Source: Nitrospirales bacterium (GTDB lineage: Bacteria > Nitrospirota > Nitrospiria > Nitrospirales > UBA8639). Taken from it: DNA of 64,000 nucleotides. The notes under the pieces were generated by a model, which worked only from the letters and a program-made list of their open reading frames with translations, had not been told where the DNA came from and made no database searches. Position 1 is the first letter of the stretch. Each line of letters begins with the position of its first letter. The stretch covers positions 2,400,001 through 2,464,000 of the forward strand of contig OY820905.2 in assembly GCA_963555755.3 (NCBI GenBank). Direction: 5' to 3'. The position numbers and the translations under genes are program-made. This document shows positions 1 through 64,000 of this stretch, in pieces.

Positions 1-71
1 CATATCGGCTGAAATTTTCCTCCCCTGAGTGGGAGTGAAGACAACAAATATCGACCCCAGGTGGAGGTTAT

Positions 72-806
72 ATGGAAACAAAAGTCGCACTCATCACCGG
101 TGGCGCACGCGGCATTGGCAAAGGCATTGCGCTTGATTTGGCCAACCAGGGATGGGCTATTGCCATTTGCTATCGATCCAGTGAACACGATTCAGAAACC
201 ACCACAAAGGCCATCATCGAACGAGGTGGGCAAGGAATCGCCATTTGTTGCGATGTGTCTGATCCCAAAGCCTGCCAAGATTTGGTCAAGCTGATTGAAG
301 AGAAATGGGAAAAGATTGATGTCTTGGTGAACGGGGCAGGGCCCTATCATCGGATCAATCTGTTCAACGAAACACCTGAAGGCTGGAATGAAATGTTCAC
401 CAACAACCTGCATCCGATTTTTTATTTAGCCCAGGCCGTGGTACCAGGGATGAAAACGCGTAAGTCCGGTCGGATCATTTCGTTTAGCATGGCCAATGCG
501 GACAAGATGGAAGCCCAGCCCATGGTCACCGCTCATTATATCGCCAAGGCTGGCATACTGATCCTCACGCGAACCCTCGCCAAAATGCTGGCGCCCGATG
601 GCATTACGGTCAACGCGATCTCTCCAGGATTCATTGACTCAGGCAGCGCCCCACCAGAAGAACTCGAGGGCATGGCCAAGAAAATTCCCGCAGGGTATGT
701 CGGTGAAGTGAAAGATACAATCTCGGCAGTGCGCTACCTGTTATCCGATGAAGCGCGCTATGTGACAGGAACAAACATCCACATCAGCGGCGGCTGGGGA
801 ATGTAA
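72..806 (+). CDS. Short-chain dehydrogenase/reductase (FabG-like)
   Basis: ITGGARGIG Rossmann motif, LVNGAG, YxxxK (YIAK), VNAISPGFI. Confidence 0.9.
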   Translation: METKVALITGGARGIGKGIALDLANQGWAIAICYRSSEHDSETTTKAIIERGGQGIAICCDVSDPKACQDLVKLIEEKWEKIDVLVNGAGPYHRINLFNETPEGWNEMFTNNLHPIFYLAQAVVPGMKTRKSGRIISFSMANADKMEAQPMVTAHYIAKAGILILTRTLAKMLAPDGITVNAISPGFIDSGSAPPEELEGMAKKIPAGYVGEVKDTISAVRYLLSDEARYVTGTNIHISGGWGM

Positions 807-807
807 A

Positions 808-1192
808 GTCGGGTTCCGTCCCGACAGCCGAGGTTCCTTCGACGAGGCTCAGAACAGGCTCTTTTGTTTCGGCAAAAGGACCTAAAGGGTACCTCTACAA
901 ACCAGGCATTTTTTGTGAGGGCAAGGAAGCCGCACGCGGAAAACCGGAGTGTATGGGCGAATACATGAGGATGTGAGCACGCGGCTGACGCCGCCATCAC
1001 GGAAAAGGACGGTTTTTAGAGGTGCCCTAAAACCATTTCCGCCTGTGTGTGGTCCTTCGGATCCCCTGCGCGATTCGCCAAATTTAGCAGCTGCGCAACT
1101 CGTGGAGTCTATCCTGAGTCTTGTCGAAAGACTCAAACAGTGCTTGCCTTCCCCCGAATTTGGCTACACTGCTTGGCCACCCCCAAGGCGGG
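808..1192 (+). repeat. Repeat family B copy 1, interrupted by a 141-bp MITE
   Basis: Shares ttttgtttcggcaaaaggacc..aaaccatttccgcc..ctcaaacag..aaggcggg with the copies at 14087, 14936 and 18693 (reverse). Confidence 0.8.
887..1027. mobile_element. 141-bp MITE (family D), copy 1
   Basis: TIR GGGTACCTCTACAAACC / GGTTTTTAGAGGTGCCC; 4-bp TSD TAAA (883-886, 1028-1031); inverted near-identical copy at 33575-33715. Confidence 0.9.
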
Positions 1193-1231
1193 AAAACTCT
1201 ATAAAAAAACTGTCGAGGGGTATTCCAATTT

Positions 1232-2050
1232 TCACCCCCGCCCCGTTGGGGAGAGGGGAGGGTGAGGGGGAATTTCAACCAATCTCTCTGCCCACTCGAT
1301 TCCAAACACTTCAGCAAAATATTGCGCGATTTGCTCCCGAACTTTTTTAAGATCCGGTTCATGGCCTAGTACCTCCGCCATCGACGTGACCTGACACCCT
1401 TCAATGCCGCAGGGCACGATAAACTGAAAAGGCTCAAGATCAACCGTCACGTTTAACGCAAACCCGTGCATCGTCACACCGCGAGAAATTTTCACGCCCA
1501 TGGCGGCAATCTTAGCAAAAGGTTTGTCGGGATTTTTAGGATCGCGAATCCACACACCCACAAACTTTTCTACTCGTGCTCCTTCGATCCCCCATTCCGC
1601 CAACACACGAATAATGACCTCTTCCAACATTCGCATGTAGGTCTTTGGACCTGAGCAAAATTTCCGAAGGCGCAAAATTGGATACCCAATAATCTGCCCA
1701 GGCCCATGATACGTTACCGATCCGCCACGCTCGCTTTCTACCACCTGAAGACCTTTATTTCGAAAAGCATCAACCTGGCCACCCCAATGCGCGTCTTTTG
1801 TGGTACGGCCAAGCGTCATCACCGGTTCATGTTCAAGGAGCACCAACGTATCCAGACGAGACTCCGCGATCCGCTCATCGAGAAGACGCCATTGCAACTG
1901 ACGAGCAGCTTCATAGTCCAGACGTGAGATCGAGACCAACGAGCCCTGTAGTAGAGAGGGAAAAATTGTCACTTGCGCTATTTCTTTGGGTGTACGAATA
2001 GGATTCAGCCCATGAACCAAAAGATACCGCTGAAAGGTTTCTTCATTCAA
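1232..2050 (-). CDS. lipB: Lipoyl(octanoyl) transferase; true start uncertain, ORF extension to 2452 is MITE sequence
   Basis: LLEHEPVMTLGR, ERGGSVTYHGPGQ, KIAAMG, HGFALNV, IVPCG motifs. Confidence 0.9.
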   Translation of the reverse strand: MNEETFQRYLLVHGLNPIRTPKEIAQVTIFPSLLQGSLVSISRLDYEAARQLQWRLLDERIAESRLDTLVLLEHEPVMTLGRTTKDAHWGGQVDAFRNKGLQVVESERGGSVTYHGPGQIIGYPILRLRKFCSGPKTYMRMLEEVIIRVLAEWGIEGARVEKFVGVWIRDPKNPDKPFAKIAAMGVKISRGVTMHGFALNVTVDLEPFQFIVPCGIEGCQVTSMAEVLGHEPDLKKVREQIAQYFAEVFGIEWAERLVEIPPHPPLSPTGRG

Positions 2051-2466
2051 CCTAGAAACGACAGTTGGGCGCAAAAAAGACGTGTTCACCTCGGTAGTGA
2101 TGGGACATTTTTTTATTGTACCAGGTGCACCCAGGAGCCTGTCCGAGATTAGCGATCGTGACGAGGGGAGGCTGGATTTGGCCGGATCTTTCGATCGTTT
2201 GAGGCGAATAGTGGGACTATTCAACGAAAACGGGAAATGTTCAAAAAGGCCGTCCAGCAAGGCCGCAGGGCTTTGGGCGCGCGGAGCGTACACGGAGTAC
2301 GTGAGCACGCCAAAAGCCGGAGAACGCAGCTGGGGGCCTTTTTCAACATTCCCCGAAAAGGTTCGAACGATCTGGCCAAATCCAGCGCACCCGCAGTAGA
2401 TCGATCTAATCTTGGACAGGCTCCTGAGCTTACGCGGACTTTTGTGATCCAACTGCGGTGTTTAGG
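2051..2466. mobile_element. IS1380-like MITE (family E) copy 1 with nested elements
   Basis: TIR CCTAGAAACGACAGTTGG / CCAACTGCGGTGTTTAGG; 5-bp TSD TTCAA; homologous to 33889-34216. Confidence 0.85.
2232..2353. repeat. MITE family A short copy nested in the family E element
   Basis: gggaaatgttcaaaaaggcc..gcaaggccgcag..gagcgtac/gtacgtgag..tttttcaacattccc; absent from the homologous position in 33889-34216. Confidence 0.85.
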
Positions 2467-2501
2467 TTCAAATGTTTGGTGAAGAGGATGACATAAAACA
2501 A

Positions 2502-2531
2502 CGGCGGAAGAAGGTGGCCCTTCTTCCGCCG
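2502..2531 (-). terminator. Hairpin terminator downstream of histone-like gene 1
   Basis: cggcggaagaagg-tggc-ccttcttccgccg stem followed by a T-rich tract on the minus strand. Confidence 0.65.
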
Positions 2532-2553
2532 CGTGTTCACGGTAGGTGCGTCG

Positions 2554-2739
2554 TTATTTCTTTTTCTTTGACGCAGTTTTCTTTTTGGCTGGTGCCTTTT
2601 TCTTTGCGGCACCTTTCTTTTTAGCAGGGGCTTTCTTTTTAGCCGTAGCTTTTTTCTTGGCTGGTGCTTTTTTCTTGGCAGGAGCTTTCTTCTTTGCGGC
2701 CTTCCTGGCCGGCGCCTTCTTTTTTACTGTCGGCAACAT
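2554..2739 (-). CDS. Small Lys/Ala/Pro-rich histone H1-like DNA-binding protein 1
   Basis: About 61 aa of KKKAPA repeats with varied synonymous codons; downstream terminator. Confidence 0.75.
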   Translation of the reverse strand: MLPTVKKKAPARKAAKKKAPAKKKAPAKKKATAKKKAPAKKKGAAKKKAPAKKKTASKKKK

Positions 2740-3077
2740 GATCACTCATCACTTAATGAGTGTGTGCCACAGTTCCTGGTGGTTACATACTCTTTTAAAA
2801 ATATTTTTTCAATCCTTTTTTATCATTGACTGTGTACAAAATTTTTTAGAAAAAAATTTTAATCATGTAGCTACACGAACAGGCCACGCTTATTTTTTCT
2901 TTTGACCGATCAACTATGGATTGCACGTCATCATCATGACTACGCCATTCGTTTTTACCTTCTACCAATTTTCGACAATAAAAAAATTCCCTCAGCCATC
3001 ATTTATCACATTTCGCCATTCAAGAATTCATCGTAAATTGTATTTCCTGACGATTAAAAATTCCGTGATCCCGCCTA

Positions 3078-3234
3078 GGGCTCGCACAAGAATACCTTCC
3101 CCTTTTTGGGTGCTGAGACACCTGTCTGGCAAGGCGCGAGGACTGCGCATACTCCTCGTATGGAAAGGACGAGCAACGCCGCCAGACGGGATGGATCGAC
3201 GCCCAAACAGGGGAAGGTATTCTTGCGCGAGCCC
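3078..3234. mobile_element. 157-bp MITE (family C), copy 1
   Basis: Long TIR gggctcgcacaagaataccttcccct / aggggaaggtattcttgcgcgagccc; TA flanks. Confidence 0.85.
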
Positions 3235-3435
3235 TAAGGTTGCACGCCTGAAGAAATGGGAACACAAGGGCAATTGCCTGAAGGGAATTGCTGTCATCGC
3301 TAAAGGGAGTCTAGCTGACACCACGCATCATTCTTGCGCCCCTATTGCATTTAATAAGGAATTACCCGTTGAACCAACGTACGAAGTCAGGGTAAAAAAA
3401 TTTAGTCCTGAAAGATTCGGAGTGAAAAAACCTTA

Positions 3436-3592
3436 GGGCTCCCGCAAGAATAACTTCTCCTGTTTGGGTCCTGAGACACCTGTCTGGCAAGGCGCGAGGA
3501 CTGCGCATACTCCTCGTGTGGAAAGGACGAGCAACGCCGCCAGACTGGATTGATCGACGCCCAAACAGGGGAAGTGATTTTTGCGCGAAGCC
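3436..3592. mobile_element. 157-bp MITE (family C), copy 2
   Basis: Diverged direct copy of 3078-3234. Confidence 0.85.
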
Positions 3593-3603
3593 TAAGAGAA
3601 TCA

Positions 3604-3631
3604 GCTGGGAGTAGAAGACTCTACTCCCAGC
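3604..3631 (-). terminator. Hairpin downstream of histone-like gene 2
   Basis: gctgggagtaga-agac-tctactcccagc perfect 12-bp stem; weak U tract. Confidence 0.55.
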
Positions 3632-3653
3632 GATGATTGGAAGATGAGATATG

Positions 3654-3800
3654 CTATCTCTTTCTAGCCGCGGCCTTTTTCTTGGCTGGTGCTTTTTTCT
3701 TAGCCGCCTTTTTCTTGGCTGGTGCTTTTTTCTTAGCCGGTGCCTTTTTCTTAGCCGGTGCTTTTTTCTTTGCCGGTGCTTTCTTCTTTGCTGTCGCCAA
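3654..3800 (-). CDS. Small Lys/Ala/Pro-rich histone H1-like DNA-binding protein 2
   Basis: TTG start after AAAGGGGGTGA RBS; MATAKKKAPAKKK...ARKR, 48 aa. Confidence 0.75.
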   Translation of the reverse strand: MATAKKKAPAKKKAPAKKKAPAKKKAPAKKKAAKKKAPAKKKAAARKR

Positions 3801-4182
3801 TACGCTCACCCCCTTTCCTGAATTAAGTGAAAACCTGTCCAACTATCCGTTCGAATCTCTCACGATAAAGAGCCACAGAGAAAAACCGTTTTGGGACTCT
3901 ATGTGAAATCTGTCCTCTGTCATACCCTGGTAATGATCAAAAACCTCTTTCATTCCTCCGCCTACCCAAACCTCCGCTAAAAAAAAACACTTCAGGAGCA
4001 GGTGGCCCTACTCTCGACGGCACTGTTGGAGGTTTGGAAATACTGAATGGTTTTGCGAACGCAGGAGATTGGCCACTTGTTCCATCCTTACCGTGGAGTT
4101 TCTGACTCGATCGCTTTTCATTCCTACTGGCAATTGACTCATCTCCCTGTGAGTTAGAACGTCACCGTATGCGATGAGAGGC

Positions 4183-4713
4183 TCACACAGTCCGTGTGAG
4201 GGGTCGGTCTGGTTCATCCAGGCCTTCAAAGGTATTCGGTGCAACTTTTCGAAATCGAGGATCTCGTTTTAAGGATGTCGAAACGGAAGTCACGGGAGTT
4301 TTTCCTCGAATTTGCATCCCCCCATCCAACAGGTGTTGACACAGTTCTTTCGCATGCATAGGCCGTTTCATTCCTCGTAGAATTTTGTACGCCGCGTCAG
4401 ACACGTTCATGCCGACGTATTTGCTTCGACCGAGAAGGATCTCCCGTGATCGGTCCGTTACGTCCGTACCCGGCACCGGCGGAGATCCGGTTTCATCTGT
4501 AAGGATTTGACTCGAAAGACTGCCCAGTTTCGCTTTATCGGCTTCCACCCGATATAGTGTTTTTGCCAACTCCAGGTATTTCTCAATGGTCGCAATTTCT
4601 TCATTGAGTCGCTCCCTCTTTTTTTTCAGATCCTTGAGCTTGCCATCATACGCAGTAATCCGTTGCTCTAGGCCAACGACAATGTCTTTCAATTCGTCTT
4701 TTTGATCTTCCAT
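4183..4713 (-). CDS. Coiled-coil plus HARE-type winged HTH protein
   Basis: N-terminal heptad region; C-terminal DAAYKILR..PMHAKEL..GKTPVTSVSTSLKRDPRFRKVAPNTF resembles HARE-HTH. Confidence 0.7.
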   Translation of the reverse strand: MEDQKDELKDIVVGLEQRITAYDGKLKDLKKKRERLNEEIATIEKYLELAKTLYRVEADKAKLGSLSSQILTDETGSPPVPGTDVTDRSREILLGRSKYVGMNVSDAAYKILRGMKRPMHAKELCQHLLDGGMQIRGKTPVTSVSTSLKRDPRFRKVAPNTFEGLDEPDRPLTRTV

Positions 4714-5168
4714 AAGCTTGCTTTACATTTTGCTTGCTTGCTTTTAACATTCAAAAATACATGTGTCAATAAAAAATTTAAAGAAAGTATCTATTAAATT
4801 AACACATCTTTTGAGTTTCATTAAAAATTATATCAGAATATCTATGCAAGCACCAAAATAAGTTTGTATTTTTTCTGAGCATATAGATAAATTTTAATAC
4901 TTGCTAGAATTAATACTTGAAAGCCAATATTTAGTAGTCTGAAGAAAATGGATACTATTAGTTTGATGTAAATTTTTCCATCCTCACCCTTTTTTTGGGT
5001 TAATTCTAGAATGGTCTGTTGGAGTAATCGCCTTTGTATATAATGTAGGGTTAAGATTTTGCGTTTCCTTGTTGGGGCTGTTGAATATTTCGCGTCAATT
5101 GCCAATAAAAGCTCTGGATGAGCCAAGCATTGTCAAGGGGAGGGAATGTTCAAAAAAGCATGCCCTTG

Positions 5169-5174
5169 TATAAT
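5169..5174 (+). promoter_or_regulatory. -10 box of the circle-junction promoter (-35 TTGACT at 6360-6365)
   Basis: Joining the ends at CT gives TTGACT-N17-TATAAT. Confidence 0.8.
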
Positions 5175-5179
5175 GCAAG

Positions 5180-6382
<1,203 letters not shown>

Positions 6383-6537
6383 GTCTTTCCGAAGGGTCTA
6401 TCCAGCAAGGCCGCAGCCATTTTGACGCGCGGAGCGTACTCATAGTACGTGAGCACGGCAAAAGGGCGAGAACGCCGCTGGCGGCTTTTTTCAACATTCC
6501 CTTGTTGAAAAACACATAGCTATAGTAAGTTCATCCC

Positions 6538-7602
6538 ATGACCGCCTTTCAATCTCTACCAATTATTGAGCCTTCTGGTCTGAATTTATTGGCCCTGAGC
6601 TTTCATGAAACATCGGCTTTGGTCGAGAAATTGAAGTGGCCAGCCTTCAGAACCCAACAGATTCTACAGTGGCTCTACCAACACCGGGCTAGAAAAATCG
6701 ATTCGATGAGTAGTCTTTCCAAGACAGATCGTGAATGTCTGCAATCCATCGCGACTATTGGTCGAGCGCCAGCCCCGACTGTCGTGTGTTCTCAAGATGG
6801 AACGCGCAAGCTCTTGTGTTCTTTGGAAAACGGGCTCCAAATTGAAAGCGTTCTGATCCCCGAGGAGCCGCGGTTGACGTTGTGTATTTCGACCCAAGTG
6901 GGCTGTACAGTTGATTGCCGATTTTGCTTGACCGGCCAAATGGGGTTAAAGCGCAATTTGAAGGCTCATGAAATCGTGGAGCAAGTGATGACCGCTCAAG
7001 ACCTTCTTCCTGAAAGTGAACGGATCACCTCACTGGTGTTTATGGGTATGGGTGAACCCCTAGCGAATATCGAGTCTGTCACGGAATCCGTCGCGCGACT
7101 CACCAATACCCGATGGGGACTTGGCATCCCTGCCCGGCGCATTACCATCTCCACCGCCGGCCTCGCACCACGACTAAAAAATATTGCCGGGTTAGGGGTC
7201 AATCTGGCCATTTCCCTCAATGCCACGACCAATGAACAACGAGATTACTTGATGCCGATGGTCAACAAGCTTCACCCGTTGCCAGAACTATTGGAAGCCT
7301 GCCGAACCTACCCATTAGGTCCCGGGCGGCTCCTGACGTTTGAATATGTCCTCTTAAGCGGAGAGAACGATTCGCCCGAAGACGCCAAACGACTGATTCA
7401 CCTGCTTAGAGGCATTCGGTGTAAAATCAATCTTATCCCGTTTAACGAATTCCCCGGCAGCTCGTTTCGCCGTCCGTCAGATGAGGCGATAGAGAAATTT
7501 CAATCTATCTTGAGACACAGTCGGTATGATGTCTTTCTAAGAAAAAGCCGCGGGCGGGATATCTTGGGAGCTTGCGGCCAACTTGGGAACATCCCTCCAT
7601 GA
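6538..7602 (+). CDS. rlmN: 23S rRNA m2A2503 radical SAM methyltransferase
   Basis: CISTQVGCTVDCRFC, FMGMGEP, NLIPFN, GACGQL. Confidence 0.95.
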   Translation: MTAFQSLPIIEPSGLNLLALSFHETSALVEKLKWPAFRTQQILQWLYQHRARKIDSMSSLSKTDRECLQSIATIGRAPAPTVVCSQDGTRKLLCSLENGLQIESVLIPEEPRLTLCISTQVGCTVDCRFCLTGQMGLKRNLKAHEIVEQVMTAQDLLPESERITSLVFMGMGEPLANIESVTESVARLTNTRWGLGIPARRITISTAGLAPRLKNIAGLGVNLAISLNATTNEQRDYLMPMVNKLHPLPELLEACRTYPLGPGRLLTFEYVLLSGENDSPEDAKRLIHLLRGIRCKINLIPFNEFPGSSFRRPSDEAIEKFQSILRHSRYDVFLRKSRGRDILGACGQLGNIPP

Positions 7603-7615
7603 AGTTATGCTAGGA

Positions 7616-7836
7616 GCGCTTGTTGAATATTTCATTCCAATAGCCAGTCAAAGCTCCATATGAGCTAAAGATCATCAAATGGAGGGAATGTTCAAAAAAG
7701 CATGCCCTGAGTCTTTCCGAAGGGTCTATCCAGCAAGGCCGCAGCCCTTTTGACGCGCGGAGCGTACTCATGTACGTGAGCACGGCAAAAGGGCGACCTG
7801 CCTGCGCGAAGGCTGGCGGCTTTTTTCAATATTCCC
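7616..7836. repeat. MITE family A long copy with an empty IS110-1 target
   Basis: tgttgaatatttc..gcatgccctgagtc..tttttcaatattccc; imperfect TSD TAGGA/TAAGA. Confidence 0.85.
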
Positions 7837-7861
7837 TAAGAATAGTCCGACAAGGAGCCAT

Positions 7862-8692
7862 ATGAAGATGCTCACCATTCCGACAGTCCCACAAGTCCTC
7901 CAACAGAAAACTGAACGACTTGAAACGATCTTTCGAGAAATGGGTTCTGTGCTTGTTGCTTTTTCCGGGGGCATTGATAGCACATTGGTCCTCAAACTGG
8001 CTTACGATATGTTAGGCAACCAGGCCATCGCGGTTGTAGCCGTTTCTCCGACTTTTCCTTTAGAAGAGCTCGAAGACGTTCGAAAGATCAGTCATGAAAT
8101 TGGAGCGAATCTCATCACTGCAAATACCAATCAACTTGAGATGGCCAGTTTCGTTCGCAATGATGCCTCACGGTGTTACCATTGCAAAACGGACCTGTAT
8201 CAGCTCTTTGGCCCCATCAAACATGACACCGGAATCAGCACCGTAGTTGATGGGACGAACAGTGATGATCTCGGTGATGACCGTCCGGGCATTCAAGCCG
8301 CACGTGAACATGGCGTTCGAAGCCCTCTTGTTGAAGCGGGTTTCACCAAAGCCGATGTTCGCACCCTCGCGCGCCATCTGGGATTGTCCAACTGGGACAA
8401 ACCCGCGGCCGCCTGCCTATCGTCTCGCATTCCTCGTGGTTTGATCATTACAAAAATGAACCTTCGGCGGGTAGAACAAGCGGAGGTAATTCTCAAACAG
8501 GAAGGCTTCCGTCATGTACGGGTGCGCGATCATGAGGGGATCGCACGAATTGAAGTAGATCGACAGGAAATCGACACGTTCTTCGATTCTGGACGGAGAG
8601 AGAGAATCACCCAGGGCCTTAAAGGCCTAGGTTTTCGGTGGGTGACAGTAGACCTGGAGGGGTATCAAGTTGGCGGTGGAAATTCGAAGTAA
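7862..8692 (+). CDS. larE: LarE-like ATP-dependent PP-loop sulfur transferase
   Basis: AFSGGIDS, RCYHCK, DGTNSDDLGDDRPG, ACLSSRIP. Confidence 0.8.
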   Translation: MKMLTIPTVPQVLQQKTERLETIFREMGSVLVAFSGGIDSTLVLKLAYDMLGNQAIAVVAVSPTFPLEELEDVRKISHEIGANLITANTNQLEMASFVRNDASRCYHCKTDLYQLFGPIKHDTGISTVVDGTNSDDLGDDRPGIQAAREHGVRSPLVEAGFTKADVRTLARHLGLSNWDKPAAACLSSRIPRGLIITKMNLRRVEQAEVILKQEGFRHVRVRDHEGIARIEVDRQEIDTFFDSGRRERITQGLKGLGFRWVTVDLEGYQVGGGNSK

Positions 8693-8812
8693 GGTGAGCA
8701 TCCTCACTCTATACTTTTGCCGCCTTGACTCAATCAGAGATCGACAAAACCCTCTGTTCCCTGAACATTAGTCAAGACAGCTCAAAACGAACGAGGGCAA
8801 GTACCGTTGGAA

Positions 8813-9331
8813 TCAAGCCTGACCCGAAGGGGAATGATCCGCCGACACGGCTTGTAACGCCTCTTGTGCAAGACGACGGTTGTCTTCATCCGACAAGTTT
8901 CGTACCAGCACTTTCTCGGCAACCAGCAATGCCAGGTTTGCCGCTTCTCCCCGAATAGCCTCAAGGGCTTTTCGTCGCTCGCGTTCAATGGCTTGCGTAG
9001 CCTCAGCCTTGATCCGTTCTGACTCGACACGAAGGCGCTGCTCATTTTCTTCAAGCATGCGCTGGGATTTGTTCCGCGCTTCCGCCAGAATGGCTTCCGC
9101 TTCCTGAGCCGCGTTTCGCAACTTGGCTTCGTATTCCTGCAATCTCTGGTCAGCGGATGTCCGACTCTGTTCGGCCTGATCAATGCTGTCACGAATTTTT
9201 CGTTCGCGTGTTTCGAGCGCTTCCAGAATTGGAGGGAACGCAAACTTCGACAAGACCCATAAGAGAATCCCAAACGAAATTAGCTCCCAAAAAATCAGGG
9301 ATGAGAAAAACTGGGTATCAAATTGCGGCAT
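8813..9331 (-). CDS. atpF: F0F1 ATP synthase subunit b
   Basis: N-terminal TM helix, FPPILEALETRE, coiled coil; operon context. Confidence 0.92.
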   Translation of the reverse strand: MPQFDTQFFSSLIFWELISFGILLWVLSKFAFPPILEALETRERKIRDSIDQAEQSRTSADQRLQEYEAKLRNAAQEAEAILAEARNKSQRMLEENEQRLRVESERIKAEATQAIERERRKALEAIRGEAANLALLVAEKVLVRNLSDEDNRRLAQEALQAVSADHSPSGQA

Positions 9332-9343
9332 AGCGTCCGAGTC

Positions 9344-9574
9344 CTATTTTCTCAACCCCATGATGATAAAGGCGATGACCAACCCGTACAGCGCAATCGC
9401 TTCGACCAGCGCGAACCCGATCCACATGTATTTTCCCACGCGGGCCTCAGCTTCTGGTTGGCGAGCCACGGCTTCAATCATCTTTCCAAAGATATACCCA
9501 ATCCCTACACCAGCACCCGCAAACCCAGCGGCTGCCAAGCCCATTCCCAATAATGCTGAAGCTGCAGAATCCAT
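9344..9574 (-). CDS. atpE: F0F1 ATP synthase subunit c
   Basis: GAGVGIG, ARQPE, ion-binding Glu in FALVEA. Confidence 0.95.
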   Translation of the reverse strand: MDSAASALLGMGLAAAGFAGAGVGIGYIFGKMIEAVARQPEAEARVGKYMWIGFALVEAIALYGLVIAFIIMGLRK

Positions 9575-9635
9575 TGTGTGTGTATCCCCCTCGTGAAATC
9601 GTTAATAAGTAAACGTATTGTTTCCAGTGTTCAGT

Positions 9636-10361
9636 TTAATGAAGATGGAGCGCATCAGCCATATACACACAGGTCAAGATCGTGAAGATATAGGCCTGGA
9701 TAACGGCGATCCCCACTTCCAATCCATACAGGACCACGGTGAAGGAAAAGGGAAGCCACCCAATTAACAACCCGCCGCTAATTGTGAGGCCAAACAGCAC
9801 CCCAAGAATGACATGCCCCGCGGTCATGTTGGCAAACAACCGTACCGACAATGAAAGCGGACGAGCCAGTTGGCTGATAATTTCAATCGGTATCATCAAG
9901 GGCAGAAGCCATCCCGGGGTCCCAGGCGGGACGAGAATCCCTAAAAATTTCACGCCGTGCAGCTTGAGCCCAATCAGTATACTTAATCCATACACCCCGA
10001 GGGCAAACACTCCTGTCACGACTAATTGACTCGTCACAGTGTACGATCCGGGAATGAGACCTAACAGATTGCAGAATAAAATGAACAAAAACAGAGTGGC
10101 GATTAAAGAAAAATACCGCATGCCCTCAGGCCCCATCGTATCGTGAATTATCCCTCGAATAAACTCCACTATTATCTCCGCCACACTTTGAATTTTGGTC
10201 GGCACCAAGGACCCTGAGGATCGGGCTTTTGTCAAAAACAAAATTATGGCCCCGACCACGACAAACATCATCACCACGGCCTTGTTGATCGAAATATCCA
10301 GGCCAAACAGTGAGAGCGGAATTAATGTATGAAGTTCAAAGGGATGGAGCGGATTGTCCAA
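9636..10361 (-). CDS. atpB: F0F1 ATP synthase subunit a
   Basis: RPLSLSVRLFANMTAGH, IQAYIF. Confidence 0.95.
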   Translation of the reverse strand: MDNPLHPFELHTLIPLSLFGLDISINKAVVMMFVVVGAIILFLTKARSSGSLVPTKIQSVAEIIVEFIRGIIHDTMGPEGMRYFSLIATLFLFILFCNLLGLIPGSYTVTSQLVVTGVFALGVYGLSILIGLKLHGVKFLGILVPPGTPGWLLPLMIPIEIISQLARPLSLSVRLFANMTAGHVILGVLFGLTISGGLLIGWLPFSFTVVLYGLEVGIAVIQAYIFTILTCVYMADALHLH

Positions 10362-10547
10362 CGGAACCTCGGTTTCCTAAAGGGTTCGCGCAAAAATAAT
10401 TTCCCATGTTTGGGCGTCGATCCATCCCGTCTGGCGGCGTTGCTCGTCCTTTCCATAGGAGGAGTATGCGCAGTCCTGGCGTCTTACCAGACAGACGTCT
10501 CATCACCCAAACATGGGAAGTTATTCTCGCGCGAACCCTTATGTGAC

Positions 10548-10775
10548 TTAACGCGAAGAGTTATCCCAACGTTGGGCTGTTCGGTAGGCGTTTCGAATGC
10601 CAGTGACGAGCCCTAAGATTAAACCCAGAACTAATCCCCAAGGTGTTGAGGAAAGTAGATAGGTATCAACAACCCAACCCAGACCACCGCCAACGATCAG
10701 AGCGGCTATGAGGTCTGTTCCCACCCTCATAGCCTGTCCCAAACCTGCAAACATGGGGTCTTGAGACGAAGGCAT
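10548..10775 (-). CDS. AtpZ/AtpI family protein
   Basis: Two TM helices, GWVVD..TPWG; first gene of the atp cluster. Confidence 0.8.
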   Translation of the reverse strand: MPSSQDPMFAGLGQAMRVGTDLIAALIVGGGLGWVVDTYLLSSTPWGLVLGLILGLVTGIRNAYRTAQRWDNSSR

Positions 10776-10939
10776 AAGACTACCCCACCAAATCGGGCGC
10801 GCTATTCAAACAAATACCTTTTATGATGTCAAGCAACTATTTGCCTGTTTCGCCTTTGCCATAAAAGTCTCCTTGAACGAAAGAAAGGCTTTCCTAATCA
10901 AGGGCATTCCCGCTATGATAATCCATTGGGAGGTCAGTC

Positions 10940-11536
10940 ATGCGCCACGTGAGCCTGTTTCTTCTCATTTTGTGGATCCTACCGATCCCGTTGGCCATCA
11001 GCGACAACGGGGAAGACCTCCAAGATCTCTCTGGGCAAGTGGTCCCTCTGGTTTCTTCAGGCCAAGCTAATTCTTTCATGGACGGGGGAGAACTGTTTTC
11101 ACAAGGAAGCTTGACGTCCCGTAGTGATATTCAATACACGGTACGAGTCAAAAACCAAACCGGTGACCCGGTCATCGGATCGTCACTCATTATCGTGATC
11201 GAACAGATTATGGATGTTGCCAGGACCCGAGATGTTGCCTCACGGCTCGAAATTCTAAACCCCGATGGCCAAACCGATGAAGGAAAACCGTTTTTCCATC
11301 TTCCAAAAGGATCCACCGAAGACCTGGCTCCCTTTGGCATCAGCGATCCCATTCACGTTCGCATTCGAAACCCTGACCTGCTCCGTCTCGCGCCCCCAAC
11401 TTTTAGCATCTATGGCATTCGCCGCACGGAATCAAAACAACTTGATGATCTCCGAGAGGCCCTCATCCAAAAGGGAATTCTTTCGCCAGATGAGGCCACG
11501 GAGCTTCTTGGCGCTCCTTCATCCGATAACCCCTGA
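10940..11536 (+). CDS. Hypothetical exported protein
   Basis: GGGAGG RBS, signal-peptide-like N terminus. Confidence 0.7.
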   Translation: MRHVSLFLLILWILPIPLAISDNGEDLQDLSGQVVPLVSSGQANSFMDGGELFSQGSLTSRSDIQYTVRVKNQTGDPVIGSSLIIVIEQIMDVARTRDVASRLEILNPDGQTDEGKPFFHLPKGSTEDLAPFGISDPIHVRIRNPDLLRLAPPTFSIYGIRRTESKQLDDLREALIQKGILSPDEATELLGAPSSDNP

Positions 11537-11548
11537 TCCACGATAACC

Positions 11549-13036
11549 ATGGGGCACCCATTTCTTCTTCCCTCAACTTCGTCGGTTGACGAAACCAGCC
11601 TGTTTCCCCTCGTCCATTCACAGCCACTTTTGGGACAACACCCCTTCGAACTGTATCGGCGTATTGCCTCACCCACGGGACCGTCCTTCCTCCTTGAAAG
11701 CGGAAAAGGCCGAACCGACTTGGCCCGCTACTCGTTTTTAGCCAGTGATCCGTATCTGGTCTTCTCTGGTACACGCAACACCTACGAGACTCGTGCCCAA
11801 GACACCGTGACTCGAGAGTCGGGCGATCCACTCCAGGCCTTGTTCCAATTATTCAACGCCTCGAAGCTTCCTCGATCAGCAACACTTCCCCCGTTTATTG
11901 GCGGAGCCGTGGGGTTTTTCAGTTATGACTGCGTTCGGCAATTCGAGCGTCTGCCGTCTATCGCGACGAATGACTTGTACCTTCCCGACATGGAATTTCT
12001 CTTCGTTGATCTCCTCGTCGCCATTGACCATGCAACCGACACCCGCCATCTCATTTTCACCCCACCCCCAGAACGATTGCAGTCGGAATCTCATGATGCA
12101 CTACTCCGAGAAGGGAACGCGCGTCTCGCTGAGCTAGAAAACCAGATCAACTCTCCGAGGACAACCAGCCATCGGCTCACTCCCAGAGCCGCTCCTCGCG
12201 CGATTGAAGCCAATCAAACGCGCGCCGACTATATCCAGCGAGTCCAACACTGTCAGTCGTTGATTGCCTCCGGAGATATTTATCAGGCAAACTTATCTCA
12301 TCGTTTTTCAATTGAACTAGACCAGAGCACCGGGCAATCAACACATGAAGCTGGCCAGGTCCTCTATGGCCGACTGCGACACGTGAACCCTTCTCCATTT
12401 TCCGCGCTATTGGCCACCGACCGATTCACGTTGGTGTCTTCCTCGCCCGAGCGACTCATTCAACTTCGAGGCAATCGCGCGTCCACTCGACCCATTGCCG
12501 GCACTCGTCCCCGAGGACGCACGGTTCCAGAAGATCAACAATTCACAGCGGACTTGCTCAGGAACAAAAAAGAGCGGGCGGAACATCTCATGCTGGTTGA
12601 TCTGGCAAGAAACGATTTAGGCCGAGTGTGCGAATACGGATCGGTCCGAGTGGAAGAATTCATGACCGTCGAACACTACTCCCACGTTGCGCACTTAGTG
12701 TCAGACGTCTGTGGAAACCTTCGCCCCTCATGTAGCACACAAGACCTCATGAAAGCCGTATTCCCCGGCGGCACCATCACTGGTGTGCCCAAGATCCGGT
12801 GCATGGAAATTATCGAGGCGCTGGAACCTGTGCGTCGAGGACCTTACACCGGATCGATTGGCTATCTCAGTTGGACAGGCGATATCGATCTCAACATCAT
12901 CATTCGCACGCTGCTTCTCTCTCAAGATCGCGCGTACCTGCAGGTGGGGGCCGGGATCGTCGCCGACTCCCAACCTCAACGCGAGTACGAAGAAACCTTG
13001 CAGAAAGCACAAGCTCTCTTTCAGGCCTTACAGTAA
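11549..13036 (+). CDS. pabB: Chorismate-binding enzyme component I (aminodeoxychorismate synthase / TrpE-like)
   Basis: FLLES, PIAGTRPRG, KERAEHLMLVDLARND, FPGGTITGVPK; adjacent class IV aminotransferase. Confidence 0.75.
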   Translation: MGHPFLLPSTSSVDETSLFPLVHSQPLLGQHPFELYRRIASPTGPSFLLESGKGRTDLARYSFLASDPYLVFSGTRNTYETRAQDTVTRESGDPLQALFQLFNASKLPRSATLPPFIGGAVGFFSYDCVRQFERLPSIATNDLYLPDMEFLFVDLLVAIDHATDTRHLIFTPPPERLQSESHDALLREGNARLAELENQINSPRTTSHRLTPRAAPRAIEANQTRADYIQRVQHCQSLIASGDIYQANLSHRFSIELDQSTGQSTHEAGQVLYGRLRHVNPSPFSALLATDRFTLVSSSPERLIQLRGNRASTRPIAGTRPRGRTVPEDQQFTADLLRNKKERAEHLMLVDLARNDLGRVCEYGSVRVEEFMTVEHYSHVAHLVSDVCGNLRPSCSTQDLMKAVFPGGTITGVPKIRCMEIIEALEPVRRGPYTGSIGYLSWTGDIDLNIIIRTLLLSQDRAYLQVGAGIVADSQPQREYEETLQKAQALFQALQ

Positions 13037-13068
13037 AAGGTGCTGAAACCTGCGCTGCGGAAGGAAAG

Positions 13069-13143
13069 ACGTGATGCGGAAGGCGTGAGGCGTTCGGAGA
13101 AAGAAGTTCCCACGCCTTACGCATCACGAATCACACTTCACGC
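13069..13143. repeat. Degenerate heptamer tandem repeats in inverted blocks
   Basis: gtgatgc/gtgaggc block followed by cacgcct/tacgcat/cacgaat block. Confidence 0.6.
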
Positions 13144-13216
13144 TTGCGCGGCGGAACGCTCCAGCGCGCAGGCACGAGATATGAACGACACACAACCGAT
13201 GATAGCTTAATAAAAC

Positions 13217-14074
13217 ATGTGGGTCTACCTAAATGAGCGGTTCGTTGAAGACCATCAAGCTCGCATCTCGGTGTTTGATCGTGGCTTTCTTTTTGGGGAT
13301 GGGATCTTCGAAACGCTTCGAGTCCATAACACATACCCACTGTTTCTGGATCGTCATCTCCAGCGATTGCGACAATCGTGCGAATCGATTAGGCTTTCCC
13401 TTCCCACTCCCGAACCGCCTTGGGAGGCGCTTCTTCGAGAACTTGTTGATCGCAATCACCTGGAACACACGATGATTCGCATCACGATCACAAGAGGGGT
13501 AGGTAGCCTCGGTCCCGATCCTTCCGAATGCTCGAACCCAACAATCGTCATATTCTCCAGGCCACTTCCTCAGTTGACGAAAGACCAACGTGACCAAGGA
13601 GTGAGCCTCACCATTCTCACCACGCGGCGACAACCGTCCTGCGCCCTTCCATCGCACGTGAAGTCGCTCAATTACCTGAATAATATTCTGGCCAAACAAG
13701 AAGCGAATGAGGCTCACACGTTCGATGGCCTTCTGTTGAACACCGACGGACATCTCACCGAGTGCACGACCAGTAATATGTTCTTTGTCAAAAACCAGCG
13801 TCTTCACACCCCATCGCTCCAATGCGGAATTCTTCCGGGAATCACGAGAGGAATTGTTCTGGAATTGGCACGGGAGGGGGGGATAGGTGCCCAAGAAGGC
13901 ACCTACCTACCTGAAGATTTGCTGGATGCGGACGAATGTTTTTTGACGAATACTGGATTTGGAGTATTGCCTGTCGGCACGATCGTGTCCAGACAGTTGG
14001 AATCAAACAGATCAGGGTCCATGACCAAAACAATTCAGCACATGTACGAGAAACATATCGCTGATTCGCTTTGA
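13217..14074 (+). CDS. Class IV PLP aminotransferase / aminodeoxychorismate lyase-like
   Basis: DRGFLFGDGIFETLR, KSLNY, ILPGITR. Confidence 0.88.
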   Translation: MWVYLNERFVEDHQARISVFDRGFLFGDGIFETLRVHNTYPLFLDRHLQRLRQSCESIRLSLPTPEPPWEALLRELVDRNHLEHTMIRITITRGVGSLGPDPSECSNPTIVIFSRPLPQLTKDQRDQGVSLTILTTRRQPSCALPSHVKSLNYLNNILAKQEANEAHTFDGLLLNTDGHLTECTTSNMFFVKNQRLHTPSLQCGILPGITRGIVLELAREGGIGAQEGTYLPEDLLDADECFLTNTGFGVLPVGTIVSRQLESNRSGSMTKTIQHMYEKHIADSL

Positions 14075-14086
14075 ATGAATTATTTT

Positions 14087-14280
14087 ATGCGGGGTTTCGC
14101 CCCCACCGACGAGGTCCTTTTGTTTCGGCAAAAGGACCCAAAACCATTTCCGCCCGTGCGCGGCCCTGCGGGTTCCTCCGCCTCCGCCCCGAATAAGATG
14201 GCGAGGGACCTCGCTCCGCTCAAACAGCCCTCGCCGAAAAGCCGATTCGGGGCTGCGGCTCCGCCGCACCCGAAGGCGGG
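14087..14280 (+). repeat. Repeat family B copy 2 (intact; empty IS110-2 target cccgaAGgcggg at 14269-14280)
   Basis: High similarity to 14936-15127 plus 16627-16631. Confidence 0.85.
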
Positions 14281-14359
14281 TTGAAGATCATCATTAGATA
14301 CGAGTTTTCATCAGATTTTTCATCTTGACAGTTCCTATCGTGATCGACACAGTCATTTC

Positions 14360-14887
14360 ATGCCTAGGAAAGCCCAACAATCCTTAATTCCCATTGAACG
14401 TATCGCCAGTTCTATTTACCTGATCCATGGCGAAAAAGTGATGCTTGATCGTGACCTGGCTGCATTATATGGGGTTGAAACCAGAGTGTTGAACCAAGCT
14501 GTTTCTCGTAATCTGGAACGGTTTCCGAATGATTTCATGTTTCAATTAACAGCTGAAGAGGATAAATCTTTAAGATCACAAATTGTGATCTTAAAAGGTG
14601 GACGAGGACAACATCCGAAATACCTGCCAAGAGTGTTTACCGAATCAGGTGTGGCTATGCTCTCAACGGTGCTGAAAAGCAAACAAGCCATTCAAATCAA
14701 CATTGCCATCATGCGCACCTTTGTCCGTATGAGAGAAATGCTAGCGACAAATAAAGATTTAGCCCGAAAGGTGGAAAAACACGATAAAGAAATCGCCGTC
14801 CTATATGACTATCTCAAAAAACTCTTAGACCCTCCTAAATCCTCAAAGCGCCAGATCGGCTATACTCGCCGTCAGGAACGAGACTAG
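14360..14887 (+). CDS. ORF6N-domain DNA-binding protein
   Basis: VMLDRDLAALYGVETRVLNQAVSRNLERFPNDFMFQLT, FTESGVAMLS. Confidence 0.9.
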   Translation: MPRKAQQSLIPIERIASSIYLIHGEKVMLDRDLAALYGVETRVLNQAVSRNLERFPNDFMFQLTAEEDKSLRSQIVILKGGRGQHPKYLPRVFTESGVAMLSTVLKSKQAIQINIAIMRTFVRMREMLATNKDLARKVEKHDKEIAVLYDYLKKLLDPPKSSKRQIGYTRRQERD

Positions 14888-15158
14888 CTTTCTCCATATA
14901 ATGTAAAAAATGGCGATTTCGTTTTTTATTCTTTAATGCGGGGTGTCGTCCCCGCGCGACGAGGTCCTTTTGTTTCGGCAAAAGGACCCAAAACCATTTC
15001 CGCCCGTGCGCGGCCCTACGGGTGAACTCCGCCCCGGCACCGAATTACATGGCTGCGAAACTCGCTCCGCTCAAACAGTGCTCGCCAAAAAGTCGAATTC
15101 GGTACCGCAGCTCCACCGCGCCCGAAGACTTCCTATGGTGTTGTCAAGCCCCCCAATT

Positions 15159-16384
15159 CTATGCATTGGCGCGAAGGTGCTGCCTCGCCATGTTGGCTAA
15201 ATGATATTGTTCATCATACGGGACCTGATGCTGCCACATGCGAAAAATAATCTTGAGCCATTTCGCCCCCAAGGCCCGCATCGCCTGATTATGCCGATGC
15301 CCACGAGCCCGACATTGCTGATAGTAACTCTTGGCCCACTCACTCTGAGTCAGCGACTGAAAGGCCACCCACCACATGGCTTGCCGCAGGGGCTTGTTAC
15401 ACGCCACGCGGTATCGCACCACACAACTTTTCCCACTCTGCCGCGTGACGGGTACCGTCCCCGCCTCGGCCTGCAGCTGGGCCCACGAAGTCCAGCGGCT
15501 CGGGGCATCGCCCAGTTCGGCCCACACCCGCGGAATGATGGTGCCGCTTTTCCCTCCCGGCAAGCTCTGCATCCACCTAGCCGCCGGGAGGGTCGCGAAA
15601 AAACGTTCGATCTCCGCATGATACTCTTTCACCACGCGGTGCGTGAGCACGAGCTGGGCCACTAGGGCCTCCATCAGTCGGGCCTTACTCCGCACAACAT
15701 GCGCAGGCACGAGCATTTGCGGGGCCTTCAGCTGTTCCCACCCCGCCGCCGTGCGGGCTGGCCCTAGCCGATGGGCCCGTGCAAAGCGCTGCCACTTGCT
15801 TTTCTTCAGTGTGGTCACAGCTGCGGGGGTGGAATAGGTTTGCAGAAAATCCACTGCCATCTGCGTCGTCAGATCCGGAAACAGTTCCAACACCCGCGGA
15901 TAGTAATCTTGTAAGGTGCTCGTCAGCTGATTCAGGATGCGGGTCTGCTGGTGCTGCAACCGCCGATGATCCTGAGTCAACAGTTTTAACTCTTGTGCAG
16001 CGGCCGAACTAGGCTGCAGCGCCCGGAGATGCGGATGATCGGTCCGCACCACCTCCGCCAGCACGCGCCCATCAAAGCGATCACTTTTTGAGGAACTCAT
16101 GCGGAAACGATCTCGGGCCCGATCCAGCGCTTTCGGATTCACCGGATACACCACCACCCCATGATCCAACAAAAACTCCACGACACGCCCGGTGGGTCGC
16201 TCAATGGCTGCCCACACCTCCACCCCAGCTGCGCGCCAGGTATCCACGCGCCAGCCCCACTCCCGTAAGCCCTTCGGCGTGTGAGCCACTAGGTCCTCCC
16301 ACACGATGGTGCCGGGGTCTCATCTTGCACACAAACCCCATGCTGCTCGTTGCCCCAATCGACCCCCAGGTAATATCGTGGCAT
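15159..16384 (-). pseudogene. IS110 recombinase with a frameshift near 16314-16317
   Basis: ATG 16384 after AAGGAGAGG gives MPRYYLGVDWG..; continues in another frame as GTIVWEDLV..AIERPTG..KSDRFDG..RQSGK; span 1226 nt is not a multiple of 3. Confidence 0.85.
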
Positions 16385-16399
16385 CAGCCTCTCCTTTCT

Positions 16400-16610
16400 T
16401 ACCCCACTCCCCACCGCGCGAACGACTCGTTTGCCTTATATCGGTCCTCCGGGGGACAACTTCCTATCGAACGTCTCACGCCGTTCCTTGCCGGAGCGGG
16501 ACAGTCTTCGGGTGAGCCTCCTCAGGGCTCAGGCGGGGATGGTCCTCGACCCAGCAAGCGCCAGGGATGCGGCACAATGAACGAAAAGAAAACTCCTACC
16601 ACACAAACCC
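16400..16610 (-). ncRNA. Putative bridge RNA of IS110 element 2 (ends approximate)
   Basis: Minus-strand guides TCCCCGCCT (16539-16531), CCCGAAG (16512-16506), ATAGGAAGT (16467-16459), ATATAAG (16441-16435). Confidence 0.82.
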
Positions 16611-16752
16611 CAGAGCATTATATAAGGCGGGAAGACAGTCAAGAAACAATCCAATTTTTCAAACTGGGGATGAGGAGGGCCACCCCTACTAGCACTCAAT
16701 ACTTATGCCTGACCCCACTTCCATCATTACTCAAACGCCCCGAACGAGAGGA

Positions 16753-17979
16753 TTACTGAATCTTGGCTGAAAGATGGGAAGGTGGATAATTGGATACAAC
16801 TTCAGTGTGTGGTCCAACTATATTCGTCACAACATATTGGGCGATCCTTTGATGAGCCTGGGCTGAAGGATGCCAATCATCGACAAAATGATAGGTTTCC
16901 CAATTTTCCCAATAATCGGGGATAATATCTTGGACAAAATGGACGTTAAAGTTTTTCTCCCTTAGGCCCCCCTCTATTCCCTCACTGATTGAACTATTAG
17001 GTTTATCCCAGAAAATGACGTGAAACTCCGCTTCTGGATATCTCTCCTGTAATAACGTTTTGGAGCGCTCCACTATATTTAGAAACAGTTTAATCTCCCT
17101 GTGGGTAACTTGATGAAACCAGATGCTGTTTAACAATAATGATTTTTTTAAATTCTGTTTGACTGGTTTCCATAAGCAATATTCGTGTGTCGGATTACAC
17201 TCCTGTGGATTTTCCGTATAAAGAGTCTCTCCCGTTTTGCTTAACCTATAATGGGGCCCTCCGCCACGATTCAGATGTGAAACCCGTTTAATATGATCGA
17301 TGATGCCCTGATAAATGATATAACGTGGCCTCACCTCAACGATAGAATTCACCAACCCATGTTCAATGGCCGCTAGCATTTGGTGAGGGCCATATCCGCC
17401 CATTCCAAAATTGTAGATTTTAAACCGTCCCTTCGTGAGAGTCCCGAAAACATAGGGCATAGTCTGGTCATTATTGACCCCTTCTCCAAACGTAAATGAA
17501 CCCCCAAAGAAAAGAGCAGATTCCCCCGTTGAGTTAGGAGGTGGGATAAATGTAGGGGCAATACGTTGTCCGTTTCTATCAATCGTAATGGAAGCCTCGT
17601 AAATAAGTGAGTTGTCGCGCGTTCGAAATTTTCTTCCGGTTCGTTGACTATTAGGGATTTCCCTCCAGCCGAATATCGGGTGGCCCTCATAGTTAAAAAC
17701 ATTCTCCCACCGGTACTTGTTTTTCTTGTCAGAATTGTCGTGCTGAAAAACTAGATATGATTCTGCTATTGCAAAAAAGAACATAAAGATCGCGAAATTG
17801 AACGATGCCAATTTTATGAGGGTCCGAGGACTGGAAATTGCCAAAATGAAAAAGGCTATGCTCCATAGCCCAAAAAACCAAATGTGGGGTGCGGGTAAAT
17901 ACTCCAACGAGAGGATGGAGAAAAGCATAAAAATGGCAGAACCAATTATTATGCGTAGGTTCATAATTGTCTTCACCAA
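16753..17979 (-). CDS. Membrane-anchored SGNH/GDSL hydrolase-like protein
   Basis: N-terminal TMs, FFGGSFTFGEGV, NFGMGGYG, DDWHPS; lower GC. Confidence 0.75.
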   Translation of the reverse strand: MVKTIMNLRIIIGSAIFMLFSILSLEYLPAPHIWFFGLWSIAFFILAISSPRTLIKLASFNFAIFMFFFAIAESYLVFQHDNSDKKNKYRWENVFNYEGHPIFGWREIPNSQRTGRKFRTRDNSLIYEASITIDRNGQRIAPTFIPPPNSTGESALFFGGSFTFGEGVNNDQTMPYVFGTLTKGRFKIYNFGMGGYGPHQMLAAIEHGLVNSIVEVRPRYIIYQGIIDHIKRVSHLNRGGGPHYRLSKTGETLYTENPQECNPTHEYCLWKPVKQNLKKSLLLNSIWFHQVTHREIKLFLNIVERSKTLLQERYPEAEFHVIFWDKPNSSISEGIEGGLREKNFNVHFVQDIIPDYWENWETYHFVDDWHPSAQAHQRIAQYVVTNIVGPHTEVVSNYPPSHLSAKIQ

Positions 17980-18558
17980 GGAATGGTTAAGGGCACGCTC
18001 AACGGGTTTTCTTTATGACACATGGTTTCCAACCTGATTCAATTATGGCTAACCCCAATTGTTTTTATTAGTCCCGAAAGGACGAAAATTGAACGTGAAC
18101 TCGAAAAGCACAAGCGGATTTAGAGGTAATACAGCCTCAAGAATCTTTCAGAAATACAAAGTCAGAGATCGCGTCTACAATCTTATGGAATCTCAGCTTC
18201 TGATTTAGAAAGTTCGACCGGATGAAACCACCACCCCAGCCCCCATGACGGCGGTTTTCCCCAGGAGGCCTTCCGTTTTAAGAACCTTATCGGCCAATTT
18301 TCCTGCCAACCTGAAATAACAATGGCATGGCTCTCTTAGTGTTAGTACCTTGTCCCCAGTTGATTTGTCAGTGTCACCACAAGCCATCTGAGCCAAGGGG
18401 CACCTCCGTCTGTTCTATTCTTTTTCTCATCCACGTCTGGCTCGAGCAAAGAAGGCATTAGGTCCCAACCTGATAATCATCTAGAAGACTCCTCGCCTGG
18501 GCGGTACAGTTGAAAGATGTGTCAAGGATCTCTCAACCTTTCAACTCAAGGAGGAGCC

Positions 18559-18665
18559 ATGAACAATTTGGGGGGCATTGTCCTCCATGCCCACAACAAT
18601 ATGATTGTGCTTTTGAACGAACAGGATCAGGGCGTGTTCGAAAAGCGAATCCCGATTGACCTGGG
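18559..18665 (+). pseudogene. N-terminal relic of a fourth IS110-family recombinase
   Basis: AAGGAGGAG RBS; MNNLGGIVLHAHNNMIVLLNEQDQGVFEKRIPIDL resembles the GIDLH..VVLLDE..EKRLPNDL start of IS110 enzymes. Confidence 0.55.
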
Positions 18666-18692
18666 TATGGGGTCGTCCCAGGATTGGTCTTT

Positions 18693-18914
18693 CACTGCGT
18701 TGGGTGCGGCGGAGGTGGAGGCCCGAATCGACTTATTTGGCGAAGGTTGTTTGAGCGTAGCGAGTTCCTGAGCCAGCTTATTCGGGACGGAGGCGGAGGG
18801 ACCCTGGAGAACCTGCTTCTGAGCGGGGTCGGAGGGGCCGCGCACGGGCAAAAATGGTTTTGGTTCCTTTTGCCGAAACAAAAGGGACTCGTCTGCAGGG
18901 GCGAAACCCTGCAT
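18693..18914 (-). repeat. Repeat family B copy 4 (reverse)
   Basis: Reverse-complement match to 14087-14280. Confidence 0.8.
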
Positions 18915-18948
18915 AAAAACTTTTCAACCATGCCAAGACAACCTATTG

Positions 18949-19018
18949 GTCATTTCGAGTGAAGAGAGAAATCTTGAACGTTGCCGAACTACAGATTTCT
19001 CCCAAGGGTCGAATTGAC
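18949..19018. repeat. REP-like doublet hairpin (family R)
   Basis: gtcatttcgag..gagaaatct / agatttctcccaagggtcgaattgac; same units at 21751, 21814 and 23271. Confidence 0.75.
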
Positions 19019-19099
19019 AGAAAGAAAACTCAGCTTAGAAATAGGTGAGGGAAAATTGGGATGAATAAATGGCAAGGAGAAATGGTAGATCTTTGTCCC

Positions 19100-20722
19100 T
19101 TAGACAATTTTTAATTTTGGAGTGGGGGTCGGGCGCTCGGATTCTGGGCACTGAATCTGACTGTGAATCTTCCAAGCCGAACCTTCGCAGCCAGGAAAAT
19201 CTGATCGATAATGAGCCCCAAGACTATTTTCTCGCCACAGCGCAGCTTCGATGATACACCTGGCCACTTGCATCATATTTTTCACCTCTAAATCAGCCCG
19301 AGTCTGTAGGGAACCTAGCACTTGTGGTTCCCAAGCAGTGATCTTGGCCAGAGCCCGACCCAATGAATCGCCCGTCCGGACGAGTCCAACCTGATCCCAC
19401 ATCAACCGTCGCAAGGAATTCCGAAGTTTTTCCGCATCGTCAAGTGTTCGCTTCGGCTCGACGGCTAGGCTCGAGAGAACACTCTGCCTGTCTTTAGCAC
19501 TAACAGTCGAGGAACATGTGGTCGCGGAATGCGCAGCTCGGACGCCAAATACCAGCCCCTCCAGCAACGAATTGCTGGCCAATCGATTCGCCCCATGGAC
19601 CCCATTACATGCGGCTTCCCCAGCTGCTAACAAGCCGGGGATGATCGTCTCCCCATCGATGCCCGCTTTGATCCCGCCCATAAAATAATGAGCACTCGGG
19701 GACACGGGGATCCATTCCTCCGTGATATCAATGTCAAAACGCAAACAGGTCTGATAAATCGTGGGAAAGCGTTTCTTGATAAATGAATGTCCTAAATGCG
19801 TGACATCCAAATAGACATGCCGAACGCGCGATGCAGCCATTTCTGACCAAATGGCCCGGGCCACGATATCCCTAGGCGCGAGCTCTGCCGCCGGGTGGTA
19901 CCCGACCATGAACAACTCGCCTTTTCGATTTCTGAGCAACCCGCCTTCGCCTCTCATGGTTTCCGAAAGGAGAAACGGTGGACTGGATTGAAGATATAAC
20001 GAGGTGGGATGAAATTGGACAAACTCCATATCCTCTAGAATGGCTCCGGCTCGGTACGCCATGGCAAAACCATCTCCCGTCGCATTCGGCGAATTCGTTG
20101 TTCTGGCGAATGCCTGCCCGGCTCCACCGGTCGTCAAAATCACCGCCCTCGCAGACAAAACCTGTAGGCTCCCGGTGGTCTCATTGACCACAATCGCTCC
20201 GCAGCATCGGCCATCAACCATCAGCAGGTCCATGGTGAAATGATGATCGAACCATCGTATGGAGTCCTGCTTCTTCGCGCGTGCCAGCAACACACGAATC
20301 ATCTCATGTCCCGTAGCGTCGCCCTGGGCTCGTAAGACTCGATTGCGGCTATGAGCGCCTTCTTTGGCAAACGCAAACTTGCCATCGACTTTATCGAATT
20401 GAGTGCCCCAGGCGATGAGCTCTTGAATCCGGGAAGGACCTTCTTCTACGAGCACGCGAGCCGCGTCTTCACGACCGAGTTGATGGCCGGCTTTGATTGT
20501 GTCGGAGAAATGCAGATTCACATCATCTTCATCACTCAGCGCGACCGCGACACCACCCTGCGCATACGCGGAATTACTTTGTCGCCGGCTTCCTTTCGTA
20601 ATGATCAGCACGCGTCCGTGCCTGCTAAGTTCAATCGCCGCTCGCAGCCCTGCGACACCGCTTCCAATCACGAGAAAGTCCGCTTCCGGGCCCCAATGAT
20701 ATGTCGTTTTAGTTGGTTTCAT
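19100..20722 (-). CDS. nadB: L-aspartate oxidase
   Basis: VIGSGVAG, AQGG, EGAHS, QFHPT, HYFMGG, HGANRLASNSLLE. Confidence 0.93.
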   Translation of the reverse strand: MKPTKTTYHWGPEADFLVIGSGVAGLRAAIELSRHGRVLIITKGSRRQSNSAYAQGGVAVALSDEDDVNLHFSDTIKAGHQLGREDAARVLVEEGPSRIQELIAWGTQFDKVDGKFAFAKEGAHSRNRVLRAQGDATGHEMIRVLLARAKKQDSIRWFDHHFTMDLLMVDGRCCGAIVVNETTGSLQVLSARAVILTTGGAGQAFARTTNSPNATGDGFAMAYRAGAILEDMEFVQFHPTSLYLQSSPPFLLSETMRGEGGLLRNRKGELFMVGYHPAAELAPRDIVARAIWSEMAASRVRHVYLDVTHLGHSFIKKRFPTIYQTCLRFDIDITEEWIPVSPSAHYFMGGIKAGIDGETIIPGLLAAGEAACNGVHGANRLASNSLLEGLVFGVRAAHSATTCSSTVSAKDRQSVLSSLAVEPKRTLDDAEKLRNSLRRLMWDQVGLVRTGDSLGRALAKITAWEPQVLGSLQTRADLEVKNMMQVARCIIEAALWRENSLGAHYRSDFPGCEGSAWKIHSQIQCPESERPTPTPKLKIV

Positions 20723-20734
20723 GACTTTTGAAGA

Positions 20735-20793
20735 TCGTGATGCGTAATGAGTAATGCGCAAAGATAATTCACGCATCACGCTTTACGAATCAC
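20735..20793. repeat. Heptamer tandem/inverted repeat tract
   Basis: gtgatgc/gtaatga/gtaatgc followed by tcacgca/tcacgct/ttacgaa. Confidence 0.6.
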
Positions 20794-20800
20794 GGTCTGC

Positions 20801-21304
20801 TTACGACAAGGACTCGCGAGTGGCCATCCCAAACGGCAAATCCCCATCCACATCGGCCAACAAAATGACCTGTCTGCCACTCCAAATCAACACTCCGTGC
20901 CCCTGTCTGGTTATCCCGGTATTTCGTGCCTGCCGCTTCCACTCACCTTCCCATCGAATGTTGACTGTGGCCCGTCCACCTTTGAGCGCCATTCGCTCAA
21001 TCGAAAAATTTAGTTCGATATCGGCATAGGTGTTAAAGTCTTTTTTCATGTCCATTTGGAGGCGTTCGAGTCCTTCCAATGGCAACATCAATTCTCGTAA
21101 CGCATCAGAGTCTTTTTCTTGGTAGGCCTCACGTAACCCCTCAATCGCTCCGACTATTCTCTCGAACCGAGCATGGTCTTCAGGATATTGAGGAGTTTTG
21201 GAGCTACATCCAGGCACGAATAGAAGAAGGGAAAAGAAAACACCACAGACCATTAATGAGGGTACTGGCACAGCAGAACGCATTTCGACATTATCCGTGA
21301 ACAT
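20801..21304 (-). CDS. Putative lipoprotein
   Basis: Hydrophobic stretch ending VPGC; start uncertain. Confidence 0.65.
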   Translation of the reverse strand: MFTDNVEMRSAVPVPSLMVCGVFFSLLLFVPGCSSKTPQYPEDHARFERIVGAIEGLREAYQEKDSDALRELMLPLEGLERLQMDMKKDFNTYADIELNFSIERMALKGGRATVNIRWEGEWKRQARNTGITRQGHGVLIWSGRQVILLADVDGDLPFGMATRESLS

Positions 21305-21325
21305 CCAGGGTCGGTCAAGATAGGA

Positions 21326-21430
21326 ACGTGATGGGTAAGGCGTGAGGCGAAAAGAAAGATGGGTTACAGGGTACGCCCTACGAGTCACATCTTTCGCTTC
21401 ACGCTTCACGCATTATGCTTTACGTCTTAC
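21326..21430. repeat. Heptamer tandem/inverted repeat tract
   Basis: gtgatgg/gtaaggc/gtgaggc followed by ttcgct/tcacgct/tcacgca/ttatgct. Confidence 0.6.
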
Positions 21431-21927
21431 AGGTGCATCTATAAAAAAACAGTTGAATAATTCAAATATTTGTGAGTTTTCCAGGGACGGTCTAACCGCC
21501 TCAATTGTCAGAAGGAAAGGGGTTGTTCAAAAAGGCCCATTGTCTGACCCGCCCAACCCAGGCGCGCTAAGACGCGCCCTTCCACAGGCAAGGCCGCAGG
21601 GGCTCCCGGCCTTCGTAGCCACTTCGGCGGAGTAGGCTTGGCGCGCGGAGCGTAGGTGAGTACGTGAGCACGACAAAGGGGATCAATCCCAATTTTGGTG
21701 GAGTAAGGCGAAACCCTCTTACACTCCGCCCGTATCACCCCTCGTCCATTGTCATTTTGACCCTTGGGAGAACTCTCCCCCATTCCCGCCCGGGTCACGT
21801 TCTTTCGGGCCAAGAGATTTCTCCCAAGGGTCGAAATAATGGTATGGACTCCCCCTTTGAGGACGGCATCAAATGTGCCAAGCTGGAAGACTAACCAACC
21901 AGCACTCAACACAAAGGAGGAGTCAGC

Positions 21928-22950
21928 ATGAACGGTACCACGATTGGCGTTGACATTGCGAAGAACGTATTTGAGATCTACGTGGAAGACGAAGCGGGGC
22001 AGGTGGTGGAACGCCGCCGCCTGTCTCGGAAGAAGATGTTGCCCTGGTTTGCGAATCGTCCCCGCGCGGTGGTGGGAATGGAAGCCTGTGGGGGCGCCCA
22101 TTATTGGGCCCGCGAATGAGAAAAGCTCGGCCATGAGGTGCGGCTGATTGCTCCGCAGTATGTGAAGCCGTGGGTGCAGACCAACAAAAGTGATTCGGTG
22201 GATGCCCGAGCCATCTGTCGTGCGGTGCGCGAACCCGGGATGCGGTTTGTCGCGATTGCCAGCGAAGCCCAGCAAGCGGTCCAGGCCTTTCATCGAGTCC
22301 GCAGCCGGTTGATGGGCAATCGGACCGCGCTGGTGAATCAGATCCGTGGGATCTTGTTGGAATATGGGGTCGCTATCCCCAAGGGCGTGGCCTCGGTCCG
22401 CAAGGCATTCCCCCTGCTTCTGGCCGAAGAACGGTGGGCGCCGCTGGTCCGGCAATTCTTGGTGGAGCAACAAGCGGAGCTGCTGAATTGGGATGCCCGG
22501 ATTGAGGAAGTCACCAACCACATCAAGCAGGAGAGTGCCACTCAGCCGGTGTGTCAGCGACTGGAGCAGGTGCGCGGGATTGGCCCGCTGTCGGCCTCGG
22601 CCCTGTGGCTCAAAGCAGCGGGGCAGCCGTATCAGAATGGGCGACACGTAGCGGCCGCCCTCGGCCTGGTGCCCAAGCATACCGGGACGGGGGGCAAGAT
22701 TCGGTTAGGGGGGATCAGTAAACGCGGGGACCGGTATCTCCGGCGATTGCTGATTCATGGGGCCCGGGCCGTGATCAGGCAGGTGGGCGAGAAACCGGAT
22801 CGGCTGAGTGGCTGGCTCCGGGAGCTCGTGGCCCGGCGCGGCATAAATAAAGCGGTGGTGGCGCTCGCGAATAAGAATGCCCGCGTGGCCTTCGCCATCA
22901 TGCATGGAGACCAGCCATATGATGTGACGAAAATGTGTCAGGCGTCATAA
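21928..22950 (+). pseudogene. IS1111 recombinase with in-frame TGA at 22117-22119
   Basis: GVDIAKNVF, GMEACGGAHYWARE*EKLGHEVRLI, KSDSVDA, ALANKNAR. Confidence 0.9.
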
Positions 22951-23160
22951 GACGGAGGAAGATCTTTCCAAGGATTGCGTAGCAGGAAATCCCAACTGAT
23001 GGGCGAAAGCGGTCACCCCCGCGGGAGCAAACCCTGAGTTCTGTCATCGGCTGAGTCATCAAGCCGGCGAAATGCATAGGAGCTTCCGCGCGAAAACCAT
23101 CAAGGCTCGGAACACAGAAGGTTCCATGACGAAGCCGGATATATGACAGCAGACCCGCTC
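22951..23160 (+). ncRNA. Putative seek/bridge RNA of IS1111 element 3 (ends approximate)
   Basis: TTCTGTCAT (23039-23047) and CGAAAT (23068-23073) flank a cggct/agccg stem and match the two halves of the insertion site. Confidence 0.75.
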
Positions 23161-23621
23161 CTTATCAGATGGTAATCCCGCTTGCAAAACAGGGGGAGTC
23201 CATATATGACAGAAGGAAGCCTTCTCGTTGTTCATCCAACCAGACTTGCTCCTTACCACTTCCGCCTCTTGTCATTTCGACCCTTGGGAGAAATCTCGCC
23301 ATTCCTGCCACGCCTGAGCAGGCTGTTCCCCCCTCAACACGGTCCCCATGACCTGCGGCGGGCCATGGAATAGGTCCCAATTCCACCAAAATGGCAACTG
23401 GTCCGACAAAGGCCCAAGAACGCCGCTGGCCTGCCTGCCATAGCCTTGGCGAAGGCTGGCGGACTTTTTCAACAACCCCTAAATTTCTTGACACAACTGA
23501 GGACCCTGTGATACCTCTCAAGTCTCACCATCCGTCTCGGGGCATGAGCATTTCGCCCTTTGTCAGAATCAACAAGTTCGCGGCTGCACATTCCTTGGAG
23601 AGGAATTATTAAGGAGTACGA

Positions 23622-23717
23622 ATGTCGAGTGTTGTAAAGAAAAGGCGCAAAAAAATGCGAAAGCATAAGCACAAGAAGCTTCGCCGACGCATGAAATTCG
23701 CCCGAAGACGGAATTAA
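23622..23717 (+). CDS. Small basic AURKAIP1/COX24-domain protein (bS22/mS38-like ribosomal protein)
   Basis: TAAGGAG RBS; MSSVVKKRRKKMRKHKHKKLRRRMKFARRRN; too short for the ORF track. Confidence 0.85.
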   Translation: MSSVVKKRRKKMRKHKHKKLRRRMKFARRRN

Positions 23718-23746
23718 TGAATCATCTCATATCCGGGTGATGGAGG

Positions 23747-23968
23747 ATGCATCTGGGAAAACGAACGAAAATCCGAGTGAGGACGGCTCTCAGCACCTAC
23801 ATAGGGAATTTGTTTATTCCCTCGATGCGCAATCGAGTTTCAGATTTGTTCAACGATGAGGCCCTACTTTTCATCACCCTCACCGATGTGACAATCGATG
23901 GAAAAGAACAAGCCGACTTCGTCGCCCTCAATAAAAACATGATTGAGTCCGTCACGCAATTAGAATAA
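23747..23968 (+). CDS. Small conserved-looking hypothetical protein
   Basis: RVSDLFN..FITLTDV..FVALNK; follows the bS22-like gene. Confidence 0.6.
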   Translation: MHLGKRTKIRVRTALSTYIGNLFIPSMRNRVSDLFNDEALLFITLTDVTIDGKEQADFVALNKNMIESVTQLE

Positions 23969-24085
23969 TCCTCCTCTTTTTTTATCCGCTCCTTTCTCCC
24001 CATCTTCTCTCGTGTTATGAACCTTATCCTCCGAGTCCTTGTGCCTGTCCTTGGCAGGTCATTCTAAACGGCTTGCCACATTCCC

Positions 24086-25843
24086 ATGTCGATTTATTCA
24101 CGATTTTTTCCTTTCATTCGCCCGTACCTTTCTCACATGGTAGGAGCCGGCCTCATGGTTATGGGGGTGGCCGCCCTCAACCTAATTCTGCTTCGTTTGG
24201 CAGGAAAGTTATGGGACATTGTCACGGTTCAACGGGATGTGGACCTCATGACACATACCATCGTAATTTTTTTGGCCATTGCGGTCGGACAAAGTGGGCT
24301 GGCCATGGGACAAAGTTACGTCACCACACGATTGTCCCAACACATCATGGCAGATTTTCGCACTCACCTATTCGACCATTTACAACAGCTATCGCTGAAT
24401 TTTTTTGCCAAACGACGGACCGGTGAAATATTGTCCCGCCTCATGAATGATGTGGGCGTCATTCAAACGCTGGTAGCCGAAACCCCCATTGATTCGGCCA
24501 AACATCTCGTAACGTTTATAGGCGGAATCGCTTTTTTGTTGTACATGAATTGGAAATTGTGTCTGCTCATTCTTTTGCTCTTACCGGCCTTGGTGTTGGT
24601 TGCACGGCTGTTTGGAAAACGCCTCAAGGCTCTTTCAACCAACATTCAAGACCAAACCGCCGCTCTGACCACGCTGATTGAAGAAGTCATTTCGGGAATT
24701 CGCGTAGTCAAGTCGTTTGTCCAAACCTCACGGGAACACAGCCGATTCAAGGTGGCCTTGCAGAGGTTAGTTGGCATGACACTTCGACGAACGGCGATTC
24801 TCTCAGTGTTCATTCCGACCATCACGTTGTTGACCTTCATCATGGCGGGAATGGTGTTGTGGTACGGTGGCAAACAAGTCATCGATGCCTCCATGACACC
24901 GGGTGACCTGTTGGCCTTCGTCCTGTTTGCTGGCATTTTAATCGGCCCGTTTGGTTCAGCCGCTCGGATGTTTTCTCAAGTCAAAGAAGCGCAAGGTGCC
25001 ATGCAGCGAGTGTTTGAACTGCTGGACACCCAGCCAGAGGTGACTGATCATCCCCAGGCCATCACGCTGCCCACCCTCAAGGGCCATGTGAAATTCTCCG
25101 GAGTGAGCTTTGCGTATGACCCACGGCAACCTGTGCTTTCCGATTTATCTTTCGAAATACGGCCAGGTGAGTTCGTCGCTTTAGTTGGCCCAACCGGTTC
25201 CGGCAAAAGCACGATTGCGAATTTGCTGCATCGATTTTACGATCCCACAACAGGGAGCATTTCGGTTGATGGTTTGGATTTGCGTGAGGTCACGCTCAAC
25301 AGCTTGTATCGCCAAATCGCGCTCGTACCGCAAGAGACCATTTTGTTTGGCGAGACCATCTTCGAAAATATCCGGTATGGACGAGAAACCGCTTCGGAAG
25401 AGGATGTCATTCATGCCAGCCAAGCGGCCAACGCGCACGATTTCATTTCAGGATTGCCCGACGGCTATCAAACGATGATTGGAGAGAAGGGCATTAATCT
25501 CTCCGGGGGGCAACGCCAACGCATTGCCATAGCAAGAGCCATCATCAAAGACCCGCGGCTGCTCATTCTTGATGAAGCAACTTCGGCCCTCGATTCTGAG
25601 TCGGAATTGTTAGTTCAACAAGCCTTGAGCCGTTTGTTCACCGGGCGGACAACCCTGGTCATCGCCCACCGTCTCACCACCATCCAAGAAGCTGACCAGA
25701 TCTTGGTGTTGAATAAGGGGGTCATTGTGGAAGCCGGCACCCATACGAGTTTATTGCAACAGGGGGGATTGTACCGTCACCTGTACACTTTACGCATGGC
25801 TGAGCTTGAAGGAACGACTGAGGACCGTGGGAAGGATGTGTAG
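24086..25843 (+). CDS. ABC exporter, fused permease/ATPase (MsbA-like)
   Basis: TM domain, GPTGSGKST, LSGGQRQR, LDEATSALD. Confidence 0.92.
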   Translation: MSIYSRFFPFIRPYLSHMVGAGLMVMGVAALNLILLRLAGKLWDIVTVQRDVDLMTHTIVIFLAIAVGQSGLAMGQSYVTTRLSQHIMADFRTHLFDHLQQLSLNFFAKRRTGEILSRLMNDVGVIQTLVAETPIDSAKHLVTFIGGIAFLLYMNWKLCLLILLLLPALVLVARLFGKRLKALSTNIQDQTAALTTLIEEVISGIRVVKSFVQTSREHSRFKVALQRLVGMTLRRTAILSVFIPTITLLTFIMAGMVLWYGGKQVIDASMTPGDLLAFVLFAGILIGPFGSAARMFSQVKEAQGAMQRVFELLDTQPEVTDHPQAITLPTLKGHVKFSGVSFAYDPRQPVLSDLSFEIRPGEFVALVGPTGSGKSTIANLLHRFYDPTTGSISVDGLDLREVTLNSLYRQIALVPQETILFGETIFENIRYGRETASEEDVIHASQAANAHDFISGLPDGYQTMIGEKGINLSGGQRQRIAIARAIIKDPRLLILDEATSALDSESELLVQQALSRLFTGRTTLVIAHRLTTIQEADQILVLNKGVIVEAGTHTSLLQQGGLYRHLYTLRMAELEGTTEDRGKDV

Positions 25844-25866
25844 GATCCGCAGACAAATGCCTTAAA

Positions 25867-26021
25867 CTCGAAATACGAATCTCGAAATACGAATCTCGAA
25901 ATCCGAAACACATTCAAAAAACAAAAAGGCCTGTCTCCATAAGTTGGCATAACCCGTTTGAAAAATTCAAATTTGGTATTTCAGATTTGTTTCGGATTTC
26001 GATATTCGAGTTTCGGATTTA
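25867..26021. repeat. Heptamer repeats (tcgaaat/acgaatc) with an inverted partner block
   Basis: ctcgaaatacgaat x2 pairs with ttcggatttcgatattcgagtttcggat. Confidence 0.6.
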
Positions 26022-26091
26022 TTCATATCACGCCTACACAAAATCCTAGCCCCACACTTCGGAGTATTTCCTTTCCGAATCCTACCTTGAG

Positions 26092-26757
26092 CTATTTGAT
26101 CTTAGAAAAGTCCGCATCCAAGCTAATGAGTTTGCCATCCGGGAAAAACACCACGATCTTCGTTGGAGCCTGTGGATCAAAATCCTGGTACGAAAATCGT
26201 GCGGAAAATCGAGAGACGAAATTCATTTCGGAACCAGGAATTTTTCGTCCACGGCTGGGCTTTCCTTTATCCGTCGGCATGATATTCTTCGAGCCCTGTT
26301 GCAACGCCACATCCGCACCCTCCGCGAAAAATTCTTCCTGCCCACACAACCCGATTTCAATTTCCAAATTGGGCATGTTCAGAATTTCTTGGACTTTGGC
26401 TTCAGGCATCCGAACGTCTTCTTGCGCCACCTTAGACCGTCGTCCTTCTTCTCGTCCAAAATATTCGAACCAATAGGTTTTCGTTCGTAGGATCGCGCTG
26501 CTTCCGCAGGGTTTGGTTTCAGGATCATCTCCGATGCGAGAGCTTTTATCAGCCAATTTGATAATTTTAAACATTTCATCGTTGGAAGAAGCCTGTTCCA
26601 TGGGTTCACGGGCAAACGCCATGAGGTGTTTGCCTTGCTCCAAGGTCAGATCAACGTCAATGGCGAACGCCGGAGAAACCAAGAAACCACTGACCAAAAA
26701 GATCGCACCGAGCCCTTGCCAAATTGTGGAATGGGAGATGGTATCCATTGGGCTCAT
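26092..26757 (-). CDS. Hypothetical exported protein
   Basis: AAGGAG RBS, signal peptide ending AFA. Confidence 0.7.
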   Translation of the reverse strand: MSPMDTISHSTIWQGLGAIFLVSGFLVSPAFAIDVDLTLEQGKHLMAFAREPMEQASSNDEMFKIIKLADKSSRIGDDPETKPCGSSAILRTKTYWFEYFGREEGRRSKVAQEDVRMPEAKVQEILNMPNLEIEIGLCGQEEFFAEGADVALQQGSKNIMPTDKGKPSRGRKIPGSEMNFVSRFSARFSYQDFDPQAPTKIVVFFPDGKLISLDADFSKIK

Positions 26758-26862
26758 GTGCTTGCTCCTTCGTGTTGGATAAATGTTAGGTAAACGATTC
26801 AAAAACACACACTGCACATATCGTGAATGGGGATTGTAAAAAAGTCCCCTCCTCCTTTTCAA

Positions 26863-27732
26863 CCCAAGATCCGCGATGGGTTGGGTTAACAGAGGTCCTT
26901 TGGCGAAACCCCCGTGTTTCACCCCCTAGCACCGTCGCGTAGTCAATGGTCTGGGTGGATTCGAGGCCACCTCAAGGGTTGCCTTCCCTAGGATGGGATT
27001 GACCGGCCTTTTGTGGGCAGACCACTCCCTTCCTGCTTCCTTCTTCTCTGTGCGGCCCCCTGCCCCGGCTTAAGTCTGGGCGGCTTCCGCCCAGCGCGTC
27101 CGAATCTCCTCACACAAGCCCCACAGCCATTGCTGAACTTTGAGGATCACCTCGCCGGCATGCCGTACCACTTTGCTCGCCATCTGATACAACCGTCAGC
27201 GCACTGTGCGCACTTGGCACCGACTCCAGGTACGGGGCAAAGCCAACAACTTGAACAACACAAACAGGTTGTAGGCCAACCCGCCAATGCGAAAGAGGAC
27301 GGCATGGGCTGCGAAAGTCCCACACGGAAGCCGTTCCATGCCAAAGCCACTCTTCAGTTCTTTGATGCGATTCTCACTGGTCTCACCTCGCTGGTTATAC
27401 CACCGGACAATCGCCTCGGGGGGCCCGTCTCGGTTCGTCGCAATCAGCGTATCGTGCTGGCGGGGTAATAGCCGACGCGGCTCCCTGGCGCGGGCAAGGC
27501 CGCATTGAGTTGCCGGGGCACATTCATCGCATGCAGAAACTCCCCGAACAGCGCCAGGCCCCCATGGGCGGTGAGCTGCTCGTTGGTGGGCTCGAGCTTG
27601 AACGGCAGAATGGTTTGTAGCATCATTGGTTTCATCTCGTTGGTGAGGAGTGGCTAAGTGGGTGGGCGCCCATATCTTAGCAAATCAGCGAGGTTTTTTT
27701 ATGCCCGAAATACATCCATCGCGGATCTTGGG
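26863..27732 (-). mobile_element. Internally deleted IS1380-family element
   Basis: 17-bp perfect TIR CCCAAGATCCGCGATGG; flanking duplication TTTCAA; transposase N terminus (LTAHGGLALFGE) joined to C terminus (NQRGETSENRIKELK) with a stop. Confidence 0.85.
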
Positions 27733-27983
27733 TTTCAAATATCCAGACACATCCTCCCAATTCAAGCGTTACCACCCATGCACCACCGGTCACGTCAGGA
27801 GTTGACTCATAGTAGGAAGTCGGTTAGAGTGACCCGTTTTCGGCTTGGGTGGGCCATACAAAAGCGTTACAGAACAACAGGTTCCGCCGTAACAACTCCT
27901 CATTATTTTAACAGTGACCGGACCAAGACTCAAATGAGCCATGGCCGTGTATGGGAATGTGCATGTCTCAACAAGAAGAAACC

Positions 27984-28619
27984 ATGAATCTTGAAAGTCT
28001 TGAACGGGTCTACACCAACTATTCCTCTGTCTACGACAAGACATTTGGAAAAGCCTTTAATCAGTCCCGCGAGTCAGCGGTCAGAGGTTTGCGTATCGTA
28101 CCGAACGACAACGTGCTGGAAGTTGGAGTGGGCACGGGAATGGCACTCCCATTATATCCCACCCATTGCAATATCACCGGCATTGATCTTTCAGAGGGAA
28201 TGTTAAAGGTTGCGCAGGATCGGATTGACGAACATCGGCTCAACCACGTGACCCTTCAACGAATGAATGCCGGACAAATGGATTTTGAGGACAATTCGTT
28301 TGATATCGTCATGGCTGCCTACGTCGTCACCGCGGTCCCCGATCATCGCCAAGTCGTCTCCGAAATGATTCGCGTCTGCCGACCGGGTGGCCGAATCGTC
28401 ATGTTGAACCACTTTAGCAATGGGAATAAATTTATCGCCGCGGTGGAAAAACTGATTTCCCCCATGTGTCAGCGAATCGGATTCCGCACGGATTTATCCT
28501 TACACCATGTGCTCGAAGGCACGACCCTCCAGGTTTCCAAAAAAGAAAAAATGAATCCCTTGCGTTTTTGGTATTTGGTCGAATGCGTGAATGCCAAAAA
28601 CGGCCATTCCCTTTCTTAG
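27984..28619 (+). CDS. Class I SAM methyltransferase (phospholipid N-methyltransferase-like)
   Basis: VLEVGVGTG, GIDLS, RVCRPGG, NHF. Confidence 0.8.
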   Translation: MNLESLERVYTNYSSVYDKTFGKAFNQSRESAVRGLRIVPNDNVLEVGVGTGMALPLYPTHCNITGIDLSEGMLKVAQDRIDEHRLNHVTLQRMNAGQMDFEDNSFDIVMAAYVVTAVPDHRQVVSEMIRVCRPGGRIVMLNHFSNGNKFIAAVEKLISPMCQRIGFRTDLSLHHVLEGTTLQVSKKEKMNPLRFWYLVECVNAKNGHSLS

Positions 28620-28666
28620 GGTCCGTCCTCCTCTTTGTCCTACTCCCATCCCTTTTCCCAGCTACC

Positions 28667-29347
28667 ATGAAAAAGGCTCTCTGTTTGCAACATGTTTCCT
28701 TTGAAGGACCCGGCGTATTCCAGCCATATCTGGAAAAGCGCGGCATAACTCTTCAAAGAACACTCGTCCCCTCGGAAGGAATTCCGGGAGATATTCCCGA
28801 CTTATTGCTTGTGATGGGCGGTCCCATGTCAGTCAACGATGCCGATCCGTGGATTGGAGAGGAACTCGCATTTATTGGACAAACCATAGAGGCAGAGGTT
28901 CCGGTTTTAGGCGTCTGTTTGGGTTCACAGTTCATTGCGAAAGCCTTGGGTGGACAGGTAAACCCAGGCCCTCGACTTGAAATTGGCCCCATGCCCATCG
29001 CACTCACCGTGGAAGAAGACACGGACCCAGTTTTTGGCATGTTCCCTCCAACCCTCGAGGTCTTTCAGTGGCATGGTGAAGGACTCACGCTTCCGCCCGG
29101 AGCGATTCTCCTCGGCTCATCAGAACATTATCCCGTTCAAGCGTTCCGGTTTGGGAAACGGACCTATGGCTTATTGTTTCATTTGGAATTGGAACCAGAA
29201 GGCATCGAAGCTTTGTGTCGCGAATGCGCGAAGGATGTCCAACTGGCAGGTACCACAGCAGAAGACTTGTTGAAATCAGCATCGCAAGTCCTCCCCCAAT
29301 CTCACGAATTGGCTGAACGTTTAATCGCACACCTTACCACGTGCTAA
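28667..29347 (+). CDS. Class I glutamine amidotransferase-like protein
   Basis: QHVSFEGPG, MGGPMS, GVCLG, FHLE. Confidence 0.85.
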   Translation: MKKALCLQHVSFEGPGVFQPYLEKRGITLQRTLVPSEGIPGDIPDLLLVMGGPMSVNDADPWIGEELAFIGQTIEAEVPVLGVCLGSQFIAKALGGQVNPGPRLEIGPMPIALTVEEDTDPVFGMFPPTLEVFQWHGEGLTLPPGAILLGSSEHYPVQAFRFGKRTYGLLFHLELEPEGIEALCRECAKDVQLAGTTAEDLLKSASQVLPQSHELAERLIAHLTTC

Positions 29348-29501
29348 TGCGGACTTTTGCTAGGATGCGGCCTTCAAACTTAGAAACAGAAGTTGGACGC
29401 AAAGCCTGGGTTGAGCCTTGTCGAATGATTCACATATCGCCCGCCAGGGAGCGCCGATTCACTTCGACGCCCCAAGGCAGGGTACGTTTGCTCTAAGATC
29501 C

Positions 29502-30785
29502 CTACAACTTCTTAAAGACTTGGTGGGCGGCTTCGATGGTGTGGTCAATATCGGATGTGGTGTGGACGGTTGAAACGAAAGCGGCTTCGAATTGGGATGG
29601 GGCGAAGTAGGATCCACGTTCCAACATTTTGTGAAAGAACTTGGCATACCGGGCCGTATCAGACTTTTTTGCTGAGGCAAAATCGACGACGCGGTTATCC
29701 GCAAAAAATCCGCCCATAAGGGAGCCGACTCGTGTTTGATAAAATGGGACGTTGGCCTGTTTTGCGGCTTTGCCCAATCCTTCGGCCAACTGGGCTCCTC
29801 GCCGGTCTAGTTTTTCATACACCCCAGAGGTACTGAGTTTTTTCAATGTCTCAATACCGGCGGTCACGGCCAAGGGATTTCCAGAAAGAGTCCCAGCTTG
29901 GTAAACCGGGCCTGCCGGAGCGACAAGATCCATTATTTCTTTTGATCCCCCATAGGCTCCTACGGGCAATCCACCACCGATAATTTTTCCGAGGCAGGTG
30001 AGATCTGGTTTGATGCCATACAAGGTTTGTGCCCCGCCATACGCCACACGAAACCCTGAAATCACTTCATCGAGGATGAGGAGAATTCCATGTTTTCTAG
30101 TGAGAACACGCAGCTGTCGAAGAAATTCTTTTTGGGGTAACACCACGCCCATATTGCCAGCAATTGGCTCGACGATGATGCAGGCCAACTTGCGCCAATG
30201 TTTCTGAATGAGGCTCTTCACCACCTCGATATCATTATAGGGAGCCGTGAGGGTATGACCGGCAAAGGCCTTCGGTACACCAAGACTATCAGGAAGCCCC
30301 AGCGTGGCAGCGCCAGAGCCAGCCTTGACCAACAAATGATCCGCATGACCATGGTAGCACCCGTCAAATTTCAGGATGGCGTCACGTTTGGTAAATCCAC
30401 GCGCCACACGAATGGCACTCATCACGGCTTCGGTCCCTGAGCTGACTAAACGAACCTTTTCAATGGATGGTAACGCCTGACAAATCATTTGAGCCAAGAT
30501 GAGTTCCTGTTCCGTTGGCGCACCATAACTCGTTCCTTGGCTTGCGGCTCGCTGAATGGCTCGAACCACCGCTGGGTGCGCATGCCCTAAAACCATCGGC
30601 CCCCAGGAGGCCACATAATCCAGGAACGTGTTGCCATCCACGTCGGTCACCGTGGCACCCCGCGCACGTTTGATAAACAACGGATTCCCGCCAACCGATC
30701 GAAATGCTCGTACCGGGCTATTCACCCCTCCGGGAATATATCGCTGTGCTTGATCAAATAATTTCTTTGAATTCGCTGTTTTCAC
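29502..30785 (-). CDS. hemL: Glutamate-1-semialdehyde 2,1-aminomutase
   Basis: PGGVNSPVRAF, SSGTEA, GKIIGGGLP, YQAGTLSGNP. Confidence 0.96.
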   Translation of the reverse strand: MKTANSKKLFDQAQRYIPGGVNSPVRAFRSVGGNPLFIKRARGATVTDVDGNTFLDYVASWGPMVLGHAHPAVVRAIQRAASQGTSYGAPTEQELILAQMICQALPSIEKVRLVSSGTEAVMSAIRVARGFTKRDAILKFDGCYHGHADHLLVKAGSGAATLGLPDSLGVPKAFAGHTLTAPYNDIEVVKSLIQKHWRKLACIIVEPIAGNMGVVLPQKEFLRQLRVLTRKHGILLILDEVISGFRVAYGGAQTLYGIKPDLTCLGKIIGGGLPVGAYGGSKEIMDLVAPAGPVYQAGTLSGNPLAVTAGIETLKKLSTSGVYEKLDRRGAQLAEGLGKAAKQANVPFYQTRVGSLMGGFFADNRVVDFASAKKSDTARYAKFFHKMLERGSYFAPSQFEAAFVSTVHTTSDIDHTIEAAHQVFKKL

Positions 30786-30992
30786 TGTTCACTCCTTCAT
30801 CAGTCGCTGGTTGCTCATAAAGAAAAAATGGCCTTGCTCGTTTTTCGTTTTTTCATTAGCGACACGCAACCAACGACTGATTCCGTTTCACGCCTGGGGC
30901 ATACTCCCAAAAGTCCCCCTCAAGTCCACCACTCCTTTTTCCGATGGAGTCACTAACTGCTCACCAACCCACCATGATGGAAGGGAAACGCC

Positions 30993-31481
30993 ATGTATCT
31001 TGAAAAACGACACATCCACGAATCCACGGTATTAGATTGTTATGGGAAGTTTAATGATCACGACCATGACGTCTTCATACAAACACTGGAAACCCTTAAT
31101 GCTGAAGGATGTCGTTATGTGGTCGTGAACCTTACGTCGGTGTACCAACTCAGCGAAAGCATCATTGGGCTGTTGAAATTCGCGCATGAATATTTCACGA
31201 TAAATGAAGGACAGTTGGTCTTAGTGAGTCCCTTGAGCTCAGTTCGGCGCGATCTGGATCAGGCTGAGATCACCGCAACCATCCCCACCTACATGGCAGT
31301 GTATGATGCCCTTCATCGCCGAAATGCCGTGGCCAACGACGCTGCATTAGCTTCCACGCCACGTGTGACCCCACGCCCATTCGGAATTCCTCCACATGTG
31401 GAAGAGACTTCCGAACATTCCGAACCGCATACTCACCTGATTGAAAATGAATTGGTCGGGGTCGGGGAACATGCCACGTAA
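30993..31481 (+). CDS. STAS-domain (anti-anti-sigma-like) protein
   Basis: STAS-like pattern VVVNLTSVYQLS..GLL..GQLVLV. Confidence 0.6.
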   Translation: MYLEKRHIHESTVLDCYGKFNDHDHDVFIQTLETLNAEGCRYVVVNLTSVYQLSESIIGLLKFAHEYFTINEGQLVLVSPLSSVRRDLDQAEITATIPTYMAVYDALHRRNAVANDAALASTPRVTPRPFGIPPHVEETSEHSEPHTHLIENELVGVGEHAT

Positions 31482-31528
31482 GACGGCCCCATTGATGACA
31501 TCAGACGATTTCCTGTCCTGATAGGAAA

Positions 31529-31741
31529 TCAGGCATCGCTGTAGCGCTGCCCATGCTCTCCAGACCATTTGACAATACCGATTTCTTCTGACTCCCACAC
31601 CGCAATTTCCTCCTCAGCAGCCAAGTCTGCTTCCTTTTGCTTGTCTTCCAAACTTGGCTGCGAGGAAAGCAGAAGGGTGGCGATCCATTCTGGGGGTTTT
31701 TCCCCTTTGGGAATATCTTTTCTGAGAAAATTTACAGGCAT
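31529..31741 (-). CDS. Small hypothetical protein
   Basis: GGAGG RBS; 70-aa ORF. Confidence 0.5.
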   Translation of the reverse strand: MPVNFLRKDIPKGEKPPEWIATLLLSSQPSLEDKQKEADLAAEEEIAVWESEEIGIVKWSGEHGQRYSDA

Positions 31742-32056
31742 ATGATCCCTCCCTTAGGGTGTTGTAACAACCTCAAAGGCTTCATAATAGGCCTATCCTC
31801 CTGGCGCCTCAACTGTCAAGCCTTTGGTCCATATTTAATAAGTATTATTTCCTAATTATAATACCATAGAAAGTACGGGAAATAGCACGTTCAATCTGAC
31901 GGTAAAGAAACTGTTTGAAGTTGTATATAATCTTTTCTAAGACCATCCGTGTCCTTCACATCCCCTGCTTTGTGGTTCTGAATAGCAGGAATGGTGGGAA
32001 TGGTAGAATTGACCACATACCCATAATGAATTATTAAATAAGATTGCCCCCTTTAT

Positions 32057-33044
32057 CCTGCATACCGGCTTAACTCCAGTTGCTACTAGATTTTGTGGGT
32101 CCTCTGAATTTTTTGGAGCGGAGCCGGGTCGACTGCGATAGCATTTTCCAGGAGTCGATGAAACAAGAGGCCCCGAGAGCGCGAGGTCCGACGATTGAAT
32201 CGAAAGATAAATTCATTCAGGTAGGCGTCGAGGTACTTATGATCAAGGCGTCCCTGGTATGTGCCCAGTAGCCAACGTTTCACCAGCGAAATGGCACGGT
32301 GGACTCGTGGCAACAGGTTGTCCGCGTCTGGGTCGTGATTTCCCCCAACATCGGACGTTCGCATTGGTTTGTGCCCATACCCTTCGTCTGCCAGACAGCA
32401 ATAACTTGTGAGTCCGTCGGTTATAATCGTACTGCCAGGCTCAACATGCTGCTGAACGAAATTCTTGACATCCGCGCTCGTCCGGCCCTTAAGCGTTTGC
32501 ATTCGCATTCGCCCACTTCCTTTGTCTTTGATTTCCACGGCAACGCCAACAAGTTGCTTGTTTCCTTCTCCACCCAAATAGGCTTCAGCCACTTCAACTG
32601 GCCCGGCAAGACGGTTGCGGGAGGGGCGAACCATCGCAACCCGTAATTTATGAAGCATGAGCCACGCAGGCTCGTGACCGCTCATCCCTAACACCCGTTG
32701 CAACGTTTGAGCACTCGCGCCATTTTTCTGGCTTGTAAACCACCAGATTGCCTGAAACCAAATGCGCAACGGGATACGAGAATCTTGAAAAATCGTTCCG
32801 GCCAAGGGTGACTGCTGATATTGACAGCTGGAGCACATCGACAACCCTCGCTTGGTTTTCCACCTCTTTTGATTCCCACATTTCACACAGGTATACCCGT
32901 CTGGCCATCGAAGCTTCTCAATATGGGTGCGACAGGCCTCCTCAGTAAAAAAACGGGTCATCAGCTCGGACATGTCCTTGGGGTAACTCACCATGTCGCA
33001 AAACACTACATAGTGGGACAACTGGAGTCAAGCCGGTATGCAGG
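32057..33044 (-). mobile_element. IS1595-family insertion sequence
   Basis: 26-bp TIR CCTGCATACCGGCTT(A/G)ACTCCAGTTG; 8-bp TSD CCCTTTAT. Confidence 0.92.
32086..32994 (-). CDS. IS1595 transposase; first catalytic Asp appears replaced by Ala
   Basis: Zn ribbon CxxC..CxxC, VEVAEAY (family VEVDE), ITDG, YLNEFIFRFNRR. Confidence 0.85.
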   Translation of the reverse strand: MVSYPKDMSELMTRFFTEEACRTHIEKLRWPDGYTCVKCGNQKRWKTKRGLSMCSSCQYQQSPLAGTIFQDSRIPLRIWFQAIWWFTSQKNGASAQTLQRVLGMSGHEPAWLMLHKLRVAMVRPSRNRLAGPVEVAEAYLGGEGNKQLVGVAVEIKDKGSGRMRMQTLKGRTSADVKNFVQQHVEPGSTIITDGLTSYCCLADEGYGHKPMRTSDVGGNHDPDADNLLPRVHRAISLVKRWLLGTYQGRLDHKYLDAYLNEFIFRFNRRTSRSRGLLFHRLLENAIAVDPAPLQKIQRTHKI

Positions 33045-33052
33045 CCCTTTAT

Positions 33053-33417
33053 GTGTAGCTTTCCCACATACGGCTTTCCGACATCTTTCATCGCCTGGCA
33101 TGCACAGGGGGCCGGTTCCACAGAGCAGACATGGAACCGAAAAAACCCATACCGCTCCTTGAGAAGCTGGTCAGGGTACGCCGTGTACCCCGCTCCTTTG
33201 ACCACTTTTTCACGGTGATTGCCAACACCCTTTTCCGCCTGGACTTGTTAACCCGGGCTCCACCACAAGATTTTATGCGCGAGGGTTTCGGCCCAACGCC
33301 TCCAAGCGCACCGTGTGAATCGGATTCCGGAAGACCGGTTAAAGGCAGACCTCTCTCCAAAGCCATATTGCCAACCCAACACCTATCCCCCCGACTGCTG
33401 GCTGGTGCAATTGACAC
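33053..33417 (-). pseudogene. Deleted group II intron relic
   Basis: GTGTC 5' end, maturase-like C terminus GYTAYPDQLLKERYGFFRF, partial domain V gaaagccgtatgtgggaaagctacac. Confidence 0.6.
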
Positions 33418-33574
33418 CCCACTGCCTTAAAACGGAACGTTTTTCTTTAAATGCGGGGTTTCGCCCCCGCATTTCAAAAAAATTGTTCCATTAAAATATG
33501 AACAGCTCATAGCGAGGAATTAACTCCACGCAAAAAAATGGGGGAAGCTTATTTCATCATATGTAAATACTACA

Positions 33575-33715
33575 GGGCACCTCTAAAAACCGTCCTTTTC
33601 CGTGATGGCGGCGTCAGCCGCGTGCTCAAATCCTCATGTATTCGCCCATACACTCCAGTTTTCCGCGCGTGGCTTCCTTGCCCTCACAAAAAATGCCGGG
33701 TTTTTAGAGGTACCC
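33575..33715. mobile_element. 141-bp MITE (family D), copy 2
   Basis: TIR GGGCACCTCTAAAAACC; 4-bp TSD TACA. Confidence 0.9.
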
Positions 33716-33888
33716 TACATTCCATCAGTCTCATTCTGGGTCAGTTCCCATATTCCTATATTTCCACATGGTTTGAATGTTTAGTACGTTTTATGCGTTG
33801 GGCGCGGCTGGGCTGTTACCCCGAAATCGGCCCATATGGCGACCATTGTTTGAGCCCTTCGACACATTTGGCTTTAAGTTTTCTTAAA

Positions 33889-34216
33889 CCTAGAAACGGC
33901 AGTTGGGCGCAAAAAAGACGTGTAAGATATTGGTGTGCATGGTGAAATAAAAAAAGTCGTGGTCACCTCGGTGGTGATGAGATATTTTTTTATTTTGCGA
34001 GGTGCCTGTCCAAGATTAGCGATCGTAACGAGGGGGTGCTGGTTTGAGTCAGATGTTTCGATCCTTTGAGGCGAATAGTGGGACTATTCAACGAAAAGAA
34101 TCGGAAGATCTGGCCAAATCCAGCACCCCCGCAGTAGATCAGTCTAATCTTGGACAGGCTCCTAGGTTGCGCCAAGAGCTTGCGCGGACTTTTGTGATCC
34201 AACTGCCGTTTCTAGG
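33889..34216. mobile_element. IS1380-like MITE (family E), copy 2
   Basis: Perfect TIR CCTAGAAACGGCAGTTGG; 5-bp TSD TTAAA. Confidence 0.88.
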
Positions 34217-34325
34217 TTAAAGCGAGTTAGCCCTTATTTTTCAGTACGGGCGGCGAGAGGGAGTTTTAGCGAATCCAGTGCGATAATTTGGCAAGGCAGA
34301 TTTGGGTTAAACCCAGAGAAGCGAA

Positions 34326-35819
34326 TTACCGCTGGCTATACCAACGGAAGCCGGCGGATTCTTGGTAGGCTGGGCGTTGGAATCCTCCGGGTTTTTCTAG
34401 GATTAAGGCTTTGAAATCCCACAAGCCAAACCAGGCTGGATCGAGCACGTTGTGGTAGTGGAGTCCTGTGAACTTTGGTAGGGCATCACCCAATGACTGT
34501 TGGAGTTCCGATTCTGTGTAAGCTCGAACCCCGAAGGTCTTTCCTTCGGCTTCTTGCAATCGCCGAATCGCATAGGTCGCTCCCGTACAGAGCACTTGAG
34601 TGTCGCGTTGGATGGATAGTAATTGCGGCAGGGTGCAGTATTGTTCGCGAAAGCCTAGCCATCGGGCGGTATGTCTCAAATGCGTGTACTGCACTTCATA
34701 CTCGGTATGGCCGGGAAGCCGCACCGGGTCAGGCCACCCGGAATCAATGCCAAATTCAACGAGCAAGGCTCGACCACCGGGTTTTAATACCCGCCATAAT
34801 TCCATGATAAATTGAATGGCCCCATAGTTGAAAATCGCTTCATCAGGATATGGGGTATCCACATTCAATCGGAGCTGTTGAATCAAATCCAAACTGCGTT
34901 GATGTTCCTCGGTCGCACCTTTCCCGGACTCCAATTCTTCTTTGGTGAGATGGGTCGGAGTCATGTCGGCCAAATTTTCATTGTCGATGACGAGGTCAAC
35001 GCTTGCATCAGCCAATGGCAAATATTCGGCATTGGCGTTGAGTGCACGGGCGTTCCAGCCGGCTTTTGTGGCTAGATCAAGTTGAGAATGGAGAAATGGA
35101 CGGGTCAAATCTAGGAAAATGTATTCAACGCCTCGTCGTTCCGAAGACGAGAGTTCCTTGGCCATTTCCTGTGACACGTAGCCCAACCCAGCGCCGACCT
35201 CGACAATCCGGCCAGGTTTGGGATTCCACCACCCGAGTTGCCGCAATGTCTTCGCGAGCAGCTGCCCATAGGATAAGCCGTTCAAGGCTTCGCAGGGCTC
35301 GCGGAATAAATGCGAGACCGTGGTTTCGACGATTTCAAAATGTCCGTGGTGACTTTGGATGCCTTTGTGATGAAATTCCGTGAGGTGTTCATCGCTTTCC
35401 ACGGCCACATTCTCATGCCATTGCTCACGCACCTTTTGGAGCAACAAATCCCATTTGGCATTCACGCTGTGCCCGCTCGGCGCTTCATCGCCGAAATAAC
35501 ACAGGGAATAGCGGGGCGATGCCCATCGCTCTAAAAACCATCGGCCTGTTTCTTGATTGGGACCGCACACCCATTTCCCGAATTGATCCAAGAGCGTTTG
35601 GATGGATAACCGGCCATCCATAGCTCCTAGCAGAGAGGCACCCATGCGGTTTAACTTGACGAGGGGCAGGTCTTCATCCAGAGGAGCGACCCACCATTCT
35701 TCAGGGCCGGATTGATAGACGATCAAGTCGGGCATGCGCCAGGCCCGTTGCTGAAGGACATCACCTTCAAGGGCTTGAGGCTGGACACCAGAGTGAGAGG
35801 CGGTAGAAAGATCCGGCAT
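34326..35819 (-). CDS. Class I SAM methyltransferase with an N-terminal PqqD/RRE-like segment
   Basis: IVEVGAGLG, RVLKPGG; N-terminal LVKLNRMGASLLGAMDGRLSIQTLL. Confidence 0.7.
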   Translation of the reverse strand: MPDLSTASHSGVQPQALEGDVLQQRAWRMPDLIVYQSGPEEWWVAPLDEDLPLVKLNRMGASLLGAMDGRLSIQTLLDQFGKWVCGPNQETGRWFLERWASPRYSLCYFGDEAPSGHSVNAKWDLLLQKVREQWHENVAVESDEHLTEFHHKGIQSHHGHFEIVETTVSHLFREPCEALNGLSYGQLLAKTLRQLGWWNPKPGRIVEVGAGLGYVSQEMAKELSSSERRGVEYIFLDLTRPFLHSQLDLATKAGWNARALNANAEYLPLADASVDLVIDNENLADMTPTHLTKEELESGKGATEEHQRSLDLIQQLRLNVDTPYPDEAIFNYGAIQFIMELWRVLKPGGRALLVEFGIDSGWPDPVRLPGHTEYEVQYTHLRHTARWLGFREQYCTLPQLLSIQRDTQVLCTGATYAIRRLQEAEGKTFGVRAYTESELQQSLGDALPKFTGLHYHNVLDPAWFGLWDFKALILEKPGGFQRPAYQESAGFRWYSQR

Positions 35820-36542
35820 TCAATTGAAGGCAGCGGAAGGATTGGCATCAAAGACAGCACGGTACATGCCATCCCAAAATTCGAGCCACGCGTCAGCGAC
35901 TTCACGAGCGCCACCGGCTACTTCAAACAAATCTTCATCAGACTTTGCGGTTTTGCGAACCGCGTCGATGAGCCACTGACCATGCACTTCTTCTTCAGCC
36001 ACATGTAGTTCAAAAAATGCGAGGTCCCGTCGATTAAATTGGCCATATTGTTGAAGGCCCGTGAAAAAATATTGGAACTCGGATACGGCGGTGGTCTCGA
36101 CCGCCAACTCCGCACCTAATGCCGTGAGATGGCTTGACCGCAAGAAAAGCCGGCGAAGAGTATCCAAATACATCGTGACTTCAGGAATGGGCTCAGTATC
36201 CTCCAGGTCTTTTGGAGTTAAGCCAATCGAATAGGCAAATCGTTCTAACTGTCGAATGTGGACATGTTCTGGAGACCCGCTGCCTAATTCCGAGTACAGC
36301 GTTTTGGCTAATTCGGTTCGCATGGCCACTTCCTGTATCGGAGTGTGATACAGCAAGCCCTCAAGAACCTTCACGAATTGGAAACAGAAGTAGTGGTATT
36401 GTCGAATAAAGACACGAAGCTGGCGAGGATTCAGTTGCCGTACTTTAAAAGCACAAAAAAACTCGTTGGAATTCACTGGATGGGTTTGTAATTCGTCAAT
36501 CAGTGATTCAACATCGACTGGTAAATCTTGAACCGGACCCAT
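35820..36542 (-). CDS. Heme-oxygenase-like diiron enzyme (PqqC/TenA/CADD family)
   Basis: SELG..HI..AVE..FFELHVAEEEVH metal-ligand pattern. Confidence 0.8.
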   Translation of the reverse strand: MGPVQDLPVDVESLIDELQTHPVNSNEFFCAFKVRQLNPRQLRVFIRQYHYFCFQFVKVLEGLLYHTPIQEVAMRTELAKTLYSELGSGSPEHVHIRQLERFAYSIGLTPKDLEDTEPIPEVTMYLDTLRRLFLRSSHLTALGAELAVETTAVSEFQYFFTGLQQYGQFNRRDLAFFELHVAEEEVHGQWLIDAVRKTAKSDEDLFEVAGGAREVADAWLEFWDGMYRAVFDANPSAAFN

Positions 36543-36669
36543 AACGCAACCCCCTACATCACAGAATAAAATATCTAATTCTGAATGAATGAATCTGAAC
36601 CAAGATTACACGAAGGTTTTTGCCGGTCGCAAGGGAGGAAGGCTACGTAAGTGGACGTATGGTGAGGCG

Positions 36670-36696
36670 GGGTTAGGGTTAGGGTTAGGGTTAGGG
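36670..36696 (+). repeat. GGG(TTAGGG)4 microsatellite
   Basis: Read directly from the sequence. Confidence 0.95.
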
Positions 36697-37356
36697 CTTT
36701 TGGGCCAAAATGCTGGCATACACTGCTTGTCCATCATCCCGCATTTGATACTGCAAAACGGTTAGGTCTTTGAAATGATGGAGAAGCTCATTGGGTTCCA
36801 AGAGGAATTGGCGGGAAAAGCGAGAACGATATTTCAGATGACCCAAAGTATAGGTTTCTACAATCACTATCCCGCCAGGTTTCAAGGCCTTGATCATTTG
36901 TGGAAACAGGTTTCGCTGCAGGTAATAGGTGCAAATAATGACATCGTACGTTTCAGGCGATAATTGATACTGTTCGAGATCAACGACCTTTGTTTCGATG
37001 GAGACCCCTTGTTCCTTGGCAAGGATGTCGGCTTTCTTCAACCCGGTCTCTGAAATATCGATTCCGGTGACCTGAAATCCTTTCGTGGCGAGAAATACTC
37101 CATTCCGGCCCTCACCCATGGCAATATCCAAGGTTTTGCCCTTGGGCAAAAGATGAAGATGTTCCTGGAGAAACGGGATCGGCGTTTTTCCAAAAATATA
37201 CCGCTCGGTATCATACTTGCGATTCCAGCGTGTTTTGTCATTGGTCGCAGCGTCTCCTACAGAGACGGTAAGAAATGCGAATGCTGTCGTGAGAAAAAGG
37301 ACCGCGACCGTTCGAGAAACCAAGATCTGCCGATTATACAATCTGGCAAGAGCCAT
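36691..37356 (-). CDS. TehB-like SAM methyltransferase with signal-peptide-like N terminus
   Basis: LDIAMGEGRN, GIDIS, YYLQR, LKPGG. Confidence 0.8.
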   Translation of the reverse strand: MALARLYNRQILVSRTVAVLFLTTAFAFLTVSVGDAATNDKTRWNRKYDTERYIFGKTPIPFLQEHLHLLPKGKTLDIAMGEGRNGVFLATKGFQVTGIDISETGLKKADILAKEQGVSIETKVVDLEQYQLSPETYDVIICTYYLQRNLFPQMIKALKPGGIVIVETYTLGHLKYRSRFSRQFLLEPNELLHHFKDLTVLQYQMRDDGQAVYASILAQKP

Positions 37357-37370
37357 AAATTATACCTCTT

Positions 37371-37658
37371 GGGACTGTTGAATATCTCACTTCAATGACC
37401 AATAAAGGCCCATGATAGGACGGACACCGTCAGTTGGAGGGAATGTTCAAAAAAGCATGCCCTGAGTCTTGCCGAAGGGTCTATCCAGCAAGGCCGCAGC
37501 CCTTTTGACGCGCGGAGCGTACTCTCAGTACGTGAGCACGGCAAAAGGGCGAGAACGCCGCTGGCGGCCTTTTTCAACATTCCCTGAAAAGGATCGGAAG
37601 ATCTGACCAAATCCAGCCCACCCGCAGTAGATCAGTCTAATCTTGGACAGGCTCCTAG
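37371..37658. repeat. MITE family A long copy (37371-37584) fused to a fragment of the family E inner element
   Basis: Contains gcatgccctgagtc; followed by gatctgaccaaatccagc..ttggacaggctcctag; no TSD. Confidence 0.8.
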
Positions 37659-37800
37659 TCAATCATAGCCGCCTCTTGCCCCTTTCTTCAACCTTGTAGG
37701 CAGTTTTCCGATTCGCTATTCTTTCCATAGGACTTCAATCCATTTGGGCTTTGGGGCCAACCCGACTGGGCGTTACGGCTTCGAACAGAAAGAAAAACTG

Positions 37801-38682
37801 ATGCGAGTGCTATTGGCCGTTGATGGGTCATCACATTCTCAACACGCCACAGAGGCAGTCGGCCAACTCTCGTCGGTCAAGGGCCTCACTGTGGTGCATG
37901 TGGTAAACCTGCCGAGACTTGCGTATCCGGCACTCGGGCCTGACATTGCCCAAGACCTTGCGATGACCATTGAACAGGCCATGCGGGAAGAAGGGGAGCA
38001 CATCCTGAAGCGTGCCATGTCTCATCTGTCATACCACAACGCTCCGGTCTCTAAACGATTGGAAATGGGCTCCCCAGCAGATTGTATCCTCGCCATTGCC
38101 GAGGAAGAACGCACCGATCTCGTTTTGATTGGGGCTCGGGGTTTAGGTCAGGTTCAAGGACTCAACTTCGGCAGTGTCTCACATCGGGTGTTGACGCATG
38201 CGCCCTGTTCGGTGTGCGTCGTGAAGTCTCCCCTTACGAAATTGCACGAAATTCTTCTTCCACTCCAGGGGGAGAGCGATGAACGGACTGCGACACAGTT
38301 CTTTGCCAAACATCCCTTCAGTGGCACTACGGAAATTACGGTTTTTAATGTGGTCCCCATTCCACGCTCCATCTTTCGCGCCGGTGTCTCGGCTTCAGAA
38401 ACCAAGATTCAACAGGCCCTGGAAAGTGCGGAAGCCTTTACTGATCATGTTGTGGTGGGATTGAAAGAGCTCCACTATTCAACCATCGGAAGGGTGGGAA
38501 TGGGTTCCCCGGGGGAAACCATTTTAGAACAGGAAGCCACCTCCAACCCAGACTTAATTGTCATGGGAACGCATAACCCCTCCACTCTCTCCCGGTTTGT
38601 CATGGGAAGCGTTTCCCATACCGTGCTGCATCGCTCCACCCATTCCGTGTTGCTCATTCGCCCAACCGGCAAGGAAAAATAA
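37801..38682 (+). CDS. Tandem universal stress protein
   Basis: LLAVDGS, GARG..GSVSHRV, GTH..GSVSHTV. Confidence 0.9.
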   Translation: MRVLLAVDGSSHSQHATEAVGQLSSVKGLTVVHVVNLPRLAYPALGPDIAQDLAMTIEQAMREEGEHILKRAMSHLSYHNAPVSKRLEMGSPADCILAIAEEERTDLVLIGARGLGQVQGLNFGSVSHRVLTHAPCSVCVVKSPLTKLHEILLPLQGESDERTATQFFAKHPFSGTTEITVFNVVPIPRSIFRAGVSASETKIQQALESAEAFTDHVVVGLKELHYSTIGRVGMGSPGETILEQEATSNPDLIVMGTHNPSTLSRFVMGSVSHTVLHRSTHSVLLIRPTGKEK

Positions 38683-38692
38683 CCTAGGCTAA

Positions 38693-39379
38693 TTGAGGCT
38701 TGAACCAATGTCAGCATTCGGCCTCTCAACTTTGCATTCTCCAAATTCCTTCTCACGTTGCATTGTTATCATGTGGGGATTATTGGGATCCCTGTCAGGT
38801 TGCTTGGGGGTTCCTCAAGTCGAGACACCAATCCATCAAAGCCCTCAAGGTCAGGTTATCCTCAAAACATTCACTGACACCTCGGTAAAAGCATCTCATC
38901 CAACCGTCATCGACTTGGAGCTCTTACAAGAAACATTTCGTGGGCTTCGTGTCCTGGAACACAAGGAATTACTGGCTGCTCTTGTAAGCGGTGAGGGCCA
39001 GGAACTAGCAGTCTTTACCGAACAGGAACTCCAGTTTTTAGCTCCTTTCATCATGGATGCCCTTACGCAGGCCACTCCTGAGGAATTTGTATGGTTTCAA
39101 CTCACGAATCAGAAACAACCGAGACCCTCATCCACGAGTGGCGCCATGTACTTTTCCAATAACCTTCTACGACTTGGCTTGAATGAGTTTCACGCGGATC
39201 GTCGTCACGCCAAGTTATCCTCAACACCAAGTTTTTCTCCAACACGATTACGGAATTGGTCACTGGGATTTTTTCCGGCCGATGCCAACCGCCAAGACCG
39301 TAGTGCCCCCGATACATTTCCACTACAAGCCCAAATTGGCTCAGTGGCCATTGCGCTGCATGCTCTCCACATACAATGA
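38693..39379 (+). CDS. Putative lipoprotein
   Basis: LSGC lipobox; start uncertain. Confidence 0.6.
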   Translation: MRLEPMSAFGLSTLHSPNSFSRCIVIMWGLLGSLSGCLGVPQVETPIHQSPQGQVILKTFTDTSVKASHPTVIDLELLQETFRGLRVLEHKELLAALVSGEGQELAVFTEQELQFLAPFIMDALTQATPEEFVWFQLTNQKQPRPSSTSGAMYFSNNLLRLGLNEFHADRRHAKLSSTPSFSPTRLRNWSLGFFPADANRQDRSAPDTFPLQAQIGSVAIALHALHIQ

Positions 39380-40264
39380 TTATCGAGAGAGTATCCCTTT
39401 TAGCGAACGACTCTTTTGTGCACACCACTGGACAATACTGACCAGACCAAGCAACACGCAGCCCAGCAGGACATCAGTCGGTCCGGTTGGCCAATCAAAT
39501 TGATACGACACAAGAAACCCGCTAAAAGCCATCACCATCCCAATTCCTGCTGCAAGAACGGGAGCAATCCAAATCCCGATTTTCACTCGCATGGCAATCA
39601 TGGGTGGAAGCAACAAGAATCCAAACGTCACCAACGGACCAACGATGAGCACACCCAATGAAATCGTCATCCCGACAATTCCATAGAGCACGAGATCCCA
39701 GACCCACACTTGCTTTCCAAGAGAAATCGCCAAATCCCGATCAACCGAGACAAGGAGAAGCTCTTTTCTAAACAACCACAATAGAACAACGGTCGCACTC
39801 AAACATACTACCAGCAGAAAGAGATCAGCATCAGAAATGGCTATAATTTGTCCTTTGAATACACTGAGTACTCCAACTTCCGGTATCCGATCCGATGCGA
39901 GAAGCAGGGTCGTCAGAGCACCAGCCAACACATAAAAAACACCAATTCTCCCCTCGACAACCCCTCGGCCATGTCGTTCCAGAGCTGCTAAAAAAATCAT
40001 TGTCCCAGTTGTGAGAATTGTGGATCCTATAAGAGCAAGCCCAAAATCACTATGATTCGTGTCGGGATGAAATGTCGCATGCCAAAAGATAGCCATCGCG
40101 ATACCGGTCGCGGAGAGAGTTGGCAACGTCACTCCAAGAAAGACCATTCGTCGAACGTACATGAGGCCACCGACGATTGGCAGAATCATTCCACAAAGGA
40201 TTCCTCCGTACAATGCATTTCGCAACACGTAGGAAGGGTCAAGAATTTGAAGAAGTTCACTCAA
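39380..40264 (-). CDS. Metal (Zn/Mn) ABC transporter permease
   Basis: Polytopic membrane protein, DWPTGP; operon context; start inferred. Confidence 0.85.
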   Translation of the reverse strand: MSELLQILDPSYVLRNALYGGILCGMILPIVGGLMYVRRMVFLGVTLPTLSATGIAMAIFWHATFHPDTNHSDFGLALIGSTILTTGTMIFLAALERHGRGVVEGRIGVFYVLAGALTTLLLASDRIPEVGVLSVFKGQIIAISDADLFLLVVCLSATVVLLWLFRKELLLVSVDRDLAISLGKQVWVWDLVLYGIVGMTISLGVLIVGPLVTFGFLLLPPMIAMRVKIGIWIAPVLAAGIGMVMAFSGFLVSYQFDWPTGPTDVLLGCVLLGLVSIVQWCAQKSRSLKGILSR

Positions 40265-40976
40265 GGAAAGCCTCTTGGTGACTCTGACCAGTACTTCCCT
40301 TAGCGCGAACAGGGTCAAACTCCTGTTTTCTCACCATGTCATTTTCGATGACCAGTGTCTCACGTAGGACTCCGCCCAACGTCGGAAGGGCATGGTCGGC
40401 CCATAGCAGAGTAAGATTGGCGTCTGCCTGAAGTTTTGTAAATAATGCGAGCATGGTTTGAATGGATTGTTGGTCAAGACTGGCGAGTGGCTCATCTAAG
40501 AGCAACATGTCCGGATCAGATGCCAGCGCGCGAGCAATCAGCACTCGCTGTTGTTGCCCGCCAGACAAAAATGAGAAGGGTTCATCGCGAAGATCAAACA
40601 CATCGACTTCCCTCATACTCCACTCCACACGATTCCGTTCCTTTTGACCTAGGCCTTGCCAGGGGCGGAGTGTGCCATACGTGCCCATCTCCACCACCTC
40701 GCATGCCTTCAATTGAAACAATCCATTTAACATTGCACGCTGTGGAATATATCCAACTTTCACCGGTGTGCCATCGGGTTGGACACTGAGACGCATGGTT
40801 CCTTCTAAGAGAGGAAGAATCCCAGCCAAGGTTTTCAAAAAAGTCGTCTTCCCCGAACCATTTGATCCTAACAGGGCAATGGATGCACCGGGTTGAATCT
40901 CCAGGGAGATATTGCGAAGCACCGCCTTATCCGCGTAACCCACGCTAGCGTGTTGTAAGGTGAGAAGTGCGGACAT
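40257..40976 (-). CDS. Metal ABC transporter ATPase
   Basis: [26 protein letters not shown]. Confidence 0.9.
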   Translation of the reverse strand: MSALLTLQHASVGYADKAVLRNISLEIQPGASIALLGSNGSGKTTFLKTLAGILPLLEGTMRLSVQPDGTPVKVGYIPQRAMLNGLFQLKACEVVEMGTYGTLRPWQGLGQKERNRVEWSMREVDVFDLRDEPFSFLSGGQQQRVLIARALASDPDMLLLDEPLASLDQQSIQTMLALFTKLQADANLTLLWADHALPTLGGVLRETLVIENDMVRKQEFDPVRAKGSTGQSHQEAFLE

Positions 40977-40982
40977 GATTGA

Positions 40983-41978
40983 TCAGTCCTTTGCCTGACC
41001 TTTCCCAGATTGCACGGCATCCAATAGGGAATGGAGGTTAAATTCGATCAGATCTTCATACGTTTTGACTCGTGGATTTCCTCCAACCATAATGAGAAAC
41101 TTCGCAACGCGAGCCCCAGTTTGTTGAGCAATCCAATTTGGAAGCTTGTCGCTGAAGTACGGTTCCCTCAAGACAAGTTGAATATTTTCTCGTTTCATTC
41201 TCTCAACCAATTGAACAAGATGACGTTGCGTCGGCTCTATGCCAGGGCGAATTTCAATGTGTCCTGATTCCCGCAACCCAAAGCGATCAGCAAAGTAAAT
41301 CGTATCCTGGTGATAGGAAACAAATTGTAACCCTTGGAGGGGCGCCGCAAGTTTCTTCCACTTCACTAACTGCGCATCGATTCGGTTCTCAAATTTTTTT
41401 AAATTCGTTTGAAAGCGATTCTTACCAGCGGGATACACTCGCGCTAAACCCTCGGCGATCGTTTTGGCCATCAACTTGGCATTGACCGGATCCAAATTAA
41501 AGTGTGGATTTCCCAAGGGATGCACATCGCCTTCGCGTCGTGAAAGCACTTCGGGAATTTGTTTGGGGGATATGTTCACGGAACAATCGATATACCCTGG
41601 ATTTCCAGGAAGAAGCATTGGATTTCGAGCGACATCAATTAAGGCGGTGAGCCAAGCATGCTCGTGTTGCAAGCCCATCACAATTAAAACATCTGCTTGG
41701 TTCAATTTCGGAAGGAAACTTGGTTTGATCGGCACACCATGCGGATCTTCGAGCCCTTTGGCCAGACTTTCCACTGTGACAAGATCACCACCAATTCTCG
41801 CCGCAAAATCAGCGAGGTCAGGTATGGAGGTCACAATCTGAAGACGGCCGCCTTGGTCAACTGGTGGCCGCTCCGCCATGCCGAGATTGGCGAGAATCAC
41901 CAGCAATAGTAGCATGGCCCTCGCGACCACTCTTGCTGAGATCATCACGCTCTGACTAATCTCTCTCTGTAAATCCAT
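40983..41978 (-). CDS. Metal ABC substrate-binding protein (ZnuA/TroA family)
   Basis: EDPH, DVHPLGNPH, SYH motifs. Confidence 0.88.
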   Translation of the reverse strand: MDLQREISQSVMISARVVARAMLLLLVILANLGMAERPPVDQGGRLQIVTSIPDLADFAARIGGDLVTVESLAKGLEDPHGVPIKPSFLPKLNQADVLIVMGLQHEHAWLTALIDVARNPMLLPGNPGYIDCSVNISPKQIPEVLSRREGDVHPLGNPHFNLDPVNAKLMAKTIAEGLARVYPAGKNRFQTNLKKFENRIDAQLVKWKKLAAPLQGLQFVSYHQDTIYFADRFGLRESGHIEIRPGIEPTQRHLVQLVERMKRENIQLVLREPYFSDKLPNWIAQQTGARVAKFLIMVGGNPRVKTYEDLIEFNLHSLLDAVQSGKGQAKD

Positions 41979-43704
41979 GCTGATGACTTCCTATGACCAC
42001 CTGCCATTGAAATAACACCTGATTATTCGAAGCAAGGGTATTGCCATAATTGGAATGATTGTATTGTAAGATGAAACGCTGAAACTCGCTGGGATAGAAG
42101 GTGATATACGGCGAAAACGTCATGGCATCGGTACGATTTCCGGATGTGTTGACCGTTGTTCCAGCAAATCCGGTGAGAGGATTGGTGACTAACGCTGGCT
42201 CACTTGGCAGCTGATGATAGTCAAATCGAAAACCTGATCGCCACCGTTTGCTGTAGCGATGCTCAAGATACGCATATCCCCCCCAAGCGCCACGAGAAAC
42301 CGTATTGCCAAAAACATCTCGCCGACCTTGTCCAAAATCATAGAGAATCTCTCCATGGAGTGCGAAACTTCGTCGAAGCCCACGCCCCAACGGGTACCAT
42401 CGATAGTGAAAATCCATATTGAACACATGTCGGTCGATCGGATCGGTACTGTCAACGGCTAAGAGGGCATCACCACTCGCTCCCGGCACTCGCGACTGTG
42501 GCGTGTAGAGTCCGGAAAACCCTAGTTCAATATTGTTATCGTCATTTATATCATAGTAAGATCGGATAGAGCCAAACAGCACATTACCTTGAATCACTTG
42601 TCGGCGAAGACCAGCTAAGGGCCCCTCGCCTGGAAGGCCAAAACTGAACCCGGTCCCCGTATTGATCAGAAGATAAAAAGGTGCAGGGACTAGCCACGAC
42701 AACTCAATGCCATCGGTTCGGTTCCCATTGCCAAAAATTTGCGCCAACGAAGGGGGGACATCAATTTGAGGAAGATCATGCGCATGACGACGACCAAGAA
42801 ATCCCCAATCCGAAAAGAAACGTCCCCCTCGAATGGACAGGTTGTACGGTAGCGACGTGGTTTGAATCGCGGCCTCTTCAATTTCAAAAGCGGCTTTCCC
42901 AAACTCCTCGCTTCCTTGAGCATTAATACCTTCGGCATGTCCCGAAGCGATCAGATAGGCTCGCGCAAAGGGATCGACCTCCGCCGAAGCGAACAATTCG
43001 ATTGTCCTGAGAGCCGAAGAAAAATTCGAAGGAAGTCGGGTACCGACATCTCCACCAGCGTCAGCGCCATCTCCACCTACAAATCGTTGACGCCGTTGGG
43101 TATAGCCAAAAATCGTTTCAAACACGAGCCCGATGGCTGGATTAAATCGATTGAGAAGTGTTTGCCGTCTGAGAATCGCGGCTTCCCGCAAGTCAGGCGG
43201 TTGATCGAGTTCCGGAGGTACAGCCATAGGCATCCCTCCAGTTCTGGGGAGGAGGTCTTTGGTTTCAGTCGTGGCTTTAGCGCCAGGAATTCGTTCTTCA
43301 ATAGCGGAGCTCCTTGATGGATGTGTACCACCAGACTGTTGCCTCTCCGATTGAGGTTTGGGGCCTTGAGGAATATTCATTGGCATACCGCCGGTTCTGG
43401 GGATCAAATCTTTCGGATCACTTTCCACAACGGCTCCGGGAACACGTTCTTCGATAGCGCCCCTGTTTCCACTCGATGCCTCAGTTTCCTCTTCCATCTC
43501 AGAGCTTTGCCCTACTATGTGTGTGTCATGAACATGGTCATGTTCCACCTCACCACCTGAATTGCCCTGCGATTCAACAGCCGGCACCCAAGATCTCTCA
43601 GCTAATGCCAAACCAGACATCAACACACAATGGATCACGGTGAAACCTAATACCCATATTGGAAATTGGCACGGATTGTCCGTTTGCCTCCCTAACATAA
43701 ACAT
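41956..43704 (-). CDS. Putative metal-related outer-membrane beta-barrel protein
   Basis: Signal peptide, His-rich N terminus, NPAIG..E..VDPF, HAHD, C-terminal IGSHQHGF. Confidence 0.65.
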   Translation of the reverse strand: MFMLGRQTDNPCQFPIWVLGFTVIHCVLMSGLALAERSWVPAVESQGNSGGEVEHDHVHDTHIVGQSSEMEEETEASSGNRGAIEERVPGAVVESDPKDLIPRTGGMPMNIPQGPKPQSERQQSGGTHPSRSSAIEERIPGAKATTETKDLLPRTGGMPMAVPPELDQPPDLREAAILRRQTLLNRFNPAIGLVFETIFGYTQRRQRFVGGDGADAGGDVGTRLPSNFSSALRTIELFASAEVDPFARAYLIASGHAEGINAQGSEEFGKAAFEIEEAAIQTTSLPYNLSIRGGRFFSDWGFLGRRHAHDLPQIDVPPSLAQIFGNGNRTDGIELSWLVPAPFYLLINTGTGFSFGLPGEGPLAGLRRQVIQGNVLFGSIRSYYDINDDNNIELGFSGLYTPQSRVPGASGDALLAVDSTDPIDRHVFNMDFHYRWYPLGRGLRRSFALHGEILYDFGQGRRDVFGNTVSRGAWGGYAYLEHRYSKRWRSGFRFDYHQLPSEPALVTNPLTGFAGTTVNTSGNRTDAMTFSPYITFYPSEFQRFILQYNHSNYGNTLASNNQVLFQWQVVIGSHQHGFTERD

Positions 43705-43835
43705 ATTTTCGTCCTTTCTCCTCTTCAAACCAACGTGCATGCGCCAAACCGTTAGTGCACCTCATACAGGGACAATTCACAGAAGATTTCTGTGCACGCT
43801 AGGCAATCGATTGGCCTGTTAGAAATGGGAATGAA

Positions 43836-44165
43836 TCAGGAAAAAGGCGGGGGGCGAGGTAACTGAAAAGACAAACCTACAAACGAAACGAATAGTGGAT
43901 TCCGCGAGATTTTTTCTTGAAAGACATCAAGGGGTAGGACTTCGGTCAGAGGTTTTTCAAAGGTATATATTCCATTCGCATGCTGCTGCACCCACTGACA
44001 CAAATCAAAATCAGAATGCTCATGGCCATCATGATCGACTTCAGCAAAAACATGATGAATCTCGAGCGCACCAGAGAAGGGAAGCAGACAGAAAAAAACC
44101 AGCCCCACCATGATTGCTATTTTACGCAAAACCACTCGATTGAAAAATTTCATATCAGTCTTCAT
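43836..44165 (-). CDS. Small exported His-rich DUF2946-like protein ending RPPP
   Basis: Signal peptide, HH..DHDGHEHSDFDLC, C-terminal PRPPPFS. Confidence 0.6.
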   Translation of the reverse strand: MKTDMKFFNRVVLRKIAIMVGLVFFCLLPFSGALEIHHVFAEVDHDGHEHSDFDLCQWVQQHANGIYTFEKPLTEVLPLDVFQEKISRNPLFVSFVGLSFQLPRPPPFS

Positions 44166-44265
44166 TGGGCGCAGAACTTAACAAAGCCTTAAAAGTCCTG
44201 TCAAGTTATTGCAAGTTGTTTGCAAATAGAATGATTGCCGCGTGGTTGTAGCTTGTTGCCACCTT

Positions 44266-45752
44266 TTACTTCTTCGCCACAGTCTCCTCTTTGAATGCCT
44301 TAAAGAGGGACCCGACCATGAGGAGCATAATAAAGGCAAAGGGAAAGGCGGCCAGGATGGACCCGGTTTGGAGACCTTTAAGGCCACCAGACCAGAGCAG
44401 GACGGCAGCGGCCACCGATTGAACAATTCCCCAAGTAAATTTCACGGAATTCGGCGGATTCAAATTACCATTGGTGGTTAACGTCCCAAGAACAAAAGTG
44501 GCTGAGTCAGCCGAGGTGATGAAAAAGGTGGCAATCAGAAAAATGGCAACCATGGACATCACTGCCCCAAAAGGAAACTGCTCGAGGAGGGTAAAGAGGG
44601 CCACCTCTTTCCCTTGCACTTCAATCACATCCTTGAGTCCGGCGTGATCGAACATTTCCAGGGAGATGGCGGTTCCTCCAAATACCGAGAACCAAAATGC
44701 ACAAAAGAGTGACGGGACCAACAACACACCTAGCACAAATTCACGAACCGTCCGGCCCCGAGAAATCCTGGCGATAAACGTTCCGACAAACGGTGCCCAG
44801 GCAATCCACCAGGCCCAGTAGAAGAGTGTCCAATCCTGAATCCAGCGGGAATCATCAAAGGGTGCCAAATATAAACTCATTTTGGGTAAGTTGTGCAGAT
44901 ATTCGCCCAAGGCTGTGGTAAAGACATCCATGATGAACTTTGTCGGCCCCAGAAACAAAAGGAATCCCATTAAGGAAAGGGCTAGCACCATGTTCAGGTT
45001 ACTCAAATATTTGATGCCCCGGTGAAGGCCAGTCTGGGCCGACAACATATACAGGCCGTGACCACGGCTATCAGAATCAATTGAGTCATGACGGTATTGG
45101 GCAGGTCGAACAAGTAGGATAACCCGCCGCTTATTTGGATTGCCCCAAATCCCAATGAGGTGGCCACACCAAAAACGGTCGCAATGACCGCAATAATATC
45201 AATGGATTTCCCAACCCACCCCTGGGCGTAGCCTTTTAACAACGGCTTGCAACTTGCGCTGATGAGTCCAGGTTCCCCTTTCCGAAATTGAAAGTAGGCT
45301 AAACACATAGCCACCATCGTATAAATCGCCCAGGGTTGAAGACCCCAATGGAAAAACGAGTACTGTAAAGCAAGACTTGCGGCTTCAGGAGTCTCGGGAG
45401 CACCAAACGGGGGATCATAAAAGTGGGCGCTTGGTTCGGCTACTCCCCAAAACACCAGCCCAATCCCCATTCCGGCGGAAAATAACATGGCAAACCATGT
45501 CACGAGGGGAAATTCAGGCTTTTCGCCATCACGACCTAAGGGAATATCCCCATACCGAGAAAAGATGAGCATCACTGCGGAAACAAGGAGACCAACTGCA
45601 CAGAGAAGATAGAACCACCCAAAGGCATCCAATAGCCATGTTTGGATTGAACCGGTCACTTGGGCTAATTGATTAGGGGCCAAGCCTCCCCAAAGCAGAA
45701 AGGCAGAGGCTAAACTCAGGGAAAAGACAAAAACGGTGGTGCCGCTCTTCAT
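44266..45752 (-). pseudogene. BCCT (glycine betaine) transporter split by a 1-nt frameshift near 45056
   Basis: WFAMLFSAGMGIGL and WTLFYWAWWIAWAPFVG lie in two frames; junction VT(G)LYMLS lacks one base. Confidence 0.85.
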
Positions 45753-46081
45753 AACATCTTAATTTCCTTCGGATCATATTTCAGTTGTGTGATGTGATGC
45801 CTTTTGGGTAAATTTTTATTGACTCTTATAACAAAAATGTAAATTAAAACAATATGTTATATATATTTTACAGAGATCGTGTACAGTGTGCAGGGAATGG
45901 AAAGAGAACACAAGAAAAATCTATAATTGTTTTGAGGGGGTTGTTCTTGGGTGGCGATATCGTTAGACTAAAGGCTCCTACCGACAGGATCATCCTTAAG
46001 CCACACGAAATTCTCACATGTGCCGGAAAAACTTTGTGGGGAAGAGGATGATGGAGACTGAACGTTTTGAGGAGGCAGACC

Positions 46082-47734
46082 ATGGGGAAAGAACAACTGT
46101 ACGGGGAAAACCCTATTGCCCAACGAAAAACTGATCTGTACAAAAAAGAATATGTACATAGTTTTGTCAAGAAATGGGATGAATTAATCGACTGGGACGC
46201 TCGAGTCCAAAGTGAAGGGGACTTTTTCATCAACCTGATGAAAGAGCGGGGAGTTCGCAAGGTCCTCGATGTGGCTACGGGAACGGGGTTTCACTCTATT
46301 CGACTCTTAAAAGCCGGCTTTGACGTGACCTCCGCAGACGGAAGCCCGGAAATGCTGGCGCAAGCGTTTCTAAATGGCCGTCGGGCCGGATTCATCATGA
46401 AGACCATTCATGCAGACTGGCGTTGGTTAAGCCGGGATATCCATACCCAATACGATGCTGTGATCTGCCTCGGAAACTCCCTGACCCACCTTTTTTCTGA
46501 ACAAGACCGCCGGAAAGCCTTGGCAGAATTTTATTCGACTTTGAACCACGATGGCGTGCTTATTCTTGACCAACGCAACTATGACGGAATGCTGGATAAT
46601 GGGTTCACCTCCAAGCATGTGTACTACTACTGCGGAGAAAATGTCTCAGCCGAACCGGAGTATGTAGATGAAGGGCTGGCTCGCTTCCGATATCGATTCC
46701 CTGATAATTCAGAATACCACCTTAATATGTACCCGCTTCGAAAAGATTATGTCCGGAAACTCATGGAACAGGTCGGTTTCCAGCAGGTCAAAACGTATGC
46801 CGATTTCCAAGAGACCCATCGGGTAGAGGACCCCGACTTTTTTGTTCATGTGGCGGAAAAGCTCTATAAAAACGAAGAGCGGTCCAACAAAGTCTCTCTC
46901 TCGGCGACCTATTCCTCGACCGTCGAAACAGCCAGGAACTATTACAATAGCACCGATGCCGACCGATTCTATGCCACCGTCTGGGGAGGCGAAGACATCC
47001 ATATCGGGCTATATGAACAAGATACGGATACGATCTTCGACGCCAGCCGTCGTACGGTTCAAACCATGGCGTCTATGATTAAGGATTTGGGTCCCAAAAC
47101 TCGAATTCTGGATATTGGGTCTGGGTATGGTGGCTCGGCCAGGTATTTGACTAAGCAATACGGCTGTCATGTGGGATGCCTGAATCTGAGCGAAATTCAA
47201 AATCAGCGTAATCGTGAATTGAATCAACGGGAAAGGGTATCGCTGGCGATTAATGTGGTTGATGGGAACTTTGAAGACCTTCCTCTTCCAGACGGGAGTG
47301 TAGATGTGGTCTGGTCTCAGGATGCCATCTTACACAGTGGAAATCGCCAGAAAGTCCTTGAAGAAGTCTGTCGGGTCCTCGCCAAAGACGGACAGTTTAT
47401 TTTTACCGATCCCATGCAAAGTGAATCCTGCCCCAAGGACGCCCTACAACCTATTCTCGATCGAATTCACCTGGATTCGCTGGGCTCGATTTCGTATTAT
47501 AAAGACATTCTATTAGGCTTGGGGTTCAAAGAGATTACCATCGTGGATCACTCGATACAATTGAGTAACCATTACGGTCGGGTCCTGCAGGAAGTCCAGG
47601 CCAACAACATGGACCTCATGCGCGTGTGCAGCGATGAATATATCGATCGAATGAAAACCGGTCTTCAACATTGGGTGGATGGCGGTAAGGCTGGTCACCT
47701 CGCCTGGGGAATCTTCCATTTCCAGAAAACGTGA
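46082..47734 (+). CDS. Fused glycine/sarcosine and sarcosine/dimethylglycine N-methyltransferase (betaine synthesis)
   Basis: Two methyltransferase domains: KWDELIDW..LDVATGTG..CLGNS..DQRNYD and YYNS.DADRFY..WGGEDIHIG..WSQDAILHS. Confidence 0.9.
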   Translation: MGKEQLYGENPIAQRKTDLYKKEYVHSFVKKWDELIDWDARVQSEGDFFINLMKERGVRKVLDVATGTGFHSIRLLKAGFDVTSADGSPEMLAQAFLNGRRAGFIMKTIHADWRWLSRDIHTQYDAVICLGNSLTHLFSEQDRRKALAEFYSTLNHDGVLILDQRNYDGMLDNGFTSKHVYYYCGENVSAEPEYVDEGLARFRYRFPDNSEYHLNMYPLRKDYVRKLMEQVGFQQVKTYADFQETHRVEDPDFFVHVAEKLYKNEERSNKVSLSATYSSTVETARNYYNSTDADRFYATVWGGEDIHIGLYEQDTDTIFDASRRTVQTMASMIKDLGPKTRILDIGSGYGGSARYLTKQYGCHVGCLNLSEIQNQRNRELNQRERVSLAINVVDGNFEDLPLPDGSVDVVWSQDAILHSGNRQKVLEEVCRVLAKDGQFIFTDPMQSESCPKDALQPILDRIHLDSLGSISYYKDILLGLGFKEITIVDHSIQLSNHYGRVLQEVQANNMDLMRVCSDEYIDRMKTGLQHWVDGGKAGHLAWGIFHFQKT

Positions 47735-47737
47735 GGG

Positions 47738-47820
47738 GATCGTAATCCGTGAGGCGTGATCCGTAAAAAGAGAAATTTTTCTATCTTACGACTCACGGAT
47801 TACGGTTTACGGATCACGAA
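47738..47820. repeat. Heptamer tandem/inverted repeat hairpin between convergent genes
   Basis: gtaatcc/gtgaggc/gtgatcc/gtaa versus ttacgac/tcacgga/ttacggt/ttacgga/tcacga. Confidence 0.65.
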
Positions 47821-47895
47821 ACCTCCCATGCGCAACTGCATGCATATTTCCGTACAGCCATGTCGTGAAGTAGATTGTAGGTAGGCAGGTAACGC

Positions 47896-49284
47896 TTAGC
47901 GTTCTATTTTCAGACCCTTGGCTGGTCTGGCAAAATCTCCTGATGCGCCGAATCGGCCTTCTTCACCCAGCACTTTATCAGGATCGGTATATTGTAAGTC
48001 GGTGATTTGATCGTCGCCTTCGTCTTTGAGTGGCTCCCAGCCTAACTTTTCTAATGTCTCCAGAACCATCTTTTTTAACGCGCTCGTCGCGGTGAGCCGG
48101 GTGGAGGCAAAGGCCATGACTCGCTCGCTTTCTTTTCCCACCTTCGAGGCATCTGGGTCATGGAGAAACGCCACAAGGGGTTCAATCGCCACATCTCCCA
48201 TCAAGACCAACGATGAAGCCGCGTACTCTCGCAATACAATGTCCTTTAAAAGAAAAATAAGATCCGGAATCACCTTCTGGTCACGGAAATGACCCAACGC
48301 CGTGGCGGCAGCTTCTTTGATCAGTTGATCCTCACTGATAATGCAGCCTGGAGTCGGCGTCCCTTGTTGAATAAACCCCTTCCCTTTGAGCGCGTCCATC
48401 ACAGGCCGTAAAGCCCTGGCATCCCCGATCATTCCCAGGGCGGATATCGCATGGCGTTTGACGGCTCCCTCTTTCATGGCCTCTATCAACCCCTCTACAG
48501 CCTTGGGGTCACCAATAATTCCCAATGCAATCGTGGCATCTTCACGCACGGCACGATCATCATCTTTGAGAGCCAGGATTAACGCATCAACCACCCGTGA
48601 ATCCGTGGTCCAGGCCTTGCCCATCTGATAGTCAGTCGTCATTCCTCCCAACGCACGAACCCCATGGCAGCGAACGACAAAATGTGGATCTTTCAGGGTT
48701 TCGATTAATGCGGGGATGGAGTCTTCCCCAATATACAGCAACGCAGTCCCGGCGGTTTCCCGAACAATCTTCGACGTATCTTTAAACAGTTTAATGAGTG
48801 CGGGAACGGCTTTTGAATCGCCAATGCGTCCTAACGCCTCAGCCGCAGCACTTTTGACAGCGCCATCACGATCCCGTCCGGCGACAATCATTAAGCCCTG
48901 AACAGCTTGCGAATCTTTGAGTAATCCGAGGGATTTGGCGGCTTGCTCACGAACTCGCCACCGCTCATCTTTCAAACAGGTGATCAATTTGGGCACCGTG
49001 GTCTGACCCATCGAAGCCATGGCCAAGACAGCCTCAGCCTGAACCTCCATCATGGAATCATTGAAAAGGACTATAAGCCCATCGATGGCTCGCTCTCCAG
49101 GGATTCTGGCCAAGGCCCATCCGATCTGAACCCGAACCGCCCAGTAGTCGTCTTCTATGGCCGTCAGAAGTTCCTCAAGGGTATTCGGATCCCCTAGGTC
49201 AGCCAAAGCCTTTGCGGCTTCCTCGCGGGTCGCATCATCAACATCTTCTAAGGCTTCAATCAAATCTTGAATTCTTTGAGACAT
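47896..49284 (-). CDS. HEAT/PBS-lyase repeat protein
   Basis: Repeated LKD..VR..AA.ALG.IGD units. Confidence 0.9.
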   Translation of the reverse strand: MSQRIQDLIEALEDVDDATREEAAKALADLGDPNTLEELLTAIEDDYWAVRVQIGWALARIPGERAIDGLIVLFNDSMMEVQAEAVLAMASMGQTTVPKLITCLKDERWRVREQAAKSLGLLKDSQAVQGLMIVAGRDRDGAVKSAAAEALGRIGDSKAVPALIKLFKDTSKIVRETAGTALLYIGEDSIPALIETLKDPHFVVRCHGVRALGGMTTDYQMGKAWTTDSRVVDALILALKDDDRAVREDATIALGIIGDPKAVEGLIEAMKEGAVKRHAISALGMIGDARALRPVMDALKGKGFIQQGTPTPGCIISEDQLIKEAAATALGHFRDQKVIPDLIFLLKDIVLREYAASSLVLMGDVAIEPLVAFLHDPDASKVGKESERVMAFASTRLTATSALKKMVLETLEKLGWEPLKDEGDDQITDLQYTDPDKVLGEEGRFGASGDFARPAKGLKIER

Positions 49285-49295
49285 AAAATATCCCT

Positions 49296-49811
49296 CTAAT
49301 TCATACTCGTATAATCGTAATCACGTTCTTGTTTATACGGTTGCGTGTGACTACACACAATAACGAGCGTATGTGTGCTTCGGCCATTCACGCACTGCGA
49401 TAAGGATTCATCAAATTCTAATTGGCCATCGAGCGTCACACGAAACAAAAAATCGAAGGTAAAGGTGCCAAAACGATATTCACCAGGTTTTAACTTGATT
49501 TCGTGAACATCAGTTGTCCGATACGACTCGTACGTCATTGGATCTTTCGTCCAAATAAGTGGGGTGACACCCGGAACATGCCACCAGGTGGGAGGATTCA
49601 ACGCTGTGGGATCAATAGTAATGGTATGTTCTCTGGTGAGAGGATTCACGAGTTCAGCAGCAATACTGGCACCGGCTTGAAAGAATCCAAGCAAGATCAC
49701 CATGACCGCCCCAGCCAAAAACGAACTCAATGGAGCCAACTGATTTAATTTACCGCCCCAAACTTTCATTGCCTGTAGTCTTTCGTTCAGGGGTTGCCAC
49801 AAAAATTTCAT
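49296..49811 (-). CDS. Hypothetical exported protein (start uncertain)
   Basis: ORF between co-oriented genes; signal-like segment. Confidence 0.55.
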   Translation of the reverse strand: MKFLWQPLNERLQAMKVWGGKLNQLAPLSSFLAGAVMVILLGFFQAGASIAAELVNPLTREHTITIDPTALNPPTWWHVPGVTPLIWTKDPMTYESYRTTDVHEIKLKPGEYRFGTFTFDFLFRVTLDGQLEFDESLSQCVNGRSTHTLVIVCSHTQPYKQERDYDYTSMN

Positions 49812-50769
49812 TGAGGGGCTTGCTCTGCCATTCCGTGTGAGTTTCCAAACCCAAGGCTTCCATCACTGTTGCGCCTGTATCCATAATTGAGACTGTGGAT
49901 TTGATACGATATCCTGGCTTAATATTCGCTCCCCACGCAATCCAGGGAACGGAAATACCTTGGAGGGCCTGTGTTCCAGACGAACCATTTTCATGCCCGC
50001 TCTTTGCCATGCCTTGACCATTCAGACCGGTGACAATCACCATTGTCCTGTCTAAGACTTGATACCCGCGATAAATTTCGAGAACATCTCCGATGGCTGT
50101 ATCGACTGACGTGAGCACCTTGCTATAGGCATTGGAGTCCCACCCGCGCTTTAACGCGGCATCTAATGGTGCGGGAAAATGCGTGACAAGAAGACCAGGA
50201 ACAGTGAACAGCCGAAATCCATATCCTCCTCGACTCGTGACCTTGCGGAGATAATCCTCAATGTAGCCAACCACGGTTTCAGGGTTGCATTGCGGTTTGG
50301 CTTTGCCGCACGTCTGGAGATCTACATAAATTTCAGGTCTGGATAATTGATAAAACCGTTCATCCATAATAAACAGTGCGGTATCTATGCCACCAGATAA
50401 ATCGAGGTAATCAAACATCGTTGGTGAACGAAGAAACGATCGAGAGAAATCATACGTCTCCCACTCGTGATTGATCCGATGCTGGGCCACGGGGAGCCCG
50501 GTCAGGAGGGTCGCCATCGCGGGCACTGTCAGAGGTGGGGAAACGGACCGAGCGTGAAGTTTAGTCGCTCCTTCTTTGGCCAACTTTTTGAGGACGGGTA
50601 AGTCGTTGGCTTCTATTGTCTCGCTATTAACCCCTTCCAGCACAAAAAGGATGACATGCTGAGCCTGAACGGCAAACGCTACAGAAGACCACAACAAAGA
50701 CACACTTAAGAATAGGGCTGACGCCCCAAACAATAGACAAAACCGAAAATGCACAGGATTTTTCTTCAT
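49750..50769 (-). CDS. Alkaline phosphatase superfamily protein (degenerate metal ligands)
   Basis: HVILFVLEG, PPLTVPAMATLLTG, VPWIAWG. Confidence 0.7.
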   Translation of the reverse strand: MKKNPVHFRFCLLFGASALFLSVSLLWSSVAFAVQAQHVILFVLEGVNSETIEANDLPVLKKLAKEGATKLHARSVSPPLTVPAMATLLTGLPVAQHRINHEWETYDFSRSFLRSPTMFDYLDLSGGIDTALFIMDERFYQLSRPEIYVDLQTCGKAKPQCNPETVVGYIEDYLRKVTSRGGYGFRLFTVPGLLVTHFPAPLDAALKRGWDSNAYSKVLTSVDTAIGDVLEIYRGYQVLDRTMVIVTGLNGQGMAKSGHENGSSGTQALQGISVPWIAWGANIKPGYRIKSTVSIMDTGATVMEALGLETHTEWQSKPLNEIFVATPERKTTGNESLGR

Positions 50770-51023
50770 GAATGTTTTCGATATGCAGGTTGAATAAAAT
50801 GGGTGTGTTAGGACCTTAAAAATTACAAAACCCCTCTCTACACCAGCTGAAATCAACTTACCATGCACATTTTCTGACGGTCAACTATCCGCTTCTTTCA
50901 CGACCTTTCACAAAAAAATGAAGTCAATTGGAGGTTCCCACTAGTCGGTTCATCGTTGCACGGCATTCCTCTTTCGAGGTATGAGAAGGGCCTCAGCCAT
51001 TTACTTGATAGGGACCGGACCAG

Positions 51024-52289
51024 ATGCCTGAAGACAATAACTTTCGTCACTCAAAATATTCACGATCTGATCCAGGTGATCGCGTCACCTATCTTACCCT
51101 CGAACCTGGGGCTCAACCCTTTACACCCGCCTGGCAGGATGCCTTGGGTGTGGCTGGTAAAACTCTGCATGACTCGGGAGTCCGTATGGTGCTACTCCTG
51201 TACGGTTCATATTTAGGCGCGGATTTATTTGGAGCCGGACGCTTGGATGAGTTGGGAGGGTTAAAACGAGGATATTCTCGTGGCATTCCAGGATTGGAAT
51301 CCTTACTCGCCCTTCTGAGACCAGCGGATTACCAAAGATGCCAAGGGGATACGGCCATCACGCCTCCGTTTCTCAATAATGATGCCACGAAGACACGGCT
51401 CGACGAACTTGTGCAGGATCGAGGAAATTTTACCGCCGAGTATCAACAAGGCCTTCAGGACGCTCTTTCTTCATCCGGGTCATCACCTATTACCTGCGTT
51501 CGGCATCTCTGGTCATCGTTGCATCACCACCTTGGTCGAGTGGAAGCCACCCTTGAGCTGCTGCATGAATTAACTCATCTCCAACAGACCTTACAATTGA
51601 ATGAGAAGCACCGCATCCTGATCATTGCCCATGGCCAGGCTGGTCAACTCGCTGCCCTATTGTCAAATTTTCTAGGACCGGAGGAATCCTTTGTTCGTGA
51701 GGAACTGCTTGAAATCCTTGGTCAATTCTATAGCCAATCCGATGATCCACGACCTGCACTGGCACATCTCCAGGAATTGGAGCAATTTTTGGCAACCAAC
51801 CAATCCCAGACATTCCCAATCTTGGATGTCGTCACCTTAGGCACATCGGTACGGTATGGATGGAATACGAATGGAATCGGAAAGCTGCTCCATCTGGCCA
51901 ATCACCGTCCGCTCCGAAGCGACGGTAAAACATGGTTGGCGAAAATGGATTTACCCCAAATCGTCATGGAAATGCCCATGGTGCTCGGTGGCGACTATGT
52001 TCAGCAATTAGCAGTCGCCAGTACGGATATCGTTCCTGCCACACCCCAGGAAGAGGAACTCAATCAAACCCTACGAGAAAATCTGGAACCCTTTGACGGG
52101 TTTGAGCGATGGCTCGAATGCGCGAGACGAGTTACCCGATGCCCTAATGACAGCCAATGTCTCCTGATTGACTATCAAGATGCCGGGGAAGGTCCCGCGG
52201 CGGAACACCTCTATGGGCATGCCTGTTATACCCGGCTTTCATCCCTGTTATTTCAGACTCGACAGATCGTGAAAGCCCTGTACTCATAA
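51024..52289 (+). CDS. Hypothetical protein (alpha/beta-hydrolase-like)
   Basis: 421-aa ORF, IIAHGQAGQ, VVTLGT. Confidence 0.6.
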   Translation: MPEDNNFRHSKYSRSDPGDRVTYLTLEPGAQPFTPAWQDALGVAGKTLHDSGVRMVLLLYGSYLGADLFGAGRLDELGGLKRGYSRGIPGLESLLALLRPADYQRCQGDTAITPPFLNNDATKTRLDELVQDRGNFTAEYQQGLQDALSSSGSSPITCVRHLWSSLHHHLGRVEATLELLHELTHLQQTLQLNEKHRILIIAHGQAGQLAALLSNFLGPEESFVREELLEILGQFYSQSDDPRPALAHLQELEQFLATNQSQTFPILDVVTLGTSVRYGWNTNGIGKLLHLANHRPLRSDGKTWLAKMDLPQIVMEMPMVLGGDYVQQLAVASTDIVPATPQEEELNQTLRENLEPFDGFERWLECARRVTRCPNDSQCLLIDYQDAGEGPAAEHLYGHACYTRLSSLLFQTRQIVKALYS

Positions 52290-52421
52290 TCCTCTTCCCG
52301 GAACATTGAGACATGAGCCTTGGGGGGCATTGACCGTGACTTGTCACTTATGGTAATCCTGCCCAGTTTGCCCCAGTAGACAATAGTTCATCGTTTGGCT
52401 GACCAACTCTGAGTACAGACC

Positions 52422-53600
52422 ATGATTGTCGGTGTCCCTAAAGAAACATATCCTGGCGAAAAACGTGTAGCCTTAATTCCCGCTATTATTCCTTCTCTCC
52501 AAAAAGGAGGGATGGACGTGCACATTGAACGCGGGGCTGGGGCTGAATCAGGGTATCCGGATTCTGTCTATGAAGAAAAAGGGGCCACCATTGCCACTTC
52601 GCGACTTCAGTTATTTGAAACCGCAAAAATTATCGTTCAAGTTCGTCAACTTGGATCCAATCCTGAACAAGGCCAGACGGATTTGCCATTGATGCAGGCA
52701 GGTCAACTGATTATTGGCATGGCTGAAGCCCTCTCCAATCCTCATGCCCTTCGGGACCTGAATGCCCGAAAAGTCATGGCATTCGCGATGGAACTCATGC
52801 CACGAATCACCAGGGCGCAAAGCATGGATGTACTCTCGTCCATGGGAACGGTTGCCGGGTATAAGGCGGTGTTGTTGGCTGCTAATGCCTTGCCAAAGAT
52901 GTTTCCCATGCTTATGACGGCAGCCGGCACGGTGGCACCAGCCAAGGTGCTGATTATTGGAGCCGGGGTTGCCGGGCTTCAAGCTATATCCATGGCACGT
53001 CGGCTTGGCGCTTCAGTTGAAGCGTATGACCTTCGCCCGGCTGTTAAGGAACAGGTATTGAGCCTCGGGGCGAAATTTGTTGACCTTCCCTTAGAAACTC
53101 GTGATTCCGAAGACAAGGACGGCTATGCCAAAGCCCAAGATGAAGAGTTCTATCGACGGCAACGAGAACTATTGGGCAAAGTTATTGCTTCCAGTGATGT
53201 AATCATCACCACCGCAGCCGTACCCGGGAAAAAAGCTCCAGTGCTCATCACGGCGGACATGGTCGCAGCCATGGCACCTGGATCGGTCATTGTTGATTTG
53301 GCTGCCGAACGTGGCGGGAACTGTGAACTCACCAAAGGGAATCAAACCGTTGTGGCTCATGGGGTCACGATAATCGGGCAGGAGGACCTTTCTTCCTTGG
53401 TTCCTTACCATGCCAGCCAAATGTACAGCAAAAATATCGCGACTTTCCTTCTGCATGTAGTCAAAAAGGGTGAGTTGACCCTCGATATGGAGGATGAAAT
53501 TACACGGGAAACCATGTTAACCCGTGATGGGACAATTGTTCATTCGCGGGTTCGGGAGATTTTAGGGCCCTTGGCTGGTTTACGAGCAGAGGAGACATAG
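52422..53600 (+). CDS. pntA: NAD(P) transhydrogenase alpha subunit, part 1
   Basis: GVPKE, RITRAQSMDVLSS, GAGVAG, VDLAAERGGNC. Confidence 0.95.
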   Translation: MIVGVPKETYPGEKRVALIPAIIPSLQKGGMDVHIERGAGAESGYPDSVYEEKGATIATSRLQLFETAKIIVQVRQLGSNPEQGQTDLPLMQAGQLIIGMAEALSNPHALRDLNARKVMAFAMELMPRITRAQSMDVLSSMGTVAGYKAVLLAANALPKMFPMLMTAAGTVAPAKVLIIGAGVAGLQAISMARRLGASVEAYDLRPAVKEQVLSLGAKFVDLPLETRDSEDKDGYAKAQDEEFYRRQRELLGKVIASSDVIITTAAVPGKKAPVLITADMVAAMAPGSVIVDLAAERGGNCELTKGNQTVVAHGVTIIGQEDLSSLVPYHASQMYSKNIATFLLHVVKKGELTLDMEDEITRETMLTRDGTIVHSRVREILGPLAGLRAEET

Positions 53601-53606
53601 GACGCC

Positions 53607-53885
53607 ATGGATATTGTTTCAGGAATCACGATTTTTGTGCTGGCAATTTTTGTCGGCTTTGAAATTATCACGAAAATCCCCCCAACCCTTCATACCCCAC
53701 TCATGTCAGGGGCCAATGCCATCTCCGGGATTACCCTGGTTGGCGCGATTCTCTCCTCCGGGGCTCAGCACACCTTTCTGACCACGACCCTGGGGGTTCT
53801 TGCCGTGGTCTTTGCTACCATTAACGTGGTTGGTGGATTCATGGTCACGAACCGCATGTTGGCAATGTTTAAAAGAAAAACCTAA
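53607..53885 (+). CDS. NAD(P) transhydrogenase alpha subunit, part 2
   Basis: LHTPLMSGANAISG, RMLAMF. Confidence 0.93.
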   Translation: MDIVSGITIFVLAIFVGFEIITKIPPTLHTPLMSGANAISGITLVGAILSSGAQHTFLTTTLGVLAVVFATINVVGGFMVTNRMLAMFKRKT

Positions 53886-53888
53886 CAC

Positions 53889-55277
53889 ATGCCCGAATTA
53901 CTTCTAAATATTGGCTATTTAGTCTCGGCAGGCCTGTTCATTATTGGTCTCAAGGGGCTGACTCATCCCCGCACGGCGGTTCGAGGGAATCTTCTTGGTG
54001 CCTGCGGGATGCTTCTCGCCATTGTCATTACCCTGATGAACCATAGCATTGTGAGTTTCGAAGTCATCCTGACGGGGCTCATCATTGGTGCCGTAATCGG
54101 GGCCGTGCTAGCCATTAAAATAGAAATGACCTCGATGCCTGAGCTTGTCGCCGCTTTTAATGGATTTGGAGGCATTGCTTCGGTTTTTGTCGCAGGAGCG
54201 GCCATCATCGAAAACACCCTGCATGGTGCCACCCCCATGACACAGACGACGGTCGCCGTCGCGGCATCGGGTCTCATTGGCGCGGTCACGTTTTGGGGTA
54301 GCCTCGTGGCTTTTGGGAAACTTAAGGGACTAGTCGGGGATAAAGCCGTCCTGTTTTCCGGCCAGCAAGTCATCAATGCCGGGCTTGCCATTCTCGCCCT
54401 GGCCTTAAGCGCCGGATTGGTCATGGATCCGACTAACGCATACTTCTACTGGCTCTTAGTTCTCGCGGCTTCAGCCCTGGGGGTTCTTTTGGTGATTCCC
54501 GTTGGCGGAGCGGATATGCCCGTGGTTGTAGCGCTGTTGAATTCTTATTCTGGACTGGCCGCGGCTTCGACAGGATTTATCTTGTCAAATAACGTGTTGA
54601 TCATCACCGGATCTTTGGTTGGTGCCTCGGGCCTTATTCTGACCCGCATCATGTGCAAAGCCATGAACCGTTCCCTCTTCAACGTCCTATTTGGGGTTCT
54701 CGCTCCAACAGGGGGAGGGGCCTCGGCTGACGAAGTGTACACTGGCCGGGTGAAATCAGCATCCGCGGACGAGGTCGCTCTCCTGTTTGATGCTGCACGA
54801 CGAGTCGCCATTATCCCAGGGTACGGGATGGCCGTATCCCAAGCACAACATCCCGTTGCAACCTTAGCCTCAATGCTCGAGGAACGCGGGATCCAAATCG
54901 AATATGGTGTTCATCCGGTGGCAGGACGAATGCCAGGACATATGAACGTCTTATTGGCAGAAGCTGATGTGCCGTATGAATCACTCAAGGATATGGACGA
55001 AATTAACCAGTATATCGATCAAGTTGACGTAGCTTTGGTCATTGGAGCCAATGACGTGGTTAATCCGTTGGCCAGAACAGACCCCACCAGCGCCCTTGCT
55101 GGCATGCCCATCATCAATGTGGATAAAGCCAGGACAGTTGTCGTGATCAAGCGAAGCCTCAGTCCGGGATTTGCCGGCATTCCCAACCCGCTTTTCGCCA
55201 TGGATAACTCGTTGATGCTCTTTGGAGACGGGAAAAAGGCCGTTCTGGATATCATTGCCGCCCTCAAAGACACTTAA
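53889..55277 (+). CDS. pntB: NAD(P) transhydrogenase beta subunit
   Basis: GGADMPVV, HPVAGRMPGHMNVLLAE, GANDVVNP. Confidence 0.96.
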   Translation: MPELLLNIGYLVSAGLFIIGLKGLTHPRTAVRGNLLGACGMLLAIVITLMNHSIVSFEVILTGLIIGAVIGAVLAIKIEMTSMPELVAAFNGFGGIASVFVAGAAIIENTLHGATPMTQTTVAVAASGLIGAVTFWGSLVAFGKLKGLVGDKAVLFSGQQVINAGLAILALALSAGLVMDPTNAYFYWLLVLAASALGVLLVIPVGGADMPVVVALLNSYSGLAAASTGFILSNNVLIITGSLVGASGLILTRIMCKAMNRSLFNVLFGVLAPTGGGASADEVYTGRVKSASADEVALLFDAARRVAIIPGYGMAVSQAQHPVATLASMLEERGIQIEYGVHPVAGRMPGHMNVLLAEADVPYESLKDMDEINQYIDQVDVALVIGANDVVNPLARTDPTSALAGMPIINVDKARTVVVIKRSLSPGFAGIPNPLFAMDNSLMLFGDGKKAVLDIIAALKDT

Positions 55278-55538
55278 ACTCCTATTTTCTTTGTTTTTCT
55301 ACCCCTTTATATATAGTAATTTTATCTAGTATATTAATCTTATCTTTTCATCGAATACCTGTGCAGAACTACACGTGAAATAATATTGTAACTAGTTGAA
55401 AAAATTGAATAAAATTTAATTTACACTTTATCAATATTAGGTCTTGTTTGAACCTTTGTGAGTATGCTACATTTAGAGGTTGTCATACAGAAACTGGATT
55501 ATACTTAAGTTTTAGAATAGATCAGGGCAATTGCAGTT

Positions 55539-55733
55539 ATGGAAATAAAAGTCATTAATAACAATGTCGAGAAGGCCTTACGTGTTGCCAAAAAGAAACT
55601 GGCAGCAGATGGATTGTTCCGTGAATTAAAACGGCGTCGCTTTTATGAGAAACCAAGCGTAAAGAAAAAAGCCAAAGAACGAGAAGCAGCACGGCGTCGA
55701 CAGAAATGGTTGGCCAAACGTACGTTCCGGTAA
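55539..55733 (+). CDS. rpsU: 30S ribosomal protein S21
   Basis: RRFYEKPS motif. Confidence 0.93.
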   Translation: MEIKVINNNVEKALRVAKKKLAADGLFRELKRRRFYEKPSVKKKAKEREAARRRQKWLAKRTFR

Positions 55734-55808
55734 ATCTCAACTGTACATCACCCCTCTCTCCTCGTTTGCACATTTCCCATCAATTATTTTTCACTCCCCA
55801 GGATCCCA

Positions 55809-56465
55809 ATGCGTGACGAACAGATTCACGCGGTCATCAGAATTGTCAAAAAGATCATTCAGCAATGGGAAGAGCCAGTGCTCGGGGTTGTCGCTCGAGA
55901 ATCCCACGATCCCTTTCGCATACTGATTGCTTGCCTGCTCAGCCTTCGAACAAAAGATCACACCACAGCCGAAGCCAGCCAACGATTATTCACACTAGCT
56001 GATACTCCAGCACGCATGCTCACACTCCCAATCAAACAGGTAGAGCGAGCCATTTACCCTGTGGGGTTTTACAAAACCAAAGCCAAACAAATTCTTTCGA
56101 TCTGCCAAAGCCTTTTGGATGATTTTGGAGGTCAGGTTCCTGATTCCATTGATAACCTGCTCACACTAAAAGGCGTGGGAAGAAAGACGGCGAACTTAGT
56201 CGTGACGGTAGGCTTCAACAAACCTGGAATTTGCGTGGATATTCACGTACACCGAATCAGTAATCGGTGGGGATACATTCAAACGAAAACTCCAGAAGAA
56301 AGCGAACGGGCCTTGCGTATGAAACTCCCTAAAAAGTATTGGATCAATTTCAATGACTGGCTCGTCCCATATGGACAAAACCTCTGCCGGCCAGTTTCGC
56401 CTTTTTGTAGTCAATGTCTTGTGAGCACATACTGTCAAAGAGTGGGAGTCAGCACATCTCGGTAG
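55809..56465 (+). CDS. nth: Endonuclease III
   Basis: LKGVGRKTAN, VDIHVHR, C-x6-C-x2-C-x5-C. Confidence 0.92.
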   Translation: MRDEQIHAVIRIVKKIIQQWEEPVLGVVARESHDPFRILIACLLSLRTKDHTTAEASQRLFTLADTPARMLTLPIKQVERAIYPVGFYKTKAKQILSICQSLLDDFGGQVPDSIDNLLTLKGVGRKTANLVVTVGFNKPGICVDIHVHRISNRWGYIQTKTPEESERALRMKLPKKYWINFNDWLVPYGQNLCRPVSPFCSQCLVSTYCQRVGVSTSR

Positions 56466-56573
56466 GAGCCTGTCCGGGATTACAATTTCAATGGAACCAA
56501 GGCTGTTCTTGTCAATGGAGCTCTGTACACGACAATGTTTATTTGTGAGAAAAGCAACATGCTGGGCAGGTAT

Positions 56574-57251
56574 ATGAACAACCGAATGATCTTCAGTCTC
56601 GTGGTGGCATGGGGGATGGTAGTGCTATGTACCGGGTGCGCGGCGCCCCATTTTTTTACGGTCACGATTTATGAAAGTCCGGATCGAGTCGTCAAACTGC
56701 AGGCCGTATCGGATGCCAACAACGGGAAAGGGTTCTCCCATCCGGCATACATTCCTGAGGAGAAGTTGGCGGAAGTGATGCGGGGCTTGCAGGTTGAGAT
56801 CCACAACACGGCATTGTCGGTCCCGTTCCTCGGAAGGTCAGGCACCAGTAAACGCCAACAAGTGTTTAGCAACCGTGAGATCACATTCTTTGCTCCCTTG
56901 TTTGCCAAAGGCCTGGCGCAAGCTACGCCGGAAGAGATAGTGACCTTTTTTGAAACTGCGGATATTTCTGACTTGAATCAAATCACCACGTCAGGTGGGC
57001 TGTTTGTCAAAGGGGATGAGATCCACTTCTTATTGAGCAATCACGGGGTGAAAACGCGAATATGGCAGGATAACGAACAGTATGAAGCACCCTATCATTT
57101 ACGGCCTATGGAACCTATTGATCCACAACCCGGCCGTCTCGTCTTCGACCCACCACACCTCATGCTAGAACCTCAGCGAGGGATTCTTAATATTGGCCTC
57201 ACAGCCGAACCCTGGGAGGTGGGAATTCGGTGGAAAGAGCTAGGGCAATGA
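56574..57251 (+). CDS. Putative lipoprotein, distantly similar to 38693-39379
   Basis: TGC lipobox; both share HP..I..E....RGL and F...E..F.AP.....L.QATPEE.V.F. Confidence 0.65.
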   Translation: MNNRMIFSLVVAWGMVVLCTGCAAPHFFTVTIYESPDRVVKLQAVSDANNGKGFSHPAYIPEEKLAEVMRGLQVEIHNTALSVPFLGRSGTSKRQQVFSNREITFFAPLFAKGLAQATPEEIVTFFETADISDLNQITTSGGLFVKGDEIHFLLSNHGVKTRIWQDNEQYEAPYHLRPMEPIDPQPGRLVFDPPHLMLEPQRGILNIGLTAEPWEVGIRWKELGQ

Positions 57252-57297
57252 ACCCAACAGGTAGGTTAAGACCAATTCTCCTCTAATTTAGTAGACT

Positions 57298-57558
57298 TTA
57301 GTAGACGTGCCGTCGATGCTTGATGGTGAGAATGATGACCTGCATTTTGTGTTTCCAGACTTCATACACGATTCGATAGGCCCCCACTCGTAACGATCGT
57401 TCCCCCGCATGGTTCCCAACTAGCGGTTTTCCTTGAAGGGGAGACGCTTGTAGGGTCTCCAGTTTCCTGGAGATTCGATCACACAGACGTTGGTCGTTCT
57501 TGGCTAACTGCATAAGATCGTGTTCTGCTTCGCGGGTGAAGCGAACCGCATAATTCAC
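57298..57558 (-). CDS. RelE/ParE-family toxin
   Basis: GKPL.G..SLRVGAYRIVY..IKHRRHVY. Confidence 0.9.
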   Translation of the reverse strand: MNYAVRFTREAEHDLMQLAKNDQRLCDRISRKLETLQASPLQGKPLVGNHAGERSLRVGAYRIVYEVWKHKMQVIILTIKHRRHVY

Positions 57559-57827
57559 GATCGTGCCAGTTTTTTCTTCAGGGTGGACAGCGCAATCGTC
57601 TGTCCCTTGCGGGCTTGTTTCTTGGCACGGTTAATAGCCTGTTCTTCGTCGGGACAGGCTTGAAGGTCAAGGGTTTCTAGCAATCCCTCATACTCCTCGG
57701 CACTCAGGAGGACCGCAGCATCTGTCCCATTTTTTGTGATGACAACTCGTTCATATGTTTCATGAACTTCCTGAACAATAGCCGAGAGCTTGTGTTTCGC
57801 CTCGGCTAACGGCATGGTTCGGCGCAT
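57555..57827 (-). CDS. Phd/YefM-family antitoxin
   Basis: EAKHKLS..VITKNG..AVLLS.EEYE..LETL; overlaps the toxin start. Confidence 0.9.
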   Translation of the reverse strand: MRRTMPLAEAKHKLSAIVQEVHETYERVVITKNGTDAAVLLSAEEYEGLLETLDLQACPDEEQAINRAKKQARKGQTIALSTLKKKLARS

Positions 57828-57856
57828 AAGGGCTCTCCTTCCCGGATGAGTATTAA

Positions 57857-57893
57857 TAGCCCCTAATTATAGGCTAAATGGGAGGAAAGTCAA
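57857..57893 (-). promoter_or_regulatory. TA promoter with overlapping operator-like inverted repeat
   Basis: TTGACT-N16-TATAAT on the minus strand; TAGCC/GGCTA flank the -10 box. Confidence 0.6.
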
Positions 57894-58115
57894 GGATGGA
57901 GAAATGAGGAGGATATTTCAATTTTCGTTCCTAGGGCTAAGGGTAGTATGAATATAGACTAGTTGTGTGCCAATCAACCCTCAGCCTGACCCTATCTTGC
58001 CCAATGTATATTTTTCCAACCGTATCAAAATTTGATGTTTCTGGAAATGAAATTGAAGGAAGAAGCGAGTGAAAGAAAAAGGTGACAAAAACAGAAATAT
58101 GTATCAGAAACATTT

Positions 58116-58700
58116 TTACTGTTGTTGCATGTGTTCCTGCATTTTCTTGAGCTGTTCCAGCATCTTCCTCCTATCCTGACCTTGCGGCATTATTTCTTGT
58201 GTGCCTTTTTTCTTCCCTGCTATTCCTGAACCACGACCTAGACCTTGAAGCTCCTGAATGTGTTTGAAGGGATCGATTTCTTTCACGACGATCTTTCCAC
58301 CCATCGCTTTTATGAAATCAGTCCCGACTTTCATCAAATTGGGATCCTTCCGGTTAGCCATATTGAGCATGGGGCTTTCCATTTTGGTCGCAGTGTTGGC
58401 CACCTGATCGACTTGATACGCCCACCGGCCATCGGTATACATAAGCTGATCTGTCGACTGCGTCACGCCCATCATGCTCATGGTACTCTTCATTCGTCTG
58501 ACAGTCTTTCGACCCCAATTATTCCATTTCATGGATTCTGTCCCTGTATTGACCCCCCGACATTGTATATTCAATTTGCCCTGCTTCAATTTCATAAAAT
58601 TTCACATTTTCCAGATTTCCGGCGTGGCTTGAAGGGACAAGGCCCCAAGCAGGACTCCCACCACGACTTCCAAAATAATCTACCGAACCCATGGTTCATA
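58116..58700 (-). pseudogene. Possibly degraded exported-protein gene
   Basis: Coding-like core (WNNWGRK..YQVD..TATKM) with an incoherent N terminus. Confidence 0.35.
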
Positions 58701-58872
58701 ACGGTACCTCATCGTGTTTGGATCTGAATAAACAGTGTATCGTAGTTCAACAGTATCAAGGTTTAAGAATTCCGGAAATGGAGTGTGAAGAAATACCGTG
58801 GCAAACAGTGTGATGAAAGGGAAAAGAAAACCGTGTCAGGAGACTTTTCTGCTTCCAGAAGTGTGAAATTCC

Positions 58873-60294
58873 TCAGAACGACACGTCCCACTGTAGGCGA
58901 ACACGTTGTTCAGTGAGGGCGGGACCGATGGGTACATCCAAGGTTAAGTGTGAGGCATCCACAGTAATTTTGTTTCTGTGCCCTGCGAAAAACCAGTTGA
59001 TGGCCCCTGTGTATTCCCGCAAAGTGTCGTTCCCTGCGGATACATTTGGATCGACAAATGCAAACCGAAATGCAATTTCCAGGGGTTTAGGCACGGCGGG
59101 AATAAGACCATGCGGAAAATACCCAATCTGTGAATAGCTTCCCATAAGATTGGTTTTCGAGGGCATGACGGGTGTCGTACCTCCAAAACCGTTTAACCCG
59201 ATTCCGGCACCGGCATCTTTTATTTGCTTCCAGTGGTATTCATGTTGAATAGAAAGCCCCCTCCATTTCATAGCAAATTCTTCCACCATACCATCTGTTC
59301 GAAATTGTCCATCTGCGGCAGTTGAATCACTTGTAAAGGCCAATCCGAGTGATGTGGTAAAACCGGATTGCAGTGTTCCACACCCGCTGGATGACCATCG
59401 GGTACATTTCCCAATGTTAGTGAAGGCTCCAAACGCTATGCTGGCAGTAGGGTTCTCATGGTATTCCAGGTCACTTTGGGAAAATTTCAAATCCCGACCC
59501 AAAAAATTCCACTGAAAGCGGCCCAGCCACATGAGGTTATCGTCATCATTGGCCTCACCTCTTCCTGAACCGGTGAAGACCCCAACATAGTACCAGGAGT
59601 CGGCAAAGGTGCCAGGAGCCAGGTGGCCCATCAGCATCGCACCAACTTGTCGATCAACCGTAAAGACCGTATTGACGATAGAACGCTCAATAAATTGCTG
59701 CTTGCCTGAAGAGTCTACCCGCTCGCGATTGTAATTGACTTTCCATTGCCCGACTCGAAATTGAGCCCATTGGTATTTGTCCAGGGTAAATCGCCACGTG
59801 ATGAGAGAGGTAGATCCTGAGGAACTTCCTGAATCCGAAGTTGTTTGCCAATTGGCTTCAATATAATACTTAATCCAGGGTTGATACGCATGCCCCCCCA
59901 CTTTCAGTCGAACTCGGCGAAGTTCAAACGTCGCTTCTGGATTGTCACCAAAATCGACCGTACTATCCTCATCGCTGCGATCCGGGTAGGAAAATCGACC
60001 TTGAAAACGCCATTGCATGGACATTCGCCAATTCCCATCTTCGGTTGCAAACCCAAAGCCTTTTTTGGACCAAAACGGGATGGCAGAAACATCTTTGCTC
60101 TTTTTCTTCTCACCCTGGGGCTTTGTTTTTTCTCTGTCCGCTTCGATCCGGGCCCAGTCTTCTTTGCTGATCACCCCTTTTTCGCGCAACACATCACGTA
60201 ACGTGTCTCCGGCGATGGCCGGGGTCGAATTGAGAAAAAAGAGTATGCCAAGTATGGATAGTCCCCACCCTGTCCACAAACTTTTTCTCTTCAT
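58873..60294 (-). CDS. OprO/OprP-like phosphate-selective porin
   Basis: FELRRVRL, GQWKV..RE..SS..QFIERS, terminal Phe; downstream of pst/phoU. Confidence 0.85.
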   Translation of the reverse strand: MKRKSLWTGWGLSILGILFFLNSTPAIAGDTLRDVLREKGVISKEDWARIEADREKTKPQGEKKKSKDVSAIPFWSKKGFGFATEDGNWRMSMQWRFQGRFSYPDRSDEDSTVDFGDNPEATFELRRVRLKVGGHAYQPWIKYYIEANWQTTSDSGSSSGSTSLITWRFTLDKYQWAQFRVGQWKVNYNRERVDSSGKQQFIERSIVNTVFTVDRQVGAMLMGHLAPGTFADSWYYVGVFTGSGRGEANDDDNLMWLGRFQWNFLGRDLKFSQSDLEYHENPTASIAFGAFTNIGKCTRWSSSGCGTLQSGFTTSLGLAFTSDSTAADGQFRTDGMVEEFAMKWRGLSIQHEYHWKQIKDAGAGIGLNGFGGTTPVMPSKTNLMGSYSQIGYFPHGLIPAVPKPLEIAFRFAFVDPNVSAGNDTLREYTGAINWFFAGHRNKITVDASHLTLDVPIGPALTEQRVRLQWDVSF

Positions 60295-60422
60295 TCCGTT
60301 AAGCCTCCTCCAAGCGTTGTTGCATAATTGCCGTTAATTTACCACCGGGCAGGTCTCTTGATAGAGCCTGAGAGCAACCGATGCTCAGTGATCGCTCGTC
60401 TACAGTTTGCGCGAGCACTTGA

Positions 60423-60660
60423 GGGCCTGTTGAATATCTCACTCCAATAGCCAATACAAGCTCCAGAGAAGTCACGCATCGTCAATGGGGGGGAATGTTC
60501 AAAAAAGCATGCCCTGAGTCTTTCCGAAGGGTCTATCCAGTCCTGTCCTGAGCAGAGTCGAAGGAAAGGCCGCAGCCCTTTTGGCGCGCGGAGCGTACTC
60601 ATAGTACGTGAGCACGGCAAAAGGGCGAGAACGCCGCTGGCGGCTTTTTTCAACATTCCC
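60423..60660. mobile_element. MITE family A long copy (238 bp) with an empty IS110-1 target
   Basis: 5-bp TSD CTTGA; contains gcatgccctgagtc. Confidence 0.9.
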
Positions 60661-60674
60661 CTTGAAAAACTCGA

Positions 60675-61355
60675 CTATTCACTGCCCTTCTTCCGGTAGT
60701 CCTCAACGCGGTGCCGGATCAGCTCACCATCGACCATGAACACCACATCCTCCGCAATATTAGTCGCCAGATCCGCGATCCGTTCGAGGTGCCGGGAGGC
60801 GGATAGGGCATGTACGGCCCGTGTGATCGTCTCGGGGTCTCGGCGCATGAGATCTTGCAAAATGGTATACATATCCCTGTTGATCGCGTCGATCTCATCG
60901 TCCATCATCAGAACCTTCCAGGCCAGCGCGGTATCCCTATTGGTTAGCGCATCGAGACTGTCCCTGAGCATTTTTCGAACCCCCTCGGCCATCCGGGGAA
61001 AGTCCAACGATACGTCTAATTGCTCTTGGGTCGACAGGTAGGCGGCGCGCTCAGCGATGTTGACGGAGAGGTCGCCCATTCGTTCGAGGTCGTTGTTGAC
61101 TTTGAGCACCGCAACGATAAACCGGAGGTCCGCCGCCACCGGCTGGTGCAGCGCGAGGACCTTGAGGCACGCTTCCTCCACCTGGTTCTCTTTGTCGTCA
61201 ATGAAGTCGTCGCCGTCCATTACTTCCTCGGCCAGGTCGATACGACGATCCACCAGGGCGGTGATCGCCTTGTTGGTGACATCCTCCACCATTGAGCCGA
61301 GGCTCAGGAGCTCCTTCTTGAGGTGTTCTAGGTCCCGTTGCAAATGCTTTGACAT
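60675..61355 (-). CDS. phoU: Phosphate signalling protein PhoU
   Basis: QPVAADLR, DLERMGD, LERIADLATNIAE. Confidence 0.95.
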   Translation of the reverse strand: MSKHLQRDLEHLKKELLSLGSMVEDVTNKAITALVDRRIDLAEEVMDGDDFIDDKENQVEEACLKVLALHQPVAADLRFIVAVLKVNNDLERMGDLSVNIAERAAYLSTQEQLDVSLDFPRMAEGVRKMLRDSLDALTNRDTALAWKVLMMDDEIDAINRDMYTILQDLMRRDPETITRAVHALSASRHLERIADLATNIAEDVVFMVDGELIRHRVEDYRKKGSE

Positions 61356-61363
61356 CTCTCCCC

Positions 61364-62191
61364 CTATCCGAACCGGCCCGTCACGTATTCCTCAGTCCTC
61401 TTCTGCTTTGGACGGGTAAAGACCTCTGTGGTCTCACCGAATTCAACGAGTCTTCCGCCCTCTAAAAAAGCGGTGAAGGCGGAGACTCGGGCCGCTTGTT
61501 GCATGTTGTGAGTAACAATCACGATAGTATACCGGTCCTTGAGTTCGAACATCAGGTCCTCGATTCGAGCCGTGGAAACCGGATCGAGAGCGGAGCAGGG
61601 TTCGTCCATGAGGATAACCTCCGGCTCCATGGCCAGCGCTCGCGCGATACATAGGCGCTGCTGCTGTCCGCCGGAAAGGCTCATTGCCGAATCGTGCAGG
61701 CGGTCCTTGACCTCTTCCCAGAGCGCGGCTCGGCGAAGCGACTTCTCAACTCGTTCGTGGATGTCCCCGGGATAACGGTTGACCGTTGGACCCCAGGCGA
61801 CGTTCTTGAAGATCGACTTGGGAAAGGGGTTGGGCTTCTGAAAGACCATGCCCGTGCGTCGGCGCACCTCGACGGGATCAATGTCATAGGCGTAGAGGTC
61901 CGTACCAGAATAGAGTATCTGTCCCTGCATGGTCATGCCTGGAATGAAATCGTTCATCCGGTTGAATGCACGGAGCAGTGTGCTCTTGCCACACCCAGAA
62001 GGGCCAATGACGGCTGTGATCCGTTGCTCCGGGATCAAGAGGGAAACCTCGCTGATCGCCGGATTCTCACCGTAGCGGATGGTGACGCTGCGAGCCTCAA
62101 GAATCGGTCGGCTCCCTGCGACTGGGTTCGGGGCGAGATGATCCTTCACATCGGTTATGGGTCTGTTAATTATTTCCGGTCCAGGACCCAT
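61364..62191 (-). CDS. pstB: Phosphate ABC ATPase; native start disrupted by a MITE, start inferred
   Basis: [38 protein letters not shown]. Confidence 0.93.
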
Positions 62192-62392
62192 AGGGCCTCC
62201 AGGGAAGACGGCTCGCAACAGCGGGAGGGAATGTTCAAAAAAGTTCGTTTTCTGACCCGCCCAACCCAAGCGCGCCAAGACACGCCCTTCCGCAGGCAAG
62301 GCCGCAGCCCTTTTGACGCGCGGAGCGTACTCTTAGTACGTGAGCACGGGAAAAGGGTGAGAACGCCGCTGGCGGCTTTTTTCAACATTCCC
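62159..62392. mobile_element. MITE family A copy (234 bp) just after the native pstB start codon
   Basis: 5-bp TSD GTTAT (62154-62158, 62393-62397). Confidence 0.9.
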
Positions 62393-62396
62393 GTTA

Positions 62397-63452
62397 TCAC
62401 CTTTGAGCCCTCTCAGCACGATGCCGGATAAGGACCGCGACGGCATTCATCAAAAGGAGCACGGCGAGAAGAACAATGATCCCCGCGGCCGCGAGTTGGT
62501 GAAACTCCGGTTGCGGCCGCGATGCCCAGTTGAAGATCTGAATGGGAAGGGCCGTGAAGGCGTCCAAAGGTCCATCGGGAACAAACGCGACGTAGGTCAG
62601 AGCTCCGATCGTGATAAGTGGGGCGGTCTCTCCAATCGCACGCGAAAATGCGAGGATGATGCCGGTGATAATTCCCGGTAGTGCCGCGGGAAGGACATGG
62701 GCTCGCACCGTCTGCCAGCGAGTGGCACCGAGGGCATAGGCAGCTTGGCGGATGGAGCCGGGTACTCCACGGATGGCTTCCCGGGCCGCGATAATGATGA
62801 CCGGCAGGATCAGCAGACTCATGGTAAGGCTTCCCGCAAGAACGCTTCGCTCCAGCCCGAGCCACCGCACGAATATCACCAGTCCCAGGATGCCGTAGAC
62901 AATAGAGGGAACACCGGCAAGGTTGGCGATGTTGATCTCAATGAACCGGCTGACCCTTCCGCTCAGCGCGTATTCCTCAAGATAGATCGCCGCCGCTACC
63001 CCGACGGGGATCGAGAAGGCGGCCGTGAGGCTGATCAGCCATACCGTACCCCAAAGTGCCGAATGGATCCCTGCCTTCTCAGGAAAACGGGAGGGGAAAT
63101 CGGTGAGGAACTGAAGATCCACCCAAGGGAGTCCCTCGCGGGTGACGTGAAAGAGCAGAACGCCCAGCAACACCACGCCGGCCCAGGTCACGGCGGCACA
63201 GAGCAGGCGAAAGGCTTTGGAGACCATGTGACGACGCGCCAGGCATTGGGATGTGGATCTGTTGAATATTTCAGGTTCATGACCCATAAATTCTCCAGGA
63301 AAGGCAGTTCGCATCAGAGGGAGGGAATGTTCAAAAAAGTTCGTCCAGCAAGGCCGCAGCCCTTTTGACGAGCGGAGCGTACTCATAGTACGTGAGCACG
63401 GGAAAAGGGCGAGAACGCCGCTGGCGGCTTTTTTCAACATTCCCGATGTCAT
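62397..63452 (-). CDS. pstA: Phosphate ABC permease PstA with a 65-codon in-frame MITE insertion
   Basis: [29 protein letters not shown] overlaps the pstC stop. Confidence 0.93.
63255..63444. mobile_element. MITE family A copy (190 bp) just after the pstA start codon
   Basis: 5-bp TSD GATGT (63250-63254, 63445-63449). Confidence 0.9.
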
Positions 63453-64000
63453 TCGTAGACCTCCCGAAATCTTCGGAGTACGCGGTGTGCGACGAGGTTC
63501 ATGCCGAGTGTCATGGCGAAAAGGAGAGCCGCTACGGCAAAGATGGTCCGATATTCCAGTGTCCCCGCGGGGGCATCGCCCAAACTGACCTGGACGATGT
63601 AGGCCGTCATCGTCTGGATGCTTTCAAGCGGATTCAACGTCATCTTGGGCGTCGCGCCCGCTGCCAGCGTGACGGCCATTGTCTCGCCAATGGCACGCGA
63701 CAAAGCAAGCACGAACGATGCTATCACCCCGGAGAGGGCTCCAGGCACCACAAGCCGAGTCGTCACTTCGAACGAGGTCGCTCCCAAGGCATAAGCTCCC
63801 TGGCGGAGTGTGTCAGGCACCGCGCGGAGCGCGTCATCGCAAAGGGAAGCGACCATGGGAAGCACCATGATGCCAACGACGATGGAAGCGCTCGCCGCGT
63901 TAAACACCTGCACCCTCGGAAAGATGCTCGCCAGAGTAGGCGTCACAAACGAGAGCGCAAAGTAACCGTAGACCACGGTCGGAATCCCTGCAAGAATTTC
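63449..64000 (-). CDS. pstC: Phosphate ABC permease PstC (5' part outside the window)
   Basis: [22 protein letters not shown]. Confidence 0.93.

Follow-up and report, generated by a model that had tools for sequence, protein, structure and literature searches.

A frameshifted IS110-group element in the end hairpin of an intergenic repeat of a Nitrospirales bacterium, probably inserted by bridge-RNA-guided recombination

In a 64,000-nucleotide stretch of a Nitrospirales genome (hereafter, the window; GenBank assembly GCA_963555755.3, contig OY820905.2, positions 2,400,001 to 2,464,000), we identified a frameshifted IS110-group element in the end hairpin of a repeat designated repeat B. The element was likely placed there by bridge-RNA-guided recombination, and point changes in the target loop of the RNA appear to have retargeted its lineage; we assign this reading a probability of roughly 0.93. 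The boundaries of the element, the guide matches, the covariation of guides with flanks, the conserved RNA stems, the catalytic residues of the paralogues and the frameshift were observed directly, and IS621 and its relatives serve as the models for the circle, transcription, RNA–DNA pairing and strand exchange that would have accompanied insertion. The window element is a new, mostly ordinary, member of the IS110 bridge-RNA group.

The element occupies positions 15126..16626 on the minus strand (1,501 bp including a CT core at each end), as defined by full-length alignments to two paralogues (83% and 74% DNA identity) that end at the cores. It has a 242-nt left end, a right end of about 30 nt and CT cores, with no long terminal inverted repeats, which is the arrangement of the IS110 group. 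In its protein, PF01548 and PF02371 both scored above the Pfam cut-off. NCBIfam NF033542 gave scores of 138.8, 132.2 and 124, just under the IS110 cut-off of 140. Two further features of the IS110 group are present: a two-loop bridge RNA in the left end, as a predicted consensus, and guides that covary with target and donor. The IS1111 group is described as having the RNA downstream of the gene and sub-terminal inverted repeats of 7–17 bp (PMC11208160), and the element does not resemble it: its RNA lies upstream of the gene, and only a 3-bp ATA/TAT repeat was found.

An earlier sequence-only reading had described four guides that match target and donor around two hairpins, and every motif that it named was found where it had placed it. 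On the minus strand, the target consists of a left half, TTCCCGC (16627..16633), the core CT, and a right half, TCGGG (15121..15125), and the donor of a left half, ATAGGAAGT (15128..15136; the 9 nt before the core CT), and, after the core, a right half, TATAT (16620..16624). The RNA segment of the predicted two-loop consensus extends over 16420..16554 of the same strand (RNAalifold, 35 sequences; coordinates from the RNA alignment). Its target loop holds the left target guide (16531..16539; 8/9 match, with both core bases inside), the right target guide (16506..16512; 7/7) and a handshake dinucleotide, AC (16504..16505), complementary to donor positions 6–7; its donor loop holds the left donor guide (16459..16467; 9/9, ending ahead of the core), the right donor guide (16435..16441; 7/7) and a second handshake dinucleotide, GC (16433..16434), complementary to target positions 6–7 (all minus strand). 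The four guides thus follow one another in the expected order, and both hairpins are present in the window RNA. The handshake concept comes from IS621, in which such dinucleotides pair after strand exchange (PMC11208158). The core falls outside the 9/9 donor match but inside the 8/9 target match, which puts the two left guides 2 nt out of step. The notion that the donor match is mis-registered was rejected; the covariation described below backs 9 bases before the core. When the left non-coding end was shuffled 20,000 times, each match on its own arose at 0.021, 0.012, 0.0004 and 0.004, respectively, and any two of the four together at 0.0005. RNAalifold applied to 35 chosen RNAs gave a two-loop structure of 29 pairs, 11 of which showed compensatory change. 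Folded alone, the window RNA was no stabler than its shuffles (z = +1.27), and the donor loop was absent from that fold; an Rfam search of 13500–19500 returned one chance match and no family for the RNA or for repeat B.

The genome (4.6 Mb in 2 contigs) contains, besides the two full-length paralogues, a truncated left end of a fourth copy, which has lost its left target guide. Both full-length paralogues keep the donor sequence and the donor guides, and their target guides change with their flanks: the right guides are perfect reverse complements of CT-TCGTA and CT-GTCCT, and the left target guides match at 7/9. When the empty sites of the three copies were rebuilt, 18, 13 and 7 other places in the genome matched them across the core, and therefore each paralogue lies in a repeat of its own. 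Close relatives are patchily distributed, being found in 10 of 115 same-family genomes (window genome counted); the nearest named ones are Nitrospiraceae records with 88–90% protein identity to the third paralogue. The closest relative found (L070; 84% DNA identity to the window element) entered a repeat B copy (88% over 104 nt) at the very base used by the window element, and one compensating base change is present in both its right guide and its flank.

Covariation was then evaluated across homologues. A protein match was present at 144 loci. Parsing succeeded for 89, and the other 55 were set aside: 19 had partial genes, 13 lacked a parsable target loop, 11 lacked a right end, 8 lacked a left end or flank, and 4 were duplicates or truncated. 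After de-duplication, the parsed loci gave 50 distinct guide pairs, among which 28 different right flanks occur, although relatives among them are not independent. The right target guide scored 4.72 of 5 in these pairs, against 1.99 when permuted (maximum 2.64 in 10,000 permutations), and was perfect in 39 of the 50; the left target guide scored 6.06 of 7 against 3.46 (maximum 4.00), with the best of three registers taken for its real and its permuted pairs alike. Because the pairs were de-duplicated and the distinct flanks are many, chance is untenable as an explanation of this covariation. The donor guides followed the donor through several variants, with the 9-mer on the left identical to it in 74/79 and the 5-mer on the right in 78/79; the base next to the left 9-mer varied (G 41, C 24, T 13, A 1; n = 79). 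In line with the post-exchange pairing of IS621, the target-loop handshake AC stood opposite donor GT in 41 of 50, and the second base of the donor-loop handshake paired with target position 6 in 32 of 44. The comparison of guides with flanks that the sequence-only reading had suggested therefore came out in favour of a bridge RNA: guides changed with flanks both in the three full-length paralogues and across the 50 distinct guide pairs, rather than following the opposite pattern of new targets with unchanged loops.

By analogy with IS621, a circular form of the element would join its two ends and thereby create a promoter. The predicted −35 hexamer TTGACA (15142..15147, minus strand) and −10 hexamer TATAAT (16617..16622, minus strand) both match the consensus, and joining the ends yields TTGACA, 18 nt and TATAAT, just as had been claimed; the spacer was 17 or 18 nt in 88 of 88 parsed loci. 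The linear element has no sigma-70-like site (in a scan of 15000–16800, the one site found lies outside the element). No circle or RNA was observed: four contig sets, a type of data that drops rare forms, contained no end-to-end joint, and RNA runs contained 0.09 or less of the words. From the junction promoter the RNA would be expressed; pairing with the repeat would involve its first loop and pairing with the circle junction its second, and the handshake dinucleotides are predicted to favour insertion. Point changes in the target loop have retargeted the lineage, leaving three paralogues in one genome, each in a different intergenic repeat.

The position of the core relative to the left target guide differed among relatives. 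The left side of the target loop was ungapped in 35 aligned RNAs, and the core C lay at loop position 9 in 10 of the 50 guide pairs, at 10 in 32 and at 11 in 3, and was unclear in 5; the register-9 group includes all three paralogues of the window genome. In the 7-member clade of the window element, registers 9, 10 and 11 scored 4.71, 2.00 and 0.86 of 7, and in a 24-member clade they scored 1.67, 6.29 and 1.04; these clade-defined means support two registers without circularity. L071, a relative outside the 50, scored 7, 1 and 0, and the right target guide was best at zero shift in 49 of the 50; the donor guides likewise kept their place. A protein tree (50 sequences plus 2 outgroups) needed 7 register changes; for register 9, no fewer than 3 are required by its starred branches. 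Gauged by the consensus stems, register 9 has the spacing of IS621, and throughout the clade the donor loop is equivalent to register 11.

We give an even chance to the explanation that the left target guide genuinely shifts within a fixed 10-nt loop, by one base in either direction, its placement relative to the core being only loosely fixed. The core C occurs at positions 9, 10 or 11 while the loop stays ungapped, and a U stands opposite the core T in 8 of the 10 register-9 elements but at the same loop position in 0 of the 24-member clade. Sliding would also be compatible with a recombinase that exchanges just the top strand and leaves completion of the bottom strand to the host: top-strand-only exchange is reported for CazIS110-1 (10.1101/2025.10.25.684509) and single-strand excision for IS621 (10.64898/2026.08.31.748434). 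Bottom-strand exchange is disputed in the accessible literature, being ascribed to the recombinase on the basis of the IS621 structures and left to the host in the CazIS110-1 and half-match preprints. None of 89 left flanks ended in the donor's GT, which is expected if products follow the top strand but is no proof of it. If the slide is real, the bottom-strand cuts on donor and target would not be symmetric, a tie to strand chemistry that we only infer. Three off-register cases (L005, L022 and L026), however, lie in C-runs; register-9 matches are weaker, at 3 to 6 of 7 in the clade of the window element; and the register is the best of three, a procedure by which non-cognate pairs look clear (≥ 5) in 5% of 2,222.

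Alternatively, the core geometry may be constant and the shifts may be one-base bulges, in RNA or DNA, at a near-invariant CC at target positions 7–8. We put this slightly below an even chance, and a one-base bulge accounts for the apparent register shifts equally well. Since 49 of 50 have C at target position 7, a CC/GG slip site is constantly available; a U facing the core C could form a wobble pair; and the right donor guide of IS621 is known to bulge (PMC11208158). A bulge leaves unexplained, however, why U at that loop position occurs almost only in register-9 elements, in three lineages. For the 400-aa clade as a whole we tentatively propose, at somewhat less than even odds, that the left target guide has repeatedly slid among three registers of a fixed loop, and that the left donor guide is two bases off the target guide of the window element. 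We found no description of a sliding left target guide in the literature searched, whose figures and supplements may show such patterns; the “register” in the accessible text of 10.64898/2026.03.19.712850 refers to a DNA hairpin.

The repeat B copy that took in the element lies at 14930..15125 (plus strand), and its tail of about 100 bp continues beyond the element at 16627..16727 (plus strand), matching the tails of uninterrupted copies. Within this ∼200-bp repeat, in its form with the 100-bp tail, the insertion falls in a hairpin close to where the conserved part ends. Repeat B is present at about 133 loci (0.43% of the genome), is mostly intergenic (7% of midpoints in long ORFs vs 69% of the genome) and was matched in 38 of 47 sampled same-family genomes. 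It resembles REP/REPIN sequences in being high-copy, intergenic and hairpin-rich; across the genome, 17 Y1_Tnp matches were counted, wherever placed relative to repeat B. An attC identity was tentatively set aside by eye, on the motif orientation expected of attC. That repeat B is the target, as had been claimed, agrees both with the position of the element and with the enrichment of guide-matching genome sites: 2 of 2 sites with ≤ 1 mismatch and 9 of 15 with ≤ 2 mismatches lie within it, and most copies end in a variant without a guide match. A second copy (14080..14282, plus strand) does contain the similar empty site reported at 14269–14280 (here 14269–14282), yet with 2 mismatches to the guide; the two sites with 1 mismatch, both in repeat B, are elsewhere. 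The repeat masks of the other two paralogues were built from their own empty sites, and because their enrichment (15/28 and 3/13 sites) is thus partly circular, it was not used as evidence; for the third paralogue, 4 of 13 guide-matching sites fell inside repeat B. No orthologous empty allele was present among 6 same-genus genomes.

We consider it very unlikely that the repeat was chosen chiefly by hairpin shape or by the protein, with the RNA matches secondary. The reconstructed empty sites of all three copies fold into small hairpins (−4.5 to −10.1 kcal/mol, calculated with no shuffle control), and a target stem-loop raises the efficiency of ISPpu10 (10.64898/2026.03.19.712850), but the ISPpu10 hairpin is no substitute for base pairing in that same report. 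Moreover, guides and flanks covary base by base, and only 9 sites in the 133 repeat B loci match the guides within 2 mismatches.

The DEDD/serine recombinase gene (15159..16384, minus strand) is frameshifted near 16314–16320, where it carries 2 extra bases relative to both paralogues. Its first frame ends after 31 codons, and the second encodes 381 aa without the first catalytic Asp, which is out of frame. An assembly error in an intact copy is highly improbable, because, although the frameshift sits in a short C-run, contigs of runs X2 and X4 (two studies, one of whose runs may be the window's own source) cover 16143–16552 with 0 differences and 0 gaps, and among the contigs only a related one in X12 is without the 2 bases. 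Since its recombinase is frameshifted, the window copy is probably unable to move by itself; judged from its sequence, it is probably a non-autonomous copy with an intact RNA, whose own recombinase is probably not made. Its mobilisation in trans by a paralogue is possible, given the same donor sequence and proteins that are 76–81% identical.

The enzyme had been put at roughly 408 aa and in a longer clade separate from that of another IS110 element in the window; the separate clade was borne out and the length was not, as the intact paralogues are 407 aa. An open-frame paralogue lies at G000 C1:3743162-3744382 (minus strand). Compared with the 329-aa ORF at 5393–6382, which we took to be that other element, the protein shares two short stretches only (24% over 235 columns), a marginal similarity. 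Residues D9, E61, D101, D104 and S316 were invariant in 28 aligned proteins. The predicted structure (pLDDT 86.5) had IS621 and ISCro4 as its best fold matches, at 18–19% identity, and contained an extra helical bundle (about residues 163–218) between two long helices.

Among known systems, IS621 of E. coli shares with the window element the left-end two-loop RNA, the CT core, the four guides, the handshake dinucleotides, the short ATA/TAT inverted repeat around the donor, the junction promoter, the DEDD plus serine residues and insertion into intergenic repeats (PMC11208160, PMC11208158), and it is the best fold match of the window-clade protein (E 7.6e-12). The left target guide is also spaced from the inner stem as in IS621, with 2 nt following the core C (PMC11208158). 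In contrast, besides the low identity, the protein here is 407 aa vs about 328 and is predicted to have the extra helical bundle, the right guides pair over 7 continuous bases, and the left donor guide spans the 9 bases ahead of the core with the next base free, whereas that of IS621 covers 7 plus the core C (PMC11208158). ISPpu10 of Pseudomonas putida resembles the window element in its REP target, CT core and hairpin in the target, and in both the left guide is tolerant far from the core and the right guide is stringent (10.64898/2026.03.19.712850); by its description, however, the left target of ISPpu10 folds with upstream DNA into the hairpin, whereas in the hairpin predicted here the left half pairs with the right half. 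ISEc21 and ISMch6 are likewise a case of natural redirection by few guide changes, with an upstream non-coding RNA and a junction promoter, but they are one pair with targets in IS3 transposase genes, whereas three repeats in one genome are involved here (PMC11187229). Transposases of ∼400 aa of the IS110 family from actinobacterial and rhizobial plasmids were 34–39% identical over ≥ 95% of the length, in a comparison of the proteins alone. Guides longer than those of IS621 have been predicted in many clusters of bridge RNAs, in a report whose accessible text (86 models) gives guide lengths but not register changes (10.64898/2026.10.21.760802). Thus, REP targeting, natural redirection, tolerant left and strict right guides, and longer guides are already in print; further IS110 and bridge-RNA literature includes PMC13626964, 10.1101/2025.05.14.653916 and 10.1101/2024.06.21.599552.

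The bridge-RNA mechanism has been known since 2024, and the element illustrates it cleanly in nature, within a clade that shares just 18–19% identity with the enzymes of solved structure. In a single genome, three paralogues combine one donor sequence with three repeat targets; together with relatives that vary in one guide base or in guide register, they constitute a ready-made series. If the sliding is true, these natural variants would directly test top-strand-only exchange in IS110 insertion, as opposed to the symmetric cuts of the IS621 structure, and would offer a chassis that reads up to 16 bp per site; the register variants would set guide design rules for long-clade bridge recombinases.

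Several observations were made on the other copies and relatives. The truncated fourth paralogue (L003; G000 C1:3130938-3132000), of which only the left end remains, abuts a repeat B copy that, by eye, holds an ORF-less group II intron just past the long hairpin of the repeat, and a similar intron end was seen in the repeat B copy beside L070. In the second paralogue (L001:1579-2802) the frame is open, and because otherwise conserved positions are changed (Lys99 to Asn and Tyr353 to Asp), this copy may be decaying. L068 and L071 have the right donor guide TAGAAG in place of TATAAG, and the left end appears to follow this change in L068 but not in L071.

Copies of repeat B also occur in close pairs: 33 neighbour pairs were 250–1600 bp apart, against 5 expected (maximum 13 in 1000 simulations). 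In 20 intervals picked by eye from these 33 pairs, 10 held toxin–antitoxin-type genes by Pfam (HigBA twice, BrnTA twice, ParDE, HicA, PIN twice, DUF4160/DUF2442 and an addiction-module antitoxin), and one further interval held an ORF with a RelA/SpoT domain. The pair in the window (14080–15125) flanks an ORF6N gene (14360–14887). Repeat B possibly forms one end of a small mobile unit that carries cargo, a reading drawn from repeat B intervals alone.

Elsewhere, the 329-aa IS110-type element at 5393–6382 has about 12 similar matches in the genome, a broken IS110-family element lies at 21928–22950, and PF01548 has 21 matches in the genome in all. A second large family of modular intergenic repeats occurs at 2133–2430, 6379–6573, 37365–37658 and 60417–63516, and the flanks of the other two full-length paralogues resemble its modules by eye. 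A 408-aa ORF adjoining the element (16753–17979, minus strand) had no Pfam match; the genome contains a second, partial copy of it with 70% identity. Finally, two arrays of 18-nt units at 2558–3809 read on the minus strand as Lys/Ala/Pro-rich coding repeats.

Follow-up and report, generated by a model that had tools for sequence, protein, structure and literature searches.

A single-copy IS1111-group insertion sequence in a TGTC-tagged repeat of a Nitrospirales genome, its predicted target guide RNA and its in-frame stop codon

The element and its insertion site

The window analysed here is a stretch of 64,000 nucleotides from the genome of a Nitrospirales bacterium (G000 below), and it carries an insertion sequence of the IS1111 group whose parts are collected in Table 1. 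An earlier note, made from the letters alone, had placed such an element over this span around an AT core, with an empty site reading TTCTGTC-AT-TTCG on the minus strand. Direct reading bears out both the span and the core, and the empty site reads back in this form once the flanks are joined. The subterminal inverted repeats are 13 bp long, perfect and set in from the ends, as is characteristic of the IS1111 group. The ends of the element are fixed because the host repeat of 355 bp has 11 empty paralogues (83-97% identity) that close up across a single AT. We conclude that the locus is an IS1111-type element, and every sequence claim of the earlier note was confirmed.

The element is present in one copy in G000. 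The only other trace in that genome is a left-end remnant of a sibling (C1:1323898-1324028), in which the gene ends about 12 codons in and whose flank, GGGC-AT, is the target type of two relatives (L046 and L056). Contigs of three sequencing runs from two studies (X2, X4 and X6, one of which may be the source sample itself) span the whole element at the depth of the neighbouring single-copy DNA and contain no second insertion.

Three levels of nesting were seen at 21518-23482, where the insertion sequence lies in the 355-bp REP-rich repeat and this repeat lies in a second repeat family, of which there are several more copies within the window. Two more IS110-family transposase genes are found in the window (15159-16304, minus strand, and near 5351), and a profile search of G000 gave 22 IS110-family ORF hits, several of them in identical multi-copy sets. 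Positions 2558-2715 and 3652-3809 hold 18-bp tandem units which, on the minus strand, would encode lysine/alanine-rich, histone-H1-like repeats.

Table 1. Features of the element and of the neighbouring repeat arms, in positions of the window
Feature	Position	Strand	Remarks
IS1111-group insertion sequence, core to core	21836..23207	+	1372 bp including both AT
AT core, left copy	21836..21837		AT in 25/25 scored left junctions of relatives
AT core, right copy	23206..23207		
Left subterminal inverted repeat TATGGACTCCCCC	21843..21855	+	7 nt inside core start
Right subterminal inverted repeat GGGGGAGTCCATA	23192..23204	+	
Host composite repeat, about 355 bp when empty	21680..23405		Three REP arms; split by the insertion sequence
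Occupied TGTC-tagged REP arm, hairpin part	21814..21835	-	GTC tag at 23208-23210
Neighbouring REP arm, empty, AT core intact	23270..23297	+	60 bp right of element
IS110-family DEDD transposase gene, 340 codons	21928..22950	+	NF033542, 312 bits (cut-off 140)
In-frame TGA, codon 64	22117..22119	+	Leu/Val/Ile in clade relatives
Predicted bridge/seek RNA region	22971..23150	+	Target-binding loop, then donor-binding loop; approximate ends; z -2.35
Target guide 1 TTCTGTCAT (predicted)	23039..23047	+	Complement of core and right flank; GTCAT invariant in family
Stem cggct/agccg between target guides	23048..23066	+	cggct 23048-23052, agccg 23062-23066; fold pairs 81-87 with 93-100
Target guide 2 CGAAAT (predicted)	23068..23073	+	Left flank and core; reprogrammed part
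Candidate donor guide ACCAT	23096..23100	+	Matches left end, bottom strand TACCATT; conserved
Candidate donor guide ATATAT	23139..23144	+	Right end and core; invariant 24/24
-35 hexamer TTGCAA	23182..23187	+	TTGC invariant in 24/24 aligned copies
REP arm with TT for AT (19014-19015), empty, gaaTTgac	18994..19022	-	1 of 2 non-AT arms among 172

Predicted guide RNA and its covariation with insertion sites

According to the earlier note, an RNA encoded 3' of the gene reads a REP arm around the AT core. The target guides TTCTGTCAT (9/9) and CGAAAT (6/6) are present with the stem between them, as are the two sequences proposed as donor guides. The non-coding region 3' of the gene matches each target strand once, with the top-strand complement first, which is the IS1111 layout. 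When the 257-nt non-coding region was simulated 200,000 times under a Markov model, the chance of the 9-mer was 0.00034, that of the 6-mer 0.127 and that of both, in order and within 60 nt, 0.00001. In the consensus fold of 24 copies, the two target guides lie together in a single internal loop, and a second hairpin has the donor candidates around it; compensatory change was seen in 5 of the 54 stem pairs, which are mostly invariant. Donor guides and element ends are likewise invariant across the 24 aligned copies and, since the donor ends do not vary, covariation cannot probe the donor guides, whose assignment is a prediction.

Relatives of the element were found in genomes (16 loci, with titles nearly all Nitrospirota, and a few more from whole-genome searches) and in metagenomes (80 loci, some 15 of which belong to the same clade). 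The broad genome search was sparse, with any match in 7 of 61 relatives. G061 is a genome that carries several relatives; in its phylum, 2 of the 400 genomes searched match at E<=1e-20. The closest intact relative (L031) comes from a contig of 1.9 kb that was binned as Anaerolineae, whereas the other named holders are nearly all Nitrospirota, which suggests misbinning or transfer. For the covariation set, 32 loci were examined and 25 left junctions scored. Excluded from one or both counts were L080 (RNA region missing), L083 and L084 (unparsed guides, which read GGGAAT in the alignment, the same as their flanks), L038, L055 and L056 (left flank absent), L045 (left junction short of one base), and L037, L079 and L081 (right flank cut).

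Across the 25 insertions, guide 2 agreed with the flank beside it at 99 of the 100 variable bases, compared with 60 after shuffling (p 0.00005), and the outer four bases of guide 1 matched at 52 of 100 compared with 34.5 (p 0.00015; 20, 17, 8 and 7 of 25 with distance), uncollapsed p values that overstate the effect because kin share guides. Six guide-2 types occur (CGAA, GGGA, GGGG, GGGC, CAGG and CAGA) and each fits its own flank, an arrangement that is 1 of 720 permutations. The GAC of guide 1 matches at 74 of 75 positions and never varies, so that across the family GTC-AT stays constant while guide 2 changes. All 25 scored left junctions carry the guide-2 flank on the left, that is, in one orientation. 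Congeneric partial copies lie at other sites, with the flanks TTCGAA-AT (L012) and AT-GACAGAAGG (L013). The closest relatives of the window copy use a GGGA guide, so its own CGAA guide, which fits the dominant subtype in G000, is likely a derived state. A search for insertions lacking a guide match, the finding that the earlier note held would speak against it, turned up none: even the three of 30 evaluable sites that lie outside a recognisable REP hairpin (L037, L039 and L044) match the guide. The guide-flank covariation in relatives strengthens the proposal of a 3' guide RNA that reads the arm around its core, and at the level of sequence comparison, RNA guidance of the family is supported.

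Circularisation in silico reproduced the predicted junction TTGCAA-N17-TATAAT, with a spacer of 17. The circle joint was not seen in the contigs of four runs, which cannot show rare forms, and one RNA run (X14) reaches no more than 223 nt of the transposase gene.

The target repeat and its subtypes

The consensus arm of G000 reads TGTCATTTCGA-N6-GGAGAAATCT, with the T of the tag in 120 of 125 arms, and in it the CGTC/TGTC tag is unpaired and the stem behind the tag begins with AT. By its sequence, the target repeat belongs with the CGTC-tagged REPs as a TGTC variant. In this class AT forms the first stem pair, and one member is Neisseria dRS3, its CGTC-1 REP (PMC3733652); the class also takes in NTS, which is the same repeat as dRS3, and the Ssn-related motifs (PMC11893778). 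The window site needs two substitutions to fit the published SRM pattern, and 1, 9 and 18 of the 26 reconstructed family sites fit at 0, 1 and 2 substitutions; for fits at up to two substitutions, the background is 423 of 5075 NGTCAT sites. An ORF of 97 aa with a GIY-YIG domain (PF01541; G000:C1:2204228-2204446) has several TGTCATTTCGA arms on both sides (locus L156, G000:C1:2202728-2205946). It is one of two small GIY-YIG hits in G000, the other of which (L158) has no flanking arms, and judged from this arrangement it likely encodes the Ssn-type nuclease of the main REP family of G000. At G000:C1:1430350-1430811, six REP arms lie at 91-97 bp spacing, each of them a perfect empty target.

REP subtypes were counted with four subtype 10-mers, given here in the order CGAA/CAGG/GGGA/CAGA; a further genome, G064, was counted for one subtype only. 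Counts were 213/13/59/34 in G000 (guide CGAA), 11/17/33/9 in G061 (guide GGGA in three copies), 11/35/29/16 in G062 and 14/54/18/24 in G063 (guide CAGG in two copies each), and 7/37/16/11 in G065 (guide CAGG). The commonest guide is that of the commonest of the four subtypes in all five genomes scored, which amounts to about three independent cases, the CAGG guide being that of one clade. Minority guides fall off this trend, CAGA being the rarest of the four subtypes in G061 and the second in G063. It is likely that guide change tracks repeat type and lets the family follow the common REP of its host. A more distant IS1111 element, at 44% aa and with an HSSGG loop, is also present in G061 in six copies (L063-L068); their left flank is a different one that contains TAA, and they form a second natural target series.

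Transposase, in-frame stop codon and mobility

In the transposase, the residues D9, E52, D89 and D92 are invariant. Profile alignment sets Thr254-Gly255 on Ser241-Gly242 of IS621 (PKHTGTG versus PRRYESG, E 1.7e-17), and by this alignment Thr254 would be equivalent to Ser241, the nucleophile in the IS621 structure (PMC11208158). The GL-P----S(t)G motif is present as GLVPKHTGTGG; 65 of 71 clade proteins have HTGTGG and five more HEGTGG or HAGTGG, none of them with serine. Threonine at the catalytic position was rejected as a novelty, since 'SG or TG' has been described there for IS1111 (PMC11187229). We found no publication on a threonine nucleophile in IS110 transposases, and a single-sequence PDB search with the transposase gave no match.

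The nonsense codon noticed earlier in the enzyme is real: the contigs of all three full-coverage runs span the element without a single difference, TGA64 included, and an assembly error was rejected on this ground. Of the four low-share runs X8-X11, those that cover the site are X10 and X11, and both contain relatives with T at 22118 (depth 111.9/111.9 and 99.9/110.8). Alignment rows reading 'GAC TGA -CG' were BLASTN gap artefacts for which tblastn gives CTG. Selenocysteine or reassignment of TGA was also rejected, since SelA was not found in G000 or G061, no TGA-reading tRNA was found, and TGA terminates 384 of 1053 long ORFs, which is normal stop use. The same TGA64 occurs in three copies in G061 (L032, L033 and L043; 86% aa) at three sites, each fitting its own GGGAAT guide, which shows that they moved once the stop had arisen. 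The left end is longer by about 100 bp in L032 and L033, and L043 is frameshifted. No DNA patch around codon 64 is shared with the G061 copies beyond about 8 nt, and a shared gene-conversion patch was therefore rejected. Between the window copy and the G061 copies dS is 0.60, with a dN/dS of 0.09 before the stop and 0.12 after it; these values exclude an old dead gene and imply that the stop is either read through or arose twice recently.

If TGA64 were an inherited leaky stop, near-cognate read-through would keep the transposase low and the element would be attenuated, not dead. Such a stop would fit its sharing between the window copy and the three G061 copies at guide-matching sites, the low dN/dS on both sides and the confinement of all TGA64 copies to one clade of three lineages (98/98); two independent and identical T-to-G nonsense changes would be a chance event of the order of 0.1, if not less, reckoned from 110 single-step routes and 5 nonsense lineages. 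Yet in the protein tree the Leu-bearing (TTA) lineage L031/P0123 is sister to the window copy (96/85), the DNA tree leaving the three lineages unresolved, and among 102 full-length homologues position 64 is occupied by L, V, I, M or F and in none by W or C. There is no sign of selenocysteine machinery, the low dN/dS is equally expected if both stops are recent, and of the 63-aa N-terminal product ending in WARE there is one among the 120 short homologues listed, the G061 copy itself. In G061 there is also an intact sibling, L035, that shares these ends, and the enzyme and RNA of ISEc11 work in trans (PMC11187229). We found no publication on read-through of an in-frame stop in IS110 elements. 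Read-through is unlikely on this balance, and recurrent nonsense with mobilisation in trans is favoured over it, with a good probability of being right.

How the element chooses its sites, and how the window copy came to its own, can also be read in other ways. The enzyme may need a REP hairpin in addition to the guide match, a dual sequence-structure gate of the kind reported for ISPpu10 (10.64898/2026.03.19.712850). With that precedent, and with 27 of the 30 evaluable left flanks resembling CGTC-type hairpins (25 by tail pattern, 2 by eye), the gate has some chance of being real, but we doubt it: the guide is matched at L037, L039 and L044, where no hairpin can be recognised, and 176 of the 240 guide-matching 9-mers in G000 are REP arms, so that sequence alone predicts mostly REP landings. 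Arrival of the window copy by gene conversion between REP arms, and not by its own recombinase, is suggested by the loop of the occupied arm, CAAGGG (21825-21830), which differs from the TTGCAC or TTACAC of all 11 empty paralogues, core exchange alone being expected to keep the target loop. However, with this loop the occupied arm forms an inverted repeat of 24 bp, perfect throughout, with 23274-23297. Local template switching therefore accounts for the loop with the insertion sequence unmoved, and the right flank is the host repeat's own; conversion is accordingly very improbable.

The earlier note had further read the empty arm near 19008-19022 as an immune site. Its core is indeed changed to gaaTTgac, the arm is a perfect target save for that core, and going by IS621, in which pairing to both core strands is strongly preferred (PMC11208160), it would probably resist insertion. 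The immune reading itself fails. Since the element is single-copy, the emptiness of this arm is uninformative: all 32 exact CGAA-AT-GACAGAA sites in G000 are empty, and so are the 170 of 172 REP arms that keep the AT core (one substitution allowed outside the core), among them the TT arm's partner, at about 18949-18974, and the one at 23274-23297. Scoring occupied against empty arms for the AT core genome-wide, as had been suggested, therefore did not bear it out. Escape of arms by selected core mutation also runs against the lack of pressure from one dead copy and against the repeat's own reasons for conserving AT, the first stem pair of its class (PMC3733652); the idea is effectively refuted by these counts and has next to no probability left.

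We conclude, with a probability of roughly 0.8, that the locus holds a single-copy IS1111-group insertion sequence in a TGTC-tagged repeat, whose 3' RNA is predicted to guide it to GTC-AT and the first four stem bases, and which is likely immobile alone because of its fixed stop codon. By analogy with ISEc11 and IS621, the ends of such an element would join into a circle, creating the TTGCAA-N17-TATAAT promoter from which transposase and RNA would be expressed. The covariation shows that guide 1 reads AT, GAC and up to four loose bases and that guide 2 reads four bases and AT nearly without error, which also fixes a single orientation despite the self-complementary AT. Following the IS621 structure, the DEDD residues and Thr254, in place of Ser241, would carry out the strand exchange at the core. 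The bases that read the tag are fixed throughout the family, and guide 2 has been rewritten into six types, each fitting a REP subtype; selection may favour guides that fit the host's abundant subtype, which would offer a large supply of harmless intergenic sites. TGA64 would have arisen twice from TTA, and stop-bearing copies would move only with enzyme from an intact sibling, a supply possible in G061 and not in G000.

RNA-guided REP targeting by IS1111 and IS110 elements is already established, and the single locus is ordinary in this respect: for IS1111, publications cover seekRNAs, natural reprogramming, promoters at the junction and, in ISPa11, the targeting of REPs (PMC11187229), and IS621 (PMC11208160), ISPpu9 (PMC12288879) and ISPpu10 (10.64898/2026.03.19.712850) use REPs. 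With ISEc11, ISPa11 and ISKpn4 (PMC11187229) the element shares a DEDD transposase of 330-350 aa with the 'SG or TG' form of the motif, subterminal repeats, a non-coding region 3' of the gene within which a complement of the top strand comes ahead of a match to the bottom strand, a junction promoter (here in silico) and natural reprogramming. ISPa11 targets REPs of P. aeruginosa, and REP targeting is common to our family. Unlike these elements, however, the family targets a TGTC/CGTC-class (SRM-like) REP, has a serine-free PKHTGTGG loop and shows six guide types against REP subtypes, and the window copy has a stop. IS621 has the same 7+2 and 4+2 target geometry at a 2-nt core, target and donor loops and REP sites (PMC11208160, PMC11208158), but belongs to the IS110 group with a left-end RNA and a CT core, whereas the present element has a right-end RNA, a self-complementary AT core and Thr.

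The IS110 transposase of the Neisseria phage Nf1 also lands in a CGTC-class repeat, dRS3 (PMC7058167), and one family site (L081) is nearly the NTS consensus (PMC11893778); the Nf1 enzyme is described as using a CT motif within dRS3, and what it moves is a phage, in contrast to the insertion of the present family at the GTC-AT tag. As in the Ssn/SRM system (PMC11893778), the GIY-YIG gene of G000 has the targeted repeat on either side of it, although this repeat fits the SRM pattern only if two substitutions are allowed. ISPpu10 and ISPpu9 are likewise IS110-family elements in REP-type repeats with a trans-acting recombinase, but they sit in Pseudomonas repeats, and the hairpin gate is one reported for ISPpu10. 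We found no published IS1111 family fixed on GTC-AT/CGTC tags; supplements and ISfinder entries, which lay outside the search, may hold one.

A broader and rather unlikely picture would have the clade specialise in parasitising the repeats of the Ssn nuclease. In its guide, one half would be locked on the GTC-AT tag that this single-strand nuclease of the host needs, and the other half would chase the dominant subtype of each host, and insertion would strip the hairpin of its tag; one sub-lineage would have throttled itself through a shared leaky TGA64, its RNA steering by means of sibling enzymes.

The family constitutes a natural reprogramming series, with six guide-2 types over about 25 insertions, in which 4+AT+3 is strict and the outer four bases are loose, and in which a self-complementary AT core goes with one orientation. 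Its serine-free loop offers a clean test system for a threonine nucleophile. The family also ties bridge/seekRNA elements to CGTC-class repeats, which have been described as lacking a dedicated transposase, and guide-repeat co-evolution thereby becomes testable.
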